Virus record (IMG/VR): IMGVR_UViG_2671181011_000016 | Reading direction: 5' to 3' (one strand) | Origin: a virus | Taxonomy: Duplodnaviria > Heunggongvirae > Uroviricota > Caudoviricetes | DNA length: 53,208 nt | In this document: positions 1 through 53,208 of the stretch, in pieces | How the letters are laid out: each line of letters starts with the position of its first letter | How positions within the stretch are numbered: the first letter of the stretch is position 1 | Notes under the pieces: model-generated | Database searches by the model: none | What the model was told of the DNA's origin: nothing | Seen by the model: only the letters and a program-made list of their open reading frames with translations | Position numbers and translations under genes: made by a program

Positions 1-2259
1 TTATTCTTCGCTTCCTGTTAACTGCCGGACAAGCGCTTCAAGTTTAGTGATCCGCTCATCCATGACGGCAATGTTAGCGCGTAAGCTGGCGTTTTCCTCT
101 TCCAGTTCGGTGACGCGGTTATCTGTTTCGCGTGCCACCTGGACAAGTAAACCAGTCACCGCAGCGTAGTCAACATTGAGGTAACGCGTTTCCTCGCGTA
201 GCTCGTTGCCGTCAGTGGTCGGGCCTTGTAATGCTTTACCGTAATGAGTAAACGATCCCACAGCCTCCGGCAGCGCCTCCATTACCTCTTGAGCGATAAC
301 GCCAGCGTAAGGCAGGCCGTTTTCCTTGAGGGTGTAGGTGTACCCGTTCATTTTACGGATTGCTTCAGTTGCATCACCTATAACCTGAATGTTGTCCTTC
401 AGATCGCGATCTGAAGTCTGATTAACTGCTGTGCAGTTTACTACGCCGTTAACCTGAAAACTAATTACTCCGTCTGGGTTAAGCTGGCAATAAAAGCCAT
501 ATGTATTATACTCATCGGTTTCAGCGTTCGAGAGTCCATATTCTAAAACGGACTGCCTTGTTTCTGATCCCCATAAGCGTAACCGTGCGTTTGTTTTTGC
601 GTTTTCTATCACATCGATAGTTAAACGTCTTGTGAAATCATAAGAGTTAATTTTTGTCGTCACAAAATGCTGGCCGGCAGTCCATTTTTGACCGGATGTG
701 TTAAGCGTAGCTAGTTGACGCCATTCCTGAACTGTTCCGTTTTCAATTGTTCTACCCCAAAAACCGGAATTTCGACCTCCGAATTGCACAGCGTAATTTG
801 TGCTGTATTGCGCATGGAAGCCGCCAAGCACCATTGCTCCGGCGGGGCCGTTTGTACTTCCCGCCATTGGGATAAATTTTTGGATATTGTCGGTGTGCTG
901 AGTATTCCAGTCCCTTCCTGTTTTTACGAGTACACCTAAATTTGCGTCTAGCGCCTCAGCTAACGTAAGGTTTTTGAATTTAACCGCATTGCTTTCACCA
1001 AGATTTAAATTATTTCTCGCGTCAGATGCTGTTAGCGCACCTGTCCCACCCTGGGATAATGACAAAGGAACCCATCCAGATCCGTTATGACAACCCCACA
1101 ATCCAGATGTTGACACCTGAAGGCGTGGCGCTTCTGGTAAATATTTCGAATAAACGTAAGTGGTGGATTCGCCTTCTTCAACTCTTTCTATTAATACTAT
1201 TTTTTTCCATGCGGTCCAACCTTGTGTGCTGGTATGTGTCCTTGCATAAAAAATTGATGAATTGTTATATACAAAATATTTCTGGATACAACCATCACTA
1301 CCATTAGCACCAGTTCTTTGCACTAACAACGAGCCAGCAAGCTGTATAGGGTAGTTTAATTCAGGTTTTGCGTTTACTGATAACGATTGATGATAAAAGC
1401 CTGCTGCGTTCCCTTTTAAGTCATCAAGATTCTGGCTATCGCTAAGGGTAGTTTTTGCATCATGCATAACCATTAGGTTTTTTCTTGCTTCTGCTTCATT
1501 CCCTGCACCAGTACCGCCAGCAGAAATTGAAAGCGGTATATATTTACTAGCCTCTGAGTCGAAACAACCCCACGAGCCGGAATCGTAGACGGTAAGGAAT
1601 TTATTTGCGTTTTGAGAGCATACGCGCGTTTCTCCTGTCCTCTGAACAAGCCTGTCTACTTCATTTTTTTTTGCGTGACGCGTCCAGTTAGCGCCTGATG
1701 TTGCGACCCATGTATACGTATAAAGTGATCGCGTAGCCCAACCGACAAAGACGCCTGTATATGAAGGCACTGTGTCTCGCTGACAGATAAATCCACTCAA
1801 AAATGATTCGCCAGCCGCTACGGAAGGAAAACCCTTAGTCGTTTCCTTTATGCGCAAAAAGCCAACGTAAGAAGACGGATCGCCTGATATATCGGCGCAA
1901 TCTCGCGGCTCTGGCCCCAAGCCAATATTGCTGCCATCTATTGCGCTGGATATTTCATCTTCCTTTTCCTGATAAAAACGAAGCGTTTCCGCTACATCCT
2001 GGGCAAGCCCATCAACTGAGATAGAGTCAGAAAGCAGAATGCTGAATTTTGCCCCGGCAGCAATTGCAGGGTTAGCCGCTGGCGTCACTGACAGTTCAGT
2101 GCCGCTCTTGATTTCAGTAACGGTAAAGATCTGAATAGGGTTGCTAATAGCAATAAGCGTGCAACCAACACGGATAAGAGAAAGCGGCGCGGAGAAGTTT
2201 GTGCCCGTGCCTTTAACAGTGTTGCCATTGATGGCAATTGTTCCAGTTGTGTAAATCAT
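1..2259 (-). CDS. tail fiber protein with C-terminal intramolecular chaperone (self-cleaving, peptidase S74-like) domain
   Basis: 752-aa ORF with stop at window start; Gly/Ser/Thr-rich body; C-terminus (...RYLNVDYAAVTGLLVQ... then coiled coil) resembles chaperone domains of phage fibres; last gene of the tail operon. Confidence 0.65.
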   Translation of the reverse strand: MIYTTGTIAINGNTVKGTGTNFSAPLSLIRVGCTLIAISNPIQIFTVTEIKSGTELSVTPAANPAIAAGAKFSILLSDSISVDGLAQDVAETLRFYQEKEDEISSAIDGSNIGLGPEPRDCADISGDPSSYVGFLRIKETTKGFPSVAAGESFLSGFICQRDTVPSYTGVFVGWATRSLYTYTWVATSGANWTRHAKKNEVDRLVQRTGETRVCSQNANKFLTVYDSGSWGCFDSEASKYIPLSISAGGTGAGNEAEARKNLMVMHDAKTTLSDSQNLDDLKGNAAGFYHQSLSVNAKPELNYPIQLAGSLLVQRTGANGSDGCIQKYFVYNNSSIFYARTHTSTQGWTAWKKIVLIERVEEGESTTYVYSKYLPEAPRLQVSTSGLWGCHNGSGWVPLSLSQGGTGALTASDARNNLNLGESNAVKFKNLTLAEALDANLGVLVKTGRDWNTQHTDNIQKFIPMAGSTNGPAGAMVLGGFHAQYSTNYAVQFGGRNSGFWGRTIENGTVQEWRQLATLNTSGQKWTAGQHFVTTKINSYDFTRRLTIDVIENAKTNARLRLWGSETRQSVLEYGLSNAETDEYNTYGFYCQLNPDGVISFQVNGVVNCTAVNQTSDRDLKDNIQVIGDATEAIRKMNGYTYTLKENGLPYAGVIAQEVMEALPEAVGSFTHYGKALQGPTTDGNELREETRYLNVDYAAVTGLLVQVARETDNRVTELEEENASLRANIAVMDERITKLEALVRQLTGSEE

Positions 2260-2436
2260 CGCAATGACTCCATTATGTTAATTAACGGAATAATTCTACC
2301 ATTTTGTGATTTTTGTTGCATTTTCTGCTTACACAAAATGTATTTTTTGATTTTTATCAATATACGAAATGTGGTTTTGTCGGATATTTAAGTCACCGGA
2401 TGAACCGGACGAACCAACAAGAATGAGGATTCAAAA

Positions 2437-2685
2437 ATGAAAAACGTGTTCAAAGTGGTTTTGTTCGCTGCGGCTGTAGCTCTTACTGGCTGTGCTGTTG
2501 ACAAAGAGGCTGCATTGCATAATCTGCCGAATAGCGGAGTAATTCCACAAGATGTCGTCTATGATGGCAGCGGTCATCTTGTCTATGACACTGAAAAACT
2601 GCCGTATACTGGGCAATGGTGTCATGAACTCGATCACAACATGCGCCGCATCGGTAGCCCGTCGAATTGTGTAGCTAACTACTAA
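2437..2685 (+). CDS. small lipoprotein (candidate Cor/Llp-type superinfection-exclusion protein)
   Basis: 82 aa; signal peptide with lipobox LTGC; two Cys in the mature part; opposite strand to flanking tail genes; function inferred from context only. Confidence 0.7.
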   Translation: MKNVFKVVLFAAAVALTGCAVDKEAALHNLPNSGVIPQDVVYDGSGHLVYDTEKLPYTGQWCHELDHNMRRIGSPSNCVANY

Positions 2686-2717
2686 AAGAAAACCCCGCGC
2701 GAAGCGGGGTTGTTTTT
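2684..2717. terminator. bidirectional rho-independent terminator
   Basis: A-tract, hairpin CCCCGC-GCGAA-GCGGGG (2693-2709), T-tract; sits between the convergent lipoprotein and J genes. Confidence 0.75.
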
Positions 2718-5700
2718 ATCCTGAGAATGAACCAGAACCGCGCGACACAATGACGGTCGGCGAGTTTATATATGCACCCCTACTATTTTGAGCGGATACC
2801 CTGATTTTAACCGTAACGCCCCTGCTAGTTACCGATGATGAGTGCATAACAAGGCGCTCGTCGCCATTCATAGACAGACTTTTCTCTGAACTGCCGATGA
2901 TTATCGTACAACCACCAAAACCTTTAACGTTTGCCATGACGCAAATATGTCTGCTGTGCGCTGCATTAGATGTGTCATTGTATGTGATTGTTTTTTCCAG
3001 TACTCCATCGGCTAACCTGCTGACGTCGGATCCTGTGTACATGTTCGCAACGTCACCTATAAAGGTTTTAGCCTCAAGTGAACCAGAAAATTTACCGCTA
3101 CTGGCGTGCACTTCACCTCTAACAACAACATTGTTAAATTCAGATGATCCGTCTTTTGTTATCCTCCAACCATTCGAACCAGCGACATAGTTTGATGATT
3201 TTATTTCATTAACAATTTTAGCCATAGTAATGGCTGCATCCGCAATTTTAGCTGTCCCTATTGATGCATTTTTAATAAACGCTTCTTTCACATACATTGC
3301 ACCGTTAGACACATAGAAAGGCGTTGTATATGTGCCGTTTGCTGCAGTCATCAATACGAAGCGGTCAACAAGGAAAATACACTGCGATTGAACGTTAGTA
3401 CCGTTGCCAGTCAGCCCAAGTGACATACCTGTTGCGTACTTCATGCCGTTGTTGTCGGTTGCCAGCTTGATAGAGTACGTCGCATCAACATTACCCTTGA
3501 AGTCGGTTAACGCTTTTGACGTCGTTTCTATTGCTGTTGTGTTCCCGTTAACGGTCACTGTTAGTTGATCGATCTTGCTTGATAGTGCCTCGTCAGCCGT
3601 TGCCATAGCCTGTGACCATTCTGTAATGCTTGAGTTTACAGAATCGAAAGACGCTGAGATCTGGCCGAATTTTTCCGCGCTTGATGCCTCATGCGTAGAA
3701 AGCGCCGTTGATACCTCAGACACCTTCGAGTTTATCGTGCTGGTAAGCGATGAGTTAAGGCTACTTATCGCGTCAGTGCGTGCCTTCGTTTCGTCTGCAA
3801 TTGCCTTGTCAATACGGGTCACGTTGCTTGTAACTTTGCCATCAAGGGTTGAAATTGACGCATTCACGCCGCTGATGGCTTGTGCTCTGGCACTGGCCTC
3901 GTCAGCAATTGCCTGGTCCAGTCTGCTAACTTCGGATTCAGTGTTGCTTTCAAGCGTGTTGATGCTTGCGTTCACACCGCTGATAGCCTCACTTCTTGCG
4001 CTGGTTTCGTCAGCGATTGCCTGGTCTAAGCGCTTAACGCTGGCGGCGGTTTTCTTGTCGAGCGCTGAAATGCTTGCGTTAACGTCGCTTACCGCCTCGC
4101 TGCGTGCGCTGGTTTCGTCAGCGATGGCCTTGTCAAGTCGTGAAACGCTGGCGTTTGTGTTACTTTCGAGCGTTGTTAAATCAGCTTTGACCTCTGTTAT
4201 TGCGTCGCTTCTTGCCTGCGTTTCGTCAGATATTGCCTTATCGAGTCTGCTCACGCTGGCGTCGGTTTTGCTTTCAAGATTGCTTATTGAGGCATTAACG
4301 CCGCTGATTGCCTGCGCACGGGCGCTTGATTCGTCAGCGATTGCTTGATCAAGGCGGTTCACGCTGGCGTCAGTTTTCTTGTCAAGATCAGCGATCGATG
4401 CGTTCACGTTATTAATTGCTTCTGCGCGGGCGCTTGATTCGTCTGCCACTGCGCGTTCCACGCTGGAGATCTGACCCTTAAGGTTGGAATCCATCGTGTT
4501 CATTTCTGCCGTGATGGTTTTCAGCGATTCAGCCGTGGCCCGCTTCTCTTCGGCAATAACGTTGTCGATGCGGTCAATCTGCGCGTTTGTTTCTGATTGC
4601 CCTTTCTTGTACTGTGCAGTGAGCGTAACCCGCGTGTTGGTCTGCGCGAGAGAGTTATTAATCAGCGCCAAAGATGCGTTTTGCAGGCTTGCTTTTGCTT
4701 GCGCCAGTTCGCTGTCGATTCTTTCGCTGGATACCTCTAGCGAGTCAATCCTTACCTCATGTTGCCCAATACCATCGGTGTTTTCACCAACCTTTTTATA
4801 AAGATCTTCCGTCTCTTTTTTCAGCGTGTCAGTGTCAGCTTTTATTTCACCTGTTTCTGTGATTAAGCTGTCAGTGTCAGTCCTCAATTCGTCAGTGATG
4901 TTTGTCAGGTTGTCAGTTGCAGTTTTTAGGTTGTCAGTAGCGTTTTTAAGGTCATTTGTGGCGCTTTCGATAAGGTCGGCACGGTCGCCAAGATCTTTAA
5001 TGTCGCCAATCATGTCCTTGAACTGTTCTGACTCCATGACATCCTTCATCACGTAGTCGCTGATTTCGTCGAAGTTTTCAGTCGGTTTTCCTGATGCCTC
5101 AACGAAGTCTGACACACCGAAAGCGTTACGCGTGCGCACATAAACGTAATATTTATGGCCCGTGTTCATGCCGCCGAAAGTCCATTGGTAGCCGCGCCCG
5201 GTGAATTGCGCCAAAGTTGTTACTTTTGACGGGTCAGTGATCTGATTTTCACCTGAGTAGTAAAACTCATATGCTGTATCAGTTGTCAGGGTTGTTTTGC
5301 TGATCGGATACACTGTTGCCTGGAAAACGCCAGGAACCCAATTAACACCAATCGGGGCGGCTGGCGCACCAATGACCAGATCCACAATACTTTCCGCACC
5401 CTTCATGCCAGTGTCATTACGCCCGCGAATACCAAGCGTGTAGCTGCCAGCGTCGAGGCCATAAAAATCATAGCGGTAGTTCGTGGTTTCATCAGTTGCC
5501 ACTACACGCCCATCGGCGTTATATACGCGAATTTCAAAGGTCAGGCGATGCGTTGTTGTCTGTGTTTCCCACGTTGCGCGACATTGAACAGTTTCAGAAC
5601 CAACATTTAACACCTTCAGGTTTTCGATGTTCGGCACGCGGAAGTGATTAAGCGTGTCGTTGTTTACCTCGAAGATTGCGCCTTCATCAACTACAGCCTG

Positions 5701-7482
5701 TTTGTGTGGATCGTGCTGTGCAGCCTCGATGGTGTACACGCTGTTATTTTCGGTTTCTGCTACGCTAGTGATTCGACACAGAACAGGTTTTGCAGATTCA
5801 GTAGACACGGCGAATACGGTTCCGTTGCGGATCCATGCTGGCGCTTCCGCAAGGGTAATATTGTTTCCGTTAACCCCAGTGATCTGATGTTTTTTGAACT
5901 TGCCGTCGCTGTCCAGTAAGCTGATAGTGTCGCCAGCCGCCACCAGGTCAGAATCAACCTTGTCTACAGTTATCACCTTCCCGTTATTCGCAACGATGCG
6001 ACCGCCCAAACGAGCGCCAGCGCGGTTATTGTCGAGTATCTCGATAATATCCCCTGGCGTGAAGTGAATTGCGTCACGGGCCATTTTAAACGTGAATTTT
6101 GAGGGTTCGCGTTTTGCTGTTTCTATCAGCCATTTGCCAGCGCGGTACGCCTGCCCGCGTGACGTGCAACCGAAAGCCTCCAACGTGGTTTCGTTGTAAC
6201 CATCGCGGGCGATCAGTTCGTCATCTGCCACGTATTCTTTTGATTGTTCCCAACCGTTTTCCGGGTCAGTCCATGACACGATCACGGCGTTGTAAGATTC
6301 TGCGCGGGCGATACTTGAACGAGTAAACGCACCATCAACGACATTAGCATTTGTGATGGTGGCAATTGGATCCTGCGGCGCATCAATCATCACAGTAAGG
6401 CGCTGCCCGTCCCATAACGCGATACCACGGAACATACCTGCAATGTTGTCCAGCAAGTCGCGGGCGCTCATTTGCTCCGTGATGTAAGCGTTAAGCGTCA
6501 TGCGTGGTTCAAGGCCACCGTAACCGTCGTTCACCAACTGGTCGCAGTATTGAGAAAGCGTATACAGTGCGCCATCATCAACGTCGATGTAACCAGCGTG
6601 GCGGGCAAGCCCGAAGCGTTCATTTTTCACCAGATACCGGAAAAGCCATGCAGGGTTATTGGTGTATGCCTTTTTAAAGCCACCAAGCCATAAACCTGAG
6701 TACGTGCGCGTTTCCGGGTCGTAGTTATCAGGCACGTCAACAATCAGGCCGCGCATGTGATAAGTACGTGTCGGCGTGTCAGTATACTGATCGTGGTCAA
6801 TTACCGCGCCTGCTACAGCGGTGTGAGGATAAGATAAATTATCGTCGATTATCTCGCTGTAACTGCTCCACCTGGTGTCGTTGTGAAGTAGATCGCCTGT
6901 GCTGTCTGGCGTTACGCGACGAACGCGAATATCAAACGGTTTTTCATCCGGCGCTTTGATGATGTGCGCTTCGAGGTACTCACCGCTTTGTTTACCCGGG
7001 CCGATGTGAATATCTTTAACCAGTGACCACGTTGTTGAAGATGAAGGCTTAACGTCAACCATCAACGTAACGGATGTATTGTATTGATTGCCCTTATCAT
7101 CTGACTGAACCAGAGAATCAACGCCAAGATTCAGCCTTACGCGGTTAACGTTTGGATCTGAAACGGTCCTGATTATTGGCGTATCGTGAGTCACTTTTGC
7201 GTTGACAATAACGGTTGATTCAATGGCGTTGAAGCCATTGATTGGTGACTGGTCAGCCGTACCATTACGCCACGCCACACTAACGCCGGGGACTGATGTA
7301 CTGCCGTCGCTACCAGTGATAGGCGTGTCATTAAGCATTACGCTGTTTAATGGCGCTTTCTGGTTTACAGGGCCGTATATTGGGCCTTCGCTGAGAATGT
7401 CCAAAACACGATAAAACTGTTTGTGGAACAGGTTATCGTTTAATAGTGTTGGTGTTTTGGCTTTGCCGCCGCCGCTACTCAT
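2716..7482 (-). CDS. J: tail tip attachment / host specificity protein, lambda J-like, with expanded coiled-coil repeat region
   Basis: 1588 aa; N-terminal half aligns by eye with lambda gpJ (ILSEGPI.GPV, PFDIRVRR.TPDST, TLNAYITEQ, EAFGCTSRGQAYRAGKWL); C-terminal part also J-like around the repeat insertion. Confidence 0.85.
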   Translation of the reverse strand: MSSGGGKAKTPTLLNDNLFHKQFYRVLDILSEGPIYGPVNQKAPLNSVMLNDTPITGSDGSTSVPGVSVAWRNGTADQSPINGFNAIESTVIVNAKVTHDTPIIRTVSDPNVNRVRLNLGVDSLVQSDDKGNQYNTSVTLMVDVKPSSSTTWSLVKDIHIGPGKQSGEYLEAHIIKAPDEKPFDIRVRRVTPDSTGDLLHNDTRWSSYSEIIDDNLSYPHTAVAGAVIDHDQYTDTPTRTYHMRGLIVDVPDNYDPETRTYSGLWLGGFKKAYTNNPAWLFRYLVKNERFGLARHAGYIDVDDGALYTLSQYCDQLVNDGYGGLEPRMTLNAYITEQMSARDLLDNIAGMFRGIALWDGQRLTVMIDAPQDPIATITNANVVDGAFTRSSIARAESYNAVIVSWTDPENGWEQSKEYVADDELIARDGYNETTLEAFGCTSRGQAYRAGKWLIETAKREPSKFTFKMARDAIHFTPGDIIEILDNNRAGARLGGRIVANNGKVITVDKVDSDLVAAGDTISLLDSDGKFKKHQITGVNGNNITLAEAPAWIRNGTVFAVSTESAKPVLCRITSVAETENNSVYTIEAAQHDPHKQAVVDEGAIFEVNNDTLNHFRVPNIENLKVLNVGSETVQCRATWETQTTTHRLTFEIRVYNADGRVVATDETTNYRYDFYGLDAGSYTLGIRGRNDTGMKGAESIVDLVIGAPAAPIGVNWVPGVFQATVYPISKTTLTTDTAYEFYYSGENQITDPSKVTTLAQFTGRGYQWTFGGMNTGHKYYVYVRTRNAFGVSDFVEASGKPTENFDEISDYVMKDVMESEQFKDMIGDIKDLGDRADLIESATNDLKNATDNLKTATDNLTNITDELRTDTDSLITETGEIKADTDTLKKETEDLYKKVGENTDGIGQHEVRIDSLEVSSERIDSELAQAKASLQNASLALINNSLAQTNTRVTLTAQYKKGQSETNAQIDRIDNVIAEEKRATAESLKTITAEMNTMDSNLKGQISSVERAVADESSARAEAINNVNASIADLDKKTDASVNRLDQAIADESSARAQAISGVNASISNLESKTDASVSRLDKAISDETQARSDAITEVKADLTTLESNTNASVSRLDKAIADETSARSEAVSDVNASISALDKKTAASVKRLDQAIADETSARSEAISGVNASINTLESNTESEVSRLDQAIADEASARAQAISGVNASISTLDGKVTSNVTRIDKAIADETKARTDAISSLNSSLTSTINSKVSEVSTALSTHEASSAEKFGQISASFDSVNSSITEWSQAMATADEALSSKIDQLTVTVNGNTTAIETTSKALTDFKGNVDATYSIKLATDNNGMKYATGMSLGLTGNGTNVQSQCIFLVDRFVLMTAANGTYTTPFYVSNGAMYVKEAFIKNASIGTAKIADAAITMAKIVNEIKSSNYVAGSNGWRITKDGSSEFNNVVVRGEVHASSGKFSGSLEAKTFIGDVANMYTGSDVSRLADGVLEKTITYNDTSNAAHSRHICVMANVKGFGGCTIIIGSSEKSLSMNGDERLVMHSSSVTSRGVTVKIRVSAQNSRGAYINSPTVIVSRGSGSFSG
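3760..4460 (-). repeat. in-frame tandem repeats (about 7 copies of a ~105-bp / 35-aa unit) inside J
   Basis: Protein shows repeated units SVSRLD(K/Q)AIADE(T/S)SARSEAISGVNASI...; the antisense ORF track shows matching periodic LALVSSAIAWS units; boundaries approximate. Confidence 0.7.
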
Positions 7483-7495
7483 GGTTTTTCTCCTG

Positions 7496-8026
7496 TTAAC
7501 TTACAACGTCAAGGGCGTCTCTGTTGTTATTTGTGTCTATGCCTAACGATCCGACGTTTGAACCTATTTTCATTTCACCCAACAGGATCGGCACTGGTCT
7601 ACCCTGTCCCACCTTGTTTTCGATGCTGGTGTAGGTGTTGTTAGATATGGTGTTATCTTGTGCGCTTTCTGCTGATGTTTTTATCTTCATGTTGCGAGAC
7701 ATAAAGATCGAGAACGCAACGCTAACAACCGAAACACCGATCAAAATCCAGCCTACAACGCCAATCCCTGCAATACCGCCTTCCACCACTGGCGCAACAA
7801 TGACGGTAGTCCCGTCCGGGTATTTACTGTTAACCGCTGCGGGCGCGGTCTTTTCGTCATAATCCTTTCCGGCAATTCGCAAGCGCAACGGGGTGCTTAA
7901 AAACGCCTTTTTGAACTCATGATTCTGCGCAACCAGCAAGCCAAGCCCCTGCGCTGGCGTATCAACGTTTAAACACACTTTGCCGTAATATCTTCGAAGA
8001 TTGCCCGTAAATCTAAACTTGAGCAT
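7496..8026 (-). CDS. I: tail assembly protein, lambda I-like
   Basis: 176 aa; hydrophobic Gly-rich central segment and C-terminal ...VGQGRPVPILLGEMKIGSNV similar to lambda gpI ...VAQGNVLPVLYGEMRVGSRV; position between K and J. Confidence 0.65.
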   Translation of the reverse strand: MLKFRFTGNLRRYYGKVCLNVDTPAQGLGLLVAQNHEFKKAFLSTPLRLRIAGKDYDEKTAPAAVNSKYPDGTTVIVAPVVEGGIAGIGVVGWILIGVSVVSVAFSIFMSRNMKIKTSAESAQDNTISNNTYTSIENKVGQGRPVPILLGEMKIGSNVGSLGIDTNNNRDALDVVS

Positions 8027-8700
8027 TTGTCAGATCTCCATATTGAATTGGTCTGTCGAACATACGCGGGCCGCATTTGCTCGCGGCGGCTTAACAGTCC
8101 GGCATTGTCATGATGCAAAACAGTGTTATCGCCCAGGTAAATCATCGCGTGACATGGGTCAGCGCCTTTAAACGGCTGACGGATAATCACATCACCAGGC
8201 TGAATGCTTTTCGCGTCAACCATGAAAAACCCGTTCAATGGCAGGTTTTTTATGTACAGGTTTTCCCCACGCAGCCACCACCCATCGTGGCGCTCAAAGT
8301 CCGGTAGATCCACGCCGCACAGGTGATAGGCATCACGGAAAAGCGAATAGCAATCTGTTTTCCCGTGCTCAAATTTACGGCCCAACAGGTGCGCCACCGG
8401 GCGGAATTTTCTAACCCTGCCACCGGAACACAAATACCACGGCAGGCCGGAAATAACCTGCTGTTGTCGATCCCGCGCTGACAATACCAATGAATCATTA
8501 GTATGTGAGTGGAAAACGGCTGTTATAACACCCAATTCGTCAGCTTTGATATAATCGTCAGGCGAGATTTTAAAGCTGTTGTGCGGCGTTTCAGACACGT
8601 TAGCGCACGGGTAAAAATAATCGTTATCTATCACCAGCCCGCACACTTCCTCGCGCGGGTGGGCTGCCGCATAGCGAATCATTTTATCTTCAAGTGCCAT
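7969..8700 (-). CDS. K: tail assembly protein, lambda K-like (JAMM/MPN plus NlpC/P60 domains)
   Basis: 243 aa; JAMM-like HSH..D motif (AVFHSHTNDS) and C-terminal Cys-containing NlpC/P60-like part; position between L and I. Confidence 0.7.
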   Translation of the reverse strand: MALEDKMIRYAAAHPREEVCGLVIDNDYFYPCANVSETPHNSFKISPDDYIKADELGVITAVFHSHTNDSLVLSARDRQQQVISGLPWYLCSGGRVRKFRPVAHLLGRKFEHGKTDCYSLFRDAYHLCGVDLPDFERHDGWWLRGENLYIKNLPLNGFFMVDAKSIQPGDVIIRQPFKGADPCHAMIYLGDNTVLHHDNAGLLSRREQMRPAYVRQTNSIWRSDKCSSLDLRAIFEDITAKCV

Positions 8701-8702
8701 AA

Positions 8703-9407
8703 TTAACCGACCTTACTGGACCCAGGGAAGCAGGAAATCGGTAACGGATTCGGGCGCGGGAAACGCAAACGGCAACCGCTCAGGCGGTGGCTGCACTTAT
8801 CCAGCTTCGGATCACTGGTGGGTTCGTCTTTCTCAGTAGCTACAGGGCCGCCACTGTATCCGCAACCGTCGCCGCGATATTGCCATTGGCAAACGTCAGC
8901 GAGGATTGTGCGCCCTGGGATAACCGCCTTGTCAGCATCAATTGGCGTTGATAGTTCATATTGCACCTGGTCGGCTGTTTCTTCGCTCATCGCCTCAACG
9001 ACGTAAAAAGATACCGCCTCGATAGACGGATCTGCATCAGGGTTGCCATTGGGGAAGTTGACAGCGTCCAGGTATTTTACTTCCACCTGGCGGCGCGTAA
9101 CCTTCATTCCTCGCAGGTCGTTGAAATCGTTATTCATCCCGGTGATTAGCCCGCCAATGTTGGCTACAACCATTTGGGGGCGTGAGTAAACGCCTTCGTT
9201 TTTCATTTCGAAGCCAGTAGCCTCGATTGGGTAGCTGTTGTAAGTCACTCCCTTCCAGATAACCGGGCCGTAATAGCCATTCGCGCCTGAATGGAAGCGG
9301 ATAACCTCGCCACCCAGTGGCGTGAGGTCTAATTCAAACAAGTCAATTACCGCGCCGACTCCGGCATCCACGGAATCAATAATCATTTCTGTAGGTATGC
9401 TGCGCAT
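8703..9407 (-). CDS. L: minor tail protein, lambda L-like
   Basis: 234 aa; strong by-eye match to lambda gpL (RFLDAVNF.NGN..ADP, C.W.YRGD.CGYSG, DKCSK.LSGC). Confidence 0.85.
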   Translation of the reverse strand: MRSIPTEMIIDSVDAGVGAVIDLFELDLTPLGGEVIRFHSGANGYYGPVIWKGVTYNSYPIEATGFEMKNEGVYSRPQMVVANIGGLITGMNNDFNDLRGMKVTRRQVEVKYLDAVNFPNGNPDADPSIEAVSFYVVEAMSEETADQVQYELSTPIDADKAVIPGRTILADVCQWQYRGDGCGYSGGPVATEKDEPTSDPKLDKCSHRLSGCRLRFPRPNPLPISCFPGSSKVG

Positions 9408-9460
9408 TTTATCACCTTGTCATTTTGTGATCTCAATCACGCTAAATCATGCCAAAACGG

Positions 9461-9489
9461 TTGATCGCGTTTTTTACAATATGTATATT
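9461..9489 (+). promoter_or_regulatory. sigma70-like promoter of moron cassette A
   Basis: -35 TTGATC, 17-bp spacer, -10 TATATT; about 17 nt upstream of the first + strand gene; an inverted motif variant ATCACAAAATG lies at 9421-9432. Confidence 0.5.
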
Positions 9490-9505
9490 GTACTCAAAAG
9501 GAAGC

Positions 9506-9691
9506 ATGGTTAACAAAATGGCGCGGAGGTGTGAAATGGATGATAAGGTGTGGAGGTTGGCGGTGTTCCTTGCGGATGGCAGGAAAATGACTGTGGCCCT
9601 GTATAAAGATGAAGGCGAGGCACTTACCGACGCGCTCTTACTCGCTGAAGACGAACGCGTTTTGGGGTACAGGATCGAACCTGTCAAATGA
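9506..9691 (+). CDS. hypothetical protein (moron A1)
   Basis: 61 aa; RBS AAAGGAAG before ATG; start chosen among three in-frame ATGs; no recognisable domain. Confidence 0.5.
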   Translation: MVNKMARRCEMDDKVWRLAVFLADGRKMTVALYKDEGEALTDALLLAEDERVLGYRIEPVK

Positions 9692-9705
9692 GAGGTTAAC
9701 GAAAA

Positions 9706-10056
9706 ATGCAAAAATACTCGTTAGAAGTGTGGACCGATAAATGTGAATGGGAGCGCATGGGCCTGTTTGATACATATGTCGAAGCTCGTGATGAAGGTCG
9801 CGAATTGCTACGCTGTTGGTCTAACGCTCGTGATTTTGATATTACTCCGGTCCAAGTACCTGACAAGGTGGAAGAGATGAACCCGAAAGATATTAACTTT
9901 AACGTCAATGTTGAATTTGCAGGCTCTATGGATCAGGCTTGCCCTGGTGAAATCCACGCAAAAGGCTTCCCGGCTGACGATCCTGAGGCAAAACGCGAAT
10001 ACGAAAAAGCGGCGAAAGACTTCTGCATTGATAACCTGGGCGCGTTCGATAAATAA
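9706..10056 (+). CDS. hypothetical acidic protein (moron A2)
   Basis: 116 aa; RBS GAGAGG; rich in Asp/Glu; no recognisable domain. Confidence 0.6.
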   Translation: MQKYSLEVWTDKCEWERMGLFDTYVEARDEGRELLRCWSNARDFDITPVQVPDKVEEMNPKDINFNVNVEFAGSMDQACPGEIHAKGFPADDPEAKREYEKAAKDFCIDNLGAFDK

Positions 10057-10065
10057 GGCGGCAAC

Positions 10066-10314
10066 ATGGGGCGGCGCAATCACGGCGATTATGTGTACAC
10101 GTTGAAACAGGCCGCCCGCCTCGTCGGTTATCATGAGCACGAATTTATTGATTTGCTGATTGAGCGCGGGATACTGTACCAGGTATGTTTAACGCTGTAC
10201 CCGAAAGCAAAATACCTACAGGAAAAGTTATTCATCATCATGACGGATGAAAACCAGGTTAATCATTCATTCGTCACTGATAATGGCGTTAATTATCTGC
10301 GTGATAACTTATAG
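10066..10314 (+). CDS. hypothetical small protein with possible HTH (moron A3)
   Basis: 82 aa; RBS AAGGCGG; segment LKQAARLVGYHEHEFIDLLIERGIL looks helix-turn-helix-like. Confidence 0.5.
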   Translation: MGRRNHGDYVYTLKQAARLVGYHEHEFIDLLIERGILYQVCLTLYPKAKYLQEKLFIIMTDENQVNHSFVTDNGVNYLRDNL

Positions 10315-10322
10315 GACTGTAT

Positions 10323-10526
10323 ATGTTAAAGTACGACGGTCAAAAAATGGTTAGGTTTACGGGTTTTGCTAAAGGTAACAATAGAGAATTAACAGAGTAT
10401 TACAGTTTAAATATTGGTGACGTTTACCGCGTGGAAGAATGTCTGCATTCAATTAATTCTTTAATAATTATAAATAAAGAAAATCAAGGGGTGCTTGTTA
10501 CATTTAACGAAGTGGAGTTACCTTAA
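10323..10526 (+). CDS. hypothetical protein (moron A4)
   Basis: 67 aa; tightly packed after A3; AT-rich codons. Confidence 0.45.
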   Translation: MLKYDGQKMVRFTGFAKGNNRELTEYYSLNIGDVYRVEECLHSINSLIIINKENQGVLVTFNEVELP

Positions 10527-10616
10527 TCAATAAAGCGACGAAGTGATTGGAAATGTTTTGGTAGTGGTTGGCGCGATTGCCATCGTTTATGCCTTTCTGA
10601 GCTAATGGAGTGGATC

Positions 10617-10754
10617 ATGAAAATCGAAGTTTTAGCGCTAATCGCAATGGGCTTGATAGTATTTGGCGTGCACGCTGCGGATTGGGACTGGAGCGCAATA
10701 GCTGAGAATATGGCGCACGCTCACCCGATTGGATTAGTGCACATGAATTTTTAA
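10617..10754 (+). CDS. small hydrophobic protein (moron A5)
   Basis: 45 aa; N-terminal hydrophobic stretch IEVLALIAMGLIVFGVHA (signal/TM-like); RBS GGAGTGG. Confidence 0.45.
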   Translation: MKIEVLALIAMGLIVFGVHAADWDWSAIAENMAHAHPIGLVHMNF

Positions 10755-10795
10755 CACAAACCCCGCTTCGGCGGGGTGTTATAGGTAGGTGAGAT

Positions 10796-10972
10796 ATGAA
10801 AGAGGGTGTGACTTATCAGCATGTGTATACATTTGAAATTTACCGCATATGTGATGGTTATGTTGAAGAGTATAAAATCTTCCCCCGTGGATACTGGAAG
10901 AGAGTTAAGATTTCTGTAAGGTTATTAAAGAAAATGTTTAAAAAAGGATTAATTCAAGAAATTGATTTTTAG
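10796..10972 (+). CDS. hypothetical basic protein (moron A6)
   Basis: 58 aa; RBS AGGTGAG 6 nt upstream of ATG. Confidence 0.5.
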   Translation: MKEGVTYQHVYTFEIYRICDGYVEEYKIFPRGYWKRVKISVRLLKKMFKKGLIQEIDF

Positions 10973-10980
10973 TAAACAAT

Positions 10981-11020
10981 AAAAAAAAGGGGGGGGTACC
11001 CCCTTATTGTTTTATTTGTC
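10981..11020. terminator. rho-independent terminator ending moron cassette A
   Basis: A8 run, G-run / TAC / C-run hairpin, then TTATTGTTTTATTT. Confidence 0.65.
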
Positions 11021-11098
11021 GTGACAACTTTCTATTTCATAGATGATCGTCATTCCTACCGCGATAATAAATACCATTACTAAGCCATCAACCAGCAT
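11012..11098 (-). CDS. micro-ORF encoding a 28-aa hydrophobic peptide
   Basis: MLVDGLVMVFIIAVGMTIIYEIESCHDK; ATG 2 nt after the stop of the upstream gene (TAATATG); single predicted TM helix. Confidence 0.35.
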   Translation of the reverse strand: MLVDGLVMVFIIAVGMTIIYEIESCHDK

Positions 11099-11099
11099 A

Positions 11100-11285
11100 T
11101 TAAACACCCTCAATCAAGAATAAATATTCCTTCCCTTCGTAAGATCTGCACCCCACGTACCCGTCGCCGTAGTCATGCAGATACCAGGTATCCCCTTTAT
11201 CACTCACCACTGTGAGATTATCGATCTGGTAGTCTTCGAATAGCGTAAATGATTCATCGCCAGCTTTAACGCACATCCCGTACAT
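11100..11285 (-). CDS. hypothetical protein coupled downstream of M
   Basis: 61 aa; strong RBS AAAGGGGG; start directly after the M stop. Confidence 0.5.
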   Translation of the reverse strand: MYGMCVKAGDESFTLFEDYQIDNLTVVSDKGDTWYLHDYGDGYVGCRSYEGKEYLFLIEGV

Positions 11286-11295
11286 ATTGCCCCCT

Positions 11296-11649
11296 TTAAT
11301 TCATCACTTGCTCAAACGTCGCGGTTAGCGTGAATACAGGGCCGTCCTTCGTCATGCTCCATTTTCGGCAGACAAAAAGCCTTTGCACCCCATCCATCGA
11401 CGGCGACCAGTAAAAAGCCTCGACAGCGCCGCGCGCCCTCAAGAATGCTTCCGCCTGGATCGCTACATTCCCACCATCGCCGCATCCTGCACTACTGCCT
11501 TTAAAAACCAGGGTGTAACTATCAAGCAACGTGTTAATCCCTTTCGCCTGGCGCTGTTCATAACCATCACCAAGTTTAACGACCGACACATTTGGTTCCC
11601 TGGTCACGCTGTAGCTTCTTTGCGGCGTCCATCTGAAAACTTCTGGCAT
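11296..11649 (-). CDS. M: minor tail protein, lambda M-like
   Basis: 117 aa; matches lambda gpM pattern (FRW.P...GDGY.QR...G.N, KWS......ATFEQV.N). Confidence 0.8.
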   Translation of the reverse strand: MPEVFRWTPQRSYSVTREPNVSVVKLGDGYEQRQAKGINTLLDSYTLVFKGSSAGCGDGGNVAIQAEAFLRARGAVEAFYWSPSMDGVQRLFVCRKWSMTKDGPVFTLTATFEQVMN

Positions 11650-11735
11650 GATTCCCCCTATAAGTTACATATTGCATACATCTTTACGCGCTTCTACGCG
11701 AAAAATGAGAAATTCATCACAAGAATTATAACCAG

Positions 11736-11777
11736 TTTACAAAATGGCTTCACATAGGGCGTGACAAGATGTATATA
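11736..11777 (+). promoter_or_regulatory. sigma70-like promoter of moron cassette B with upstream TTTACAAAATGG motif
   Basis: motif 11736-11747, -35 TTCACA (11749-11754), 17-bp spacer, -10 TATATA (11772-11777). Confidence 0.6.
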
Positions 11778-11818
11778 GAAAGCAAGAAGAAAAAGCAGTA
11801 CCGACAAAGGGGGACAAT

Positions 11819-11974
11819 ATGGAACGCTATGTGGTTGTGATGCTGAACAACGCATTCGAACAGGTGGAGGTGGCGATAGTCAAAGGCTTTGATGACGCAT
11901 TCAAATACGGTCAATTCATGATGAACGCGAAGGAAAATGAGTACCGTGATTTCTTCCTGAAAGTGGTCAACTAA
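11819..11974 (+). CDS. hypothetical protein (moron B1)
   Basis: 51 aa; RBS AAAGGGGGA; MERYVVVMLNNAFEQ... Confidence 0.55.
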   Translation: MERYVVVMLNNAFEQVEVAIVKGFDDAFKYGQFMMNAKENEYRDFFLKVVN

Positions 11975-11992
11975 TGGATTGCGGGGTGGGTT

Positions 11993-12247
11993 ATGAAATT
12001 GGTAGCGATTGGTAAAAATCTGAAAGCACAGAAAAACGCACAGGACCGGATCATCAAAAAGGGCAAGGCTTTATTAAATGCTTTCCTGAGAAAAGAGGCC
12101 ACCCCCAAAAAATTACGCGATGGTTACGGTTATAAATTTGATATTAACCCCGATTGGCGGTTATTCAGCGAAGATTTAAAGGCGTGGTTAATTATCGACC
12201 ATCTGGAATATAACAGACACTGTGGGGTTAAAGGGGCGCATAAGTAA
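11993..12247 (+). CDS. hypothetical basic protein (moron B2)
   Basis: 84 aa; RBS GGGGTGGG; Lys-rich N-terminus. Confidence 0.55.
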   Translation: MKLVAIGKNLKAQKNAQDRIIKKGKALLNAFLRKEATPKKLRDGYGYKFDINPDWRLFSEDLKAWLIIDHLEYNRHCGVKGAHK

Positions 12248-12354
12248 GGCGGGCATGAAGGGCGATAAATTCACCCGGCGGGGGAACTGGAATGTTTGAC
12301 AGGTAATTTTGGATAGGGTGTATCGCGCGGAATGGTTGTTTATAAATACGAAAA

Positions 12355-12388
12355 TAGCCCCGGCATTGTACCGGGGTTTGGTTTATTT
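12355..12388. terminator. bidirectional rho-independent terminator (moron B / tape measure gene)
   Basis: hairpin CCCCGG-CATTGTA-CCGGGG followed by TTTGGTTTATTT; overlaps the TMP stop codon. Confidence 0.65.
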
Positions 12389-14731
12389 GCGGCGAGGTTG
12401 CAACATTCCTCCGGGTCGCTGCGATTCCCTTGCCATCATTTTCATCGCGACGCGTTCCATCGTCTGTTCAAGTCTGCGACTGTCTTCGTCGCTAAATCCG
12501 TTTGTGGTCTGTACGGTGATGTTAACAGGCATATTGATGCCGCCGCCGCTGAAGAGATCACGGCCAGGAATTACCCTACCATTCTCGCCAGGAATCATAT
12601 ACTGACGCCCATTGCTCGTCTGGAATAGCTCTGGGATTCCGTGCTCACCTACGCGATACAGGCTGCCACCATTAACAGAACCACCATTATAACGCCCGCC
12701 ACCAAAGATTGACGTTGCCAGCGACATGATCGCAGAAAGCGCCGCAGCACCAGCCGCCGCCCAGCTACCACCAGTTGACGCCGCAGTCGCCGCCGCCGCT
12801 GGGGCCGCCGCCGCTGCAATCTGGCCTTGTGCCGCTACTGCGCCAGCCGTTGTACTTGCCTGGGTAGCCTTGCTTTGCGTTTCCATCATCAATTGATCTG
12901 CTATCCAGTTAGCGGCAATTTCTGACAGTTTGTTGCCAACGGTGTTAAGTATGCTACTTCCCAGGTTGGCGAAAACCTCGCTTAATGATTGAGTGCCGTT
13001 TAGCAGTCCGGTAAGGGCATTACCCATGCCACCCTTCAGGCCGCTGACGCACGCACCAATCAGGCCGTTTGTTTCGCTTTGCGCCTGCCATTGTTCCCAT
13101 TTCAGATCTCTGATCTGTTGTTCATATTCCAATAGCGCCTGTTTCTGTTGCGCCTCTGTAGCGCCCAAGTCTATCAGCATTTGTTTGCGAACGGCCCATT
13201 CATTTTGTGCCTGCTTGATTGGGTCAATTTCTCCCTTAAGCTGGTCCATCGGGCTGACTATGTGATCCCATTTGTCGCGTAGCTCATCAACAGGGATTTG
13301 CGCCAATTCGTCCTTCAGTTCCTTGCCTATCCCTTTCTGCGCGGCCTTGTACTCAAGTAGGGTTATTTTGCCCTGGGCGAATGCAGCTTCAATGGCCTTG
13401 CCGTTCTCTAATGCGTTGCGCATAGCGGCGGCGTCCTTGTTGTACTGGTCGGACACTTTTATGCCTTCATCACCAAGCCGATCAGCTTCAGATTTCTTGT
13501 CCTTTTTGCCCTTTTTCCCTTTTTTAGGCTTACCGACTGGCTGATCGAATCCGGTGATCTTGCCATCGTCAGCCTCATCCTGTTTCTGCATTAACTCATC
13601 ATAGGCGGCGGTCGCGTTTTTAATGTCGTTTGCAAACGTCATGACTTTGCCGACGGTGGGGCCAAATTTTTTCTCGTTGTTGCTGTTTAGCTCTTCCTTG
13701 CGTTTATCGACGATCTCCTTCATCCACTTGTAACCATCCATTAGCGCTTTGATTGGCGTTACCATTTTGATGATTTCTTCCGCCACCTCACCAGCCTTAA
13801 CAGCAACGTCGTCAAACATGTCGATGAACTCGTTACCAGCGGTTTTAAGTGTGTTGAAACAGGTTGCGGCGAATTTTGCGCCTTTACCCAATCCCTCAAC
13901 GCCACTAGTGATTAAGTCTATTGCTGTTACAACGCCGTCAGATATGCCGAAAAGATCATCAAGCTGTTCGACAAGTCCCATAACCTCAACTTTAAGCTCG
14001 TTGAAGGCCATGCCGGATGTGCGCGGCAACTGTGCGAACTTCTCGTTTGTTTCCTGCGTAGCGGCCTGGATCGCGTTAAGCATCCTTTCAGCCGTGATCT
14101 TACCGTCCAGCATTTCAGCGCGGAACTGACCCATAGACAACCCCATTTGGCGGGCCATTTCCTGTATGATTGTTGGTGTGTTGTCACGTATTGAGTTAAA
14201 TTCCTCAGCCTGCAACACGCCAGCATCAATAGCCTGGCGGAACTGAAGCATGGAGTTTGATAGTTGTTCCGCAGACACGCCGCCCAGGTTGCCGAGTTTT
14301 TGCAGCGTGCTAACCAGGTTGAGTACCTGGCCTTCTGTAGCGGATGTGTTTTTTAGCGATATAGCAAGACCTTGCCACAGGGCACCAGTATCCTTAAGGC
14401 TTTGCCCTGTTTCTTTTGATATATCTTTCAGTCTGTTGAAAACACGCTCCGTGGCCTCCGCTTCACCTGTAAGCAGTTTGATTTTTACGCGAAGCATTTT
14501 CGCTTGCTCCGCCATGTCAATAAACTGGCGTACAGCCTCCGCAGCAAGTAGCAAATGGATAACCCTGGATAGCGCTTTGATTGAAGTCTTAAGCGTGTTC
14601 ACCTGGCGGTCAGCGCGTTTTGCGCCACGCTCGATGCTGTCAAAAGCCTGGTCTGCCTGTCGTTGAGCAACGAGAAGTTGACCAGTTTTTGCATCAACTT
14701 CGTAGTAAATTGTACCTAAACTAGTTGCCAT
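12383..14731 (-). CDS. tail tape measure protein
   Basis: 782 aa, largely alpha-helical and Ala/Gln/Lys-rich with a Gly-rich C-terminal part; sits at the lambda H position upstream of M. Confidence 0.85.
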   Translation of the reverse strand: MATSLGTIYYEVDAKTGQLLVAQRQADQAFDSIERGAKRADRQVNTLKTSIKALSRVIHLLLAAEAVRQFIDMAEQAKMLRVKIKLLTGEAEATERVFNRLKDISKETGQSLKDTGALWQGLAISLKNTSATEGQVLNLVSTLQKLGNLGGVSAEQLSNSMLQFRQAIDAGVLQAEEFNSIRDNTPTIIQEMARQMGLSMGQFRAEMLDGKITAERMLNAIQAATQETNEKFAQLPRTSGMAFNELKVEVMGLVEQLDDLFGISDGVVTAIDLITSGVEGLGKGAKFAATCFNTLKTAGNEFIDMFDDVAVKAGEVAEEIIKMVTPIKALMDGYKWMKEIVDKRKEELNSNNEKKFGPTVGKVMTFANDIKNATAAYDELMQKQDEADDGKITGFDQPVGKPKKGKKGKKDKKSEADRLGDEGIKVSDQYNKDAAAMRNALENGKAIEAAFAQGKITLLEYKAAQKGIGKELKDELAQIPVDELRDKWDHIVSPMDQLKGEIDPIKQAQNEWAVRKQMLIDLGATEAQQKQALLEYEQQIRDLKWEQWQAQSETNGLIGACVSGLKGGMGNALTGLLNGTQSLSEVFANLGSSILNTVGNKLSEIAANWIADQLMMETQSKATQASTTAGAVAAQGQIAAAAAPAAAATAASTGGSWAAAGAAALSAIMSLATSIFGGGRYNGGSVNGGSLYRVGEHGIPELFQTSNGRQYMIPGENGRVIPGRDLFSGGGINMPVNITVQTTNGFSDEDSRRLEQTMERVAMKMMARESQRPGGMLQPRRK

Positions 14732-14768
14732 GATTTAACCTCATGAAAGTGTGATCTACGTCTCTATT

Positions 14769-14811
14769 TTATACAAAATGGCTTCACTTCAACGAGTACA
14801 TTTTGTATAAA
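14769..14811 (+). promoter_or_regulatory. sigma70-like promoter of moron cassette C with upstream TTATACAAAATGG motif
   Basis: motif 14769-14781, -35 TTCACT, 17-bp spacer, -10 TATAAA (14806-14811); inverted motif copy CATTTTGTATAA overlaps the -10. Confidence 0.6.
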
Positions 14812-14887
14812 GAAGATAAAGGAAAGGGATAGAACGAAGGGACTTAAAAGGCCGGATTAACCGGAGGAAGCAAAAGAGGATAAGAAA

Positions 14888-14977
14888 ATGAAAAACGTAA
14901 ACTACCGCCCCAACGAACATGAGCGTTATGCCGACTTTATCGAAGAAATGCTGAAAGCACTTAAAAACAAAAACTAA
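14888..14977 (+). CDS. micro-ORF (29 aa) leading moron cassette C
   Basis: MKNVNYRPNEHERYADFIEEMLKALKNKN; RBS AAGAGGA. Confidence 0.4.
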   Translation: MKNVNYRPNEHERYADFIEEMLKALKNKN

Positions 14978-14989
14978 GCGGGGTGAGTT

Positions 14990-15406
14990 ATGAAACGGTT
15001 AATTAGAGCGGCAATGATGGCGGTAATGGTTGGTTTGGCATTCAACGCAAATGCAAACGATGTAATAAATATAAACTGCGATGAAGTAGCAAATAACGTT
15101 GCCGAATACCATAAAATTTTCAAGAAGGAACCCGCAGCCATCAAGGTTTTTTATAAAGCAATTGACAAGCATTTCGAAGGTAAAGCAGTTTATGCAAGAT
15201 GGTTTAATTATGGGCTTGTGAAGGAGGCTGCTGTAGGTGTCGTATTCGAAGGTAACAATGAAATAAGAAACAGAATAGCCAACGAGTGCAACGCTGATAA
15301 AGCCGCATTTGCTGAAAGAATATTTAACGAAGGCGGCGCGGGTGTAAAAAATCATGCTATCGTTGATTTAGGTAACGGCAGAATTGAAATTGTAAGGATT
15401 AGATAA
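14990..15406 (+). CDS. Sec-exported small protein (moron C2)
   Basis: 138 aa; signal peptide MKRLIRAAMMAVMVGLAFNANA with AxA cleavage motif; two Cys in the mature part; RBS GGGGTGAG. Confidence 0.65.
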   Translation: MKRLIRAAMMAVMVGLAFNANANDVININCDEVANNVAEYHKIFKKEPAAIKVFYKAIDKHFEGKAVYARWFNYGLVKEAAVGVVFEGNNEIRNRIANECNADKAAFAERIFNEGGAGVKNHAIVDLGNGRIEIVRIR

Positions 15407-15440
15407 TGAGCACTATCAAAAAGCATCATCGACATATAAC

Positions 15441-15465
15441 GCCCGGTTCTACCGGGCTTTTTCTT
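15441..15465 (+). terminator. rho-independent terminator after moron cassette C
   Basis: hairpin GCCCGG-TTCTA-CCGGGC followed by TTTTTCT; overlaps the 3' end of the convergent minus-strand gene. Confidence 0.65.
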
Positions 15466-16126
15466 GCTCGCGTTTTTTCATCAATTCCAGCACCCTTTTA
15501 GCGGCCTCCATTTGCTCATCATAATCACGTTTATTTATCTGAACGTTTGGCTTACGTTTCTCGTTTCTTTCGTCTGGTGGCGTTTTAGCGCGTACAGCGG
15601 CCCTATATCCGGTCATTGTCATGCCCCACGCTTCAGACTCAGACAATCCCAGGTGAGCAACAGCAGAATAAACATACTCAAGGATGTCGAATGTGGGCTT
15701 GTACTCGCCATCCTGGTTTTCGCCCGTGTCTTCTTCTGGACCGTCACCAATTAAACCGTGGAACATGCAGTGTTGCGCCAGTGTGATAACGTCGCTGGTG
15801 GGCATTAATCCAGGCTTTAGCCTCAACTTACCCGAAGGAGTAAAGCTACATTCGCCCAATAACGGGCCTATTTCGCATTCTGAGCAACATTTCAGTATAT
15901 GGATGGACGTTTGCACCAGCTCACCATAACAACGCGCCAGAATTCGATTGCGGAGGTCTGTATCCATTGGCATACGCCGTGGGTATCTGCCACCGTGAAC
16001 CGTTGCGAAATATTCGACCAGTTCCCTGTCACTGCCGATCTTAGCCATTGCAGCAAAGCATGGATTGAACTCGTAACGTCTTCCATCAACCACAACCGCA
16101 AATTGTCCTGTTCGAACATGGATCAT
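15449..16126 (-). CDS. putative tail assembly chaperone (lambda G/GT position)
   Basis: 225 aa from the ATG with RBS AGGGTGA (track ORF extends to 16156); lies between major tail and tape measure genes; acidic middle, basic C-terminus; assignment positional. Confidence 0.45.
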   Translation of the reverse strand: MIHVRTGQFAVVVDGRRYEFNPCFAAMAKIGSDRELVEYFATVHGGRYPRRMPMDTDLRNRILARCYGELVQTSIHILKCCSECEIGPLLGECSFTPSGKLRLKPGLMPTSDVITLAQHCMFHGLIGDGPEEDTGENQDGEYKPTFDILEYVYSAVAHLGLSESEAWGMTMTGYRAAVRAKTPPDERNEKRKPNVQINKRDYDEQMEAAKRVLELMKKREQEKAR

Positions 16127-16181
16127 AGCTGTCACCCTAAAAAATAAAGGGGCCAAATGGCCCCGATGTTAATATTTACTG

Positions 16182-16658
16182 TTACAGTGACGGAACGTCA
16201 CCTACCGTGACCTTGCCAGCGCTTTCGCACTCAATGGACCAGGTGGACACATCGTCGTGCGGATCTTCTTCTTTAAAGGAGGTGCAAAGGAACGGACCTT
16301 CGGTTACGTCGAGCGGGGAAACGAGTTTTAGCCAGACGTAAGGCTGCGCACCAGTTGTTTCGCCAGGGTTAATAACGTGGCGTTTAAGTGCTTTCTGGTT
16401 GTGGATCTCTTCGGTGCGGGATACGCCGTCGCCGGAGAAAGAAACGGACTTGTAAGTTACCATTGATTCTTTGGTATAGTCTGCTGATTTATCAGCGGTG
16501 GCGTCTGCAGTTTCCCATTCTACGGAAAGCGATTTGCCACGCATCATACCTAACGCTTTATAAGCGCTTTCTTCAGGTTTCGCATTAGGGCAAGCGATAG
16601 CGTAAAATGCGGCAACGTCGCGGCCTAAGAACGAACCTTTATCACAAGTCTGAGACAT
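16182..16658 (-). CDS. major tail (tube) protein
   Basis: 158 aa; position immediately upstream of the chaperone/TMP genes; beta-rich composition. Confidence 0.55.
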   Translation of the reverse strand: MSQTCDKGSFLGRDVAAFYAIACPNAKPEESAYKALGMMRGKSLSVEWETADATADKSADYTKESMVTYKSVSFSGDGVSRTEEIHNQKALKRHVINPGETTGAQPYVWLKLVSPLDVTEGPFLCTSFKEEDPHDDVSTWSIECESAGKVTVGDVPSL

Positions 16659-16671
16659 GTTTAGTTACCTC

Positions 16672-17058
16672 TTATCTTGATATGATGGTTTGGAAAGCTA
16701 CGGTGAAGATGAAGCGCCCTTCCCTTGTCTGCATTGCAGGAATCGCGCCAATTGGTTTCATGTGTGTAATTTTATCAGTTTTGTATTCGGTTATCATACT
16801 CTGGCGTATTGCGTCGGCGAGATCTTCCACTTCACTGATATTTGCGTCATTACGCGCTGAAATAACCAGGATGCGGAAATAGTCACGGGTTACAGCTTCT
16901 TCACCAGCCGCCCCGCCGTTTTGCTGTATGACAATATATCTGCTGTTATTGGAATTGGATCGCTCATTCCAGAAACGGGCCTGCAAAATATAACCTTCGT
17001 CATACCCGTGGGACTTAATCCAATCCCTTATTTCGTCGTATACTTCGCTGCGTTTCAT
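16672..17058 (-). CDS. tail terminator / tail completion protein (positional)
   Basis: 128 aa ORF between the head-tail connector genes and the major tail gene. Confidence 0.4.
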   Translation of the reverse strand: MKRSEVYDEIRDWIKSHGYDEGYILQARFWNERSNSNNSRYIVIQQNGGAAGEEAVTRDYFRILVISARNDANISEVEDLADAIRQSMITEYKTDKITHMKPIGAIPAMQTREGRFIFTVAFQTIISR

Positions 17059-17528
17059 GATTGTTTCGTCCAGTACCCAAGTTTTATCGTGTTCCAGATT
17101 TCATTGAAATTATCTGGTTCCTCGAACGCCTTGCGCAAAAATTCAGGTTCCGCGTTTGGATCCCAGTAATAACCCTTCCCGGTGCCGCCGCCGAACTCAA
17201 CTACTTGTTTCGGTCCAAAATCAGAAAGGTTGTTGGTTTTCCCGAAATGCTCGCGAGGCTGTCCCATTAATGTCCCTGGCATGTCATGCACCCATTCAGC
17301 ATAGCGGGCGGTATATCCAACCCTGAGGCAAAGGCCATTGCCGTTTTTCTCGACAGTCTGGTACATACTGTTAATCAAAAAACCCGTATCAACTGGCGTC
17401 ATTCCAGATGCAAGGCCGGATGCAACGTTGCCAACAATCCATAGCACTTCATAAGTCTTTTTGTCTGCTATGTTCCTGATTTCTTCCGTCATTTTCATAC
17501 GGACGCGCTTGACGCCTTTCAGTGGCAT
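17055..17528 (-). CDS. head-tail joining protein, HK97 gp10-like family
   Basis: 157 aa; contains the VDTGFL.NS-type motif typical of the HK97 gp10 family. Confidence 0.5.
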   Translation of the reverse strand: MPLKGVKRVRMKMTEEIRNIADKKTYEVLWIVGNVASGLASGMTPVDTGFLINSMYQTVEKNGNGLCLRVGYTARYAEWVHDMPGTLMGQPREHFGKTNNLSDFGPKQVVEFGGGTGKGYYWDPNAEPEFLRKAFEEPDNFNEIWNTIKLGYWTKQS

Positions 17529-17529
17529 A

Positions 17530-17904
17530 CTAACCTCCCGTGACGATCTTATAGTCCGGCGTGTCGTTAAACATACTCATGTCCCATTCAACGATCCCGG
17601 TTATAAAGTTGGCCCCAGCCGCCAGCGGGTCAGAAATAGCAGTGGTGTCGCCAGTTGCAATCATCCATCCTTTTTCCGGGCGCTGCACTGGCTGCATCTT
17701 GTGAAGCAGTTCGGTATATACGGTTATCGTGTTGCTAACCTCATTCCCGTTTGCGTCTGTTGCGGTTCCGTCAGTGCGTTCCCATGCACAATCAATCAGG
17801 TATGGCGTTCCGTATACATCGGAGTTTGTCCAGTCGTCACGCGTCACGGGGTAAATGGTGGCTAATGCCTTGTAACTGAATCTCGCGATCTTACTCATAG
17901 CCAT
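17530..17904 (-). CDS. head closure / head-tail adaptor protein (positional)
   Basis: 124 aa ORF in the connector gene cluster. Confidence 0.4.
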   Translation of the reverse strand: MAMSKIARFSYKALATIYPVTRDDWTNSDVYGTPYLIDCAWERTDGTATDANGNEVSNTITVYTELLHKMQPVQRPEKGWMIATGDTTAISDPLAAGANFITGIVEWDMSMFNDTPDYKIVTGG

Positions 17905-18076
17905 AGCTCCATTTAACGATTTTCGGATGGGTTTTCGCCACTCGCGGGCAAAGAATCACCCATTCGCCAGCATCATTGAGATAGGCCGCCACCTGTCGCC
18001 CGGTGTCAGTCTTCACCCACACGCGGGTGAACGGCTTCGGCAATAGCGGTTTAGGTAATGTAAGGTCATTCCACAT
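17891..18076 (-). CDS. hypothetical small protein in connector cluster
   Basis: 61 aa ORF overlapping neighbours by a few nt. Confidence 0.35.
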   Translation of the reverse strand: MWNDLTLPKPLLPKPFTRVWVKTDTGRQVAAYLNDAGEWVILCPRVAKTHPKIVKWSYGYE

Positions 18077-18078
18077 TG

Positions 18079-27202: not shown

Positions 27203-27480
27203 CAGAATATTCCTCTATCCTGAAAAATATAACCCCCGCAAAACAGGACACCGCAGGGAGTGAAAACAGCTATAAAACACTAAAAACGGCGCTGCATGAG
27301 TACCGTTTTCAGAATTTTATAAAACTGGATAATGGCGCTTTCTTCTACCCAGGTAGCGCCGGACCTGTTAATGAGATTGTTTACCCGGTATTACGTGTTT
27401 TTGAATTTCCGCCGTCGCTCGCGGGAAGGATTGGCCCGGTTATGGCTGGCTGGTAGAAACGGCGACACGTCCGCGCGCTG

Positions 27481-27951
27481 TTATTCTTTGCGTAAACACT
27501 GCGTTTTGATGTAGCCCTGAAGTGCGGTTATCTTCGCGTCTTTCTCTTTTAGTTGTTCTCTGAGGGATAGATAAGCCGATTCAGCGTCGGGAGTGAGTCT
27601 ACAGGCGGCTCCATCAATGGCGCTGGCGGATCCGGCGGGGTCGGACACTCGCACGGGTATTGCGTTGACGCGCAACCGGATAGTACCGTTATCAATACCA
27701 GTGCGCAGATCGGCAATGTCAGATCTGATAGCTTTAATCTCATCGTGATACCTCTTATCAAGTTTTGACAGTTCGGCGTTTCGCTCCTTCATTTGCTGTA
27801 TGGTGTTACTCGCTGTTTTTAATGCGCCTTGCGTTGTCGTTAGTTCTTCCTGTAAGCGCGTTACAGCTCCCTGTGTCTGACATAGTGCAGCGGTAAGCCC
27901 GACGATAATGCAAACAACCACGGCGATGATTAACGTCTTCACCTTGTCCAT
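27481..27951 (-). CDS. Rz: i-spanin Rz
   Basis: 156 aa; N-terminal TM helix then coiled-coil periplasmic domain; directly downstream of the endolysin with overlap; contains embedded Rz1. Confidence 0.8.
27549..27743 (-). CDS. Rz1: o-spanin Rz1 (lipoprotein, embedded in Rz in another frame)
   Basis: 64 aa from ATG with RBS AAGAGG: signal peptide with lipobox LSGC, Pro-rich mature part; fully inside the Rz ORF. Confidence 0.75.
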   Translation of the reverse strand: MRLKLSDLTLPICALVLITVLSGCASTQYPCECPTPPDPPAPLMEPPVDSLPTLNRLIYPSENN

Positions 27952-28430
27952 TTCTCACCCCATTCGCAAACGGCATATTCAACATCGCGGCGGTTTACCA
28001 GGCCTTGCCACTTCTTACCGCCAGCGTATACCCAGCGCTTAAGCTGTGCGCACGCTTCTGATTTCTTGCCGTCATTGAGTAGCTTTAATAAGGTTGATGT
28101 TTTGAAGTTGGTTGCGCCTACGTTATAGGCGAAGGAATAAAGTGCTGCGCGGGTAAAATCTGATATTTCGACTTTGATATATGGGTCAATCGCTTTTGCG
28201 GTCTTATGTAGATCTTTGTTCAACAAAGCATCGCATTCTGATTGCGTGTAAGTCTTCCCAAGCATGATGTCTTTTCCGGTGTGACCGTAGCAAACAGTCC
28301 ATACACCAACAACATCACGATAAGGATCGTATTCCACGCCCTCTAATGGCTTAATCATCACCGCCGCAATAGCGATCGCCCCACCAGCCGCCGCCGCAAC
28401 AATCTTGTTTTTCAGCGATTGGCTAATCAT
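27939..28430 (-). CDS. SAR endolysin (T4-type lysozyme, GH24)
   Basis: 163 aa; N-terminal weakly hydrophobic Ala/Gly-rich SAR segment; catalytic-type E..D..T spacing ([16 protein letters not shown]); ATG abuts holin stop. Confidence 0.85.
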
Positions 28431-28631
28431 TTACTTATTCCCCATTCGCGCGTCGTGTTCCTCTTGCGCTCGCTTGTTCTCCTGTGATTTGAAGTAATAA
28501 TTAACGGCAAATGTGCCTACGGTTGATAAGATACCCACAAAGACGGCAATGTCATTGATGGTTATCGCGCCGAAAAAAGCAGTTACGGCCCCAGTCACAT
28601 ACGCACACGCCTCCCGTATTCTGTCGAACAT
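28431..28631 (-). CDS. holin (pinholin-like, two TM domains)
   Basis: 66 aa; two hydrophobic segments and charged C-terminus; resembles phage 21 S-type pinholin; paired with a SAR endolysin; RBS GGAGGA. Confidence 0.8.
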   Translation of the reverse strand: MFDRIREACAYVTGAVTAFFGAITINDIAVFVGILSTVGTFAVNYYFKSQENKRAQEEHDARMGNK

Positions 28632-28643
28632 AGATTTTCCTCC

Positions 28644-28673
28644 AACAAAACAAAAACCCGGCGCGGGGCCGGG
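28644..28673 (-). terminator. intrinsic terminator immediately upstream of the holin gene (tR'-like)
   Basis: minus-strand hairpin CCCGGCCCCGCGCCGGG followed by TTTTTGTTTTGTT, about 10 nt before the holin RBS. Confidence 0.7.
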
Positions 28674-28701
28674 TAGTTACAGTTTCGCATTGTTAGGTAA
28701 T

Positions 28702-28730
28702 ATTTTAATCTGTTTGTTTTCGACCCACAA
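28702..28730 (-). promoter_or_regulatory. candidate late promoter (pR'-like)
   Basis: minus strand -35 TTGTGG, 17-bp spacer, -10 TAAAAT, 25-40 nt upstream of the terminator hairpin. Confidence 0.45.
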
Positions 28731-28738
28731 ATACGGCT

Positions 28739-28966
28739 TTAACGGTAAGGGCCAAGCAAACGAACAAGCCATTCTTTGTATTTGGCGGCGACGTGTTTCG
28801 GTGCAAAATATCCTTGCACTTCCTTACCGCCTCGCCACTCCCTTCTAAATTCGCATTCGTTTTGATACCCCTTTCCGCTTTTACTATCCAGCCAGCAAGC
28901 AGGCGAGTAACCTTTTTCACTCCCGAACCGATGCCATATTAATGACAGCAAAATCATTTCTTCCAT
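28739..28966 (-). CDS. hypothetical protein
   Basis: 75 aa ORF; stop codon begins the 18-bp duplicated junction element. Confidence 0.45.
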   Translation of the reverse strand: MEEMILLSLIWHRFGSEKGYSPACWLDSKSGKGYQNECEFRREWRGGKEVQGYFAPKHVAAKYKEWLVRLLGPYR

Positions 28967-28987
28967 ACTGCCCCCACAAATACGGCT

Positions 28988-29164
28988 TTACCGCTTCCTG
29001 TATATCAGGCCATTATCAAGCAGCATTTGCATGTGCCAACGATCCACCATGCTTGATTCCCAGCATTTATTCTCTGGATACTGAATCATCACCTTATCAC
29101 CTTTAACCAAATAGGCGATATTAAATAACATGTGCAAATAAATACCGTCTTCGATCTCGTTCAT
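28988..29164 (-). CDS. hypothetical protein
   Basis: 58 aa; ATGA overlap with upstream gene; stop codon begins the second copy of the 18-bp element. Confidence 0.4.
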   Translation of the reverse strand: MNEIEDGIYLHMLFNIAYLVKGDKVMIQYPENKCWESSMVDRWHMQMLLDNGLIYRKR

Positions 29165-29391
29165 AGCTCGCCAACCTTTACCAGTTCACCAGCATCAAGA
29201 AATATTTTAATTGTTTCTCGCGTCGTCTTAATGATTGGTGCTACCCACTCGCCACCGCCAACACGGATACGAATATCATCACCTTCCACGCGGTAAAACA
29301 GCCTGTCGACTACTGTTGCTGCGTACACGCCATCTTCAATCATTTTTGCGCTCCTTAATGGCTCGCATGATGTTAATACGCATAGCGTCAC
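29161..29391 (-). CDS. hypothetical protein
   Basis: 76 aa ORF in a tightly packed series. Confidence 0.4.
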   Translation of the reverse strand: MTLCVLTSCEPLRSAKMIEDGVYAATVVDRLFYRVEGDDIRIRVGGGEWVAPIIKTTRETIKIFLDAGELVKVGEL

Positions 29392-29578
29392 TGAATGCGT
29401 ATATAGTAATGAAAGGCCAGAAGACTAGCTCGAACCAAATAATGCCGTCACTATCAACAGCTTTCTGAAAAGCGCCCATTAAAATGACGCCAGCCAGGTA
29501 AATGATAACTACCGCAATAATAAGGCATTCAATCATAATCATCCTCATCGTCTTCATGTTCAGCCAGGAACTCATCAA
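29336..29578 (-). CDS. hypothetical membrane protein
   Basis: 80 aa (start uncertain); two hydrophobic segments. Confidence 0.4.
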   Translation of the reverse strand: MMSSWLNMKTMRMIMIECLIIAVVIIYLAGVILMGAFQKAVDSDGIIWFELVFWPFITIYAFSDAMRINIMRAIKERKND

Positions 29579-29843
29579 CCACGCGGCAAGTCACTGGCGG
29601 GATGTATTCGAAATCATCAGAATCGAGATCAAGCGTCCGGCTGTCGCCGTCATCGTCCAGCGTATTCATCCCTAATTCACCGAAAGGGCCGTACCCAATA
29701 CAGCCCAGGTATTCGCATCCAGTAGTAAAGCCAGGGTATTCGCCTTTACAACGGATTTTGTAAGGTCTATTTGATGCGCTCAATTTTTGATGCTCCGCTT
29801 TCTTCTTCAGTAATTTTGTACTCTGCCACCAGTTCCGCACCAA
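29529..29843 (-). CDS. hypothetical protein
   Basis: 104 aa ORF; acidic C-terminus; start uncertain. Confidence 0.4.
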   Translation of the reverse strand: MVRNWWQSTKLLKKKAEHQKLSASNRPYKIRCKGEYPGFTTGCEYLGCIGYGPFGELGMNTLDDDGDSRTLDLDSDDFEYIPPVTCRVVDEFLAEHEDDEDDYD

Positions 29844-30090
29844 GCAATTTCACTTCAGCATCAGGGTAAGGATTAAGTACCAGTGATGCGAAAACAAAAT
29901 GTCTGACGTGATTCACATTATCAAGGTCTTTCACGTCAAAAGGCGGCTCAGTTAAGTGGAAGCATTTAACGTGCGCATCGTCTTCAGTAGCCACACGGAA
30001 ACATGCGCCACGCTCACCTGCGAATTGTCCAAAGTCTTTATTTTCTGGAAAAGATCCACGGAAAACTTTAACGCTGATAAATTTAGACAT
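29767..30090 (-). CDS. hypothetical protein
   Basis: 107 aa ORF. Confidence 0.4.
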   Translation of the reverse strand: MSKFISVKVFRGSFPENKDFGQFAGERGACFRVATEDDAHVKCFHLTEPPFDVKDLDNVNHVRHFVFASLVLNPYPDAEVKLLGAELVAEYKITEEESGASKIERIK

Positions 30091-30093
30091 TGT

Positions 30094-30348
30094 TTATTCT
30101 CCTTCATAAAGCACAGTAACCAGTTCAGCATCAATTAGCGTGTTATGATCTGTATAAAACCCGTGGCGCAGAATTGAGGCAAGGCCGGCCACTTTACGCC
30201 ACATAGGGGTCGATTCGTTCAGATATTCTTTCTCCCTTTTTTCGCTGTATACCAATTCATAAAACCGACCACGATTAACATCTTCAATCACGCGGATATA
30301 TTTACCATCAAATCGGCTATTACCGCGCCATAGTCTGATCACAACCAT
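30094..30348 (-). CDS. hypothetical protein
   Basis: 84 aa ORF. Confidence 0.4.
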   Translation of the reverse strand: MVVIRLWRGNSRFDGKYIRVIEDVNRGRFYELVYSEKREKEYLNESTPMWRKVAGLASILRHGFYTDHNTLIDAELVTVLYEGE

Positions 30349-30350
30349 AA

Positions 30351-30650
30351 TTAAAACTCCGCACCAGGTAAGCTACGCGCTTTGTTTACCGCATCGTGCT
30401 TTAACGATAAACTTGCGTAATAATTCATAATCCCCATATTACCGACTGGTATTTCATTATTTTCTGCCTTTATTCTTAATAACTGGTTTTTAGTGAAAAT
30501 CCTGTCTCCATCGGTGATATATAACCAGTCGCAGCGCTTACCAACTACAACATGAGATCTGCCTAAACTGTCTTTAAATTCATAATTGCAGAAGACATCA
30601 CCTTTAGGCACTTCAACAAAACAGCACGCTATGAATTTATCGCTTTTCAT
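30351..30650 (-). CDS. hypothetical protein
   Basis: 99 aa ORF. Confidence 0.4.
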   Translation of the reverse strand: MKSDKFIACCFVEVPKGDVFCNYEFKDSLGRSHVVVGKRCDWLYITDGDRIFTKNQLLRIKAENNEIPVGNMGIMNYYASLSLKHDAVNKARSLPGAEF

Positions 30651-30691
30651 GATTCAACCCTTCTGGTTTGATTGGCCATCCGGCCCCGCGC

Positions 30692-30832
30692 TTATCCTTC
30701 TTTGCCTCCTTTGAACCCCAGACACTCCGCGTATTCGTCAATGCTTAATGCTTCTTCACCTGGTGCCAGTAGTTCGAAGTATCTGGCATATAACTCAAAC
30801 ACCCAGGCAGGATATTTTGCGTTTGCGTTCAT
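30692..30832 (-). CDS. hypothetical small protein
   Basis: 46 aa from ATG with RBS GGGAGG (MNANAKYPAW...); first gene downstream of the 30865-30908 promoter. Confidence 0.45.
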   Translation of the reverse strand: MNANAKYPAWVFELYARYFELLAPGEEALSIDEYAECLGFKGGKEG

Positions 30833-30864
30833 CTTCTTGCCTCCCATCCGCCTTTCTGTGCCCA

Positions 30865-30908
30865 TATATAACAAAACGGCACTGCCGTAACAATGCCATT
30901 TTGTATAC
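30865..30908 (-). promoter_or_regulatory. sigma70-like promoter with upstream GTATACAAAATGG motif
   Basis: minus strand: motif (30896-30908), -35 TTGTTA, 17-bp spacer, -10 TATATA (30865-30870). Confidence 0.55.
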
Positions 30909-30916
30909 TTTGTGAT

Positions 30917-31740
30917 TCAGATCACGTTATTATCACAAGCGAAAGCCTCGCAACTTTCAGAACAACTACCTGAATCAAACTCTTTCTTGTTAATAATGCT
31001 GCTGCGTATCTCTTCTGTTTCCTCCAGCCTGAACATTGCTATTACGTCCTGCAATGCCATTTTGTTGCGATACATTTCCGGCTTACCTTCCTTGCAATCA
31101 TGTTCTGCAATGCAACTACAAAACTGGTCATATAGTTCAGGTTCATCCCTTGCTGCCAATGCCAACTTCTTGTTGCTCTTCTTAATGCAGAAAACACAAT
31201 TACCAAGATGTTCGGGGATCTCTAAATCAAATGACTGCCCTGACCACCAATCAATAATATCCTGCTTCTCAAAGTCACTTATATCTGCCAGATAGTGAAA
31301 ACCCTCCCTTTCGTGTAGTCTGCGTGGCTCATCTGCCCTAATACCTAACCAGCGTTCATAATTGCCTTTGCCATAGTGTTCATCACAATACTTTTCAAAA
31401 GGTAGTTGTTTCATCCTGTGAGTACAGAATGCCCCGCCGATATAAGGATGGCCATAATGTTCCAGGATTCTCCGCCACGGAACAAGGTCACATCTTATAT
31501 CATCAATACCAATGATCTCGTAACTGAATTTACCGTATTTAATTGCAGGAGGAACGCAGCGGAGGCAAGTTATTTTAATGTTAAAATGTGAGGATAAATT
31601 CTTTATGAACTCGTATGTTTTAGGGTGTTCACCCCTGTATCCATGAAGATAACCTCTGCGTCAGGGTGAATTTTCAATACCTCTAGAGTCATGCAAGCAG
31701 AAGTCCTTCCACCACTGAATGATATTACTTGATGTTTCAT
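30917..31740 (-). pseudogene. PAPS reductase-like (PP-loop ATPase family) gene disrupted by a 1-nt frameshift
   Basis: N-terminal frame MKHQVISFSGGRTSA...FMDTG stops after 45 codons; reading continues in another frame (EHPKTYEFIKN... to 30917); shift lies at a G4 run (31633-31636); a fifth G would restore FMDTGGEHPKTYEF. Confidence 0.65.
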
Positions 31741-31756
31741 AGGCAACAACCTTAAA

Positions 31757-32023
31757 TCAGAAAACCCCTTTATAATCTGCCGTGTATTTTGCCACTAATT
31801 TCCAGTCACAATAGTTTTCCATGTCGCGCGGTTGCCAGCCTCTCATGCCTACAGCACCACGCACGCCGTGGCGACGATAATTATCGTTATAGTCAGCTAC
31901 GCACCATGGCTGAAGTACAAACATATAATTGGCCTCGTTAACCAGGATCGCCATCTGCTTTCCTGTTGCCTTATCTTTCGCCCGGAAATAACTCACCCTG
32001 ATTTTCATTTTTAATAACCTCAA
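31757..32023 (-). CDS. hypothetical protein
   Basis: 88 aa ORF. Confidence 0.4.
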   Translation of the reverse strand: MRLLKMKIRVSYFRAKDKATGKQMAILVNEANYMFVLQPWCVADYNDNYRRHGVRGAVGMRGWQPRDMENYCDWKLVAKYTADYKGVF

Positions 32024-32219
32024 TCAACATTTCTTCTTCCAGGTTGGCAGGACGTTTACGGAACACGCCAGCGAAGACAAGATCTTCCAGTAGGTCTTTA
32101 CTTTTGAATAACCACTCTTTCATTACTATCCCGTCATCACTGCGATATACGACGCCGTTTTTAATAAAATAAAAAGTACGGGTGTTTGTCTGGAGGTATA
32201 GATCTTCGTAAACATCCAT
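31971..32219 (-). CDS. hypothetical protein
   Basis: 82 aa ORF; start uncertain. Confidence 0.35.
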   Translation of the reverse strand: MDVYEDLYLQTNTRTFYFIKNGVVYRSDDGIVMKEWLFKSKDLLEDLVFAGVFRKRPANLEEEMLIEVIKNENQGELFPGER

Positions 32220-32223
32220 GATA

Positions 32224-32451
32224 TTAACCCTCGACTACTTGCAGCCCGCGCCCCTTGTCGCCGACGAAGTCTGCCAGGCTGAACGTATACGACCATGCCG
32301 GATTAATGTAATGGTCATCAGCGCCAGCGGCAATTAGGTCAGCACCGTTAATCACGCAAGTTACATCATCACTATGAACGACGTTAACCACCTTACCAAC
32401 AACCTGTTTCAGTGACGGATAACCGTGATCGTGCAAGAATTTTACTTTCAT
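32224..32451 (-). CDS. hypothetical protein
   Basis: 75 aa ORF. Confidence 0.4.
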   Translation of the reverse strand: MKVKFLHDHGYPSLKQVVGKVVNVVHSDDVTCVINGADLIAAGADDHYINPAWSYTFSLADFVGDKGRGLQVVEG

Positions 32452-32726
32452 TAATCTGTCTCCCAGCGTTCAATGCTGATTAAGAAGTCACGGATAGCAT
32501 GGCGTTCGTCGCGCGTTGGTTTACGTTTCCGGTAGATCCTGAAATCGAACCATTCTTTTTCCTGCTCAAAATCCAGGTCGTAAGCAAGCGCCTCAATGTA
32601 TCCGCATTCGTGATACCAGTACGCAACGCCAGCACGAACAAAAAAGCGGGTTTTATCCCGCTTGTGCTCATAGATACGCATATTCACCCCGTTATGCAAT
32701 TGTGTAGCTGTCAACCAGCTTTTCAT
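32451..32726 (-). CDS. hypothetical protein
   Basis: 91 aa ORF. Confidence 0.4.
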   Translation of the reverse strand: MKSWLTATQLHNGVNMRIYEHKRDKTRFFVRAGVAYWYHECGYIEALAYDLDFEQEKEWFDFRIYRKRKPTRDERHAIRDFLISIERWETD

Positions 32727-32922
32727 CTTTCATTCTGGCAAGCTGTGCGATGTTCATCGTGTAGCCACCTTCTAAGAAAAACCACTCCGCAGTCCTGCGA
32801 CGAAAAGCAATATCATCATAGTGATGCGTCCATGTAATAATCGCCACGCGTTTTCCATCAGTGGCGAACATAGATAACGCATTATCAACAACGTCGATAG
32901 CCTGCCAGATTTTTAATTCCAT
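32692..32922 (-). CDS. hypothetical protein
   Basis: 76 aa ORF. Confidence 0.35.
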   Translation of the reverse strand: MELKIWQAIDVVDNALSMFATDGKRVAIITWTHHYDDIAFRRRTAEWFFLEGGYTMNIAQLARMKDEKLVDSYTIA

Positions 32923-33278
32923 GATTTATCCCCGTAGATCTTGAATAGTTCACACGCTTCCTGATTTTCAAATATATTCATATGCAGGTCACGCAGGCGG
33001 CGCATTGTGCGGAAGCGCGGCCTGAACTCCTGGCTACGTTTAATGTATTTGCCGCCAATTGAATAAATATGCCCGTATGCGTACCATCTGTTACCTACCC
33101 ATATATCATATTCTTTGCCTTCGTAATTAAATTTTATCGTTAGCTCGCCAACCTCAACTATTAACCCTTTGTCAATAATGTCATTAAGCATTTCGTCCCA
33201 TTCTTTGAGGAATGGTTGTTGATAAAAACCAAAAAGCGTATTTACAGCATGGCAGAGATAGTCAATGATTATTTGCAT
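32913..33278 (-). CDS. hypothetical protein
   Basis: 121 aa ORF. Confidence 0.4.
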   Translation of the reverse strand: MQIIIDYLCHAVNTLFGFYQQPFLKEWDEMLNDIIDKGLIVEVGELTIKFNYEGKEYDIWVGNRWYAYGHIYSIGGKYIKRSQEFRPRFRTMRRLRDLHMNIFENQEACELFKIYGDKSWN

Positions 33279-33282
33279 ATTA

Positions 33283-33495
33283 TTACCACATCATATAATA
33301 AACGTTCTCGTCAGCTAACATGTCAGCCACATCCTGCGTCATGTGTCTGGCCTCAAGGAAAAAATCCTCACTATGCCATTCCCTCACAAGCATACGCGCC
33401 CATTTACGGCGCTGGCGTTTATTACGTCGCAGATCATCAAAAGCCTTTAATGCTTTGTCGTATGCCCTTACAAGGCGCTTACGGTTACTTTTCAT
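33283..33495 (-). CDS. small basic protein, tandem paralog 1
   Basis: 70 aa; MKSNRKRLVRAYDKALKAFDDLRRNKRQRRKWAR...; about half of the first 40 residues are identical to the adjacent gene. Confidence 0.5.
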   Translation of the reverse strand: MKSNRKRLVRAYDKALKAFDDLRRNKRQRRKWARMLVREWHSEDFFLEARHMTQDVADMLADENVYYMMW

Positions 33496-33507
33496 TTTTC
33501 ACCCCAA

Positions 33508-33696
33508 TTAACCAAATAAATCCTCAGCAACAACATCATAAGCCTGATCAGCGGTTAATTTAGTATCACCAAAATTCCATTCCTTTGCTAATTTCCTGGC
33601 TATTCGTCTTCTCTTGCGCTTATTGTTTTTCAGGTCGTCAAAATAACACAAACATTTATCATACGCCCTTACAAGGCGCTTAAGGTTACTTTTCAT
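33508..33696 (-). CDS. small basic protein, tandem paralog 2
   Basis: 62 aa; MKSNLKRLVRAYDKCLCYFDDLKNNKRKRRRIAR... Confidence 0.5.
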   Translation of the reverse strand: MKSNLKRLVRAYDKCLCYFDDLKNNKRKRRRIARKLAKEWNFGDTKLTADQAYDVVAEDLFG

Positions 33697-33699
33697 ATT

Positions 33700-33999
33700 T
33701 TAAAACCTATATTGCCAATAAATATCGCAGTGGATAGCGAAAACCTTAACAGGTTCGTCACCAAACAAAGGATGCTGAATCGTCTTTATTGTGTACCCCA
33801 TGTAAGGGAGAATAAGAATCCGCTTCTTATCGTCGTTTGCAGGGTATCCCAATTTAAGAATCAATCTTGTGTAGTCGCGTCCCTCCAGACGTTTTCGCCA
33901 ATAGTCATTATAAAGCCGGTATTCCTCCACCTTCTTTCCCGCGCGTATGGCGTGGAAGTATTCACCTTTTAAATTCAAATGTAAGTGTTTATTTGCCAT
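33700..33999 (-). CDS. ASCH / DUF3850-like (PUA-fold) protein
   Basis: 99 aa from MANKHLHLNLKGEYFHAIRAGKKVEEYR, a pattern typical of ASCH-type domains; track ORF extends to 34035. Confidence 0.45.
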   Translation of the reverse strand: MANKHLHLNLKGEYFHAIRAGKKVEEYRLYNDYWRKRLEGRDYTRLILKLGYPANDDKKRILILPYMGYTIKTIQHPLFGDEPVKVFAIHCDIYWQYRF

Positions 34000-34321
34000 C
34001 GCTATGATCCTGTAAACAGTCGTTATAGCCTTCAATGTATCCAGTTATCCCAGTGTTGCTAACTGACCAATCAGCCGAACGGCGTTTGATGGCCTTGTCC
34101 ATAGTCATAGCGTCAACCGGATCTGTTAGGTCTATATATTTCCGCAATTCTGTAACTATTACCGCCCTTAATTGTTGTGCATTTGAGTACGTCCTTGCTT
34201 TGTCAGTTATTCCGTTTACAAGCTCCCTAAATTCATGATCCTTTAATTTAGGCTTCATTGTCGTTGCTCCGTCCGTAAATATGTACTGGCTCAACTGGCA
34301 CGGCTGGCAATTCACCATCAT
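33989..34321 (-). CDS. hypothetical protein
   Basis: 110 aa ORF; true start probably an internal Met (MKPKLKDHEF...). Confidence 0.35.
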   Translation of the reverse strand: MMVNCQPCQLSQYIFTDGATTMKPKLKDHEFRELVNGITDKARTYSNAQQLRAVIVTELRKYIDLTDPVDAMTMDKAIKRRSADWSVSNTGITGYIEGYNDCLQDHSDGK

Positions 34322-34448
34322 TTAACGCGCTTGCCATACCCAATATCAATCGCGCTTCTGCACCAGTGACTTTCTTACACCATGCACCGCCCGTTTTATC
34401 TTCGAACAAGATAACGGCAAACTTATCGTTTATTTCCAGCTTATCCAT
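34248..34448 (-). CDS. hypothetical protein
   Basis: 66 aa ORF. Confidence 0.35.
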   Translation of the reverse strand: MDKLEINDKFAVILFEDKTGGAWCKKVTGAEARLILGMASALNDGELPAVPVEPVHIYGRSNDNEA

Positions 34449-35170
34449 TATTCACCCCGCGTCACTCGTTTAATTTCGTTATCTGCCCGCGCCTCTTCTT
34501 TGAACAATTCAGCAATGGCGTCTTCATAGAAAACCCGGTATTTCTTCCACCATGTTGATCGGCTTACCGGAAAAACAAGCTGATTAACCGCCTGCCGGAC
34601 AAGATCTACAGGGAAACGCGAGTACCCGCGCCCGCCGCAGTGATGGCACGTTTTGAACACTGGCATTTCCGCCGCTTCACTGGCTGCTTTATCCGGTACT
34701 TCGCCACGACCCTTGCATTGTTTACAATGATTGCGAACTGTCCCATGCCCCTTGCATTTTTTGCAAAGGTGTTTTTCTCCGTATTCGTCAAACGTAAATT
34801 TATATCCGCCGCACTCCACGCAAGTTTTTTCCGTCGCGGCACTCTGGCAATAATCCCGAAACGCGAAAACGGCAACAAGAATAATGAGATCATTGCGTTT
34901 GGCCTCGTCCAGTTCCATAACGTATTCATAATCTTTTGCCATAGCCCTTAAACGCTCTGTAAGCAAAACTACGGCCTTATGTTTTTCTGCTTGTGATAGT
35001 TCCATCTTCCCTAAAAAAGCACTGTAACCAAGCTCTACGCGCGATTGCGCCATACCTGCGGCAGTTAGTGCATCCGTAGTATTAAGCGCATCCGGGGACG
35101 TGCCCCGGCTTTCATCTGATAAACGCGGCGATTTTGGGAAGTGGAATTTTAGAATTGATTCCAAATTCAT
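34448..35170 (-). CDS. zinc-finger protein with four CxxCxGxG repeats; possible antiterminator Q (phage 82/21 type)
   Basis: 240 aa; CVECGGYK, CKKCKGHG, CKQCKGRG, CHHCGGRG; lies downstream of ninG/rusA as Q does in lambdoid phages; Q assignment is positional. Confidence 0.4.
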   Translation of the reverse strand: MNLESILKFHFPKSPRLSDESRGTSPDALNTTDALTAAGMAQSRVELGYSAFLGKMELSQAEKHKAVVLLTERLRAMAKDYEYVMELDEAKRNDLIILVAVFAFRDYCQSAATEKTCVECGGYKFTFDEYGEKHLCKKCKGHGTVRNHCKQCKGRGEVPDKAASEAAEMPVFKTCHHCGGRGYSRFPVDLVRQAVNQLVFPVSRSTWWKKYRVFYEDAIAELFKEEARADNEIKRVTRGE

Positions 35171-35352
35171 TATTTGCCCCCGTAACGCGCAACAAGTCTT
35201 TTGCGATCAGATATTGCCTGCGCCAACTTTCTTTCAAGCTCTTTCAGCGCAAGCAATTCTCGCATGTGGAAAGCCTGTATTTGTCGCACAGTCTCTAAAT
35301 CATGCTCATCGCGCTGAATATCTATTTGCAGATCTTTAATTTCATTTTTCAT
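35170..35352 (-). CDS. hypothetical coiled-coil protein
   Basis: 60 aa ORF. Confidence 0.4.
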   Translation of the reverse strand: MKNEIKDLQIDIQRDEHDLETVRQIQAFHMRELLALKELERKLAQAISDRKRLVARYGGK

Positions 35353-35618
35353 TTCTCTACCACCTTAAACCTAGTTTTAAAATTACCCTGCAAGAAATAC
35401 TCATTGCTTGATGGAAAATACTGGACTAATCGCCATGCGTCTGCTTCATCGAAATCAGATACAAGATCGTCTTGCAAAATGAAGGCAAAGCATCCGTGCT
35501 TTATAAAACCAGAATATTTTTTACCTTCCGTGAAAAAATCGACGCTTGATTGAATACATTTAACAACAATGTTTATTTGTTCCATTGTCACCCCACATAT
35601 TAGTTTCGTATTCACCAA
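35349..35618 (-). CDS. hypothetical protein
   Basis: 89 aa ORF; start uncertain, overlaps the rusA 3' end. Confidence 0.35.
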   Translation of the reverse strand: MVNTKLICGVTMEQINIVVKCIQSSVDFFTEGKKYSGFIKHGCFAFILQDDLVSDFDEADAWRLVQYFPSSNEYFLQGNFKTRFKVVEK

Positions 35619-35988
35619 TATCCGGTAACAGGTCGCCGCGTTCGCGAACTTTAATAAACAATCGCCCGCCTTTTACCTTCCGGCAGCGAACAATTTTTAT
35701 TGCGTCGATTTGTCCGTCATCCTTCCAGAACTCTGCATAAGTAAGACTATCAAAAAGGCATTTAGGGATATTATCCAGATCCCTGGTTCGGTTATCCGGC
35801 GGCGCAACATGAATGGTAATTGCCAGTCGGCAAGATAGGTTGATGTTTAAATTTAATAGCTCGATGATGTCTCTTACCTGCTCCCGGTACTCTTTCCCAA
35901 CCTTGCTGATATAGTGAAAACCTCGTGAATGTCGGTAATAGCGGTTATTCGATGGTGGGTAAGGCAGACTAAATGTATATTCGTTCAT
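35560..35988 (-). CDS. rusA: Holliday junction resolvase RusA
   Basis: N-terminus MNEYTFSLPYPPSNNRYYRH and RDLDN..K..FD.LT motifs match RusA by eye. Confidence 0.8.
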   Translation of the reverse strand: MNEYTFSLPYPPSNNRYYRHSRGFHYISKVGKEYREQVRDIIELLNLNINLSCRLAITIHVAPPDNRTRDLDNIPKCLFDSLTYAEFWKDDGQIDAIKIVRCRKVKGGRLFIKVRERGDLLPDIGEYETNMWGDNGTNKHCC

Positions 35989-36590
35989 GCTGCCTTTCTC
36001 CTTAAGGCGTCTAATTTAGCCTGATAGACTTTTATGATTTCCTTACATTCTTCTATCGTCCATTTGTGAGTTTCGTTGTTGTTCTCCAGAGCTACCACCC
36101 TGGCGAGGCCAATTTTTCGAATCAGCGCCGGGCGATACCCTCCGATGTTGCCGTCTAGTGTCTGGTTGCAGTGCCTGCATTGCTTGTGACAATTATCCTC
36201 GTTGAAACGAAGGTGTCCGGCGGCGGCTACCGTCCTGTAATGGCCTGCATCCCACCCGCATTGCTCACCGTAGTAAGTCCCGCATGATATGCACGGCAAT
36301 CGCGAGTCACGCTCGCGTATATAAGCGTTAAAAACGTTTTGCGCCTGTTTAATCCAGTAGCTACGCGGATTTAACTGCTTCCTCTTCCGGCTGCGCTCTT
36401 CCCGCTGGCTATCACGGCGCTTCTTCCGTTCCATAGCCTTCATAGCCTTCTCACGGTCGCGGCATAACTGGTCAAACTTCAGTTCTTCCAGACATTCATC
36501 GCTGCACCACGTTTGATTATGATATTTAGGCTCAAAAAAAACGCCGCAGCACTTGCAACGGCGTCTTATGGGTTTTTTAGGGTTTTGCAT
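35985..36590 (-). CDS. ninG: recombination protein NinG (Rap)
   Basis: 201 aa from ATG with RBS GGGGTGG; strong by-eye match to lambda NinG (PRSYWIKQAQ, RLPCISCGT, WDAGHYRT, LRFNE.N.HKQC, RWTIEECK). Confidence 0.85.
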   Translation of the reverse strand: MQNPKKPIRRRCKCCGVFFEPKYHNQTWCSDECLEELKFDQLCRDREKAMKAMERKKRRDSQREERSRKRKQLNPRSYWIKQAQNVFNAYIRERDSRLPCISCGTYYGEQCGWDAGHYRTVAAAGHLRFNEDNCHKQCRHCNQTLDGNIGGYRPALIRKIGLARVVALENNNETHKWTIEECKEIIKVYQAKLDALRRKAA

Positions 36591-36604
36591 AAAAACCACC
36601 CCGA

Positions 36605-36781
36605 TTATTTTTGATTCTCTGTTTCGTTCAGCCTTTCGGCGTGTCCGGCCCTTAGCCAATGTTCTAAGCATTCGTTGCACTCGTTACAGCCTCCTTTCTT
36701 CGTGCTGCATACATTGCACATTGCACGCATGACGCTCTCTCGTTCATAGTCGTCATGCCATTGGTAATCATCAAAAGGCAT
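36605..36781 (-). CDS. small Cys-rich (zinc-ribbon-like) protein
   Basis: 58 aa MPFDDYQWHDDYERESVMRAMCNVCSTKKGGCNECNECLEHWL...; RBS AAGGAGAG; not in the supplied ORF track (below cutoff). Confidence 0.45.
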   Translation of the reverse strand: MPFDDYQWHDDYERESVMRAMCNVCSTKKGGCNECNECLEHWLRAGHAERLNETENQK

Positions 36782-36940
36782 AATGCTCTCTCCTTTTCAG
36801 GTGATTTCTACGCATTTCAGCGCTGCCGGATTTTTAAAGAGCATTTCGTTTGCTTGAAGTATACAAAATGGATACACCAGAACAAGGCAAAAAGCGCCAT
36901 TATGTGATCTGTATCACGCAATGACGCCATTATGTAAACT

Positions 36941-37723
36941 TCAGTCCGGCAAAACGCGGTTGAGCGTAGTACGATTGATGGCCCGGTCATTAGCCATGAA
37001 TACAGCACGGGCAAAGCCGCGCGGCGTTAGTGAGCGGATCATCTTTGTTCGTTTCGTCCGGCCTCCTGTTTTTGCCCACCCCGGGTTATCACCAGAGTTA
37101 AGATCTACAGGCCTGAAAAGTGGCTGCTTAAATCCATTACCGCACCAAATACAAGTTTTCTTTGTATACGCGTCGCGCGCCGGGTAAACATCCGGGAAAG
37201 CAGGATGTTTGTCGTCTTCCGGCAGGTAGCCACCGTAATCGCACGGGTTGAAGATAAAATCAGGTTTGCGCCATAGCGTTGACAGTGCTCCCACCGGATT
37301 TTCCACCATCCACGGCACGTTGTGCATATCAGCCAGTTTTTCTACCAGTTTTGCGCTATTCGCCGCCTTCACCTGGAAGTCAGGATCTTTTTCCCGTTTG
37401 TCAGCGAACCAGCGAGCGCCAGACACTGCGAGATCGTCGCACGGCGGGAAGCCCAGGATAATATCAGGATCCGGGTAAACAGATAATTCAGGCGAGAACA
37501 TCACCAGGAAGTGACTGTCAATCCATACGTTAACATATTCAATATTCGGATGAATGATTTTAACGCCTTCATAATCGCCGTGATTTGCGCCGTCATAGTT
37601 GAAGCAATAGCACTTATATCCCGCTTCCGCCCAGTCTTTAACGGCGTAGCCGCTGCCGTCGTACAGCGACCACACAACCCAACTTCTAAGCCAATTATTT
37701 AACCAGTGTTTAGCCTTGCTCAT
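36941..37723 (-). CDS. DNA (cytosine-5)-methyltransferase-like protein with atypical motif IV
   Basis: 260 aa; motif I-like (LYDGSGYA), motif IV-like GFPPCDD (PC followed by D, not Q), motif VI-like MVENPVG; short for a canonical C5-MTase. Confidence 0.45.
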   Translation of the reverse strand: MSKAKHWLNNWLRSWVVWSLYDGSGYAVKDWAEAGYKCYCFNYDGANHGDYEGVKIIHPNIEYVNVWIDSHFLVMFSPELSVYPDPDIILGFPPCDDLAVSGARWFADKREKDPDFQVKAANSAKLVEKLADMHNVPWMVENPVGALSTLWRKPDFIFNPCDYGGYLPEDDKHPAFPDVYPARDAYTKKTCIWCGNGFKQPLFRPVDLNSGDNPGWAKTGGRTKRTKMIRSLTPRGFARAVFMANDRAINRTTLNRVLPD

Positions 37724-38265
37724 TTTCTGCCCTCAAACGTGAAATAGCGGCGCATGATGATAGTGATCACCGTTACCGCTGCCATTTTTGAGATGAATTG
37801 CATCGCTGATATTTCCGGCATAAACGCCATAAACGATAGCGTCGGGAAAATTAACGCATCCCCGATGGCTGAAGCTATATTTGCAGGCCAGCGCTTCGAG
37901 TCGAAATCACCAGGTAAAACCCGGTAAACACCGCCAGATATAAGCGCACCGGAAACAACCGCGACGAATGACGCTATTGCTACCATTCCTGCATCGTAAT
38001 TTATTAGCACCGTGATTGCGCCCGCGGCGGCGCATGTTGTAGCCGACCATTTCAGGCCGCCGTCATATAACAGGAAGTCGCGGATCATCATATTGACACA
38101 CACAGCGGCTACCGTAGTGATCGGAATTACCCACGGGCCGCAATGGTTAACAATAAGGTTGATGATCACGAAAACGGCGACATAAACGCAGGCCAATAAC
38201 CTGTCAATTGTCACCTTTTTCATTTGGGTCATACCTCTTATCGCGAATAGCTTCAGATCTGTCAA
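37720..38265 (-). CDS. integral membrane protein
   Basis: 181 aa (start uncertain); several hydrophobic segments. Confidence 0.5.
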   Translation of the reverse strand: MTDLKLFAIRGMTQMKKVTIDRLLACVYVAVFVIINLIVNHCGPWVIPITTVAAVCVNMMIRDFLLYDGGLKWSATTCAAAGAITVLINYDAGMVAIASFVAVVSGALISGGVYRVLPGDFDSKRWPANIASAIGDALIFPTLSFMAFMPEISAMQFISKMAAVTVITIIMRRYFTFEGRK

Positions 38266-38719
38266 AACTCAAATCAAGCCGAGTTGAAATACAACCGCAT
38301 TGAGGGTTAAGCATTGAAGGGGGCAACCCCTTACAGCTTGTTATTGCTCCGTCATTTATTATTCCATCATTAATATTGGCGGCAGTGAACTGATTTTTCT
38401 TTAGCTCTTCATCGCGATCATTTAATATTTGCTCAGCTTTTAGTGCGTTGTAGCTGATTAGGTCAACCAAAGTGTCAGCAGGATCGCTACCATTAGCCAA
38501 AATGGCCTCTAAACGCGCCTCCTTGAGACAAATCAACAGATCCCATACATCAAGCGGGGTTAAATTTGCGCCCTTCTTAGCGTTATATATAGTGGCTATT
38601 TTTGGCGCTGATTTTTCTTCTTTTCTGTCGTAGCCGTTTTGTTTACCTCTTTGCTCAATTGTTTCCGCTGCAATTCGTAATAAATCAGCCGCACTAGTCA
38701 TTTTCTGCACCTCTTGCAT
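38204..38719 (-). CDS. hypothetical protein
   Basis: 171 aa ORF; no recognisable domain. Confidence 0.45.
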   Translation of the reverse strand: MQEVQKMTSAADLLRIAAETIEQRGKQNGYDRKEEKSAPKIATIYNAKKGANLTPLDVWDLLICLKEARLEAILANGSDPADTLVDLISYNALKAEQILNDRDEELKKNQFTAANINDGIINDGAITSCKGLPPSMLNPQCGCISTRLDLSFDRSEAIRDKRYDPNEKGDN

Positions 38720-39233
38720 ATATCTCTTTACGCGTTATGTGTGTGAAAATACATTCATGTCTGCACCGTGGATGCCAGATCAAAAACAAGCTGCCTTTGT
38801 TGTTTCCGCTTACCGGCTTACCCGTCGCAGCATTGATAAACGCCAGCCTCCCGCGCGTGATTAATCGGCACTCGTTTGCCGTCTCAACGCCGTTCATGAA
38901 CCAGCTAACAGAAATGTCAGCGGGCAACAACATTACGCAACCAATGTGATTTCGTTGATGTTCAAGCGCCGCTTTATCAACGAATGGCCCTGGGTTTGAG
39001 TATGGCGGATTCATCCAGACATATTCACCAGGCATTGCCACCGCTCCCCACGGATAATGCAGCGTGTTCATTTCTTCGGTTATATATCGCGGGATTAATG
39101 CGTTTGCCTTGTTTGCCGCAACGTCAGCGACAAATTCAAATTCACGATCCATTCCACTGAAAACTGGTTTAGGCGTCTGCCACAGGTCTTTTATTTCCTT
39201 CGGCGTGTTGCTGCCTCCGAAATCATTTTTCAT
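38694..39233 (-). CDS. dam: DNA N6-adenine methyltransferase (phage Dam family)
   Basis: 179 aa from MKNDFGGSNTPKE; catalytic NPPY motif (VWMNPPYS). Confidence 0.7.
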   Translation of the reverse strand: MKNDFGGSNTPKEIKDLWQTPKPVFSGMDREFEFVADVAANKANALIPRYITEEMNTLHYPWGAVAMPGEYVWMNPPYSNPGPFVDKAALEHQRNHIGCVMLLPADISVSWFMNGVETANECRLITRGRLAFINAATGKPVSGNNKGSLFLIWHPRCRHECIFTHITRKEIYARGAEND

Positions 39234-39250
39234 TATTACCCCCCCCCACA

Positions 39251-39496
39251 CTAAAAATAATCCTGGTCAGTCCCCCATCGGTTATTGAGATACCCCACCA
39301 ACCACACAAAACGCTCAATGCTGATTAGCGGGGCAACCTTGCGATAATGCTTTTCTAATATCAGCCGCGTAGCTTTATCGCTGTAGCCGTTTCTTTCTAC
39401 CTCTGCTTTGCAGGCAGAAAGCGCCGCACGCGCGGCAGTTTTTACGGCGTTGAATTGCGGCTCTGACAGGTTGAATAAAGCCATTTTATAAATCAT
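39251..39496 (-). CDS. hypothetical protein
   Basis: 81 aa ORF. Confidence 0.4.
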   Translation of the reverse strand: MIYKMALFNLSEPQFNAVKTAARAALSACKAEVERNGYSDKATRLILEKHYRKVAPLISIERFVWLVGYLNNRWGTDQDYF

Positions 39497-39728
39497 CAGT
39501 AGAATCAGCGAAAAAGAACCCTATAAATACGCTGGCAGCAATAATAATCCTTAACATATAAAGCGCATCATCAGGTGATGGCATTTCTGGTAGTTCCCAT
39601 GTAACAAAAGACACGCCGCACAAAATTCCAATAAAAACAGTGGCTATACATGAAAATACGAAAAAAGAACAGAACAACCAGCCAACGATGAAATCAACAA
39701 GTGCACGCATCATTTTAAACGTCCTCAA
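39486..39728 (-). CDS. hypothetical membrane protein
   Basis: 80 aa; two hydrophobic segments. Confidence 0.4.
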   Translation of the reverse strand: MRTFKMMRALVDFIVGWLFCSFFVFSCIATVFIGILCGVSFVTWELPEMPSPDDALYMLRIIIAASVFIGFFFADSTDDL

Positions 39729-39918
39729 TCACTCCGCCTTTCACGCGCTCCTTAATGTCCCACGTATGCGGTTTACATAACTCATGGTAATAGTGATCCG
39801 GCCTGCTGCCGAAATACCATTTACCTTCCATATAAAAATAAACGCCCGAAAAAATTCCGGGCGCTGCCTTTGTTGCTTCTTCTGGAATCTTCCATTCTTT
39901 ATACTGTTTAAACTTCAT
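39715..39918 (-). CDS. hypothetical protein
   Basis: 67 aa ORF. Confidence 0.4.
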   Translation of the reverse strand: MKFKQYKEWKIPEEATKAAPGIFSGVYFYMEGKWYFGSRPDHYYHELCKPHTWDIKERVKGGVIEDV

Positions 39919-40099
39919 ACATTAACACCGCCTTTTTAAGTGCGCTTAATTCAAAGTGCATAAGACGAAAATGCTGTACACCACCAACAATACTGACCTG
40001 ATAAATATCACCAACGCAGTTATAGTAATAACAACCAAATTGACCGATTCCGGCTAATTTAGCGTTATCCGGTATCATGTATTCGCCAACCTTTTTCAT
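39908..40099 (-). CDS. hypothetical protein
   Basis: 63 aa ORF; RBS GAGGTGA. Confidence 0.4.
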   Translation of the reverse strand: MKKVGEYMIPDNAKLAGIGQFGCYYYNCVGDIYQVSIVGGVQHFRLMHFELSALKKAVLMYEV

Positions 40100-40102
40100 A
40101 GA

Positions 40103-40195
40103 TCACCTCATATGGTATTCAATAAACCACCTGATAAACAGGCATAAGGCAATAAAACCCCAGCAACAGCACATATAAAACAATGTATCGTCCAT
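40103..40195 (-). CDS. micro-ORF encoding a 30-aa hydrophobic Cys-rich peptide
   Basis: MDDTLFYMCCCWGFIALCLFIRWFIEYHMR; start 2 nt after the upstream stop (TAATTATG). Confidence 0.35.
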   Translation of the reverse strand: MDDTLFYMCCCWGFIALCLFIRWFIEYHMR

Positions 40196-40197
40196 AA

Positions 40198-40416
40198 TTA
40201 AGCCTCAATAACACCGTAATCAAACGTGCCTAAATACCGTTCGATGCTTACAACCTCAATACCATCAATGCACCGTTTCCACACAGACACCCGGCTTTCA
40301 TTTTCCCGGAAGTGCATATTAGAAAGCACTTCATCGGCTGGATAGCTTTTCCCGGCGACGTAGGCATCATGTCCCACGCCACCTTCTATGCAATAAAGCA
40401 TCAATTCGCGTGCCAT
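40198..40416 (-). CDS. hypothetical protein
   Basis: 72 aa ORF. Confidence 0.4.
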   Translation of the reverse strand: MARELMLYCIEGGVGHDAYVAGKSYPADEVLSNMHFRENESRVSVWKRCIDGIEVVSIERYLGTFDYGVIEA

Positions 40417-40515
40417 CTTGTTTCCCTCCGTACCGTAAACCTTTTGATTTAAGTTTACAAAACGGATTCGCGATCACAGTACAAAATGTATAGCTATGTG
40501 ATCGCAATCACAATA

Positions 40516-41136
40516 TTAATGAAGTACGCGCTTTTCAGGTTCAGGCATTGGCTGTGACATTTTTCGTGCTTCATTAAGCATAGATATAGCCGCCTGCACG
40601 CCTAAATCATTTGCACGCATGTTAATACCAACCATTTCGCCATAAAACAACGGCATGATCGCCATTACGTCTTCCTCGTTGTGCCCTTCATCAATGCACT
40701 TCTGTAACGCTTTGGCCTCAAATATTTTCTTCATTACGCCGCGCACAGAATAAAGTGCAGCGCTACCCATATGGTTTTCGTCTAACGGGAAGATAACAGC
40801 ACTGCCGAACGCCAGCGGATCAAGCTCTTCCGGCACTGGCACGCGACCATATTCTTCTTCCATGCGTTTCACAAAAGTGAGGCAGAAGACATAACGAGCT
40901 ACAGCCGTTTTTTCTTCATTATCAAAAGACACATAGTCGCGCATCGACGCTTCCATCACAATATCAGCAACCTGTAACGCCAGATTCAAATCAGCGTCAT
41001 ACTTGCCAGCTTCCATATCTTTCAATACTTCGTGATAATCTTTAATTTCAACTTCATGAAAACTTGCGTCTTCAGTGTAGCGAGTGATTAACATGCCTTC
41101 GCTGCCGAGTGAATAAGCCGTTTTGATGTCTTTCAT
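40516..41136 (-). CDS. hypothetical protein
   Basis: 206 aa ORF; no recognisable domain. Confidence 0.5.
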   Translation of the reverse strand: MKDIKTAYSLGSEGMLITRYTEDASFHEVEIKDYHEVLKDMEAGKYDADLNLALQVADIVMEASMRDYVSFDNEEKTAVARYVFCLTFVKRMEEEYGRVPVPEELDPLAFGSAVIFPLDENHMGSAALYSVRGVMKKIFEAKALQKCIDEGHNEEDVMAIMPLFYGEMVGINMRANDLGVQAAISMLNEARKMSQPMPEPEKRVLH

Positions 41137-41149
41137 GATATTTATCCTT

Positions 41150-41482
41150 TTATAGTGGGTGATGCCATTTCATTTCAGTTTCTGAATTAAACGGGTTTCC
41201 TTCGCTTGAAAGGAATAAATCACGCTCCCGTTTCAGTTCTTCCGGGCTTATTTCTATTTCATCAATCTGACCGAACGATCCCGGCATCATTCGTTTTAAA
41301 TCAGATAGCGGACGCATAAGGCCGCAACCGCGTAACAGCATATCGACCGCGAATTGTCTACGTCCGGCGGCGTCATTAAAGCGCCGCGCCCAGGGCACAA
41401 CCACGATCCGGCGTTCGAATTTGATAAATAGTGATAGTTTGTTTGTTTCGCTATCATATGCTTTATGGAATTTAATTTTCAT
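41150..41482 (-). CDS. hypothetical protein
   Basis: 110 aa ORF. Confidence 0.45.
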   Translation of the reverse strand: MKIKFHKAYDSETNKLSLFIKFERRIVVVPWARRFNDAAGRRQFAVDMLLRGCGLMRPLSDLKRMMPGSFGQIDEIEISPEELKRERDLFLSSEGNPFNSETEMKWHHPL

Positions 41483-41663
41483 TTAACACCTCGACGTATT
41501 GCTCAAGATGCCATTTACCAACTTCATCCATGTTTTCGTCGTATATAATGACCTCTCCGCCTTGCCTGAATCTGAAAGCAGTGGCTGTAAATTCACGGCC
41601 CCACCACGCCTTTAAGCGCTCCCCACCTTTCAGGTCTTTGACCTTTACTTCTTTTATAGCCAT
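41472..41663 (-). CDS. hypothetical protein
   Basis: 63 aa ORF. Confidence 0.4.
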   Translation of the reverse strand: MAIKEVKVKDLKGGERLKAWWGREFTATAFRFRQGGEVIIYDENMDEVGKWHLEQYVEVLNEN

Positions 41664-41926
41664 ACGCCGTACATCCCATTCAGTCCGGCGAACAATTTCC
41701 GCCAGTGGTCTTCAACATAAGCCCGGAACGGCTTAACGCGAACATTGCGGGCCTTAAGTTCAATATCATCAAAGTAGCGCGGTTCTATGATTGTTCCGTC
41801 CAGGTATTTAACCACTAGCGGGCGCTCAAGATCGTTATACATCTTATTCAGTACAACTAGGCCAGGGTCATCACGATATTCAGGCAATACGACAAGATCA
41901 CCAGACTTTGCATCCCATGTTTTCAT
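41654..41926 (-). CDS. hypothetical protein
   Basis: about 90 aa from the ATG; RBS GGGGTGA. Confidence 0.4.
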   Translation of the reverse strand: MKTWDAKSGDLVVLPEYRDDPGLVVLNKMYNDLERPLVVKYLDGTIIEPRYFDDIELKARNVRVKPFRAYVEDHWRKLFAGLNGMYGVWL

Positions 41927-42042
41927 CACATCACCCCGCCGATATAGCTAATAATTGCCGCAGTCGCGCCAGCTATTACCACCATGAAGACGAAAGCGAC
42001 CACACAGAAAACAGCCTTGACAGTATTTTTGTCGACTCGCAT
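41926..42042 (-). CDS. micro-ORF encoding a 38-aa single-TM peptide
   Basis: MRVDKNTVKAVFCVVAFVFMVVIAGATAAIISYIGGVM; RBS GAGG; stop overlaps the next start (TGATG). Confidence 0.4.
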   Translation of the reverse strand: MRVDKNTVKAVFCVVAFVFMVVIAGATAAIISYIGGVM

Positions 42043-42049
42043 ATAAACC

Positions 42050-42157
42050 TCACATATCAGTAATCAGCTTAACAATCGCCACAGTGATATATAGTGACGC
42101 ACTAAGGTAAACAGCCGCCACAGCAACGGCGACGGATAACATTGCAATCTTTTTCAT
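42050..42157 (-). CDS. micro-ORF encoding a 35-aa single-TM peptide
   Basis: MKKIAMLSVAVAVAAVYLSASLYITVAIVKLITDM; strong RBS GGAGGGTGA; ATGA overlap with upstream gene. Confidence 0.45.
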   Translation of the reverse strand: MKKIAMLSVAVAVAAVYLSASLYITVAIVKLITDM

Positions 42158-42378
42158 TTGTCACCCTCCGCAATGAACTTGTTAAGCCACTTGTTATTAG
42201 CAAGGCGTTCGGCATCTTCGCCGAATGATTTTCGGTCGTTCAATTCCTTGCGAGTAGGCAGAGGCCATTTATCATGCCAGCCAGCCGACGTATCAAGCTC
42301 ATACATGCCGCCATCAAAATAAATAAGCTCATCACGACCATCAGGCATTTCTTTATCAATTTCTTTTTCTTCGATCAT
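42154..42378 (-). CDS. hypothetical protein
   Basis: 74 aa ORF. Confidence 0.4.
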   Translation of the reverse strand: MIEEKEIDKEMPDGRDELIYFDGGMYELDTSAGWHDKWPLPTRKELNDRKSFGEDAERLANNKWLNKFIAEGDK

Positions 42379-42392
42379 GATTTAATACCTCA

Positions 42393-42671
42393 TTAATCGT
42401 TAATAACCTGGCCCATACGCCCGCGATATTTGCGCATACGTGGATCGACATATTCAGGCCAGTGCATATCCAGTTTTCTTTGCAGTGGGTAAAAACTTGC
42501 CTGCCAGTTGTCGAACCATATTTGCTTTGCGTACAGGTCACTAAATCTTTTCGCCATCCGTTCCGCTGCCGTGCCGCATAAAAAAAGCCCGCGATCGATT
42601 TGATCACGGGCTTCTTTTAGAACTTGCTCTTTTGTTCGCGGTGGTGGTGGCGCTTTTAAATAATCAACCAT
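42393..42671 (-). CDS. hypothetical protein
   Basis: 92 aa ORF. Confidence 0.4.
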   Translation of the reverse strand: MVDYLKAPPPPRTKEQVLKEARDQIDRGLFLCGTAAERMAKRFSDLYAKQIWFDNWQASFYPLQRKLDMHWPEYVDPRMRKYRGRMGQVIND

Positions 42672-42686
42672 CGCTAACCTATTAAT

Positions 42687-43106
42687 TTAAAAAGGGATGT
42701 CATCATCAAAATCCATTGGTGGTTCTTTATATCCACCGTTATGATTCTGCTGCGGCTGCGCTTTCTGCTGCTGTCCTTGCTGCTGGCCTTGCTGGTTAAT
42801 GTTCATGAATTCGAACTCATTAACCGCCACTTCTACCGCAGTTCCCTTCGTGCCGTCGTTCCGGTCATATTGCCGAACATCCAGGCGACCGCTTACCACT
42901 ATTTTTCCATCCTTACGGATATGTGGCGCTAATTTTTCCGCACGCTCGCCAAATACCAGGCAAGTGATCCACATTGTCCGTTTATTATCACCGTAGCCAT
43001 TCGTTACAGCTAACGGAAAACTACCAATCGCTTTCCCGTTTTGTGTGTAGCGAACTTCCATATCATTCCCGATATTACCGCCCAGCGTGATTGAATTTAA
43101 GCTCAT
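42687..43106 (-). CDS. ssb: single-stranded DNA-binding protein
   Basis: 139 aa; OB-fold-like N-terminal part, Gln/Gly-rich linker and acidic C-terminal tail ending DFDDDIPF. Confidence 0.85.
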   Translation of the reverse strand: MSLNSITLGGNIGNDMEVRYTQNGKAIGSFPLAVTNGYGDNKRTMWITCLVFGERAEKLAPHIRKDGKIVVSGRLDVRQYDRNDGTKGTAVEVAVNEFEFMNINQQGQQQGQQQKAQPQQNHNGGYKEPPMDFDDDIPF

Positions 43107-43747
43107 TAACTGATCTCCCCTTTAAGCTCTTTTAAGCGAATGTCATAAACGTCTTTCGCTTTCTGCTGCTGCTCTGAATCTTTAGGCAGTAGTTTCCAGC
43201 ACTTCCCGAAGATCTCGCGTAACTTGTTAGCGTCCTGTGCTTTCGCTGCCGCATCACAGAAACGCGCTAACACCTCATCAGGATTTGGCGGCGCTTTCGG
43301 CGGCTGTGGTTGTTGTTTTGGTGGATTTTTCTGTTGGCGAGGCTGCTGGCCTGTCTGCTTGGCGTATGCGTCAGTATCAGGATCTCGCGCATCATCAATA
43401 CAGAACAATCCGTTCAACGCGTATTTACGCGCATAACTTGATGTCGCGCCAGTTAACTGGCTTGCGTCCATTCCCTTCTTGCTTTCTTCTTCCCTGGCGT
43501 AAGCAGTTACCGCAATTTCATCTTCGCCGTCGCTTAGTGTAGCCGTTGCTTTCACATAATAGCGATTGCCGATCAGGACAATTTCATCACTAACAGTCAG
43601 CGTGATATTTTGAAGCAGTGGTTTAACCGCCTCTAAAATATCCTCCGCCGACCTGTAATTATATCCACCAAAATTATTACGCTGATTTTTCGGCGCGTTC
43701 AGCGTTTGCTGAATCGTCCATAGCTTTTTATGTAACTCTGTTTTCAC
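43106..43747 (-). CDS. erf: ERF-family single-strand annealing recombinase
   Basis: 213 aa; N-terminal NFGGYNYRSAEDILEAVKPLL typical of Erf; adjacent to ssb as in P22. Confidence 0.75.
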   Translation of the reverse strand: MKTELHKKLWTIQQTLNAPKNQRNNFGGYNYRSAEDILEAVKPLLQNITLTVSDEIVLIGNRYYVKATATLSDGEDEIAVTAYAREEESKKGMDASQLTGATSSYARKYALNGLFCIDDARDPDTDAYAKQTGQQPRQQKNPPKQQPQPPKAPPNPDEVLARFCDAAAKAQDANKLREIFGKCWKLLPKDSEQQQKAKDVYDIRLKELKGEIS

Positions 43748-43896
43748 TATTTAATCTCCCGTGCTGTTAACACTATGTATAAGGCTTTATTCGCGGCGCT
43801 CCACATTTCGGCATCGTGAAGCATTTCCGCTACTGCCAGTTTGAATTGAAGCGCCTGAATAACCATAATGTCATCTCCGGACGTTTACATTTTGTA

Positions 43897-44187
43897 TTAA
43901 TGATAGCGGACTTTATCCAGGGGTTTTTCCCCTAAATGGCGTGGTTGCGTTGCGTGGTAGTAGCTGCCGCTTTCATTTTCCGTATACCATTTTACTGATC
44001 CTTTGCGACGTTCTTTAATGCTATTTGGTTTGCATCTTTCCTCGTTTGCAAATCGAATAGCTTTATCCACATTGTCTGTTTTATTGATTGCAGGTGATGA
44101 TTTTCTTTCGTTTTCTCTTTTTATCCTTCTGCGTTCCCTGGCATTCATTTTGCTATCACATTTACCATATATAATTGTAACGCTCAT
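43897..44187 (-). CDS. N-like transcription antiterminator (P22 gene 24-like)
   Basis: 96 aa; N-terminus MSVTIIYGK...NARERRRIKRENERK resembles the P22 N start and the arginine-rich motif of N proteins (from memory); first gene downstream of PL and nutL. Confidence 0.55.
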   Translation of the reverse strand: MSVTIIYGKCDSKMNARERRRIKRENERKSSPAINKTDNVDKAIRFANEERCKPNSIKERRKGSVKWYTENESGSYYHATQPRHLGEKPLDKVRYH

Positions 44188-44243
44188 AATCTGATCTCCG
44201 TATATCCTTGATGATACTTAATAAAAAATCATCTTCGTTAATT

Positions 44244-44281
44244 GCCGCACTTCCAGCGGCTGACCAGATTGTTAATGAGCG
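44244..44281 (-). promoter_or_regulatory. candidate nutL site (boxA plus boxB hairpin)
   Basis: minus strand CGCTCATTAACAA (boxA-like, cf. CGCTCTTA) then GCCGC-TGGAAGT-GCGGC hairpin (boxB-like), 60-100 nt upstream of the N-like ATG. Confidence 0.45.
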
Positions 44282-44535
44282 GCTTAACATCTTTCAACTA
44301 ATCCCGCAATCATCGCCGTTCCCGGCGTGACCTTGCTCACTCCAAGCAAGCTGACTCGTCGCCTTGCGTGCGGTTTCGTGGGGGATGTAACGCTTTAAAC
44401 ACCCCATGCGCCTTGTTATCAGTGCCGCTTTCGGTCCCCCATCGGGGAGTTACTCCACGGTTGACAAGGTGTTAAGCCTGATTTTTAAAGTGCCAGGAAG
44501 TTGCTTTTGTTACCTGCGCCCTTCCTTTGATTCGC

Positions 44536-44578
44536 AATATACGCCCCGTAAAACACCGAGTCAATCCATTTTGTATAC
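44536..44578 (-). promoter_or_regulatory. candidate PL promoter with upstream GTATACAAAATGG motif
   Basis: minus strand: motif (44566-44578), -35 TTGACT, 17-bp spacer, -10 TATATT (44536-44541). Confidence 0.55.
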
Positions 44579-44654
44579 TTTTTTAAAATATTTTATATGC
44601 CATTGATATTTAAATAATAAATAACGTTTTCTGTTTACGTTTTGGTGTTTTCCA

Positions 44655-44683
44655 GGCAAAGAAAAGCCGCCATTCGGCGGCTA
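44655..44683 (-). terminator. rho-independent terminator after cI
   Basis: hairpin GCCGCC-ATTC-GGCGGC immediately 3' of the cI stop, followed on the minus strand by TTTTCTTTG. Confidence 0.6.
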
Positions 44684-44687
44684 ATGT

Positions 44688-45335
44688 TTATGGCAGGTTT
44701 ACGATCTTCGCATCAACCACCACGCCTATAATTTTTGATTCTGGATTCATAGGGATTGGCGGATACAGCGGATTCAGCGAACGTAAAAGCCTTTGACCTC
44801 CATCAATAATCAACTGTTTAAACGTCGGTATCTGCCCTTCCTCAAGCTGGGCTATAACCAGTTTGCCGTCAATAGCTGGCGCGTGCGGGTCAACAAGTAT
44901 CATCGTCCCCGCCGGGATGCTCAACCCCTGCGGCGCGTTCATTGATTCACCTTTGGCAACCAGCCAGTAACTATCATCTGAACAAATAACGCTAGTCGTA
45001 ACGTGTGGTAATGCTGATCGCCTTGTGTCATCCATATTGTTTACTGTGTCCTTCCAGTCAATAACCGGGTAACTACCTAAATCACGCGGCGGTGCGGCCT
45101 GAAGTGTATTAGAAACAGAATCATCAATGACCATACCATCATGTGTAACAGTGAACTGCCGACGACCAAGCGCCCGCATAATCCGCGCAATATCTTCAAG
45201 ATTTGGCTCGCGGCGACCGTTCAGCCAGTGTGACAGGCCGCCTTTAGTTATCCCCATGAGATCTGCGAGTGAATCCTGACTCATGCCCTGCGCCCGCATG
45301 AGCTGCTTTGCTAAGTCATACCATTTTGTTTTCAT
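44688..45335 (-). CDS. cI: CI-type prophage repressor (HTH plus S24 LexA-like autopeptidase domain)
   Basis: 215 aa; N-terminal HTH (QDSLADLMGITKGGLSHWLNG); C-terminal GESM Ser motif and TFKQLIIDGGQRLLRSLNPLYP closely resembling the lambda CI C-terminus. Confidence 0.85.
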   Translation of the reverse strand: MKTKWYDLAKQLMRAQGMSQDSLADLMGITKGGLSHWLNGRREPNLEDIARIMRALGRRQFTVTHDGMVIDDSVSNTLQAAPPRDLGSYPVIDWKDTVNNMDDTRRSALPHVTTSVICSDDSYWLVAKGESMNAPQGLSIPAGTMILVDPHAPAIDGKLVIAQLEEGQIPTFKQLIIDGGQRLLRSLNPLYPPIPMNPESKIIGVVVDAKIVNLP

Positions 45336-45641
45336 GTCGCTACCCTATAACCTCAAAAAGTTTGATGCAAGTCACAAAACGTGTATTTTAAGCCTTGATC
45401 TTAAAATTCCATTTTGTAAACTTGCAGACAAGGTAAGGCCATACTTGCAAAGACGCAAGGAAAAAGATAACGGAAGGCACAAAAAGGCACTTACCTTAAG
45501 CTCTTTAAAAATCCGGTGTCGCTGCGAAGCGAAAAACAAATATCACGCAACGGCGGGATCTGTTCAGCGGTCAGTCACTGCTATCTAATGCTAATGGGAT
45601 GCCCGCCCGCGCGTTCACTCTAACCATAGGAGAAAAACAAG
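45336..45641. promoter_or_regulatory. immunity-region intergenic segment (divergent promoters / operators)
   Basis: 306 bp between divergent cI and rightward operon; CTTGC..GCAAG inverted repeats (e.g. CTTGCAAAGACGCAAG); motif copy TTTACAAAATGG at 45409-45420 (minus); exact -10/-35 boxes not resolved. Confidence 0.5.
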
Positions 45642-45896
45642 ATGAGTATGCACATGATGAATGAAGCATGGAACGTAAAACTTAACAGCCCGATCCAAAA
45701 ACTTGTCTTAATTGCGTTTGCAGAAAAGGCAGACAACAAAGGCCGCGCACATGCTTCACGCGAAGAGATCGCAAAAGTGTGCGAACTGCCACTGCATACT
45801 ACTGTTGACGCATTAAATTCATTGATCCGCAAAGGATTCATTAAACGCGCTGACGAATACGGCGACATTTATGACATTGCATTGCCGGAGGAATGA
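45642..45896 (+). CDS. HTH DNA-binding protein (first gene of rightward operon)
   Basis: 84 aa; RBS AGGAG; winged-helix/HTH-like segment ASREEIAKVCELPLHTTVDALNSLIRKGFIKR; not an obvious Cro. Confidence 0.55.
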   Translation: MSMHMMNEAWNVKLNSPIQKLVLIAFAEKADNKGRAHASREEIAKVCELPLHTTVDALNSLIRKGFIKRADEYGDIYDIALPEE

Positions 45897-45899
45897 TCT

Positions 45900-46958
45900 A
45901 TGAAGTGGTTTAAGCATGATAGCGATGCGAACCGCGATGAAAAACTTCAAAACGTTTTATTAGATTATGGCCTGGAAGGGTACGGGCTTTATTGGTATTG
46001 CCTAGAACTAATAACTTATGACGTAGATCAGCACAATCTAACTTTTGACCTACGACATGACGCAAGAATAATTGCGCGAAACGTCGGATCTACTGAAAAA
46101 CGTATAGAAGAAATGATGAAATACTTCATCGAAATTGGTTTGTTTGAATGTTCTCAAGGCCACATAACTTGTTTAAAGTTATTGAAAAGGCTGGACCAAT
46201 CAATGACTTCTAAAAGCGCTTACAGGGCCGCCATAAACACAGCGAAGGAGCAATTAAAATTAGAAAAGTTAATCAATCCAACACAAAAAGGTCATGATAG
46301 GGTCATGACCGGGTCAGGAAAGGGTCATGAATTAGAATTAGAATTAGAAGTAGAAAAAGAAAGAGAAAAAGATATATACACTTCGTGTATTGTCGAAAAT
46401 GAACAAAAAATGGTCAATCAGGATGGCGCAAACGAAGCGGCGTTGCGTTGCCTGGCCTTCTACAACGACAAGGCAGGATGCAAATGTCGTGATGCGAAGC
46501 CATTCATCGAACTACTGACAGAAACAAAAACACGTAAAGCGTATACGGAGGATGAGATCACATTAGTGATTGAGTGGGCTTTAACGCAATGGCGTAGCCG
46601 TGGTGGAACACCTAAGCCTATAAACATTTGCCGGGTAACTAAATTTGATGGGTATCTGGCTGATGCTGAAAAATGGCGCAAACTGTCAGCCACTGCAAAC
46701 GCTGCCGACGTAGTGGAGGCATTTAACAGCACGTTTGATGGCCTGTTGCCACCTGCCGAACTGGATCGGGATCTTGAACGCAAGATTTATGCGTTCACTG
46801 ACTACCTGAAAGACAAAAGCATCAACGGCTTTGTCGCCTACTTTGAAACGTTCAAAAACACGGCTTCAGATTTTTACTTCGGCAATGGCTTCACAGCGAC
46901 ACTTGATTTCCTTCTTAAACCAAAAACGCTACGTGATACACGATGTGGCGCTCTTTGA
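45900..46958 (+). CDS. replication initiation / replisome organizer protein
   Basis: 352 aa; N-terminus MKWFKHDSDANRDEKL...GLEGYGLYWYCLE resembles organizer-type N-terminal domains; contains phased iterons plus AT-rich tract like lambda O/ori. Confidence 0.55.
   Translation: MKWFKHDSDANRDEKLQNVLLDYGLEGYGLYWYCLELITYDVDQHNLTFDLRHDARIIARNVGSTEKRIEEMMKYFIEIGLFECSQGHITCLKLLKRLDQSMTSKSAYRAAINTAKEQLKLEKLINPTQKGHDRVMTGSGKGHELELELEVEKEREKDIYTSCIVENEQKMVNQDGANEAALRCLAFYNDKAGCKCRDAKPFIELLTETKTRKAYTEDEITLVIEWALTQWRSRGGTPKPINICRVTKFDGYLADAEKWRKLSATANAADVVEAFNSTFDGLLPPAELDRDLERKIYAFTDYLKDKSINGFVAYFETFKNTASDFYFGNGFTATLDFLLKPKTLRDTRCGAL
46288..46382. other. candidate origin of replication: four iterons with 11-bp phasing plus AT-rich tract
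   Basis: GGTCATGA at 46290, 46301, 46323 and GGTCAGGA at 46312 (exact 11-bp spacing), followed by ATTAGAATTAGAATTAGAAGTAGAAAAAGAAAGAGAAAAAGATATATA. Confidence 0.6.
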
Positions 46959-47091
46959 CCAACCACGATCCGCAAAAATCAAAAATTACCCACAAGACAA
47001 CCTCACCAGCGAGCTAAATCGCATATGGTGCTACACTTGCTTACCTTTTTGCGATTAGCTCGTTAGAGAGCGATTCAGAGAGGATTTCAAA

Positions 47092-47193
47092 ATGGACGGT
47101 AAACACGTTTTCGCCCTGGCTTTTGCCATCGCTGCGGCAATCGCTGTTAACGTGGTTTTGTTCGGCGGTTTGTTCCTTCTTGTCAATCCATAA
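47092..47193 (+). CDS. micro-ORF encoding a 33-aa single-TM peptide
   Basis: MDGKHVFALAFAIAAAIAVNVVLFGGLFLLVNP; RBS AGAGAGGA. Confidence 0.4.
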   Translation: MDGKHVFALAFAIAAAIAVNVVLFGGLFLLVNP

Positions 47194-47325
47194 CCTTCAT
47201 ACCAGTCTGTAAATCAAAAATTAGCCACCTGATAGCGCCTCTGGCGCAATAAGACACTGCAACCTGTGCAAACGGGTTACGCGGTGGGATTTTTGCGTTG
47301 TAGCGCGTTTTACGGAGAAATTACA

Positions 47326-48069
47326 ATGTCTGAGTTGATGTGTTTTAATTTTGATGACAATAAAATCACTGCTGTAATTTATGATGGTAAACCTGCTTTT
47401 GTTGCAATGGATGTGGCGCGTGCGCTTGGGTACGCTACGCCACAAAAAGCTATCAAAGATCACTGTAAGTCATTGATAAAAATAAAATGTTCTGAAATGG
47501 AACATTTGGGATTCACTCCAATCCCGCAAGGCGTAACGCTAATCCATGAATCAGATGTTTACCGCCTGGTGATGCGATCAAAAATAGAATCGGCTGAGCG
47601 CTTCCAGGATTGGGTGTGCGAGGATGTTCTCCCTGCTTTGCGTGAAAATGGACATTACGGTTTTAAACCAGCTTTGCCGGATTTCACTGACCCGGTCGCT
47701 GCGGCTCGCGCATGGGCTGATGAGGTGGAACAAAAACTATTAGCACAGAAAGAAGCTGAACGGCTGGCGCTGGAAAACAAGGAATTAGCGCCAAAAGCGG
47801 CTGTCTGTGATGCGATTGTAAGGAACAAACAGTATCGCAACGCAACACAGGTTGCCAGGCCTTTGGGTATGACTGCTACGCAACTCAACAAAAAACTCGA
47901 ACAGGTTGACGTGTACGATACTCGAATTAAGCGCGGCGGGCGTATGTTCAAACAGTGGTTCGTAGATGAAGGCTATGGTGTGGTAAAATGTTCGGATGTT
48001 GGTTACGTACAATCACTATTTACTGCTAAAGGTCAGCTTTGGGTGTCTGAACTTTTTGCGTGTAAGTAG
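47326..48069 (+). CDS. antirepressor (Bro-N plus KilA-C/Ant-type domains)
   Basis: 247 aa from MSELMCFNFDD; RBS ACGGAG; N-terminal Bro-N-like segment (ITAVIYDGKPAFVAMDVARALGY), C-terminal antirepressor-like part. Confidence 0.65.
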   Translation: MSELMCFNFDDNKITAVIYDGKPAFVAMDVARALGYATPQKAIKDHCKSLIKIKCSEMEHLGFTPIPQGVTLIHESDVYRLVMRSKIESAERFQDWVCEDVLPALRENGHYGFKPALPDFTDPVAAARAWADEVEQKLLAQKEAERLALENKELAPKAAVCDAIVRNKQYRNATQVARPLGMTATQLNKKLEQVDVYDTRIKRGGRMFKQWFVDEGYGVVKCSDVGYVQSLFTAKGQLWVSELFACK

Positions 48070-48102
48070 GTATACATTTTGTTAACTGGAGGGATTAACA
48101 TT

Positions 48103-49221
48103 ATGTCGCAAAGAAAAATCAGCGATGAGCAATTGATCGCTGAATACAACAACGGTTTAACGTACAAACAGATTGCTGAGAAGTACGGCATGTCTAAACG
48201 CAATGTCGAGCGCCTGGGCGCAAAACTGGCGAAACGTGGTTTATTATCAACACGCCGCGCGCCTGGTTTTGGCGTCAATGGCGAGTCGTTGCTAGTCGAT
48301 AAAAACGGCAATGTGATCATGCGCTGGATTAAAACAGCCCGTGACCGCGACGAAATGGAACAGTTAATGGAAGCGGCCCGCGACGCTTTCATGGATGAAA
48401 TACCACGCGCGGAGGCTGTGCCAGTGCCTGAAATTGATTTTCAAAAAAGCCTGGCCCTTTATCCGGTGTTTGATCTGCATATCGGGGCGCTTGCTCATAA
48501 AGCTGAATGCGGAGAGAGCTACGATACTGGGATCGCTGAGCGCGTGTTGAATGACTTCTTTGACTACGCCGTTGGCGCTGCTCCGATGTCTGAAAAAGCC
48601 GTTTTGCTTCTCGGTGGCGACCTGCTTCATTCTGACGGTATGGTCCCGGTGACGCCAATAAGCGGGCACATTCTTGATCAAGATAGTCGCTACGCAAAAC
48701 TTGTTTATGTGGCGATCAGGTCTGTCCGGCGGGCGGTAGGTAAAATGTTGTTAAATCATAAGGATGTTGAAATCCAGGTGTTATCAGGCAATCACGATCA
48801 GTCAGGCATGATTTGGCTACGTGCGGCGCTGGCGGCTTTTTACGAAGATGAACCGCGCGTGACGGTTGATGTGTCACCTGCTATCGTCCACCACACACAG
48901 TACGGCAAAACATTCCTTGCTTACCACCACGGGCACACTATCAAAAAGCCGGAAAATTTATTGTCTGCTTGCGTAGCTGACTGGCGTGAGGATTTTGGCA
49001 AGTCTGCGGCGGTTTACGCTCATTGCGGGCACTGGCACCATCAACGGCTGATTGAATCATCGCTAGGCGTTGTTGAGTATCACGGCACATTAGCGGGTAA
49101 AGACGCTTATTCAACTAATGGCGGCTGGCGGTCGCGGCGTCTGGCGGCGGTGGTTATTTACAGCCCGGATCATGGGGAGATCGGGCGCTTTGTTTATTAC
49201 CCTGAATTTTCCATTTTGTAA
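48103..49221 (+). CDS. HTH-domain protein fused to a calcineurin-like metallophosphoesterase domain
   Basis: 372 aa from MSQRKISDEQ (RBS GGAGGG); N-terminal HTH (LTYKQIAEKYGMSKRNVERL); phosphoesterase motifs DLHIG, GGDLLH, GNHD, HHGH. Confidence 0.55.
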   Translation: MSQRKISDEQLIAEYNNGLTYKQIAEKYGMSKRNVERLGAKLAKRGLLSTRRAPGFGVNGESLLVDKNGNVIMRWIKTARDRDEMEQLMEAARDAFMDEIPRAEAVPVPEIDFQKSLALYPVFDLHIGALAHKAECGESYDTGIAERVLNDFFDYAVGAAPMSEKAVLLLGGDLLHSDGMVPVTPISGHILDQDSRYAKLVYVAIRSVRRAVGKMLLNHKDVEIQVLSGNHDQSGMIWLRAALAAFYEDEPRVTVDVSPAIVHHTQYGKTFLAYHHGHTIKKPENLLSACVADWREDFGKSAAVYAHCGHWHHQRLIESSLGVVEYHGTLAGKDAYSTNGGWRSRRLAAVVIYSPDHGEIGRFVYYPEFSIL

Positions 49222-49239
49222 ACCGGAGGCAATAACATA

Positions 49240-50655
49240 ATGGTAACTGAACAAATAAACTCACTACGGCAGGAACGTGAGGCGTCAGTTATCGGCGGGC
49301 TGCTGTTGGGCGGCCTTACTCCTAACGCGCAAGATGTTCTCGCCACGCTTGATCCTGAAGTGTTCACGATCCCGCTCTATAAACGTGCGTTTGAAGTTAT
49401 CCGGGCACAAGCCAGAAACAGAAATCTTATTGATGCATTGCTGGTCGGTGATGAGATTGGTAATGAAAATTTCGTACCGCTAATGCAAACGGCGCGATCG
49501 TGCCCGTCTGCTGCCAACCTGAAGGGATACGCACAGCTACTACGTGAAGAGCACCAGCGGCGGCAGATGTTGGAACTCATCGACGATATGCGCTACAAAC
49601 TGGAAACGGGGACGCTTGAGGTCGTCAAAGAGACGATGAAAGATTTTGATTCCCGGTACTCAAAATTAAAGGTAACGAAAGATAAGATCATTCCGGTTCT
49701 GTTGCGCGATGCGGTACAGGAATATACGGATGTTTTAAGCAAGCGCATGGAATGCGGTGTCAATTCTGACAACATCAAAACAGGTATAGAACCACTCGAC
49801 GAAATGTTGGGCGGCATTAACGCTACTGATTTGGTACTTCTCGCCGGACGCCCTGGGTCTGGTAAATCTGCGTTGGCGCTGACAATTGCCCGCGCTGCCG
49901 CTGAACGCCCTTACCCTGGCAGTAAAGATCAGCGGGTTGGCGTTTTGTTCTTCACTCTTGAAATGTCACTCGATCAGATGACTGAGCGAGCTATCGCTGG
50001 CGCTGGTAATTTATCAACTGACTGCCTGCGCAATCCGGTAAAACTTGATGATGAAGGGTGGGCGCATGTCGGCCAGGGTATGAGCGCACTTGCTAACCTT
50101 GATGTGTGGATCGTTGACGCGTCGCAGTTAACGGTTGAGGAAATACGCGCAACAACGGAACGCATGAAACAGGATCACCCAAATTTGGGTATGGTAATGA
50201 TTGACTATATCGGCTTAATGCAGCTGGCTAAGGCCGAACGTCACGATCTCGCCGTTGGGCAATTGTCGTGGTCGTTAAAGATGATGGCGAAAGAATTGCG
50301 TGTACCAGTGTTGGCGCTGGCGCAACTGTCACGCCGCGTTGAGGAACGACCGAACAAGCGCCCTAACAATTCTGATCTTCGTGATTCTGGCAACCTTGAG
50401 CAAGATGCCGACAGGATCATCATGGTTTACCGCGATGGGTATTACGACGAACAGTCTGTTGCCCGCGAATATATGGAAATCATTGTGTCAAAAAACCGTC
50501 ATGGTAAGTCTGGAACTGTTTACCAGCGGTTTGATGACAACGGTAATATCTTGCCATGCGACCAGGCTCGCGCAGCCGCCGCGTGTATTCAGTCAATGAA
50601 TCATCGCACAAGCCGTTTTAACCAACGAAACAATCAGAATAACACATCTTTTTAA
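49240..50655 (+). CDS. dnaB: replicative DNA helicase, DnaB family
   Basis: 471 aa; Walker A GRPGSGKS, Walker B-like VMIDYIGLM, N-terminal DnaB-like domain; RBS GGAGG. Confidence 0.85.
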   Translation: MVTEQINSLRQEREASVIGGLLLGGLTPNAQDVLATLDPEVFTIPLYKRAFEVIRAQARNRNLIDALLVGDEIGNENFVPLMQTARSCPSAANLKGYAQLLREEHQRRQMLELIDDMRYKLETGTLEVVKETMKDFDSRYSKLKVTKDKIIPVLLRDAVQEYTDVLSKRMECGVNSDNIKTGIEPLDEMLGGINATDLVLLAGRPGSGKSALALTIARAAAERPYPGSKDQRVGVLFFTLEMSLDQMTERAIAGAGNLSTDCLRNPVKLDDEGWAHVGQGMSALANLDVWIVDASQLTVEEIRATTERMKQDHPNLGMVMIDYIGLMQLAKAERHDLAVGQLSWSLKMMAKELRVPVLALAQLSRRVEERPNKRPNNSDLRDSGNLEQDADRIIMVYRDGYYDEQSVAREYMEIIVSKNRHGKSGTVYQRFDDNGNILPCDQARAAAACIQSMNHRTSRFNQRNNQNNTSF

Positions 50656-50731
50656 TTAATCTGAGCAAACGGCTTACCGGAAAGTTTACCGCTTTCTGGT
50701 GGCTGTTATCGCGTTTTAAACGAGGCTAAAA

Positions 50732-51289
50732 ATGAGCGCTGAAATTGAAACAAAAATTATCAATATCCTTGAACTTGATGGCATCGCAACAATGCACCAG
50801 TTACGCCAGAAAACAGGGTTATTGGCTTGGTATGATAAGGATGGAATCATGCCTGAGACAATTAAACACTTAATAAAAAACGGCATCGTCGAGCGCGTGT
50901 ATACATGTTTTGGACGCCGCCGCCGCCTGCTGGGTTATCGCATTAAACAGTTATATGCTGAACGTCGTGAGCGTGTTGCGTCGTTATTTGGTGACTACAG
51001 CGTTAAAAAACGTATGCGCGACATTAGCGCTGAGACTGGTATCCCGTGGAATTATCTTTCTCGTACTCTTCGCCTAATGGTGATTGATGAAACACTTTGC
51101 GTTGATCCAAATAGGCACGGAGTTAACTTTTACTCACTGTTTAAACCTGGGCGATTCGGTCACGCTAATGATTTGGCGTTTGACTTTGACAGCCGCCTGA
51201 ACGAATACCGGAAAAATAACGGCCTGCTACCTGATAAACCAGTGTTTGAGATTGAAAAACTTAACGGTGAAACGGGGTTGGAATTATGA
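50732..51289 (+). CDS. hypothetical protein with N-terminal winged-helix-like segment
   Basis: 185 aa; RBS ACGAGG; no recognisable catalytic motif. Confidence 0.5.
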   Translation: MSAEIETKIINILELDGIATMHQLRQKTGLLAWYDKDGIMPETIKHLIKNGIVERVYTCFGRRRRLLGYRIKQLYAERRERVASLFGDYSVKKRMRDISAETGIPWNYLSRTLRLMVIDETLCVDPNRHGVNFYSLFKPGRFGHANDLAFDFDSRLNEYRKNNGLLPDKPVFEIEKLNGETGLEL

Positions 51290-51492
51290 GACGGGTAATT
51301 TTTTATTCAGTTGAAACGTTTATTGACGAATCTCACTTTAAATTCACACGCGATCCTTGCGGAACGATGGTTTATACGCCTCCACTAATGCGCAAGTATA
51401 AGCACGTAAAATTTAACCGTGCTTTTGTGCCGATTCGTTACGCTTTGCAGGCGTTGCGCGGTGAATTACGAAACACAATGCGTATTGTGTAA
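51286..51492 (+). CDS. hypothetical protein
   Basis: 68 aa; ATGA overlap with upstream gene. Confidence 0.4.
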   Translation: MRRVIFYSVETFIDESHFKFTRDPCGTMVYTPPLMRKYKHVKFNRAFVPIRYALQALRGELRNTMRIV

Positions 51493-51502
51493 GGGGGAGA
51501 TC

Positions 51503-51700
51503 ATGAACAGGGAATTGGATTTGACCGTGGAAGACTTAAGCACGATTGCGGAATACATGCGCGGCGGCGATCCTGATAAGCCTGTTGTTGTTGATATGAG
51601 GTACTTAAAAAGCGCTTTTATGACAAGCTCGCGCCTAATTTCTTTGCGGGCGATCATGTATGCGCGGGCACAGTGGAAAAATAGTAACGGTGTATCATGA
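51503..51700 (+). CDS. hypothetical protein
   Basis: 65 aa from ATG with strong RBS AAGGGGGAG; overlaps ninB start (ATGA). Confidence 0.5.
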   Translation: MNRELDLTVEDLSTIAEYMRGGDPDKPVVVDMRYLKSAFMTSSRLISLRAIMYARAQWKNSNGVS

Positions 51701-52128
51701 GGCAAATAAGATTTGAAATAGTAAACGACGCCGTAAAAGAAAACGCTATCAGGCAGATAAGAGAGATCCAGCCTGATAGCAAAAGCCCGCTGGTAATTAC
51801 CATCCGTGAGAAGACACGCTCACTGAGTCAAAATGCGTTGCTTTGGGCGCTATTAACAGACGTTAGCGATCAGGTTAATTGGTACGGAAAAAAGCTGTCG
51901 CCGGAAGATTGGAAAGCGGTATTTACTGCCGGGCTTAAGAAATATGGCGTTGTCCCTAACCTGGATAAATCAGGTTTTGTTGTGCTGGGTACGTCAACCA
52001 GCCGGATGAGTAAGGCTGAATTTAGCGAATTAATCGAACTGATCTACTCGTTCGGCGCGGAACATGGTGTTCAGTGGTCTGGCGATACGAAGTTAAACGA
52101 GGAATTTATAAAACGCTGGGGGCAATAA
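51697..52128 (+). CDS. ninB: recombination protein NinB (Orf family)
   Basis: 143 aa; by-eye match to lambda NinB (FEI...NAI..I..I.PD...P.V.TI.E..RSL.QN..LWA.L.DVS.QV.W.G..L..E.WK.VFTA.LK...VVPNL...GFVV.G.STSRM). Confidence 0.8.
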   Translation: MRQIRFEIVNDAVKENAIRQIREIQPDSKSPLVITIREKTRSLSQNALLWALLTDVSDQVNWYGKKLSPEDWKAVFTAGLKKYGVVPNLDKSGFVVLGTSTSRMSKAEFSELIELIYSFGAEHGVQWSGDTKLNEEFIKRWGQ

Positions 52129-52304
52129 TGGTTCGTTACTACATGGCTAAACCTACAGGCATTTTGTATAAGATTGATGGCGAATATGTTTATTACTTTC
52201 ACAATCAGGCGCGTGAGTGGCGATTATGTCACGCGCACTTTCAGCACGAAATAGAAAACCATCCTGAATATTTTATCAAAGTTGACAATGTAACGGTGGC
52301 GTAA
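52128..52304 (+). CDS. hypothetical protein
   Basis: 58 aa; ATG overlaps ninB stop; not in the supplied ORF track (below cutoff). Confidence 0.4.
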   Translation: MVRYYMAKPTGILYKIDGEYVYYFHNQAREWRLCHAHFQHEIENHPEYFIKVDNVTVA

Positions 52305-52318
52305 TTGAGGATAAGAAA

Positions 52319-52978
52319 ATGAATAAACTTAAAGTAATTGGCGTGATTAGCCATCGTACTAACCCTGAGTGTTACCCATCGTTTGAGGTAACAACATGCC
52401 GCACAGAATATAATTTTGGATCATGCTATTTAATGGGCATTCGCGCTGACACTGGCGGCACTTATTCTGTTATGGCTGCAAGCTGGAAATTTGAAAAATA
52501 CGATGATTTATCGAATAAGGATGATGACGGCATGAATAAAGAAAGTGAAGTTGTTGATGAATTAATCGAAGACGAACGCCGTGACTGCGAAACGAAACAA
52601 GAAAAAACGGAATGGAAGCCAGGAGAAAAGCCGCCGTGCGGCGTGTGGCTTGAATGTTATTATCCTGATGGTTATCTAGTTGGGATTGTAATGTTTAAAT
52701 TTGTCGGTGATAAATTCGGTGTGTACACTGAAAAAGGCAGTAAACAGCAAGAACATACTATTGATTGGGGTTTTTGTAATTATTTTTTATATGTTGACCC
52801 GAAAGAAAAAGCACTTGCTGAAATCGCGTTTGCACTTGCTATCAAAGTTATGGGTGAAGACGCGGCAAAAGAGATTGACTTTAACCATGACAATGATTTT
52901 TCGTGCGATTATCGCAATATGGCGCAAGCTATTATTGATGGATGTATCGGACACGTTGAATACACGGGGAAAAGATAA
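52319..52978 (+). CDS. hypothetical protein
   Basis: 219 aa ORF; no recognisable domain. Confidence 0.5.
   Translation: MNKLKVIGVISHRTNPECYPSFEVTTCRTEYNFGSCYLMGIRADTGGTYSVMAASWKFEKYDDLSNKDDDGMNKESEVVDELIEDERRDCETKQEKTEWKPGEKPPCGVWLECYYPDGYLVGIVMFKFVGDKFGVYTEKGSKQQEHTIDWGFCNYFLYVDPKEKALAEIAFALAIKVMGEDAAKEIDFNHDNDFSCDYRNMAQAIIDGCIGHVEYTGKR

Positions 52979-53208: not shown

Follow-up and report, generated by a model that had tools for sequence, protein, structure and literature searches.

Conserved hydrophobic micro-genes dispersed in an mEp021-like temperate coliphage genome

Hydrophobic micro-ORFs and their genomic context

The window, i.e. the whole stretch of 53,208 nucleotides analysed here, belongs to the mEp021-like (mEpimmI) temperate coliphages, and its host is Escherichia coli. 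An earlier note on this DNA had claimed five dispersed, very short open reading frames for single-transmembrane peptides. All five were found where it had placed them, with lengths of 28–38 codons, and they are labelled A to E here in order of position. The ribosome-binding sites had been described as good, and each micro-ORF indeed has an ATG start preceded, 4–9 nt upstream, by a Shine-Dalgarno (SD) motif of at least 4 nt. Hydropathy analysis agreed with a single transmembrane segment in every case (maximum mean Kyte-Doolittle hydropathy of 2.28–2.90 in a 17-residue window). For D, AlphaFold2 additionally predicted a single uninterrupted helix comprising residues 2–34 (pLDDT 94.9). Judged from its sequence, each product consists almost entirely of one hydrophobic alpha-helix long enough to cross a membrane, and all five lie within the size and segment range of small single-pass membrane proteins (at most 50 aa, with one bilayer-spanning hydrophobic segment).

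B, C, and D are located within a long leftward early operon (erf - ssb - abc2 ... ipe - methylase). D (42050-42157, minus strand; 35 aa, MKKIAMLSVAVAVAAVYLSASLYITVAIVKLITDM) has its SD motif GGAGGG at 42164-42169, and its ATG overlaps the stop codon of a 74-aa gene at 42154-42378 (ATGA). C (41926-42042, minus strand; 38 aa, MRVDKNTVKAVFCVVAFVFMVVIAGATAAIISYIGGVM) starts 7 nt past D, and its SD motif TGAGG (42048-42052) includes the stop codon of D. The stop codon of C overlaps in turn the ATG of a 90-aa gene at 41654-41926 (TGATG). This gene is named ‘toxin-antitoxin system toxin subunit’ by PGAP; it had no NCBIfam, Pfam, or PDB match and thus offers no functional lead. More generally, the genes neighbouring the micro-ORFs matched only PHROGs of unknown function.

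B (40103-40195, minus strand; 30 aa, MDDTLFYMCCCWGFIALCLFIRWFIEYHMR) follows a 72-aa gene at 40198-40416 through a TAAttATG junction, with the SD motif GAGG at 40203-40206, and its stop codon is placed 3 nt ahead of the ATG of a 63-aa gene at 39908-40099. B is in frame with this next gene (TGA plus 3 nt), and a 96-aa fusion of the two was observed on four contigs. Stop-codon read-through as a conserved feature was rejected, since the spacer in mEp013 is 4 nt. The leftward operon is otherwise gap-free: without C and D it would contain a hole of 227 nt, and without B one of 98 nt.

E (47092-47193, plus strand; 33 aa, MDGKHVFALAFAIAAAIAVNVVLFGGLFLLVNP) stands alone 133 nt downstream of an O-like replication gene (45900-46958) and is preceded by an SD motif of its own, GAGAGGA, at 47078-47084. 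The proposal that the micro-ORFs are tucked behind larger genes and translationally coupled to them fits A–D, which abut or overlap their neighbours, but not for E. A hairpin was detected upstream of E at 47008-47064 (z = -2.6); its outer stem is conserved, but with only partial covariation, and it is broken in some recombinant alleles.

A (11012-11098, minus strand; 28 aa, MLVDGLVMVFIIAVGMTIIYEIESCHDK) lies within the tail-gene module. It is preceded by a 61-aa gene at 11100-11285 (junction TAAtATG) and has the SD motif GAGGG at 11107-11111. A pattern scan revealed an intrinsic-terminator-like hairpin with a T run at 10987-11005 on the same strand, 6 nt past the stop codon of A, and a G+C-rich hairpin likewise trails orthologous copies of A. 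Together with the 61-aa gene and the terminator, A forms a unit located between M-like and L-like tail genes. A promoter scan of this unit gave nothing convincing upstream of the 61-aa gene, and the sole promoter-like match was inside A. Nearby, at 10617-10754 on the plus strand, a sixth dispersed micro-ORF that the earlier note had not listed was obtained in the strict scan described below (45 aa, MKIEVLALIAMGLIVFGVHAADWDWSAIAENMAHAHPIGLVHMNF). Relatives carry it as an annotated CDS of 138 nt, and it falls in a public-data cluster of 21 sequences. By eye, a cleavable signal peptide is suggested by its hydrophobic N-terminus and the VHA-AD that comes after it.

Directly upstream of the small terminase gene lies a tandem array of hydrophobic micro-ORFs of 22–42 aa (25613-26621, minus strand). 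This array had previously been described as containing 11 genes; the array itself was confirmed, and 12 members were counted here. Orthologous arrays have gained or lost members, with 11 in MagusPhagus and 10 in mEp554. Smith-Waterman comparison found no paralogy among A–E, and the only suggestive pair was A with the array member at 26272-26346 (z = 6.1). An Rfam search of the whole window gave no match.

A strict scan of the window, requiring an ATG, an SD motif, a hydrophobic window, and 20–60 codons, yielded 13 hits, all housed in the gaps between larger ORFs: A–E, seven array members, and the 45-aa ORF. In 100 dinucleotide-preserving shuffles, 0.71 ± 0.85 hits were obtained, with a maximum of 4. 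The same scan gave 3, 2, and 1 hits for lambda, HK97, and P22, respectively, so that the claim of an unusually large repertoire holds in comparison with these phages. The bulk of the excess over these three phages stems from the separate tandem array. The G+C content of C, D, and E (0.43–0.49) is close to that of the window (0.465), so their hydrophobicity is not a mere by-product of AT-richness, whereas A and B (0.37–0.38) are AT-rich, which favours hydrophobic codons and has to be counted against them.

Conservation and selection among related phages

B, C, and D were compared in seven sequenced relatives, four E. coli prophages, and 36 IMG/VR contigs. They were intact in all of these, with their SD motifs and junctions conserved as well, and both the motifs and the overlaps were retained even between divergent sequences. 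Conservation of the frames had been proposed as a check on the initial claim, and its lack as a ground for refuting it. The frames of all five micro-ORFs were intact in every related genome carrying them (48/48 for D, 36/36 for E, and 5/5 for A), and the claim thus withstood this test. Length changes among relatives were confined to in-frame indels of 3 or 6 nt. The pN/pS ratios ranged from 0.13 to 0.37, and variable sites were biased towards codon position 3 (chi-square p 0.001–0.05).

The 48 related loci with D carry forms of 35 or 37 aa, which are a 6-nt in-frame indel apart. These comprise 25 nucleotide haplotypes with 17, 13, and 33 variable sites at codon positions 1, 2, and 3, respectively, and a pooled pN/pS of 0.26. 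A scan of species-representative genomes yielded no relative of D, which suggests that the D family is restricted to this phage group. C, too, was found intact in all related loci examined. Its alleles of 38–40 aa share just 45–55% protein identity, yet they are always open and hydrophobic, and divergent alleles still overlap the downstream start, as TGATG or ATGA. Synonymous sites in C are saturated (pS about 0.7 versus pN about 0.3). On visual inspection, C shows a GAxAA pattern of small residues that does not vary.

B was found intact in every related locus examined, and in some prophages its position holds variants of 29–32 aa that are about 41–45% identical. Hydrophobicity was retained both in these variants and in C alleles of approximately 45% identity. 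The 23 haplotypes of B have 16, 7, and 22 variable sites at the three codon positions and a pooled pN/pS of 0.34. Substitutions are few, and the 3' two-thirds of the gene is nearly invariant in nucleotides; the selection signal for B is accordingly weak, and part of it could come from the downstream SD motif or from recent recombination. Visual inspection revealed a retained stretch, L-F-(I/L/V)-(R/S)-W-(F/V/L)-I-E, at the C-terminal end of the hydrophobic segment, with L, F, W, I, and E unchanged throughout alignment A3.

The strongest purifying selection was observed for E, which has 33 aa in all 36 genomes and a pooled pN/pS of 0.13. A copy with 67% amino-acid and 70% nucleotide identity was found on an unrelated uncultured coliphage contig (P0105), with pS 0.64 and pN 0.20 between the two. 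An Asn near the middle of the hydrophobic stretch and a GG pair were noted by eye, and both are also present in the P0105 copy. An exhaustive HMMER search with E matched only three representative clusters in 1.84 billion proteins, indicating that the E family is narrow. A is a flexible gene that is missing from most relatives, the closest ones included, which weighs against it: in mEp010, mEp013, mEp021, mEp515, and MagusPhagus, a terminator directly follows the 61-aa gene. It is intact at 28 aa in four other genomes, those of E. coli RM9245 and three IMG/VR contigs, and its variable sites are distributed 6/0/13 over the codon positions.

Most of the micro-ORFs had been thought to fall below usual ORF-calling cutoffs. 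PGAP and the original mEp021 record do skip most of them, but PHANOTATE and Pharokka call them, labelled as hypothetical proteins, and the exact sequences of B, C, D, and E are already public database entries under the same designation. None of A–E had a Pfam, NCBIfam, or PHROG match above threshold, and they are not mentioned in the only paper on this phage group, which includes virion mass spectrometry. Taken together, the comparative data indicate that A–E are genuine, evolutionarily conserved protein-coding micro-genes whose amino-acid sequence is under purifying selection.

Proposed expression and function, and competing explanations

The leftward early operon of this phage group is read under an N-like antiterminator (PMC11893012). 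For B, C, and D, ribosomes terminating at or arriving at the abutting or overlapping junctions would probably re-initiate at the SD motif of each micro-ORF. E would be produced from the replication operon through its own ribosome-binding site, while A may be expressed either along with the tail genes or as an added moron-like gene, with the terminator ending the unit. The peptides would probably enter the host inner membrane as single-pass helices, and binding to membrane proteins of the host or the phage through helix-helix contacts is suggested as their mode of action by analogy. From the distribution of charges, an N-in orientation is predicted for C and D and an N-out/C-in orientation for B. 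Membrane insertion and binding of this kind would point to accessory factors for host takeover or superinfection exclusion, and not to structural or lysis proteins. A holin, antiholin, or spanin identity was rejected on position: A–E are located at 11, 40–42, and 47 kb, and endolysin-sized and Rz-like ORFs at about 27.5–28.6 kb. Overall, we consider it likely that these conserved coding micro-genes give rise to early (for A, late or moron-like) inner-membrane peptides that bind other membrane proteins.

Several other explanations were weighed against this one. Aggressive tiling of the PHANOTATE type could have over-called chance ORFs in non-coding spacers, and the fact that PGAP and the curated mEp021 record leave most of A–E uncalled, as well as their absence from family databases, would agree with this. 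However, 13 strict hits were obtained where 0.71 were expected, and the frames are 100% intact across 36–48 genomes and up to 25 haplotypes, with in-frame indels and third-position bias; the comparative data have thus effectively refuted this explanation, and we assign it a negligible probability. If the frames are translated, the peptides might still be functionless, translation serving only to hold ribosomes on the polycistronic mRNA, avert Rho-dependent polarity, and pass the ribosomes on to the following gene. Such a role would fit the tight junctions of A–D (ATGA, TGATG, and spacers of 2–7 nt), the downstream SD motifs inside the micro-ORFs, and the otherwise gap-free operon. It would predict a pN/pS of about 1, not the observed 0.13–0.37, and would not account for hydrophobicity being kept across alleles that are ~45% identical. 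In addition, E is uncoupled yet under the strongest purifying selection and is conserved also in an unrelated genome context, and A is directly followed by a terminator, with no gene to relay ribosomes to. A pure ribosome-holding function is hence very unlikely in our judgement.

Functional peptides could also arrest the host by depolarising or permeabilising the inner membrane, in the manner of type I toxins, Kil, or holins, and not act as specific binders. Type I toxins are peptides of 19–50 aa with one hydrophobic helix, and A–E resemble them in size and composition; in A, moreover, an acidic tail comes after the hydrophobic helix, and E has its own leader with the upstream hairpin described above. 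On the other hand, the lack of any Rfam family in the window means that no known antitoxin sRNA was found, promoter-like sites in a sigma-70 scan were fewer than expected (3 versus 5.9), with none near E and none antisense to the ORFs, and no toxin family was matched in Pfam or NCBIfam. A–D are also embedded in operons and do not form autonomous toxin-antitoxin cassettes, and the lysis cassette lies elsewhere, around 27.5–28.6 kb. Toxicity is therefore an unlikely explanation. For two of the ORFs, D and the 45-aa ORF, export as pre-peptides was considered, with the hydrophobic N-terminal half serving as a Sec signal peptide. Cleavage behind SAS/SVS in D, or behind VHA in the 45-aa ORF, would free a short periplasmic or secreted peptide. 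By eye, D has a basic N-terminus, an Ala-rich hydrophobic core, and a small-x-small motif (S-A-S/S-V-S) before its most conserved segment, LYITVAI(I/V)KLI, and a classical n-h-c arrangement up to VHA-AD can be read in the 45-aa ORF. However, the segment of D that cleavage would release is itself strongly hydrophobic, and residues 2–34 form one uninterrupted helix in the AlphaFold2 model. Inspection of A–E revealed no lipobox Cys. We regard processing of these two products into exported peptides as highly improbable, and favour membrane peptides that bind other membrane proteins.

Comparison with known systems and relevance to the phage family

One of the closest known counterparts is NinA (lambda 40567-40647, P22 ninA, HK97 gp56), a single hydrophobic helix of 26–32 aa encoded between larger early genes. 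NinA is unannotated in the classic lambda record. It is found just downstream of the replication genes in lambda and P22, as E is here. In lambda it overlaps the ren stop codon and the ninB start codon and is coupled, unlike E, and it is one gene per genome compared with six dispersed micro-ORFs and an array in the window. Smith-Waterman comparison with shuffled controls gave z < 3 for A–E against NinA (MTIYITEL...) and z = 15.3 for NinA against gp56; NinA itself has no model in the Pfam and NCBIfam libraries searched.

The unit containing A is placed comparably to the gene for HK97 gp15, a small inner-membrane superinfection-exclusion protein that blocks DNA entry of other phages (PMC3594210). 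This YebO-like moron has an N-terminal hydrophobic helix, and its gene is inserted into the tail-gene region, with a terminator behind it. It differs from A in length (62 versus 28 aa) and in having a soluble C-terminal part. No pair of gp15 with A–E was among the 15 best-scoring Smith-Waterman pairs, i.e. z < 2.6, and neither A nor its 61-aa neighbour had any Pfam hit, YebO included.

In size range, possession of one transmembrane helix, and lack of recognisable domains, A–E resemble the bacterial class of AcrZ, MgrB, MgtS, SgrT, and YohP, whose members are likewise often missed by annotation. The usual action of this class is described in a review as binding to transporters, kinases, or proteases (PMC12648545), and membrane insertion has been addressed for YohP (PMC7549839). 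These genes are chromosomal, usually monocistronic, and stress-regulated, whereas A–E are phage genes in polycistronic operons, and no homology was found between the two groups. Binding of membrane proteins by A–E, as well as the candidate targets and roles, is proposed solely by analogy. Type I toxins such as Hok, Ldr, TisB, Ibs, and Fst are also small hydrophobic peptides of similar length. They differ in that no antisense RNA gene, autonomous promoter, or family match was found for A–E, and four of the five (A–D) are translationally linked to neighbouring genes.

A broader hypothesis is that approximately 18 hydrophobic micro-ORFs, the six dispersed ones and the 12-member array, form a coordinated ‘membrane micro-proteome’ characteristic of a newly described phage family; we consider this unlikely. 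Under this hypothesis, the peptides would be timed to the early, replication, and late phases, each docking on a different host inner-membrane machine, for example FtsH or another protease, a DNA-entry channel, or a defence effector bound to the membrane. Duplication and dispersal would have shaped the set, as might be read from the likeness of A to the array member at 26272-26346 and from the movement of E between unrelated phages. If true, it would constitute a tractable natural library of transmembrane-helix inhibitors.

Many enterobacterial intergenic smORFs under selection are hydrophobic (PMC11188072), and A–E are further examples of an already known kind of phage gene that is often missed by standard annotation. 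The abundance of small hydrophobic phage proteins being known already, no new principle is involved. B, C, D, and E were intact in every related genome examined and hence behave like core genes of a family of phages that is common in the human gut. Even so, they are missing from the reference mEp021 annotation, most RefSeq prophage annotations, PHROGs, and Pfam, so that analyses of gene content, core genomes, and predicted function undercount membrane-active products. With 28–38 residues and a single predicted helix, A–E provide compact, conserved test cases for how phages may manipulate the host inner membrane.

Micro-ORFs and their genomic setting

All five micro-ORFs were found exactly where the earlier note had placed them, with translations made up mostly of one hydrophobic stretch. 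These are A (11012-11098, minus strand, 28 aa), B (40103-40195, minus, 30 aa), C (41926-42042, minus, 38 aa), D (42050-42157, minus, 35 aa) and E (47092-47193, plus, 33 aa). The ATG of D overlaps the stop codon of a 74-aa gene (ATGA) and is preceded by GGAGGG. C starts 7 nt after D with a Shine-Dalgarno (SD) motif, TGAGG, that includes the stop codon of D, and its own stop codon overlaps the start codon of the following gene (TGATG). A TAAttATG junction joins B to the 72-aa gene before it, 3 nt separate the end of B from the next ATG, and A follows a 61-aa gene through TAAtATG. The proposal that the ORFs are tucked behind larger genes and coupled to them fits these abutting or overlapping junctions of A-D and fails for E, which is not translationally coupled, since 133 nt separate it from the O-like replication gene in front of it and it carries an SD of its own. 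The stop codon of B (TGA) and its 3-nt spacer (40099-40105) leave B in the same frame as the 63-aa gene that follows it, and a 96-aa fusion of the two (protein P0015, stop changed to Trp) occurs on four public contigs. This frame relation was ruled out as a conserved feature because the spacer is 4 nt in mEp013.

Searches with three segments of the window each matched mEp021-like temperate coliphages; nucleotide identity to mEp010, mEp013, mEp021, mEp044, mEp515, mEp554 and MagusPhagus was 86-95%. The group comprises the Nus-dependent, non-lambdoid 'mEpimmI' phages, in which an N-like antiterminator controls the early operon (PMC11893012). In the window, this operon is tightly packed on the minus strand at 38.7-43.7 kb, in the order erf, ssb, an abc2-like gene, several small genes of unknown function, an ipe-like gene and a methylase. 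B, C and D belong to this early unit, E to the replication unit and A to a tail or moron unit. Gaps in the operon are at most 15 nt, save one conserved 99-nt non-coding stretch; by the ORF coordinates, removal of C and D would leave a hole of 227 nt and removal of B one of 98 nt.

The 99-nt stretch (40417-40515) is the sole sizeable non-coding gap of the operon, immediately precedes the 72-aa gene and B, and is kept in relatives. It contains a perfect CRP-type consensus, TGTGA-N6-TCACA (40497-40512; one in the window, 0.04 expected), which in most relatives reads CGTGA...TCACA, together with a second half-site and a GTAAAC...GTTTAC hairpin. The gap may serve as an operator or as a regulated promoter inside the operon.

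Frame conservation and selection

Conservation of the frames in related phages, the check named in the earlier note, bore out its reading: B, C and D are open in all seven sequenced relatives, with SD motifs and junctions kept, and the indels in D and C are of 6 nt (in frame) and 3 nt. All three are also intact in 36 IMG/VR contigs and in four E. coli prophages that share ~78-85% identity with the window; in total, D was intact in 48 of 48 loci. E has 33 codons in 36 of 36 genomes. A is more flexible: it is missing in mEp010, mEp013, mEp021, mEp515 and MagusPhagus, where a terminator lies directly 3' of the 61-aa gene, whereas E. coli RM9245 and three IMG/VR contigs have it intact, with a hairpin terminator behind it. 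Between A and the 45-aa ORF at 10617-10754 (plus) lies an insertion (~10760-11010) specific to the window relative to those same five phages; it holds a 58-aa ORF (10796-10972, plus) flanked by hairpin terminators at 10760-10777 and 10987-11005.

Pooled pN/pS was 0.13 for E, 0.26 for D, 0.34 for B and 0.37 for C. Variable sites at codon positions 1/2/3 numbered 6/0/13 in A, 16/7/22 in B, 16/13/27 in C, 17/13/33 in D and 11/10/24 in E. The signal is weakest for B because its 3' two-thirds are nearly invariant in nucleotides, and synonymous sites of C and D are saturated between allele types. The two allele types of C share only ~45% amino-acid identity and are equally hydrophobic. As far as can be judged from sequence, A-E are coding sequences under selection, each for a single hydrophobic helix. 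At the position of B, some comparison prophages (L020, 509-686 and 919-1101; L021, L039, L048, L049) carry a divergent B-like peptide of 29-32 aa together with two further ORFs, a hydrophobic one of 32 aa (MWLIDLILACWLIVLVGFVGYFAWEEGKHNGR) and a membrane one of 60 aa, and the position appears to be an exchange hotspot for small membrane genes.

When 1.84 billion representative proteins were searched exhaustively with E in HMMER, only three clusters came back. One of them is a 67%-identical copy (4001-4102) on L097, a 16.6-kb metagenomic contig from an uncultured coliphage with 41% G+C and small genes all on the same strand. What this contig has in common with large virulent coliphages is limited to short patches, which places it outside the mEpimmI group. 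The copy is a stand-alone gene behind a hairpin, surrounded by other hydrophobic micro-ORFs of 33-38 aa (506-616, 3560-3661 and 6104-6220). Its retention in an unrelated contig, with pS 0.64 and pN 0.20 relative to E of the window, shows E to be a mobile micro-gene with a peptide sequence that is kept whatever the context. The 133-nt leader of E in the window also has a hairpin (47008-47064, plus; -32 kcal/mol over a 141-nt stretch, z = -2.6), at which no terminator-like T run was found. Its outer stem, GAGCTAA/TTAGCTC, is kept in 30 relatives, and its inner stem exists in several allelic versions with partial covariation and is broken in a few recombinants.

Peptide features, tandem array and annotation

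D was predicted by AlphaFold2 to form one continuous helix (residues 2-34, mean pLDDT 94.9). From the charge distribution, C and D, with basic N-termini (MRVDK and MKK), should sit N-in, and B, whose N-terminus is acidic and whose C-terminus is basic, N-out. Nearly all variants of E seen, the 67%-identical copy included, keep a GG pair, an Asn close to the centre of the hydrophobic stretch and an NP at the C-terminus. In C, small residues in a GAxAA arrangement are invariant, and B keeps L, F, W, I and E within an LF(I/L/V)(R/S)W(F/V/L)IE stretch. Features of these kinds are typical of helix-helix contact surfaces.

Smith-Waterman alignment (210 comparisons) detected no similarity of A-E to each other, NinA or HK97 gp15; only A resembles one member (26272-26346, z = 6.1 among these comparisons) of a tandem array. 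The array (25613-26621, minus) comprises 12 hydrophobic micro-ORFs of 22-42 aa flanked by a 194-aa gene and the small terminase gene, and orthologous arrays with members gained and lost occur in MagusPhagus (11) and mEp554 (10). It is a more unusual genome feature than the dispersed ORFs.

None of the micro-proteins matched a family in Pfam, NCBIfam or PHROG, and their larger neighbours all belong to PHROG families of unknown function. This probably reflects the omission of micro-ORFs from the original mEp021 annotation. The view that such ORFs escape usual calling cutoffs holds for that record and for PGAP, which leaves most of them out of RefSeq prophages, but not for PHANOTATE and Pharokka, which call them 'hypothetical protein'. 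Public protein collections already hold exact copies of D (on 9 contigs), E (on 59), C (on 422) and B (on 429), a one-residue variant of D on 423 contigs and one D-type sequence labelled 'putative membrane protein'. The paper on the mEpimmI group does not discuss these genes or use the word 'transmembrane' (PMC11893012).

Alternative explanations and possible roles

Both strands were scanned under strict settings (ATG start, 20-60 codons, SD core of 4 nt or more, spacing 3-12 nt, hydropathy of at least 2.0 in a 17-residue window). The window gave 13 matches, namely the five ORFs, seven array members and the 45-aa ORF, compared with 0.71 ± 0.85 (maximum 4) in 100 dinucleotide-preserving shuffles; chance ORFs are effectively excluded. 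Lambda gave three matches (NinA, Rz1 and a false one inside an annotated gene), HK97 two and P22 one, also false. The repertoire therefore exceeds that of classic lambdoid phages, as the earlier note had supposed, with the array supplying most of the excess.

A relay role, in which the frames are translated only to keep ribosomes on the mRNA and the peptide sequence does not matter, is contradicted by pN/pS values well below 1 and by the terminal position of A in its own unit; the strongest single argument against it is that the E peptide is kept regardless of context. Type I toxin-like or Kil-like toxic peptides would likewise be small and hydrophobic, but Rfam, promoter-site scans, Pfam and NCBIfam gave no evidence of an antisense RNA, a promoter or a family. 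D could be an exported pre-peptide, a reading that is more plausible for the 45-aa ORF, which the earlier note did not list. The latter has a signal-peptide-like N-terminus with a VHA-AD motif, is kept in relatives (annotated as a 138-nt CDS), falls in a public cluster of 21 sequences and may encode a small exported peptide.

That A-E are real translated membrane micro-proteins is, in our judgement, very probable. A-D would be translated through termination-reinitiation, or else ribosomes would load at the SD of each ORF. A coupled precedent exists in NinA, a 26-aa hydrophobic ORF between ren and ninB of lambda (J02459, 40567-40647, plus; MTIYITELITGLLVIAGLFIWGRGKS) that overlaps the stop codon of ren and the start codon of ninB. 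It is not annotated in J02459 and is named in P22, which has the same peptide, and in UniProt; HK97 gp56 is a relative. Phage small genes have reportedly been surveyed by Fremin et al. in 2022. Intergenic smORF clusters under selection in enterobacteria number in the tens of thousands and are mainly hydrophobic (PMC11188072). A second precedent is the HK97 moron protein gp15, a small inner-membrane protein that excludes superinfecting phages (PMC3594210).

The earlier interpretation is supported once it is corrected for E being uncoupled, A being flexible and the ORFs being already called by phage-specific gene finders. The micro-genes are orphan families within the well-known class of small hydrophobic proteins. 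Their products would insert into the inner membrane and might bind host or phage membrane proteins, although a binder or modulator role specifically, suggested by analogy, seems rather unlikely. Accessory roles may include host takeover, superinfection exclusion or protection from membrane-associated defence.

Follow-up and report, generated by a model that had tools for sequence, protein, structure and literature searches.

The locus examined here raises the question of whether the first leftward gene of a temperate phage, together with the leader in front of it, controls early transcription by N-dependent antitermination, as a sequence-only reading of the DNA had proposed. The window, as the whole stretch of DNA analyzed is called here, is the 53,208-nt IMG/VR record IMGVR_UViG_2671181011_000016. 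Based on our analysis, the locus is very probably the module for early control in a temperate coliphage of the mEpimmI group, working like the N-nut systems of lambda and P22. The system itself is already known, having been demonstrated experimentally in phage mEp021. According to section 3.5 of PMC11893012, citing Valencia-Toxqui 2023, experiments identified Gp17 of mEp021 as an early antiterminator of the lambda N kind, which has a conserved arginine-rich motif (ARM) and acts through three nut sites.

Phage context and early promoter

The window is 99.4% identical to MagusPhagus, an mEpimmI-group E. coli phage, and its nucleotide identity to mEp021, mEp010 and mEp515 is 93-96% (93% for mEp021). 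With 93-99% identity to the mEp phages and MagusPhagus and the gene order of mEp021, it is an mEpimmI-type genome. The minus strand encodes the N-like protein, kil, erf, ssb, abc2, a methyltransferase, ninG, rusA, a Q-like late activator, endolysin and spanin, and also terminase, portal and tail J. The antitermination arm is accordingly the one carrying lysis and morphogenesis genes, as the sequence-only reading had stated. The following features precede the leader.

44688..45335, minus strand: CI/LexA-type prophage repressor gene (Rep021 homologue), upstream of the promoter and on the same strand as gp17
44665..44682, minus strand: intrinsic terminator after the repressor gene, AGCCGCC-GAAT-GGCGGCT plus TTTTCTTT, from a terminator scan
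44566..44580, plus strand: the recurrent 15-mer CCATTTTGTATACTT without mismatch, inverse to gp17 transcription and lying upstream of the -35 element with one nucleotide (44565) in between
44536..44564, minus strand: sigma-70 early promoter TTGACT-17-TATATT (TTGACT 44564-44559, TATATT 44541-44536)

The repressor gene matches Pfam HTH_3 (5e-13), Peptidase_S24 (4.4e-19) and phrog_4, and relatives annotate it as cI repressor. The predicted terminator behind it, which is annotated in mEp021, mEp010, mEp013 and others and kept in all relatives, shields the early promoter from repressor transcripts. The promoter was found where it had been placed earlier; it agrees with the consensus at 10 of 12 positions, is the top match within the 3.5-kb region scanned, and would start transcription near 44528-44532. 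Among relatives the hexamers are kept (TTGAC[T/A], TATA[T/G]T) and the 17-nt spacer varies. Early transcription from this promoter is presumably under repressor control.

The recurrent motif said to precede the promoter is also present, and this copy is invariant in relatives. Allowing up to three mismatches, the window holds 15 matches to the 15-mer compared with 2.4 expected, including further exact copies at 30896(+) and 36857(-) and a copy with one mismatch at 45409(+). The CAAAACGT sites are related to this motif.

The 198-nt leader segment

The sequence-only reading overlooked that the roughly 250 nt from the promoter to boxA are a discrete, optional structured insert with a degenerate second boxA at its 5' edge.

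44496..44525, minus strand: 5' leader hairpin GGAAG...CTTCC, before the first boxA-like element, read from the sequence and paired in the minimum free energy (MFE) fold
44477..44493, minus strand: GCACTTTAAAAATCAGG, a degenerate second boxA marking the 5' edge of the segment, the fourth extended-boxA copy (2 mismatches)
44281..44478, minus strand: optional structured leader segment of 198 nt, closing helix GGCUUAACACCUUGUCAAC / GUUGAAAGAUGUUAAGCC

The degenerate boxA agrees at 88% with the boxA at 45500-45516 and is found in long-leader relatives only. About a quarter of relatives lack the segment; where present, it is 93.6-100% identical compared with 81% for the flanks, and mEp021 carries it at 97.7% identity. 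It is closed by a terminal helix of 17 bp and folds with an MFE of -73.9 kcal/mol (z=-2.1). Just one of its hairpins varies, with three double-compensatory pairs, and as the segment is otherwise nearly invariant, covariation can be read for that hairpin and not for the whole. Outside it the segment is about 97% identical, in phages with Gp17 proteins only 72% identical. Long and short leaders both occur in both Gp17 clades; as a cassette with the conserved promoter and boxA at its borders, the segment has apparently been exchanged between mEpimmI lineages.

The segment was found in 31 of 5426 E. coli genomes and in four phage records, in single copy and at this locus only; a multi-copy MITE or repeat was rejected on that ground. 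A termini-anchored pattern, GGCTTAACACC...GATGTTAAGCC, returned only the same 34 IMG/VR loci. A promoter-anchored scan of metagenomes returned only the long and short leader classes already seen, with no other kind of insert. Scanning species genomes with a 19-mer core gave nine matches, which are attributed to chance because only the seed matched. Rfam covariance models at E<=10 gave no match on either strand of 44281-44530, and an Rfam E-value scan of 43000-46500 gave chance-level matches only, none of them in the leader. A group I intron or ribozyme was set aside: there is no Rfam match, and the segment ends form one long helix with each other. An integron attC site was considered as well, as the termini fit RYYYAAC...GTTRRRY, but the interior is branched, the segment is longer than attC sites typically are and a cassette context is lacking, and the fit was judged coincidental.

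The segment could simply be a gene for a 37-aa protein (mEp021_16, 44294-44407 in the window) and not a functional RNA, with its stop shortly before boxA, like cro relative to lambda nutR. An ATG-initiated ORF is annotated here in mEp021, mEp010, mEp515 and MagusPhagus, AAGG stands 3 nt before the ATG, the stop lies 12 nt before boxA, and substitutions outside the variable hairpin, read by eye, run at about 5 synonymous to 5 non-synonymous. However, PGAP annotates no gene at the locus in the 31 E. coli genomes, and the product has no PHROG or other family match. The start codon lies inside a predicted helix, and the conserved block reaches about 70 nt upstream of the ORF, closed by the terminal helix. 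In addition, the 8-nt difference that marks the STEC308 group preserves the pairing of a 6-bp hairpin while altering 6 of 13 residues non-conservatively. That the segment is simply such a gene is unlikely.

The segment with its degenerate boxA may instead be an undescribed phage-specific structured RNA module within the first transcript made on infection, a reading that we hold tentatively and at somewhat less than even chance. Given the 17-bp closing helix, an RNase III-excisable RNA is one candidate role. The segment could also serve as a larger or accessory nut-like platform or as a decoy, as it directly follows a boxA, where boxB would be, and contains GNRA hairpins resembling boxB (for example CGCCG-GGAA-CGGCG); a further hairpin in it is CUUGCU-UGGAGUG-AGCAAG. 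Regulation of gp17 expression is a third candidate.

The N-like protein

43897..44187, minus strand: gp17 homologue of 96 aa beginning MSVTIIYGKCDSKMNARERRRIKRENERK, an N-like antiterminator with an ARM

The gene has a Shine-Dalgarno sequence, GGAG, at 44195-44198, with 7 nt between its end and the ATG. Its product is 92.7% identical to mEp021_17 (Gp17) and matches phrog_271, 'anti-termination protein N-like' (E=1.3e-13); the MagusPhagus counterpart carries the same annotation. The first leftward gene is therefore N-like, as had been claimed, and the claimed ARM is present at residues 15-29. The conserved ARM arginines R17, R19, R20 and R24 are found in the window's protein, as is R21, and N15, A16, R17, R20 and R24 are invariant over 11 family members. 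A C-terminal block, WY-E-ESG-Y-HATQPR-LGE-PLDKVRYH, is specific to the Gp17 family. An AF2 model (mean pLDDT 57) predicts helices at 16-30 and 32-49 and is of low confidence in the remainder, the pattern expected of a disordered N-type protein. The homologue would thus be small and basic, with an arginine-rich helix at its N-terminus and disorder over most of its length, consistent with an N-type antiterminator.

The proposed likeness to P22 gene 24 is real at the N-terminus, where 10 of 20 residues are identical (BLASTP E=0.017, single comparison), and weak by profile. With Pfam PF25694 (N_peptide) the homologue scores 15.9 bits (E=0.019), below the curated gathering threshold of 27.9 bits; P22 gp24 reaches 152 bits, whereas lambda N, at 16.4 bits, is level with the homologue. 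The alignment to lambda N, which had been suggested along with that to P22, gave no detectable similarity (BLASTP E=11), and Pfam PF11438 (N36) had no match at E<=1. The family is narrow: tblastn with Gp17 against 50,697 phage records found mEpimmI phages only, a PDB sequence search found nothing meaningful, and its profile found no relative among genomes sampled at one per bacterial species. An exhaustive HMM search returned four representatives, two of them from the family itself (one a fragment), the third a distant 115-aa relative, P0032, and the fourth a 3778-aa protein that was discounted for having no matched stretch. None of these provides a bridge from Gp17 to the P22 or lambda N proteins.

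In pairwise comparison the ARM comes closest to Nun of HK022 (SRDRRRIARWEKR vs NARERRRIKRENERK, E=0.006), which raises the possibility that Gp17 is a Nun-like exclusion factor, with an ARM that binds the boxB of competitors and arrests their transcription, and with no antitermination of its own. The two proteins also share a short motif, E-x-P-[LM]-DKV, gp17 like Nun is the first gene after an early promoter, and HK022 has a structured cis-acting RNA, putL, between PL and its first gene. Nun, in contrast, terminates transcription on other phages, and for this arrest needs a C-terminal His-rich, Zn-binding region and a penultimate Trp. The corresponding HxH...KKW tail (...VNHAHQRNPNKKWS) is absent from Gp17, which ends ...GEKPLDKVRYH. 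The put RNAs of HK022 are about 70 nt and act without a phage protein, and by eye they show no obvious resemblance to the 198-nt segment, while the window phage has three cognate boxA-boxB sites. Moreover, Gp17 is reported to promote antitermination on its own nut sites (PMC11893012). A Nun-like role is very improbable.

The nut sites and early control

44269..44281, minus strand: boxA CGCTCATTAACAA, exact match, 82-94 nt upstream of the gp17 ATG (extended motif 44264-44280)
44244..44260, minus strand: boxB hairpin GCCGC-UGGAAGU-GCGGC, after an 8-nt spacer
39841..39865, minus strand: strong intrinsic terminator (11-bp stem, T-run) that lies downstream of gp17 and before the second nut site, from a terminator scan; candidate antitermination target
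36810..36842, minus strand: second nut site, GCTCTTTAAAAATCCGG-CA-GCGC-UGAAAU-GCGU, directly downstream of the DNA methyltransferase gene (phrog_757, E=7e-88)
45500..45532, plus strand: third nut site, GCTCTTTAAAAATCCGG-TG-UCGCU-GCGA-AGCGA, transcribed away from the repressor gene and towards replication genes
34448-35170, minus strand: Q-like late activator

The boxA-like element and the GCCGC-loop-GCGGC hairpin of the sequence-only reading both lie upstream of gp17, between promoter and gene. The rrn boxA is TGCTCTTTAACAA; the window's boxA agrees with it at 11 of 13 positions, and that of short-leader relatives is identical to it. In relatives boxA and its spacing to boxB hold while the boxB stem changes by compensatory substitutions (GCUAC/GUAGC, UGCAC/GUGCA, GCAC/GUGC and UCGC/GCGA), at a conserved position and down to 60% Gp17 identity. 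At pair 24-34, 9 sequences have GC and 3 have AU; at pair 23-35, 12 have CG and 1 has UA, and none of 500 shuffles reached the covariation score. More divergent stems occur in L016, L017 and L096, and in one natural variant, L047, the stem contains an A.C mismatch. Folding, which had been suggested as a check, gave the isolated hairpin a stability equal to that of shuffled sequence (z about 0), so that support for boxB is comparative and not thermodynamic. Both the N similarity and the hairpin conservation on which the sequence-only reading had staked its proposal were found, the former at the N-terminus of P22 gp24.

The extended boxA GCTCWTTAAMAATCYGG occurs in four copies in the window compared with 0.12 expected, a number reached by no shuffle. 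Each stands after a promoter-like element, and in three of the four a short GC hairpin follows 3-4 nt later. Upstream of the second nut site is TTGTTC-16-TATACT with the recurrent motif inside; the third is preceded by an AAGG...CCTT hairpin, analogous to the leader hairpin at 44496-44525, and is kept in relatives, where a GUGA loop and a U.U pair closing the loop also occur. That the boxA/boxB pair is a chance look-alike, with an ORF for a basic protein of another role and no dedicated early site, is barely credible: hairpin energy, the subthreshold Pfam score and the 13-mer boxA pattern (26 matches with <=3 mismatches vs 20 expected, no enrichment) would fit it, but the 17-mer count, the conserved position and compensating stems, and the experimental evidence in mEp021 (PMC11893012) do not.

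In mEp021, nutR1 precedes gp17, nutR2 follows the gp32 methyltransferase gene and nutL is upstream of the repressor gene (PMC11893012), and the window has its three sites in the same places. From the Fig. 7 legend of that paper, 36810-36842(-) takes the position of nutR2 and 45500-45532(+) that of nutL. The hairpin at 44244-44260 is likely the boxB of published nutR1, matched by position and not by published sequence; the homologue of 44244-44281 in mEp021 is 12232-12268. The candidate nut site thus stands, while the name nutL given to it earlier belongs to another site in the literature, where this one is nutR1. All sites have the form boxA-spacer-boxB with a GNRA-like loop (GAAA, GCGA, GUGA, or GGAA within UGGAAGU). 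As the three boxB loops of the one genome differ (UGGAAGU, UGAAAU and GCGA), a single recognition rule is not obvious. Across phages, ARM and boxB co-vary in a way that suggests a specificity code, but the idea is undercut because one Gp17 must serve three loops in its own genome.

Under the antitermination scenario, host sigma-70 RNA polymerase would start at the early promoter after infection or derepression and transcribe a leader of roughly 340 nt, including boxA and boxB, and then gp17. The arginine-rich helix of Gp17 (residues about 15-30) would bind the GNRA-type boxB loop on the nascent RNA while boxA recruits NusB/S10, and the complex with NusA and NusG would ride the polymerase through downstream terminators, possibly the one at 39841-39865. 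The same events may occur at the other two nut sites, allowing expression of the delayed-early genes of both arms and of the Q-like activator. Our analysis establishes the homology, the site positions, and the conservation and covariation of site parts. Gp17- and Nus-dependent antitermination at terminators is reported for mEp021 only, a relative of the window phage (PMC11893012; Valencia-Toxqui et al. 2023, Arch Virol 168:92).

With mEp021 the window shares gp17, gene order, promoter, nut positions, boxA and the 198-nt segment; the differences are strain-level substitutions, and the window is nearer MagusPhagus. P22 gp24 has a similar N-terminus (MTVITYGK...NAK-RR) and an ARM near residue 15. 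Gene 24 is likewise the first after PL, downstream of a same-strand repressor gene and with Erf, kil and abc2 downstream. P22 nutL has boxA GCTCTTTAAC and then a 5-bp GC hairpin with a GNRA-like loop about 19-20 nt from the boxA start, a geometry close to that of the window. However, the proteins are unrelated past residue 20, the window loop is UGGAAGU and not GACAA, and the window has three nut sites and an N operon that extends to the Q, lysis and morphogenesis genes. Lambda shares the layout of repressor gene, PL, nut (boxA and boxB) and N, and ARM-boxB recognition, but its N is dissimilar in sequence and its two nut sites are on divergent operons. The structured RNase III leader of lambda is downstream of nutL, whereas the structured segment of the window is upstream of nut. 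Nus dependence is shared by lambda and the mEp group as reported (PMC11893012).

Since the system has already been shown experimentally in mEp021, the antitermination interpretation is correct but ordinary, and as another genome copy of a published system the finding matters little. It does supply a family nut definition, namely GCTCWTTAAMAATCYGG, 3-4 nt, and a CGC/GCG-type stem closing a U-GNRA-U/A loop, and natural boxB/ARM variant pairs usable for specificity swaps, neither of which appears in the available text of PMC11893012. The 198-nt segment is the sole undescribed part and the one item that could repay an experiment; phages with long (mEp021, mEp010, mEp515) and short leaders (mEp013, mEp044, mEp554) are in one laboratory's collection. 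Sequence alone is enough to recognize the mEpimmI layout, in which one long operon, served by three nut sites, begins with an N-like gene and extends into Q, lysis and morphogenesis genes.

The early region and its described counterpart

Every element named in the sequence-only reading of this region (an ORF, boxA, a boxB hairpin, a promoter and a recurrent motif) was found where it had been placed.

Early-region elements in 5' to 3' order
44688-45335 (-), CI/LexA-type repressor gene, first in the order
44665-44682 (-), intrinsic terminator downstream of the repressor gene
minus strand, AT-rich stretch whose 3' end is an exact copy of the recurrent 15-mer (44566-44580)
44564-44536 (-), promoter TTGACT-17-TATATT
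minus strand, leader of ~340 nt from promoter to gp17
44281-44269 (-), boxA CGCTCATTAACAA, in the leader
44260-44244 (-), boxB GCCGC-TGGAAGT-GCGGC, 8-nt spacer after boxA
43897-44187 (-), gp17, 96-aa ORF with N-terminus MSVTIIYGKCDSKMNARERRRIKRENERK
minus strand, downstream of gp17, kil-like 39-aa ORF, then erf, ssb and abc2

The end of the boxB hairpin lies 57 nt upstream of the gp17 ATG. Directly 3' of gp17, the kil-like ORF (43747-43866(-)) matches phrog_34942 (7e-31) and, weakly and below cut-off, Pfam lambda Kil (2e-4). Gene order here (N-like, kil, erf, ssb, abc2) mirrors that of the P22 and HK022 left operons.

Escherichia phage MagusPhagus shares 99.4% identity with this region over 1 kb, and mEp021, mEp010 and mEp515 share 93-96%. 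The encoded protein has 100% identity to a MagusPhagus CDS that carries the annotation 'anti-termination protein N-like', and 92.7% to mEp021_17. In mEp021, the protein responsible for early antitermination is the lambda-N-like Gp17 (PMC11893012, citing Valencia-Toxqui et al. 2023). PMC11893012 also states that arginines 17, 19, 20 and 24 are kept in 48/48 mEpimmI phages and that the group is Nus-dependent. It gives three nut sites for mEp021 Gp17: nutR1 precedes gp17, nutR2 follows the gp32 methyltransferase gene, and nutL lies upstream of the repressor gene. The earlier proposal of N-nut antitermination is supported by homology to the mEp021 Gp17 system, and the system of the window already has an experimental description, in a phage that is 93% identical.

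Gp17, its nut sites and the minus-strand operon

The likeness to P22 gene 24 is real, with 50% identity over residues 1-20 by BLASTP, but thin (E=0.017, a single comparison), and alignment with lambda N found no similarity. Scored with the Pfam N_peptide model, the P22 gp24 family, Gp17 reached 15.9 bits (cut-off 27.9) and lambda N 16.4 bits. The arginine-rich motif (ARM) of Gp17 aligned somewhat better with HK022 Nun (E=0.006) than with P22 gp24, and PHROG 271 ('N-like') matched Gp17 at 1.3e-13. Unlike P22 and lambda N, Gp17 has an invariant C-terminal block, WY-E-ESG-Y-HA-QPR-LGE-PLD-VRYH. Its AF2 model has helices at 16-30 and 32-49 and is otherwise of low confidence, a predicted fold that fits an N-type disordered protein.

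Judged by sequence searches, the Gp17 family is small and isolated. It comprises 31 clusters at at least 60% identity, and a profile search run exhaustively over 1.8 billion representatives gave four matches: the family itself, one family fragment, one distant 115-aa relative, and a 3778-aa entry that has no matched stretch and was discounted. No copy was present in any species-representative genome searched.

The window has four copies of a 17-nt extended boxA, GCTCWTTAAMAATCYGG, where 0.12 would be expected, and at three copies a short hairpin follows after 3-4 nt.

Extended boxA copies
44264-44280 (-), at the nut site of the sequence-only reading, hairpin GCCGC-UGGAAGU-GCGGC
36826-36842 (-), just downstream of the DNA methyltransferase gene (phrog_757), hairpin GCGC-UGAAAU-GCGU
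45500-45516 (+), in a 306-nt gap that separates the repressor gene from the rightward replication genes, hairpin UCGCU-GCGA-AGCGA
44477-44493 (-), degenerate, two mismatches

The three boxA-hairpin sites are the three published nut positions, a match by position, not by site sequence. The boxA-to-boxB geometry upstream of gp17 is close to that of P22 nutL. Besides the third nut site, the gap at 45336-45641 contains an imperfect inverted repeat of 27 nt (45366-45392 / 45400-45426) and a promoter-like element; no cro-like ORF separates the repressor gene from the rightward genes. The first rightward ORFs, 45642-45896 (84 aa, HTH_36) and 45900-46958 (352 aa), jointly resemble replication initiators.

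TTGACT-17-TATATT is the top sigma-70 match within the 3.5 kb scanned. Relatives were drawn from phage records, 35 E. coli prophages, 44 IMG/VR contigs, 21 metagenome contigs and Logan/ENA assembly contigs; all keep the hexamers TTGAC[T/A] and TATA[T/G]T around a spacer that varies at many positions, even in lineages where Gp17 identity is no more than 60-70%, the pattern that would be expected of a working promoter. The recurrent 15-mer, CCATTTTGTATACTT, matches 15 sites with 3 or fewer mismatches (2.4 expected), among them 44566-44580(+), 30896-30910(+), 36857-36871(-), 45409-45423(+), 11733-11747(-), 40451-40465(-) and 36927-36941(+). The copies at 36857 and 45409 form the -10 (TATACT and TAAACT) of promoter-like TTGTTC-16 and TTGATC-16 elements, which precede the second and third nut sites by 20-90 nt; the copy at the gp17 promoter has the inverse orientation and adjoins the -35. 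The 15-mer may serve as an operator or as part of a promoter module, and related CAAAACGT repeats are present at ~44625-44650 and 45375. The ~100 nt from the inverted 15-mer to the bidirectional terminator hairpin (44585-44682(+)) are highly conserved even in divergent relatives, and Rfam gave only chance-level matches there; if the 15-mer is a plus-strand promoter, a short transcript would end at the 44665-44682 hairpin.

Minus-strand order downstream of gp17
39841-39865 (-), strong intrinsic terminator with an 11-bp stem, between gp17 and the second nut site
minus strand, methyltransferase gene, second nut site, ninG, rusA
34448-35170 (-), Q-like antiterminator
minus strand, endolysin, spanin, terminase, portal, tail J

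Given this order, the earlier remark that the N-type system heads the lysis and morphogenesis arm was correct; this feature is already published for the mEpimmI group. A weaker terminator-like hairpin with a T8 run, 36542-36560(-), falls within the ninG ORF, shortly downstream of the second nut site. It and 39841-39865(-) are both candidate targets of Gp17-dependent readthrough.

A structured segment in the gp17 leader

The 250 nt between promoter and boxA, overlooked in the sequence-only reading, are not an ordinary leader. A 216-nt block is present in 9/13 aligned relatives (the window, mEp021, mEp010, mEp515, STEC308, RM9245, E21845, UMNK88 and strain 127) and missing from mEp013, mEp044, mEp554 and PAR; 34/44 IMG/VR loci have it, and L016, L017 and L096, the lineages that diverge most, lack it. 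In short-leader phages, boxA TGCTCTTTAACAA, which matches the rrn boxA consensus, lies ~42-50 nt after the -10. At that position long-leader phages have a degenerate boxA, GCACTTTAAAAATCAGG (44493-44477), followed directly by a 198-nt segment (44478-44281) and then the functional boxA/boxB. An imperfect boxA duplication of 17 nt flanks the segment, which is single-copy and found only at this locus. Because long and short leaders both occur inside each of the two main Gp17 clades, the block seems to be exchanged as a cassette, with the conserved promoter and boxA at its borders.

The ends of the segment pair in a near-continuous 17-bp helix, and the whole folds as a multi-branched structure (MFE -73.9 kcal/mol, z=-2.1; 7/200 shuffles equally good). 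Where present it is 93.6-100% identical, with the surrounding 811 nt down to 81%. In the STEC308 group, eight differences fall in one hairpin, CUUGCU-UGGAGUG-AGCAAG becoming AUCACU-UGGAUUG-AGUGGU, through three double-compensatory pairs and one wobble change; they also alter 6/13 residues of a 37-aa ORF that is annotated in some records, uncalled by PGAP and without a family match. Rfam gave no match to the segment. Options considered for its role are an RNA excised by RNase III, a nut-like platform with an auxiliary or decoy function, a control element for gp17 expression and, after all, a small gene. This structured cassette is the sole item for which no description was found.

boxB and ARM variation among relatives

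Taken alone, the thermodynamic stability of the boxB hairpin upstream of gp17 is not unusual; support for the predicted hairpin is comparative. It is retained in related phages while its stem sequence changes. In an alignment of 13 sequences, all nut site types pooled, the loop-proximal pair is always C-G, the second G-C (9/13), A-U (3/13) or unpaired (1/13), and the third C-G (12/13) or U-A (1/13); the covariation score was reached by 0/500 shuffles. Loops are GNRA-type (GAAA, GCGA, GUGA, or GGAA inside UGGAAGU), with a closing U-A, U.U or U.G pair.

ARM and boxB variants at the gp17 locus
NARERRRIKRENERK with GCCGC-UGGAAGU-GCGGC
NAR[KA]RRRMKRAAEQ with GCUAC-UGAAAU-GUAGC (STEC308 group; loci L008-L010, which are STEC308, RM9245 and E21845) or UGCAC-UGAAAU-GUGCA (L096)
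NARERRRLKRAGKVK with GCACU-GAAA-AGUGC (L016)
ANARTIRRMKRRAAEQ with UCGC-UGAAAU-GCGA (L017)

The third nut site, UCGCU-GCGA-AGCGA, is unchanged across these ARM variants. One metagenome contig (L118, OQVL01004386.1) matches the long-leader form to mid-boxB (…GCCGCTGGAAG) and is unrelated beyond; this break inside the nut site probably reflects chimeric assembly or a breakpoint of rearrangement. The paired variants of the Gp17 ARM and boxB are natural material for specificity swaps.

Follow-up and report, generated by a model that had tools for sequence, protein, structure and literature searches.

The λ cI/cro pair is the textbook bistable switch. Dispersed-operator repressors that work without Cro and without SOS cleavage are represented by C1 of phage P1 and by gp71 of mycobacteriophage L5, with its "stoperators". 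In coliphage 186, the gene for the antirepressor Tum is controlled by LexA. LexA likewise controls the antirepressor gene in Gifsy-1, Gifsy-2 and Gifsy-3 (PMC3121763). The closest described relatives of the locus reported here are the temperate coliphages of the mEpimmI group, including mEp021, in which the repressor Rep021 (gp15) alone has been shown experimentally to confer immunity (PMC11893012). The same paper reports that the A111-G112 dipeptide is missing from Rep021 and that the group is not induced by UV, and it places nutL upstream of the repressor gene and nutR1 upstream of gp17. The word "cro" occurs there only in the introductory description of λ and in the domain name "Cro/CI-type HTH"; operators are not named, and a Cro-less wiring is not described.

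We analysed a stretch of 53,208 nucleotides of Caudoviricetes DNA (IMG/VR record IMGVR_UViG_2671181011_000016), referred to as the window. Its repressor locus is 92-99.7% identical to those of mEp515, mEp021 and MagusPhagus. The repressor, Rep, is 94-98% identical to the mEp phage repressors that define this single immunity group (96% to Rep021, the tested repressor of mEp021), and the Gp17 N-like antiterminator and three nut sites lie at the positions that PMC11893012 describes, with the nut sites named nutL, nutR1 and nutR2 in mEp021. The locus is therefore the immunity region of a temperate, mEp021-like coliphage of the mEpimmI group, which is a known phage group. Taken jointly, the observations below are best explained if the λ-type cI/cro pair has been reduced here to the repressor alone, a reading to which we assign a probability of about 0.72.

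The gene order of mEp021 (N-like gene, terminator, Rep, leader with nut, gp14, gp13) is retained in the window, the three boxA copies match, and both repressors lack the Ala-Gly site. The window differs from mEp021 in its gp14/gp13 allele, which has a Lin1244_N-type initiator and GGGTCATGA iterons, and in a slot that holds a Bro-N/KilAC gene here and a zinc-ribbon gene in mEp021. As in λ, a PRM-type and a PR-type promoter point away from each other, with starts predicted ~94 bp apart, and the mRNA of the λ CI homologue is probably leaderless; a PL promoter and an N-type antiterminator lie beyond cI, nut sites occur in both early transcripts, and replication genes with an internal origin follow nut. 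Unlike λ, the window lacks cro, cII and an Ala-Gly cleavage site in the repressor, and its nut site lies in an untranslated leader, whereas that of λ lies after cro. In place of the three 17-mers of λ OR there are apparently two short, weakly symmetric TACAAAATGG-type candidate sites, copies of which are dispersed over the genome.

Coliphage 186 resembles the window in two respects: RecA-mediated self-cleavage does not inactivate its repressor, and it carries an Ant-type gene. Both likenesses extend to the Gifsy phages (PMC3121763). In contrast to these systems, the window has no LexA box, and its Ant-type gene, a part of the repressed operon, is one that the group as a whole can do without.

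The Repressor

44688-45335, minus strand: Rep repressor gene, 215 aa, HTH_3 plus Peptidase_S24
44665-44682, minus strand: intrinsic terminator just 3′ of the repressor gene (t1 of mEp021), from a terminator scan

Rep has an N-terminal Cro/C1-type HTH (Pfam HTH_3, 5e-13, residues 10-57) and a C-terminal Peptidase_S24 domain (Pfam, E 4.4e-19), and it matches the PHROG_4 transcriptional repressor family (1.8e-41). Residues 15-208 align to λ CI (3BDN, E 1e-19), in agreement with the λ-like C-terminus claimed in the original prediction. That prediction had called the gene a cI with an HTH and an S24 autopeptidase. The HTH and the S24 domain stand, and the catalytic Ser (KGESM) and Lys (TFKQL) are preserved in the 3BDN alignment; the label of autopeptidase is doubtful, because Thr-Val replaces Ala-Gly at the position aligned to λ A111-G112, so that the Ala-Gly or Cys-Gly hinge of self-cleaving repressors is missing.

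The relatives used for comparison are 49 phages and prophages of the same immunity, with repressors 91-100% identical. Their dipeptides at the hinge are TV (30), AG (5), AV (4), AA (4), VV (3) and VA (3), and the recognition helix, ITKGGLSHWLNG, is invariant in all but one of them. The terminator downstream of the repressor gene is also annotated in mEp021 and mEp515.

The Search for Cro

The gap between the repressor and the first rightward gene is 306 bp. Across 30 distinct versions of this gap no plus-strand ORF is conserved, because indels break every frame, and PGAP places no gene inside the gap in 35 E. coli genomes. A minus-strand frame with a stop near 45374 is open in 29 of the 30 versions; it was rejected as a gene, being variable in length and start and having no HTH potential.

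The whole window was also searched in six frames by tblastn, with the Cro proteins of three relatives, one CII and three further Cro sequences as queries. The only match was to the HTH of Rep itself; the next-best E values were 0.06 for a P22 Cro sequence and at least 0.4 for the Cro proteins of the relatives. No HTH_3/Cro-family signal was found outside Rep in six frames of the window, nor a regulator family among the ~30 early-left ORFs or the right-operon ORFs. At the level of sequence, then, neither the divergent slot nor the rest of the window contains a cro. The original prediction had seen no convincing small cro ORF with an ATG in the gap, and had allowed that a sensitive search, or ORFs with non-ATG starts, might yet reveal one; neither the tblastn search nor the two-strand survey of the gap versions did so.

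Sister Lineages That Retain cro

Loci L175-L177, which represent a sister lineage of mEp-like phages, have a repressor 55% identical to Rep (P0144), with the same recognition helix and likewise without Ala-Gly. They have the same gene backbone as the window, namely int, NinB, DnaB, a 370-aa protein, [Rha/ANT], a replication gene, repressor, N-like, ERF and SSB, and their PR, PRM, operator-like sites and boxA/boxB are homologous to those of the window. Unlike the window, they have a 75-aa HTH_3 cro between PR and nut, separated from the repressor by a 124-bp intergenic region and followed by boxA/boxB, and they have no gp14. More distant relatives also carry such genes. L178, with a repressor 50% identical, has a 74-aa HTH_3 gene, and L053, with a repressor 38% identical, has an HTH_3 cro and a CII of family CP76.

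Alignment of the two loci locates the difference. Positions 45305-45435 of the window match the operator region of L175 at 68% identity (E 5e-14), and positions 45500-45539 match its nut site at 77%; the L175 cro segment between these two blocks is missing from the window. That is, homology extends from the repressor start to about +1 of PR and resumes at boxA/boxB; the cro segment that differs between the two lineages is 230 bp. The pair of lineages, one with cro and one without, is a natural experiment on what Cro contributes to commitment after induction, to the shut-off of PRM and to the turning down of early transcription.

Promoters and Candidate Operators

44536-44564, minus strand: PL-type early leftward promoter, TTGACT-17-TATATT, the best promoter score in the region
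45342-45370, minus strand: candidate PRM-like maintenance promoter, TTGCAT-17-TAGGGT, from a PWM scan
45395-45422, plus strand: candidate PR-like early rightward promoter, TTGATC-16-TAAACT, from a PWM scan, with a start near 45429
44565-44579, minus strand: operator candidate M2-OL, AGTATACAAAATGGA, abutting the PL −35 and invariant in relatives
45408-45422, minus strand: operator candidate M2-OR, AGTTTACAAAATGGA, overlapping the −10 and spacer of PR
45366-45379, plus strand: weaker operator-like site M1-OR, TGCAAGTCACAAAA, conserved and overlapping the PRM −35
45444-45459, plus strand: palindrome CTTGCAAAGACGCAAG, at ~+16 to +31 of the predicted PR transcript

The PL promoter lies upstream of a nut site and the N-like gene; in seven relatives its hexamers are invariant and its spacer varies. 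The hexamers of the PRM-like promoter fall inside invariant blocks and have the same geometry at the L175 locus. The predicted start coincides with the A of the repressor ATG (45335), which predicts a leaderless mRNA. The PR-like promoter also has conserved hexamers and a variable spacer, and its L175 counterpart, upstream of cro, is TTGAAC-16-TAAACT. Both the PR and PRM hexamers are imperfect. Another possible PR, TTGATG-16-TATTTT at 45362-45389, was rejected since its −10 is out of register in relatives.

The top element common to OL and OR is the TACAAAATGG-type motif, with agreement at 14 of 15 positions. M1-OR is the inverted partner of M2-OR, the two forming inverted repeat I2, and the equivalent site in L175 reads CACAAAATGG. 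The 13-mer GT[AT]TACA[AG]AATGG occurs 13 times, dispersed genome-wide, against 0.17 expected. The motif core is also concentrated in the OR/OL regions of L053, L178 and L175, at 13 to 140 times the density of their flanks. When IMG/VR was scanned for the operator-like 16-mer, all loci with multiple copies were mEpimmI contigs, and single occurrences were chance-like.

The original prediction had proposed CTTGC..GCAAG inverted repeats as the operators. Such repeats do exist in both regions, at 45444-45459 (N6) and 44332-44350 (N9), with different spacings. An operator role is poorly matched by their behavior: 12 of 100 shuffled sequences also yield two such matches, and the same-immunity prophages RM9245 and E21845 do not conserve the copy on the PL side. 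The TACAAAATGG-type sites, which overlap or abut promoters and recur in the operator regions of three independent relatives of the repressor, are the better operator candidates, and would place the operators elsewhere than first proposed. Together with the promoters above, they give the group specific predicted control sites, where PMC11893012 defines no operators. The TTGC..GCAA arms of the 45444-45459 palindrome are kept in 47 of 48 relatives and form a hairpin in the predicted leader fold; an RNA 5′ hairpin and a binding site are both candidate roles for it.

For a site bound by a CI-type dimer, the TACAAAATGG-type motif has unusually weak dyad symmetry. Several copies adjoin the −35 hexamers of promoters unrelated to immunity, so that the motif may instead belong to the upstream part of promoters or be bound by a different protein.

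The Rightward Leader and Antitermination

45429-45641, plus strand: untranslated leader of the rightward operon, ~210 nt, in place of cro and with no conserved ORF
45500-45532, plus strand: nut site of the rightward leader (nutL of mEp021), boxA GCTCTTTAAAAATCC and boxB-like hairpin TCGCTGCGAAGCGA, nearly invariant
44479-44493, minus strand: boxA-like GCACTTTAAAAATCA in the PL leader (nutR1 in the mEp021 nomenclature)
43897-44187, minus strand: N-like antiterminator, the Gp17 homologue (PHROG_271 anti-termination protein N-like, 1.3e-13)

The segment that occupies the place of cro is 89-99% conserved in 35 E. coli genomes. No Rfam match was found in 43800-46100 at E up to 1. The 218-nt leader fold is no more stable than shuffled sequences (z −1.06), and no structured RNA is apparent in it beyond the boxB hairpin and the 5′ palindrome. 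A terminator scan of the leader and right operon identified no terminator between the nut site and gp14.

The nut site has its homologue in L175, in the boxA/boxB downstream of cro. Copies of boxA are found at 45500(+), 44479(−) and 36828(−), the last (36828-36842) being an exact second copy of the boxA in the rightward leader. The N-like gene is syntenic with mEp021 gp17.

gp14 and the Replication Module

45642-45896, plus strand: gp14 homologue, an 84-aa winged helix (Pfam HTH_36, 1.8e-07)
45900-46958, plus strand: replication initiator, the gp13 homologue, with Lin1244_N (Pfam and PHROG)
46290-46330, plus strand: four GGGTCATGA-like iterons with 11-bp spacing, followed by an A/T-rich stretch

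The original prediction described the first rightward gene as an 84-aa winged-helix protein unlike Cro, and the structural evidence agrees. The AF2 model is a winged helix (pLDDT 86.6), the Pfam matches are HTH_36, DnaD_N and MarR, and the Foldseek matches in the PDB are to wHTH domains of the CRP/MarR/TrmB/Fur type, with no Cro among the top 50. A sequence search of the PDB with gp14 returned only a spurious match to YopM repeats and a weak match to CooA, which were set aside. The family matches lead to replication: phrog_4617 (8e-19) and seven more families of replication initiators or DnaD-like loaders, all over residues 1-72. Among remote homologues, 84 of 122 are at least 180 aa long and align at their N-termini, as expected for homology to an initiator N-domain.

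The variation of gp14 among relatives also ties it to the initiator gene that it adjoins. The gp13 homologue is a domain mosaic, with a variable N-terminal Lin1244_N domain, internal iterons and a conserved C-terminal domain. The iterons and the adjacent A/T-rich stretch are the probable origin; iterons lie at the same place in mEp021 but have a different sequence. At least four allele types of gp14, with only 35% identity between the extremes, are found beside an unchanged repressor and operator DNA; their recognition helices differ, and the alleles covary with the type of initiator N-domain. The mEp021-type allele, 35% identical to that of the window, is found only with an HTH_36-type initiator (six of six), and the mosaic boundary lies at the gp14 start codon. 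The gene is absent from three of the 49 relatives (L031, L033 and L048), which are metagenomic or prophage sequences and may not represent viable phages.

Thus, gp14 has the place of a Cro: it is small, divergent from cI and at the head of the PR operon, with the ~210-nt nut-bearing leader between PR and gp14. It has neither the sequence and fold of the Cro family nor, by the indirect evidence of the divergence, covariation and absences just described, the co-evolution with the immunity module. Judged by these comparisons, gp14 is a stand-alone homologue of the replication-initiator N-domain and a member of the replication module, so that the first gene after the repressor is not to be taken as a Cro analogue. 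A secondary regulatory role is possible, because gp14 opens the PR operon and is a DNA-binding protein.

The Bro-N/KilAC Gene

47326-48069, plus strand: Bro-N plus KilAC (Ant-type) protein (Pfam and PHROG), in a variable accessory slot of the rightward operon

An antirepressor-type protein had been proposed here, and its domains are confirmed (Pfam Bro-N, 1.4e-21; ANT, 7.6e-10). In the 49 relatives the slot holds a Bro-N/ANT or Rha-type gene (~17), an unrelated zinc-ribbon gene (~15) or a third gene type (5), and is empty in 8, including the isolated phage MagusPhagus. The gene is thus not conserved with the repressor, as an antirepressor would be. The rightward operon in which it lies is under repressor control, and no LexA box (CTGT-N8-ACAG) that might give it inducible control of its own occurs anywhere in the window. 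Given this variable slot and the missing LexA box, the Bro-N/KilAC gene is not a component of the switch of the group. The annotated antirepressor does not belong to the core switch, and the suggestion that the switch relies on it is not sustained.

A Proposed Repressor-Only Switch and Its Alternatives

A Cro function might be supplied by an unrelated protein, and three such explanations were weighed. gp14 could be a non-homologous functional Cro that binds the operator region, for example at the TTGC..GCAA palindrome, and lowers repressor synthesis. Its position, small size and DNA-binding fold would suit this role, as would a palindrome so widely kept just downstream of the predicted PR start; λ Cro itself is an α+β winged-helix-like protein. 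However, one repressor and one operator DNA are found with several gp14 alleles that differ in recognition helix and follow the initiator, the mosaic junction falls at the gp14 start codon, three relatives lack the gene, every family match is to the N-terminus of a replication initiator, and variants of the palindrome do not track gp14 type. We consider this role unlikely. Slightly less probable still is that the Bro-N/KilAC protein replaces Cro, with firing of PR yielding an Ant that inactivates Rep, so that a double-negative loop commits the phage to lysis. Non-proteolytic inactivation of Rep would make sense, because Rep has no cleavage site and the group is not UV-inducible. The domains, the PHROG Ant families, the location in a Rep-controlled operon and the two operator-like sites that precede the Rha/ANT gene in L175 fit this scheme as well. 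But the slot is mosaic, and the relatives in which it is empty include MagusPhagus, whose immunity region is 99.7% identical; the gene has neither a LexA box nor an evident independent promoter; and the label of antirepressor is often given to Bro-N/KilAC proteins with no evidence for it. Moreover, cro and an Ant-type gene are not mutual substitutes, because the sister lineage carries both.

A Cro-like function could also reside elsewhere in the genome, in a protein without detectable homology. Excisionase doubles as a Cro-like regulator in phages 186 and P2, many early ORFs of the window have no known function, and several conserved right-operon proteins have HTH motifs. One of the small early proteins is a candidate, and so are the following.

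48103-49221: HTH-bearing 372-aa protein
50732-51289: 185-aa MarR-like protein
52978-53208: 76-aa HTH_23 (Xis-like) protein, which might act in the manner of Apl or Cox

None of these candidates adjoins the operators, and Rep has the only HTH_3/Cro-family signal in the six frames; we give this explanation the same low weight as that of gp14 acting as a Cro.

The preferred reading, a repressor acting without Cro, upholds the original suggestion that the switch is wired differently from that of λ. The gene identities, the lack of cro and cII, the breakpoints, the covariation of alleles and the motif statistics come directly from the sequence comparisons, and the promoter starts, the binding of Rep to the motif and the route to commitment without Cro are predictions. 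In the mechanism that we propose, Rep would be made from a weak, probably leaderless PRM-like promoter. It would shut PR through the TACAAAATGG-type site over the PR −10, act on PL at an identical site next to the PL −35, and probably autoregulate through the weaker copy over the PRM −35. The PR transcript would begin with the ~210-nt untranslated leader, carrying the boxA/boxB nut site, and pass straight into the replication module. The nut site in the leader would serve the N-like antiterminator, the Gp17 homologue, made from the PL-like promoter beyond Rep. gp14 would be a free-standing copy of the origin-binding N-domain of the initiators, exchanged together with the initiator N-domain. 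When repression fails, lytic development would be driven by Gp17-dependent antitermination at the three nut sites and not by a Cro lock-in. That no UV induction is reported for the group is consistent with such an antitermination-driven, Cro-less commitment.

A further, tentative proposal is that Rep is a genome-wide regulator like those of P1 and L5, recognizing the short, weakly symmetric TACAAAATGG site at PR, at PL and at ~ten further conserved places, as a one-protein switch without Cro or SOS cleavage. We consider it possible but well short of probable. If it is true, Rep would silence the early promoters and perhaps activate lysogenic-conversion genes, and lytic commitment would depend on N-type antitermination. 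In the P1 C1 and L5 gp71 systems too, a short asymmetric motif recurs a dozen or so times over the genome, often at promoters. They differ in that the repressor of the window is a λ CI homologue, its dispersed copies are candidate sites recognized by motif matching, and the orientation of the motif relative to transcription is not uniform. Many of the dispersed copies adjoin the −35 of another promoter at a constant distance, with their centre near −43, just as λ CI is placed at PRM. The promoters flanked in this way include those of opposite-strand accessory genes inside the tail region.

The repressor and its phage group

Around the repressor locus, the window is 92–99.7% identical to mEp515, mEp021, mEp010 and MagusPhagus, and on this likeness its phage is placed with them in the mEpimmI group. 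A 2025 paper describes the members of this group as coliphages that are Nus-dependent but non-lambdoid and that share one immunity type (PMC11893012). As in λ, the order is N, PL, terminator and cI, then PRM and PR.

Features of the immunity region (promoters predicted by position-weight scan)
43897–44187, N-like antiterminator gene, leftmost of the four elements left of the repressor
between this gene and PL, boxA-like sequence
44564 to 44536 (−), PL, near-consensus TTGACT-17-TATATT, left of the terminator
44665–44682, intrinsic terminator, left of the repressor
44688–45335 (−), Rep, the repressor, 215 aa, HTH_3 and Peptidase_S24 domains
45048–45053, Rep codons at the position aligned to λ A111-G112
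45370 to 45342 (−), PRM candidate in the gap, TTGCAT-17-TAGGGT
45395–45422 (+), PR candidate in the gap, TTGATC-16-TAAACT

Just 3′ of the N-like gene, a 39-aa ORF, 43747–43866 (−), resembles λ Kil weakly, below threshold (Pfam E 2e-4, 21.2 bits vs a cut-off of 27.6).

The lambda-CI-like repressor of the original prediction is borne out by the two domains of Rep and by homology to λ CI (3BDN) across nearly its full length (E 1e-19). Rep is 96% identical to Rep021, its mEp021 counterpart; expression of Rep021 on its own is enough to stop six mEpimmI phages from infecting (PMC11893012). Rep retains the catalytic Ser and Lys, and in the alignment Thr-Val stands at the position of λ Ala111-Gly112. 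The missing Ala-Gly of the group repressor has been tied to absent UV induction (PMC11893012). Among the repressors of 49 relatives, phages and prophages of the same immunity, Ala-Gly is kept in five (L004, L005 and three others). The dipeptide is thus polymorphic inside one immunity group (TV 30, AG 5, AV 4, AA 4, VV 3, VA 3), so prophages such as those of E. coli RM9245 and E21845 may still be SOS-inducible and most others not.

Absence of cro

Judged by its sequence, the window lacks cro, both in the divergent slot, as had been proposed, and elsewhere. Among 35 complete E. coli genomes the 306-bp gap between the Rep gene and gp14 shows 89–99.7% conservation, and in none of them does PGAP place a gene within it. 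Across 30 distinct versions of the gap no plus-strand frame stays intact, 1- and 2-nt indels disrupting them all; the 101-aa ORF called there in MagusPhagus is among the broken frames, and the search for an overlooked small ORF thus bears out the claim. Queries for a six-frame search of the 53-kb window were a CII and three Cro proteins taken from repressor relatives, plus the Cro proteins of λ, 434 and P22. The sole match was the HTH of Rep itself, at E 1e-6 to 1e-8, and P22 Cro gave the best remaining value, E 0.06. About 45 early ORFs from the two sides were scanned against PHROG and Pfam; the families returned were N-like, Q-like, Erf, SSB, Abc2, methyltransferase, NinB, NinG, RusA and DnaB, and no Cro/C1-type regulator was among them.

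The last ORF of the rightward operon, 52978–53208 (+), cut by the window end, encodes a small HTH_23 protein (Pfam 5.5e-07). It is probably of excisionase type, since its mEp021 homologue adjoins the integrase. Excisionase-type proteins of phages 186 and P2 also act as Cro-like regulators.

Outside the immI group, the nearest homologues of Rep all sit in classical cI/cro pairs. The most informative are the relatives L175–L177, whose repressor is 55% identical to Rep with an identical helix-3 sequence, ITKGGLSHWLNGRREPN, and is separated by 124 bp from a 75-aa HTH_3 gene. They share the backbone on one side (integrase, NinB, DnaB, 370-aa protein, Rha/ANT slot, replication gene) and on the other (N-like, Erf, SSB). 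In L178 (repressor 50% identical) a 74-aa HTH_3 gene lies 98 bp from the repressor, and L053 (38%) has an HTH_3 cro, a CP76-family CII and then an HTH_36 initiator. Window segment 45305–45435, which takes in the repressor start and both promoters and ends just beyond the PR start, is 68% identical to L175 (E 5e-14), and homology returns at boxA/boxB (45500–45539, 77%). Where L175 has its 228-nt cro between these segments, the window instead has ~65 nt of sequence unrelated to it. In L175, as in λ, nut follows cro, whereas in the window it lies within an untranslated leader.

Candidates for the missing regulator

The first rightward product, the 84-aa gp14, had been described as a winged-helix protein that does not look like Cro, and both parts of this description stand. 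Its best Pfam match is HTH_36, with weaker matches to DnaD_N, MarR and TrmB, and an AlphaFold model (pLDDT 86.6) with H-H-β-H-H-wing topology indicates a winged helix. The best PDB matches of the model are the DNA-binding domains of CooA/CRP, RbkR, AspA, TrmBL2, MarR and Fur; no Cro is found among the top 50. All eight PHROG matches fall in families of replication-initiation, O-like or DnaD-like loader proteins, and each spans residues 1 to ~72 of profile and gp14 alike. When 1.84 billion representative proteins were searched exhaustively, 122 homologues emerged, of which 84 were at least 180 aa long and aligned through their own N-termini.

The strongest evidence on the nature of gp14 is comparative. 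Same-immunity relatives carry at least four allele types, down to 35% identical, with differing putative recognition helices (LHTTVDALNSLIRKG, VHTVHDAFAALMDKG, VNTVMVAIDGLTHKG and LRDTISALHQLKRSG), while the repressor HTH and the intergenic DNA are essentially constant; between window-type and mEp021-type phages, similarity breaks at the gp14 start codon. The replication initiator gp13, encoded by the gene after gp14, is itself mosaic, its C-terminal 180 aa conserved and its N-terminal domain either Lin1244_N (window-type) or a gp14-like HTH_36 domain (mEp021-type). The mEp021-type gp14 is paired only with the HTH_36-type initiator (6/6), and the other types only with the Lin1244-type. Three relatives (L031, L033, L048) lack gp14, a leader of ~305 nt leading directly to the initiator gene. 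This allele variation, covariation and loss argue that gp14 does not read the same operators as the invariant repressor; it belongs instead to the replication-origin specificity module. Within gp13, four GGGTCATGA (-like) iterons lie at 46290–46330 with 11-bp spacing, and mEp021 has unrelated GGTAGTGGCA-type iterons at the same place, visible in the protein as a repeated peptide. After the GGGTCATGA-like iterons come AATTAGAA repeats and a stretch rich in A/T, and 46290–46360, inside the initiator gene, is the probable replication origin.

An antirepressor at 47326–48069 had been offered as an alternative part of the switch. The protein does have Bro-N and KilAC domains; the role in the switch does not hold for the group. 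Its slot is flanked by gp13 and a conserved 372-aa protein and is a hot spot of mosaicism among the 49 relatives.

Content of the antirepressor slot
Bro-N/ANT or Rha type, ~17 relatives
zinc-ribbon protein, ~15 relatives
third type, 5 relatives
nothing, 8 relatives, MagusPhagus included

In MagusPhagus the slot is empty, yet its immunity region is 99.7% identical to that of the window. Since the slot is mosaic or empty in relatives, the window has no LexA box and only a 370-nt gap lies upstream of the gene, an antirepressor cannot be how this immunity group works; in this particular phage, Ant may possibly have an accessory role. The 370-nt gap holds a strongly hydrophobic 33-aa ORF, 47092–47193 (+), MDGKHVFALAFAIAAAIAVNVVLFGGLFLLVNP, annotated also in mEp515 and MagusPhagus; it matches no family and may encode a small membrane peptide or a toxin. 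Another gene, 10066–10314 (+), in an opposite-strand accessory cluster (9449–10972) between tail genes, encodes an 82-aa protein with a KilAC (ANT) domain only (Pfam 1.1e-05), a homologue of mEp021_71, annotated "putative antirepressor".

Predicted promoters and operators

PL is the standout of the promoter scan (16.5 bits). The hexamers of the PR and PRM candidates fall within invariant blocks and their spacers are variable; the L175 counterparts are TTGAAC-16-TAAACT (PR, upstream of cro) and TTGAAT-17-TAGGAT. As at λ PRM, the predicted PRM start is the A of the repressor ATG.

The CTTGC..GCAAG repeats first put forward as operators do occur in both regions, but the case for them is weak. The two copies in the window have unequal spacings, and 12 of 100 shuffles do as well. 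Neither RM9245 nor E21845 conserves the PL-side copy, found ~190 nt downstream of PL, and the PR-side copy is at about +16 to +31 of the predicted PR transcript. The palindrome search is better answered by AGT(A/T)TACAAAATGGA, the best element common to both regions (14/15 positions; equalled in 2 of 200 shuffles).

Copies of AGT(A/T)TACAAAATGGA
44565–44579, abuts PL −35
45366–45379, weaker inverted copy, overlaps PRM −35
45408–45422, overlaps PR −10

A 13-mer, GT[AT]TACA[AG]AATGG, has 13 copies in the window vs 0.17 expected, and mEp021 keeps it at orthologous positions, even those with differing flanks. In three independent relatives, the degenerate core TAC[AG]WWW[ACT]G[GT], often an 11-bp palindrome TACAnnnTGTA, clusters in the cI-cro and OL regions.

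Hits of the degenerate core per kb, in OR/OL and elsewhere
L053, 34.8 and 0.61
L178, 22 and 0.16
L175, 9.8 and 0.74

Because the core is enriched in OR/OL of relatives whose repressors have a very similar recognition helix, sites of the AGT(A/T)TACAAAATGGA type are most likely the operators of Rep.

A proposed switch without Cro

We propose that Rep, bound over PR −10 and beside PL −35, would keep both early operons off, and that it would regulate itself negatively through the weaker site over PRM −35. Without repression, following infection or a rare spontaneous loss, PL would make the N-like Gp17, which would act at three nut sites: one in the PL leader, one in the PR leader (45500–45532) and one at 36828–36842 (their placement agrees with PMC11893012). 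Antiterminated transcription would then reach the replication module, the Q-like gene (34448–35170) and the late genes. No replacement for the repression of PRM by Cro is seen in the sequence, the lineage has neither CII nor a cleavable repressor, and the group is reported as non-UV-inducible (PMC11893012); together these suggest a simpler switch, decided largely at infection.

PMC11893012 already covers the phage group with its repressor, the lack of a cleavage site, and the nut sites. It does not report that cro is absent, what gp14 is, that the Ant slot is mosaic, the sister lineage with cro, or any of the operator and promoter predictions. A Cro-less λ-type immunity region is not a new kind of system; it merits experiment, and the sister lineage that retains cro is its natural comparator.

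Dispersed operator-like and CRP-like sites

AGT(A/T)TACAAAATGG(A/C), a 13–15-mer, is dispersed genome-wide, with sites at 11735, 14769/14797, 30896, 36859/36927, 39891, 40453, 48073 and 49211, plus 44565 and 45408. At ≤3 mismatches it has 17 copies vs 2.0 expected. Five copies abut a σ70-like −35 at a fixed distance; those at 11734 (+), followed by TTCACA-17-TATATA, and 14768 (+), followed by TTCACT-17-TATAAA, each lie upstream of an opposite-strand accessory gene in the tail region. The symmetric form of the core, a perfect 11-bp TACAWWWTGTA, occurs at 9475–9485, 14797–14807, 40480–40490 and 43886–43896. Of these, one follows the N-like gene immediately and another is flanked by the −35 and −10 of a predicted promoter (40467–40489).

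Perfect GTGAT-N4-ATCAC palindromes lie at 9427–9440, 30912–30925, 36904–36917 and 40498–40511, and also, intragenic, at 8323–8336 (8 matches at ≤1 mismatch vs 1.7 expected). In context they read TGTGA-N6-TCACG, like the CRP consensus. The intergenic sites fall in promoter regions. Two lie ~60 bp before a predicted start, placed much as a class I CRP site would be, and this suggests that several phage promoters may be under cAMP-CRP or a phage protein of the same specificity. One of these promoters drives the accessory operon containing the KilAC-only protein.

Follow-up and report, generated by a model that had tools for sequence, protein, structure and literature searches.

A conserved HTH-metallophosphoesterase gene, possibly encoding a DNA-tethered nuclease, beside exchangeable antirepressor-type cargo in the replication module of mEp021-group phages

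What are an antirepressor-type gene and a phosphoesterase gene doing between the replication initiator and the replicative helicase of a phage, and do both belong to the replication module in the same sense? The window, i.e. the whole stretch of 53,208 nucleotides which was analysed, is an mEp021-group (mEpimmI) temperate coliphage or prophage; phage mEp515 has 93% nucleotide identity to it and mEp021 is syntenic. The region examined here belongs to the early rightward operon in this phage group. The arrangement of both genes is already in GenBank with mEp515 and both belong to catalogued families, which leaves little importance for the window itself. An earlier note on this DNA had described a Bro-N/Ant-type antirepressor gene and a gene joining a helix-turn-helix (HTH) to a calcineurin-like metallophosphoesterase (MPE) between the initiator/ori gene and DnaB. 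Pfam and PHROG searches confirmed this order. The elements of the region are:

45900-46958, + strand: replication initiator/organiser gene, left border (352 aa; Pfam Lin1244_N, E 7e-11)
46290-46355, no strand: probable replication origin inside the initiator gene (repeat search)
47093-47194, + strand: small conserved ORF for a 33-aa hydrophobic peptide, MDGKHVFALAFAIAAAIAVNVVLFGGLFLLVNP (sequence reading)
47320-48070, no strand: cargo slot 1, filled here, a 751-bp gene-sized indel (blastn, 41-genome comparison)
47326-48069, + strand: Bro-N + KilAC/ANT 'antirepressor-type' gene (247 aa; Pfam, PHROG 130)
48075-48105, + strand: MPE translation-initiation region, motif CATTTTGTTAAC with a GGAGG ribosome-binding site (repeat search)
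48103-49221, + strand: HTH-MPE gene (372 aa; PHROG 704, phage T1 gp16 family)
49197-49206, no strand: cargo slot 2, empty here (blastn break points, junction sequences)
49240-50655, + strand: DnaB-family replicative helicase gene, right border (471 aa; Pfam DnaB_C E 8e-76, DnaB E 5e-12)

Both borders are replication genes. The initiator matched PHROG 20981 (E 6e-156) and, more weakly, the replication-initiation PHROGs 428 and 345; the helicase matched PHROG 19 (E 1e-109). Inside the initiator gene three overlapping copies of an 11-bp iteron, GGTCATGAnnG, are followed by AT-rich AATTAGAA repeats. Together these probably constitute the origin of replication, a call which rests on the likeness to the lambda-type arrangement with ori in O. 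The ORF of the 33-aa peptide is the last conserved element ahead of cargo slot 1. In mEp515 its counterpart is an annotated 102-nt CDS (mEp515_14). The segment is present in 41 of 42 group loci and was used as the left anchor for the locus comparison.

The antirepressor-type protein has both domains of the Bro-N/KilAC class (P22 Ant-like, BRO family), Bro-N at nt 47365-47634 (Pfam E 1.4e-21; 77.4 bits, gathering cut-off 25.6) and ANT (KilAC) at nt 47773-48057 (E 7.6e-10; 39.5 bits, gathering cut-off 25.3). It matched PHROG 130, 'anti-repressor Ant', over its full length (E 7e-52). In a blastn comparison with MagusPhagus homology stopped at 47319 and restarted at 48071, with 4 bp between; in mEp021, 1530 bp take the place of window positions 47304-48080. 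Because MagusPhagus lacks exactly this gene and different cargo is located at the same place in mEp021, we conclude that it is accessory, interchangeable cargo in a hypervariable, gene-sized slot. Among 41 mEp021-group genomes slot 1 is empty in seven, filled with Bro-N or Rha + ANT mosaics in 14, with zinc-finger + T5orf172/MUG113 proteins in 16 and with DUF559 proteins in four, and the same alternatives were found in RefSeq E. coli prophages. The sister genomes display the domain shuffling typical of the class, a Bro-N or Rha N-terminus being combined with a shared or an alternative C-terminal domain. On the + strand no promoter- or terminator-like site was detected within 47320-48070. The Ant gene is co-transcribed with the replication genes, yet it stands outside the replication machinery. 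Its place under cI/PR control within the replication operon differs from the immI-type setting, and an immI-type regulatory region (Mnt/Arc-like) was not seen around it. The resident cI has an S24/UmuD-like autocleavage domain; SOS induction of the prophage can therefore do without an antirepressor. Going by the family name, the Ant protein may bind a repressor or another DNA-binding protein.

The MPE gene behaved differently. In each of the 41 group genomes it immediately precedes DnaB, and it is a fixed core gene of the mEp021 group. The earlier proposal that two genes are inserted in the replication module thus holds for Ant only. The gap between MPE and DnaB amounts to about 49 bp in 35 of the 41 genomes; in the other six, in which slot 2 is filled, an HNH gene is inside the gap. 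In mEp515 and mEp021 this is a homing-endonuclease gene of about 510 bp (HNH_3 + AP2; Pfam HNH_3 E 2e-21), the insertion of which rewrites the last MPE codons. The cargo slots flanking the MPE gene are a clear case of gene-sized module exchange beside a conserved gene. The initiation region of the MPE gene is supported by repeat search, motif statistics and conservation in relatives.

The 372-aa protein was then read domain by domain; its parts are:

48115-48252, + strand: N-terminal three-helix HTH (about aa 5-50; LuxR/GerE/sigma-70-region-4 type)
48442-49197, + strand: binuclear MPE domain (about aa 114-365)
48472-48486, + strand: MPE motif I, DLHIG
48613-48630, + strand: MPE motif II, GGDLLH
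48787-48798, + strand: MPE motif III, GNHD
48925-48936, + strand: MPE motif IV, HHGH
49027-49041, + strand: MPE motif V, GHWHH

Domain and structure prediction, suggested earlier as a check, recovered both the HTH and the MPE fold in a model of moderate quality (pLDDT 72). The HTH helices span aa 8-16, 21-28 and 32-44 (pLDDT 81-87). Sigma70_r4_2 matched in 21 of 23 close relatives, and the family profile matched GerE with E 0.011 and, more weakly, RhlR and NarL. The linker between the domains consists of a beta-hairpin and a helix. The second domain has the beta-sandwich fold of metallophosphoesterases; its invariant loops at aa 177-195 and 329-345 were poorly modelled. The signature of the calcineurin-like superfamily is complete (DxH, GD, GNH[DE], H and GHxH, with seven metal/catalytic residues). 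D124, H126, D173, N230, H231, H276 and H312 do not vary among sequences that share 28-57% identity, and over 58 sequences D124/H126, D173, N230/H231, H276 and H310/H312 are either invariant or conserved to at least 90%. As no metal ligand is missing, the MPE domain is predicted to be an active enzyme. The earlier note had named two findings that would speak against it, loss of the motifs DLHIG, GGDLLH, GNHD and HHGH in homologues, or alignment with a known replication factor lacking catalytic residues. Since the motifs are conserved in the homologues, neither finding was made. The protein did not match Pfam Metallophos (PF00149) at E<0.01, no match was listed at E<10, and the gathering score was not reached. 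Relatives reached up to E 7e-6 and one of them, P0147, exceeded the cut-off (25.1 vs 21.5 bits). The missed match is a limit of the sensitivity of the Pfam model and no argument against the fold. A search of PDB sequences with the single protein gave chance-level matches only.

The fusion had been considered unusual. This did not hold up, as HTH plus MPE is standard in PHROG 704, which the protein matched with E 7.8e-140 (aa 4-368 against profile positions 2-387 of 390). T1 gp16 is 57% identical over aa 1-369; Jerseyvirus SETP13 gp23 and Dhillonvirus jat gp07 are 44% identical over the full length. T1 gp16, Rtp rtp61, SETP13 gp23, jat gp07 and KpV52 gp73 all consist of HTH, linker and MPE in about 370-380 aa. 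Between such relatives and the window protein the catalytic motifs are identical and nothing structural differs. Of 50,697 GenBank phage records 2041 contained a homologue, T1 gp16 and Rtp61 being among these, as against only four of 72,556 plasmid records. The query was covered by at least 80% including the N-terminus in 1955 of the 2041. Among representatives, 5258 clusters at 50% identity were obtained at E<1e-3. Almost all keep the HTH, and most of the best 150 of the 5258 align from profile position 35 or earlier. Pfam matches to HTH and Metallophos were found across 58 diverse members. Longer members carry two HTHs; HTH-less members exist as well, e.g. in Campylobacter phage Los1 (317 aa) and among representatives of about 310 aa. 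Judged by these sequences, HTH plus MPE is the constant layout of a very large, phage-restricted family. PHROG 704 is present in roughly 4% of sequenced phage genomes; T1 and numerous phages of Klebsiella, Salmonella and E. coli under consideration for therapy are among them. In E. coli the MPE protein was found in 99%-identity clusters.

The genomic position of the family varies beyond the mEp021 group. Whereas in these temperate phages the gene has a fixed place with a cargo slot on one side and DnaB on the other, lytic relatives carry it near lysis, terminase and tail genes. In T1 and Rtp it follows helicase, VRR-NUC and Dam and just precedes holin and lysin. In Jedunavirus KpV52 it follows the primase, in Campylobacter phage Los1 DNA ligase, near RusA, and in an N4-like Ruegeria phage thyX and dCMP deaminase. 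It is located just before the small terminase gene in Dhillonvirus jat, within the tail module in Jerseyvirus, and among lysis genes ahead of head genes in Vibrio phages. The neighbours are mostly DNA-metabolism genes. The family is labelled 'DNA repair exonuclease' or 'putative phosphoesterase' by PHROG and "hypothetical protein" by PGAP. The exonuclease label comes from remote similarity, not from an assay, and the literature on mEp021, T1 gp16, Drexlerviridae, SECphi phages and T1 host-DNA degradation provided no functional data for PHROG 704.

Which phosphoesterases does the window protein resemble? Structure neighbours were MJ0936, Mre11/SbcD and the polymerase B-subunit/DP1. When the family profile was compared with PDB sequences, the only MPE chains touched were Mre11/SbcD and a 'Nuclease MPE' (E 0.8); the best Mre11/SbcD matches, 2q8u (E 0.09) and 3qg5 (E 0.32), were below significance. 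Motif II of the family, GDLLH with a conserved His, resembles motif II of Mre11, GDLFH. Unlike Mre11/SbcD, including the phage T4 gp47-type, the window MPE has no capping domain and instead has the HTH at the N-terminus. A Rad50/SbcC partner was not found in the window; the neighbours of the MPE gene are Ant and DnaB. Lambda NinI, of the PPP family, is likewise a phage calcineurin-like enzyme from the early rightward operon. However, NinI-type phosphatases were not among the structure neighbours, and the PPP motifs GDxHG, GDxVDRG and GNHE were not found in the window MPE. Alignments by hhalign with a single SbcD, a single NinI or the profile of the mycobacteriophage Bxb1 gp47 family had probabilities of 13% at most (2.4% with the single E. 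coli SbcD sequence).

Bxb1 gp47 and A10ZJ24 gp48 are the nearest studied analogues. A10ZJ24 gp48, which is expressed early, acts as a phosphodiesterase and DNase, and in M. tuberculosis the phage depends on it to replicate its DNA (PMC12287305). The mycobacteriophage MPEs gp47/gp48 are reported to be indispensable for replication of the phage DNA and to have exonuclease/DNase and phosphodiesterase activities (PMC12287305, PMC11795197). Similar to the window MPE, they have an intact active site and are encoded within the replication module, with polymerase on one side and primase/DnaB-like helicase on the other. They differ in being 255 aa long, in the absence of an HTH and in belonging to PHROG 221, which gp47 itself matched with E 4.5e-116. 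PHROG 221 was not among the PHROG matches of the window MPE at E<1e-3. With the gp47-family profile only motifs III-V were aligned (E 0.016, probability 2.8%); the precedent is therefore an analogy, with no homology beyond the superfamily.

Taken together, we favour, by a modest preference over all else, a reading in two parts: Ant is cargo, and MPE is a core PHROG 704 gene, which most likely encodes a DNA-tethered nuclease serving phage DNA metabolism. The HTH would tether the enzyme to DNA. The MPE domain would hydrolyse DNA phosphodiester bonds as an Mre11/SbcD-like endo- or exonuclease that dispenses with Rad50/SbcC, at an early stage of infection or induction. Candidate tasks are the processing of replication or recombination intermediates or of DNA ends; possibly, host DNA is degraded. 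Of the enzyme roles suggested before, a DNA-directed nuclease is thus retained as the best guess. If the protein acts like gp47/gp48, it would represent a widespread, essentially phage-restricted enzyme, with a bearing on the replication of polymerase-less siphoviruses or on host takeover.

A bolder version has a small chance of being correct. The HTH-MPE family might be an unrecognised phage-specific replication/recombination nuclease whose HTH guides an Mre11-like, Rad50-independent active site to a certain site or structure in the DNA. Such a nuclease could, for example, introduce the nick or break from which rolling-circle or recombination-dependent replication begins, or resect ends for Erf. 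The gene may even be important enough for its own HNH-AP2 homing-endonuclease lineage to track it across phage families.

It is improbable that the substrate is a small molecule or phosphoprotein instead of DNA, with a role in counter-defence or metabolic takeover. Possible substrates would be cyclic or linear (oligo)nucleotides, Ap4A-type compounds, 2',3'-cyclic phosphates, 3'-phosphate ends or, as with lambda NinI, phosphoproteins. LpxH and COG0622 indeed ranked first when the model was searched with Foldseek, and the HTH-less Los1 homologue after DNA ligase would also fit an end-healing phosphatase. However, an HTH, sometimes two, is retained throughout the family, which would be puzzling if the enzyme acted on small molecules, and the prevalence of DNA-metabolism genes in the neighbourhood also argues against it. 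A literature link of the family to anti-defence was not found. Neither Ant nor MPE matched the PADLOC defence-protein models at E<0.01; a component of a defence system was therefore set aside, and the earlier suggestion of defence or counter-defence, though conceivable, is unsupported.

Is the protein primarily a transcription regulator, its HTH activating or repressing middle or late promoters while the MPE domain serves as a sensor or accessory enzymatic module? The HTH is of a type typical of activators, as seen in the GerE, RhlR and NarL matches, and in lytic relatives (T1, Rtp, jat, Vibrio phages) the gene is positioned at the early-to-late boundary. Yet a Q-like late regulator already exists at 34448-35170 (PHROG 127, E 5e-78), invariant catalytic ligands are unexpected in a mere sensor, and some members, such as that of Los1 and the shorter representatives, have no HTH. 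Motif CATTTTGTWAAC, which is over-represented in the window and present upstream of the MPE gene, was considered as the site which the HTH recognises. T1-like loci with the same protein family lack this motif, and hence it is not a family-linked site; this leaves no candidate binding site. We regard the regulator as quite improbable.

Even less is to be said for a non-catalytic, structural part of the replisome, e.g. a DnaB loader or adaptor comparable to the inactivated eukaryotic polymerase B-subunits. Such a part would agree with the invariable adjacency to DnaB, with the 31-nt initiation region, which is 84% identical to the stretch upstream of DnaB (49212-49242), and with the fact that no separate helicase loader was recognised in the replication module. 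However, P22-type modules of initiator and DnaB-like helicase work without a loader. The catalytic residues are invariant, unlike those of the B-subunits. Adjacency to DnaB is limited to the mEp021 group: in T1, Jerseyvirus, Dhillonvirus, Jedunavirus and Vibrio phages, which use other helicases and primases, the gene is not beside a DnaB-type helicase. A loader or scaffold was thus rejected as the main reading.

That the MPE moonlights as a recombination directionality factor, for which the only support is the precedent of Bxb1 gp47, a replication-module phage MPE recruited for a serine integrase (PMC11795197), can practically be dismissed, because the mEp021 group has a 404-aa integrase with an adjoining AlpA-like HTH gene and no large serine integrase, because many strictly lytic phages, T1 among them, carry members of the family, and because the window protein belongs to PHROG 704, gp47 to PHROG 221. 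The only ORFs of at least 500 aa in the window encode tail fibre, J-like and tape-measure proteins. The mEp021 group has an Erf annealing protein without a recognised exonuclease partner. The end of the window falls within the AlpA-like ORF.

The 5.1 kb around the Ant-type gene and the gene for the helix-turn-helix (HTH)-metallophosphoesterase (MPE) protein shows 93% identity to Escherichia phage mEp515 and 89-95% to further temperate coliphages of the mEp021 ("mEpimmI") group. These phages have been described (PMC11893012); the function of the two genes was not treated there. The local gene order is as follows.

44688-45335, - strand: cI-type repressor with S24/UmuD-like C-terminus
45642-45896, + strand: 84-aa HTH_36 protein
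45900-46958, + strand: 352-aa initiator/organiser, with 11-bp iterons and an AT-rich stretch within the gene at 46290-46355
47093-47194, + strand: 33-aa hydrophobic ORF
47326-48069, + strand: Ant-type gene
48103-49221, + strand: 372-aa HTH-MPE gene
49240-50655, + strand: DnaB-family helicase

A simple consensus scan of the + strand from 46100 to 51100 returned no promoter-like site and no convincing terminator; the sole weak hairpin (49131-49148) lies within the MPE gene. On this basis the Ant, MPE and DnaB region genes are read as one putative early rightward operon. Within the initiator gene, three overlapping copies of the iteron GGTCATGAnnG are followed by AATTAGAA repeats, and the whole is likely the origin of replication. 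Its AT-rich part encodes an ELELELEVEKEREK linker.

The earlier note had described a protein joining an HTH to a calcineurin-like phosphoesterase domain, and this was confirmed. The quoted motifs were all present (aa 124-128, 171-176, 229-232 and 275-278), together with GHWHH at aa 309-313. At the N-terminus, Pfam matches to HTH domains were sub-threshold for the window protein; the same region in relatives matched clearly (Sigma70_r4_2, 1.5e-9; GerE, 2.4e-8) and was modelled in the window protein as three helices (aa 8-44, pLDDT 81-87). Motif conservation in homologues, on which the note had made its reading depend, was evident: across 23 close homologues, and across 58 aligned sequences of 28-57% identity, the metal ligands D124, H126, D173, N230, H231, H276 and H312 were invariant, and H310, H176, D178 and D232 were at least 90% conserved. 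Two further loops, aa 177-195 and 329-345, are strongly conserved and were placed with low confidence in the structure model. Among PDB MPE chains the family profile touched only Mre11/SbcD and "Nuclease MPE", at non-significant E-values; the comparison with lambda NinI failed on motifs and alignment. The domain is accordingly a catalytically intact, if divergent, MPE, and its affinities lean toward the nuclease branch, though at the superfamily level only.

Is such a fusion unusual, as had been claimed? The protein matched PHROG 704 ("DNA repair exonuclease", the family of T1 gp16) end to end (E 7.8e-140). By tblastn, homologues were found in 2041 of 50,697 GenBank phage records, 1955 of them covering at least 80% of the query; matches in plasmid records were confined to 4 of 72,556, all phage-sized. 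A profile search of 1.84 billion representatives gave 5258 clusters at E<1e-3 and 1303 at E<1e-30, and most matched representatives were 370-420 aa long and aligned from near the N-terminus. Longer members carry two HTHs and no further enzyme domain; a minority, e.g. a 317-aa Campylobacter protein, lacks the HTH. Thus, HTH plus MPE is the family norm and the fusion is not unusual. The earlier observation is confirmed and its interpretation stands in part. The genes are unexceptional representatives of families already known, in a phage group that is itself known.

Identity to the window MPE protein in other phages
Webervirus-type Klebsiella phages: ~60%
T1 (gp16): 57%
Rtp (rtp61): 54%
Rhizobium phage 16-3: 45%, MPE part only
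Jerseyvirus, Dhillonvirus, Kagunavirus: ~44%
Jedunavirus: 39%
Vibrio siphophages: 31%
N4-like roseophages: 28%
Campylobacter myoviruses: 28%

The region was compared across 41 group genomes, i.e. 38 IMG/VR loci and three GenBank phages, with the slot upstream of the MPE gene delimited by conserved anchors. The MPE gene was directly upstream of DnaB in all 41, with a gap of about 49 bp in 35 and of 565-570 bp, containing an HNH_3 + AP2 homing endonuclease, in six. It is a fixed core gene of the mEp021 group. Outside the group it is not tied to DnaB. In T1 and Rtp it comes after helicase, VRR-NUC, Dam and small ORFs, and holin and lysin lie downstream, separated from it in T1 by an HNH gene. It lies between lysis genes and the small terminase gene in Dhillonvirus jat, in a small divergent island among tail genes in Jerseyvirus SETP13, after primase as the last gene of the early operon in KpV52, after DNA ligase and near RusA in Campylobacter Los1, and after thyX and dCMP deaminase in an N4-like roseophage. 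The common theme is an early or DNA-metabolism neighbourhood, often at the early-to-late boundary.

Literature searches turned up no experimental work on PHROG 704 proteins, and that so common a phage family should lack any is its remaining interest. Cluster A mycobacteriophages supply the nearest precedent, a stand-alone MPE with no HTH fusion. Gp48 of A10ZJ24 is an early-expressed protein that breaks down host DNA; its phosphodiesterase and DNase activities depend on the conserved motifs, and phage DNA replication in M. tuberculosis requires it (PMC12287305). The mycobacteriophage MPEs belong to PHROG 221 rather than 704, and profile comparison with the window family aligned motifs III-V only. 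They are a precedent for what such a protein can do, not evidence of orthology.

We propose that the MPE protein is a metal-dependent phosphodiesterase (a nuclease) that is tethered to DNA and works early in the phage's DNA metabolism. Its HTH would make the DNA contact, the role that Rad50/SbcC or capping domains have for Mre11/SbcD; no Rad50/SbcC-type partner is encoded in the window. As temperate phages carry the family as well as lytic ones, a role on phage replication or recombination intermediates seems somewhat likelier than a wholesale breakdown of the host's DNA. One rival is a phosphoesterase for small molecules or for end healing. A regulator driven by the HTH is less attractive since the phage already has a Q-like gene, and both the invariance of the catalytic residues and the changing gene context across phages count against a non-catalytic DnaB adaptor. 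An RDF-like role is essentially excluded.

The Bro-N/Ant-type gene was likewise as described: in the 247-aa product both Pfam domains scored well above thresholds (Bro-N, E 1.4e-21; ANT/KilAC, E 7.6e-10), and it matched PHROG 130, "anti-repressor Ant" (E 7e-52). [quoted passage not shown] In blastn, MagusPhagus homology stopped at 47319 and restarted at 48071 with 4 bp between, so the ORF with its own ribosome-binding site is a precise 751-bp indel. In mEp021, 1530 bp encoding a 495-aa zinc-ribbon protein stand in place of 47304-48080. Among the 41 genomes this slot was empty (51-52 bp) in seven. In 14 the product is 236-256 aa long and has Bro-N or Rha at its N-terminus, in most cases joined to a C-terminal ANT domain; all of these begin MS[ED]LM[VC]F. 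Sixteen carried 166-495-aa proteins in which a T5orf172/MUG113 domain is fused to treble-clef zinc-finger repeats, and four a protein of 351 aa whose C-terminus is DUF559 endonuclease-like. RefSeq E. coli prophages, with the locus in 35 of 5426 complete genomes, have the same alternatives (BRO, KilAC, Rha, zinc-ribbon). The Ant-type gene is therefore cargo at a hot spot, one among several genes that replace one another there and that look partly selfish. The resident cI-type repressor carries its own autocleavage domain.

In the group loci (L012-L050), at the slot equivalent to window 47320-48070, the antirepressor-type cargoes are mosaics, with the first seven residues common and alternative N-terminal (Bro-N or Rha) and C-terminal domains. 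The zinc-finger/T5orf172 forms (166, 178, 240, 307 and 495 aa) differ chiefly in the number of ~65-aa treble-clef repeats. Directly 5' of the slot, the small ORF at 47093-47194 is conserved, its peptide strongly hydrophobic; mEp515_14 is an annotated 102-nt CDS at the matching position.

The MPE gene and DnaB have their translation-initiation regions in a 31-nt direct repeat (48075-48105 and 49212-49242, 84% identical), ribosome-binding site and ATG included. The junctions of the cargo slot and of a second, empty one (49197-49206) adjoin these repeats, which suggests recombination 'linkers' for module exchange. At the second position, directly 3' of the MPE gene, mEp515/mEp021, T1 and a marine Vibrio phage have an HNH_3 + AP2 homing-endonuclease gene (comparison loci L001, 6566-7120; L002, 7317-7820; L004, 7207-7689; L009, 6208-6717). 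The three endonucleases are homologous (41% and 34% identity); one lineage may track the 3' end of the conserved MPE gene from one phage family to another. The insertion rewrites the last MPE codons in mEp515 and mEp021.

The 12-mer CATTTTGTWAAC (at most one mismatch) occurs 11 times in the window against 1.2 expected, a count reached in 0 of 100 shuffles.

Copies of CATTTTGTWAAC in the window
9509, 11735, 26003, 30897, 36859, 36928, 40453, 44567, 45410, 48075, 49212

Two copies flank the cI gene, one abutting the -35 of a leftward TTGACT-17-TATATT promoter-like site, and two precede the MPE gene and DnaB, each exactly 28 nt upstream of the ATG. Loci of the mEp021 group share these positions, and the T1-like loci (L051-L091) lack the motif; it is thus a feature of the group rather than of the MPE family. 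Its role could be that of an operator or regulatory site, or it could be a sequence conserved at gene boundaries. GATCACA/TGTGATC-type inverted repeats adjoin several copies in intergenic stretches of the leftward operon (30897-30940, 36830-36960, 40440-40500) and may be operator-like or nut-like regulatory regions.

Further along the early rightward operon, a 219-aa ORF (52319-52978) had no PHROG match at E<1e-5; its mEp021 and mEp515 counterparts are annotated hypothetical. The window ends (52978-53208) within an AlpA/excisionase-like ORF. Since the mEp021 integrase gene adjoins the AlpA-like gene and the window holds no integrase-sized ORF, the integrase gene presumably lies just beyond the window end. 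At its exact start, positions 1-3 are the stop codon of a tail-fibre gene.
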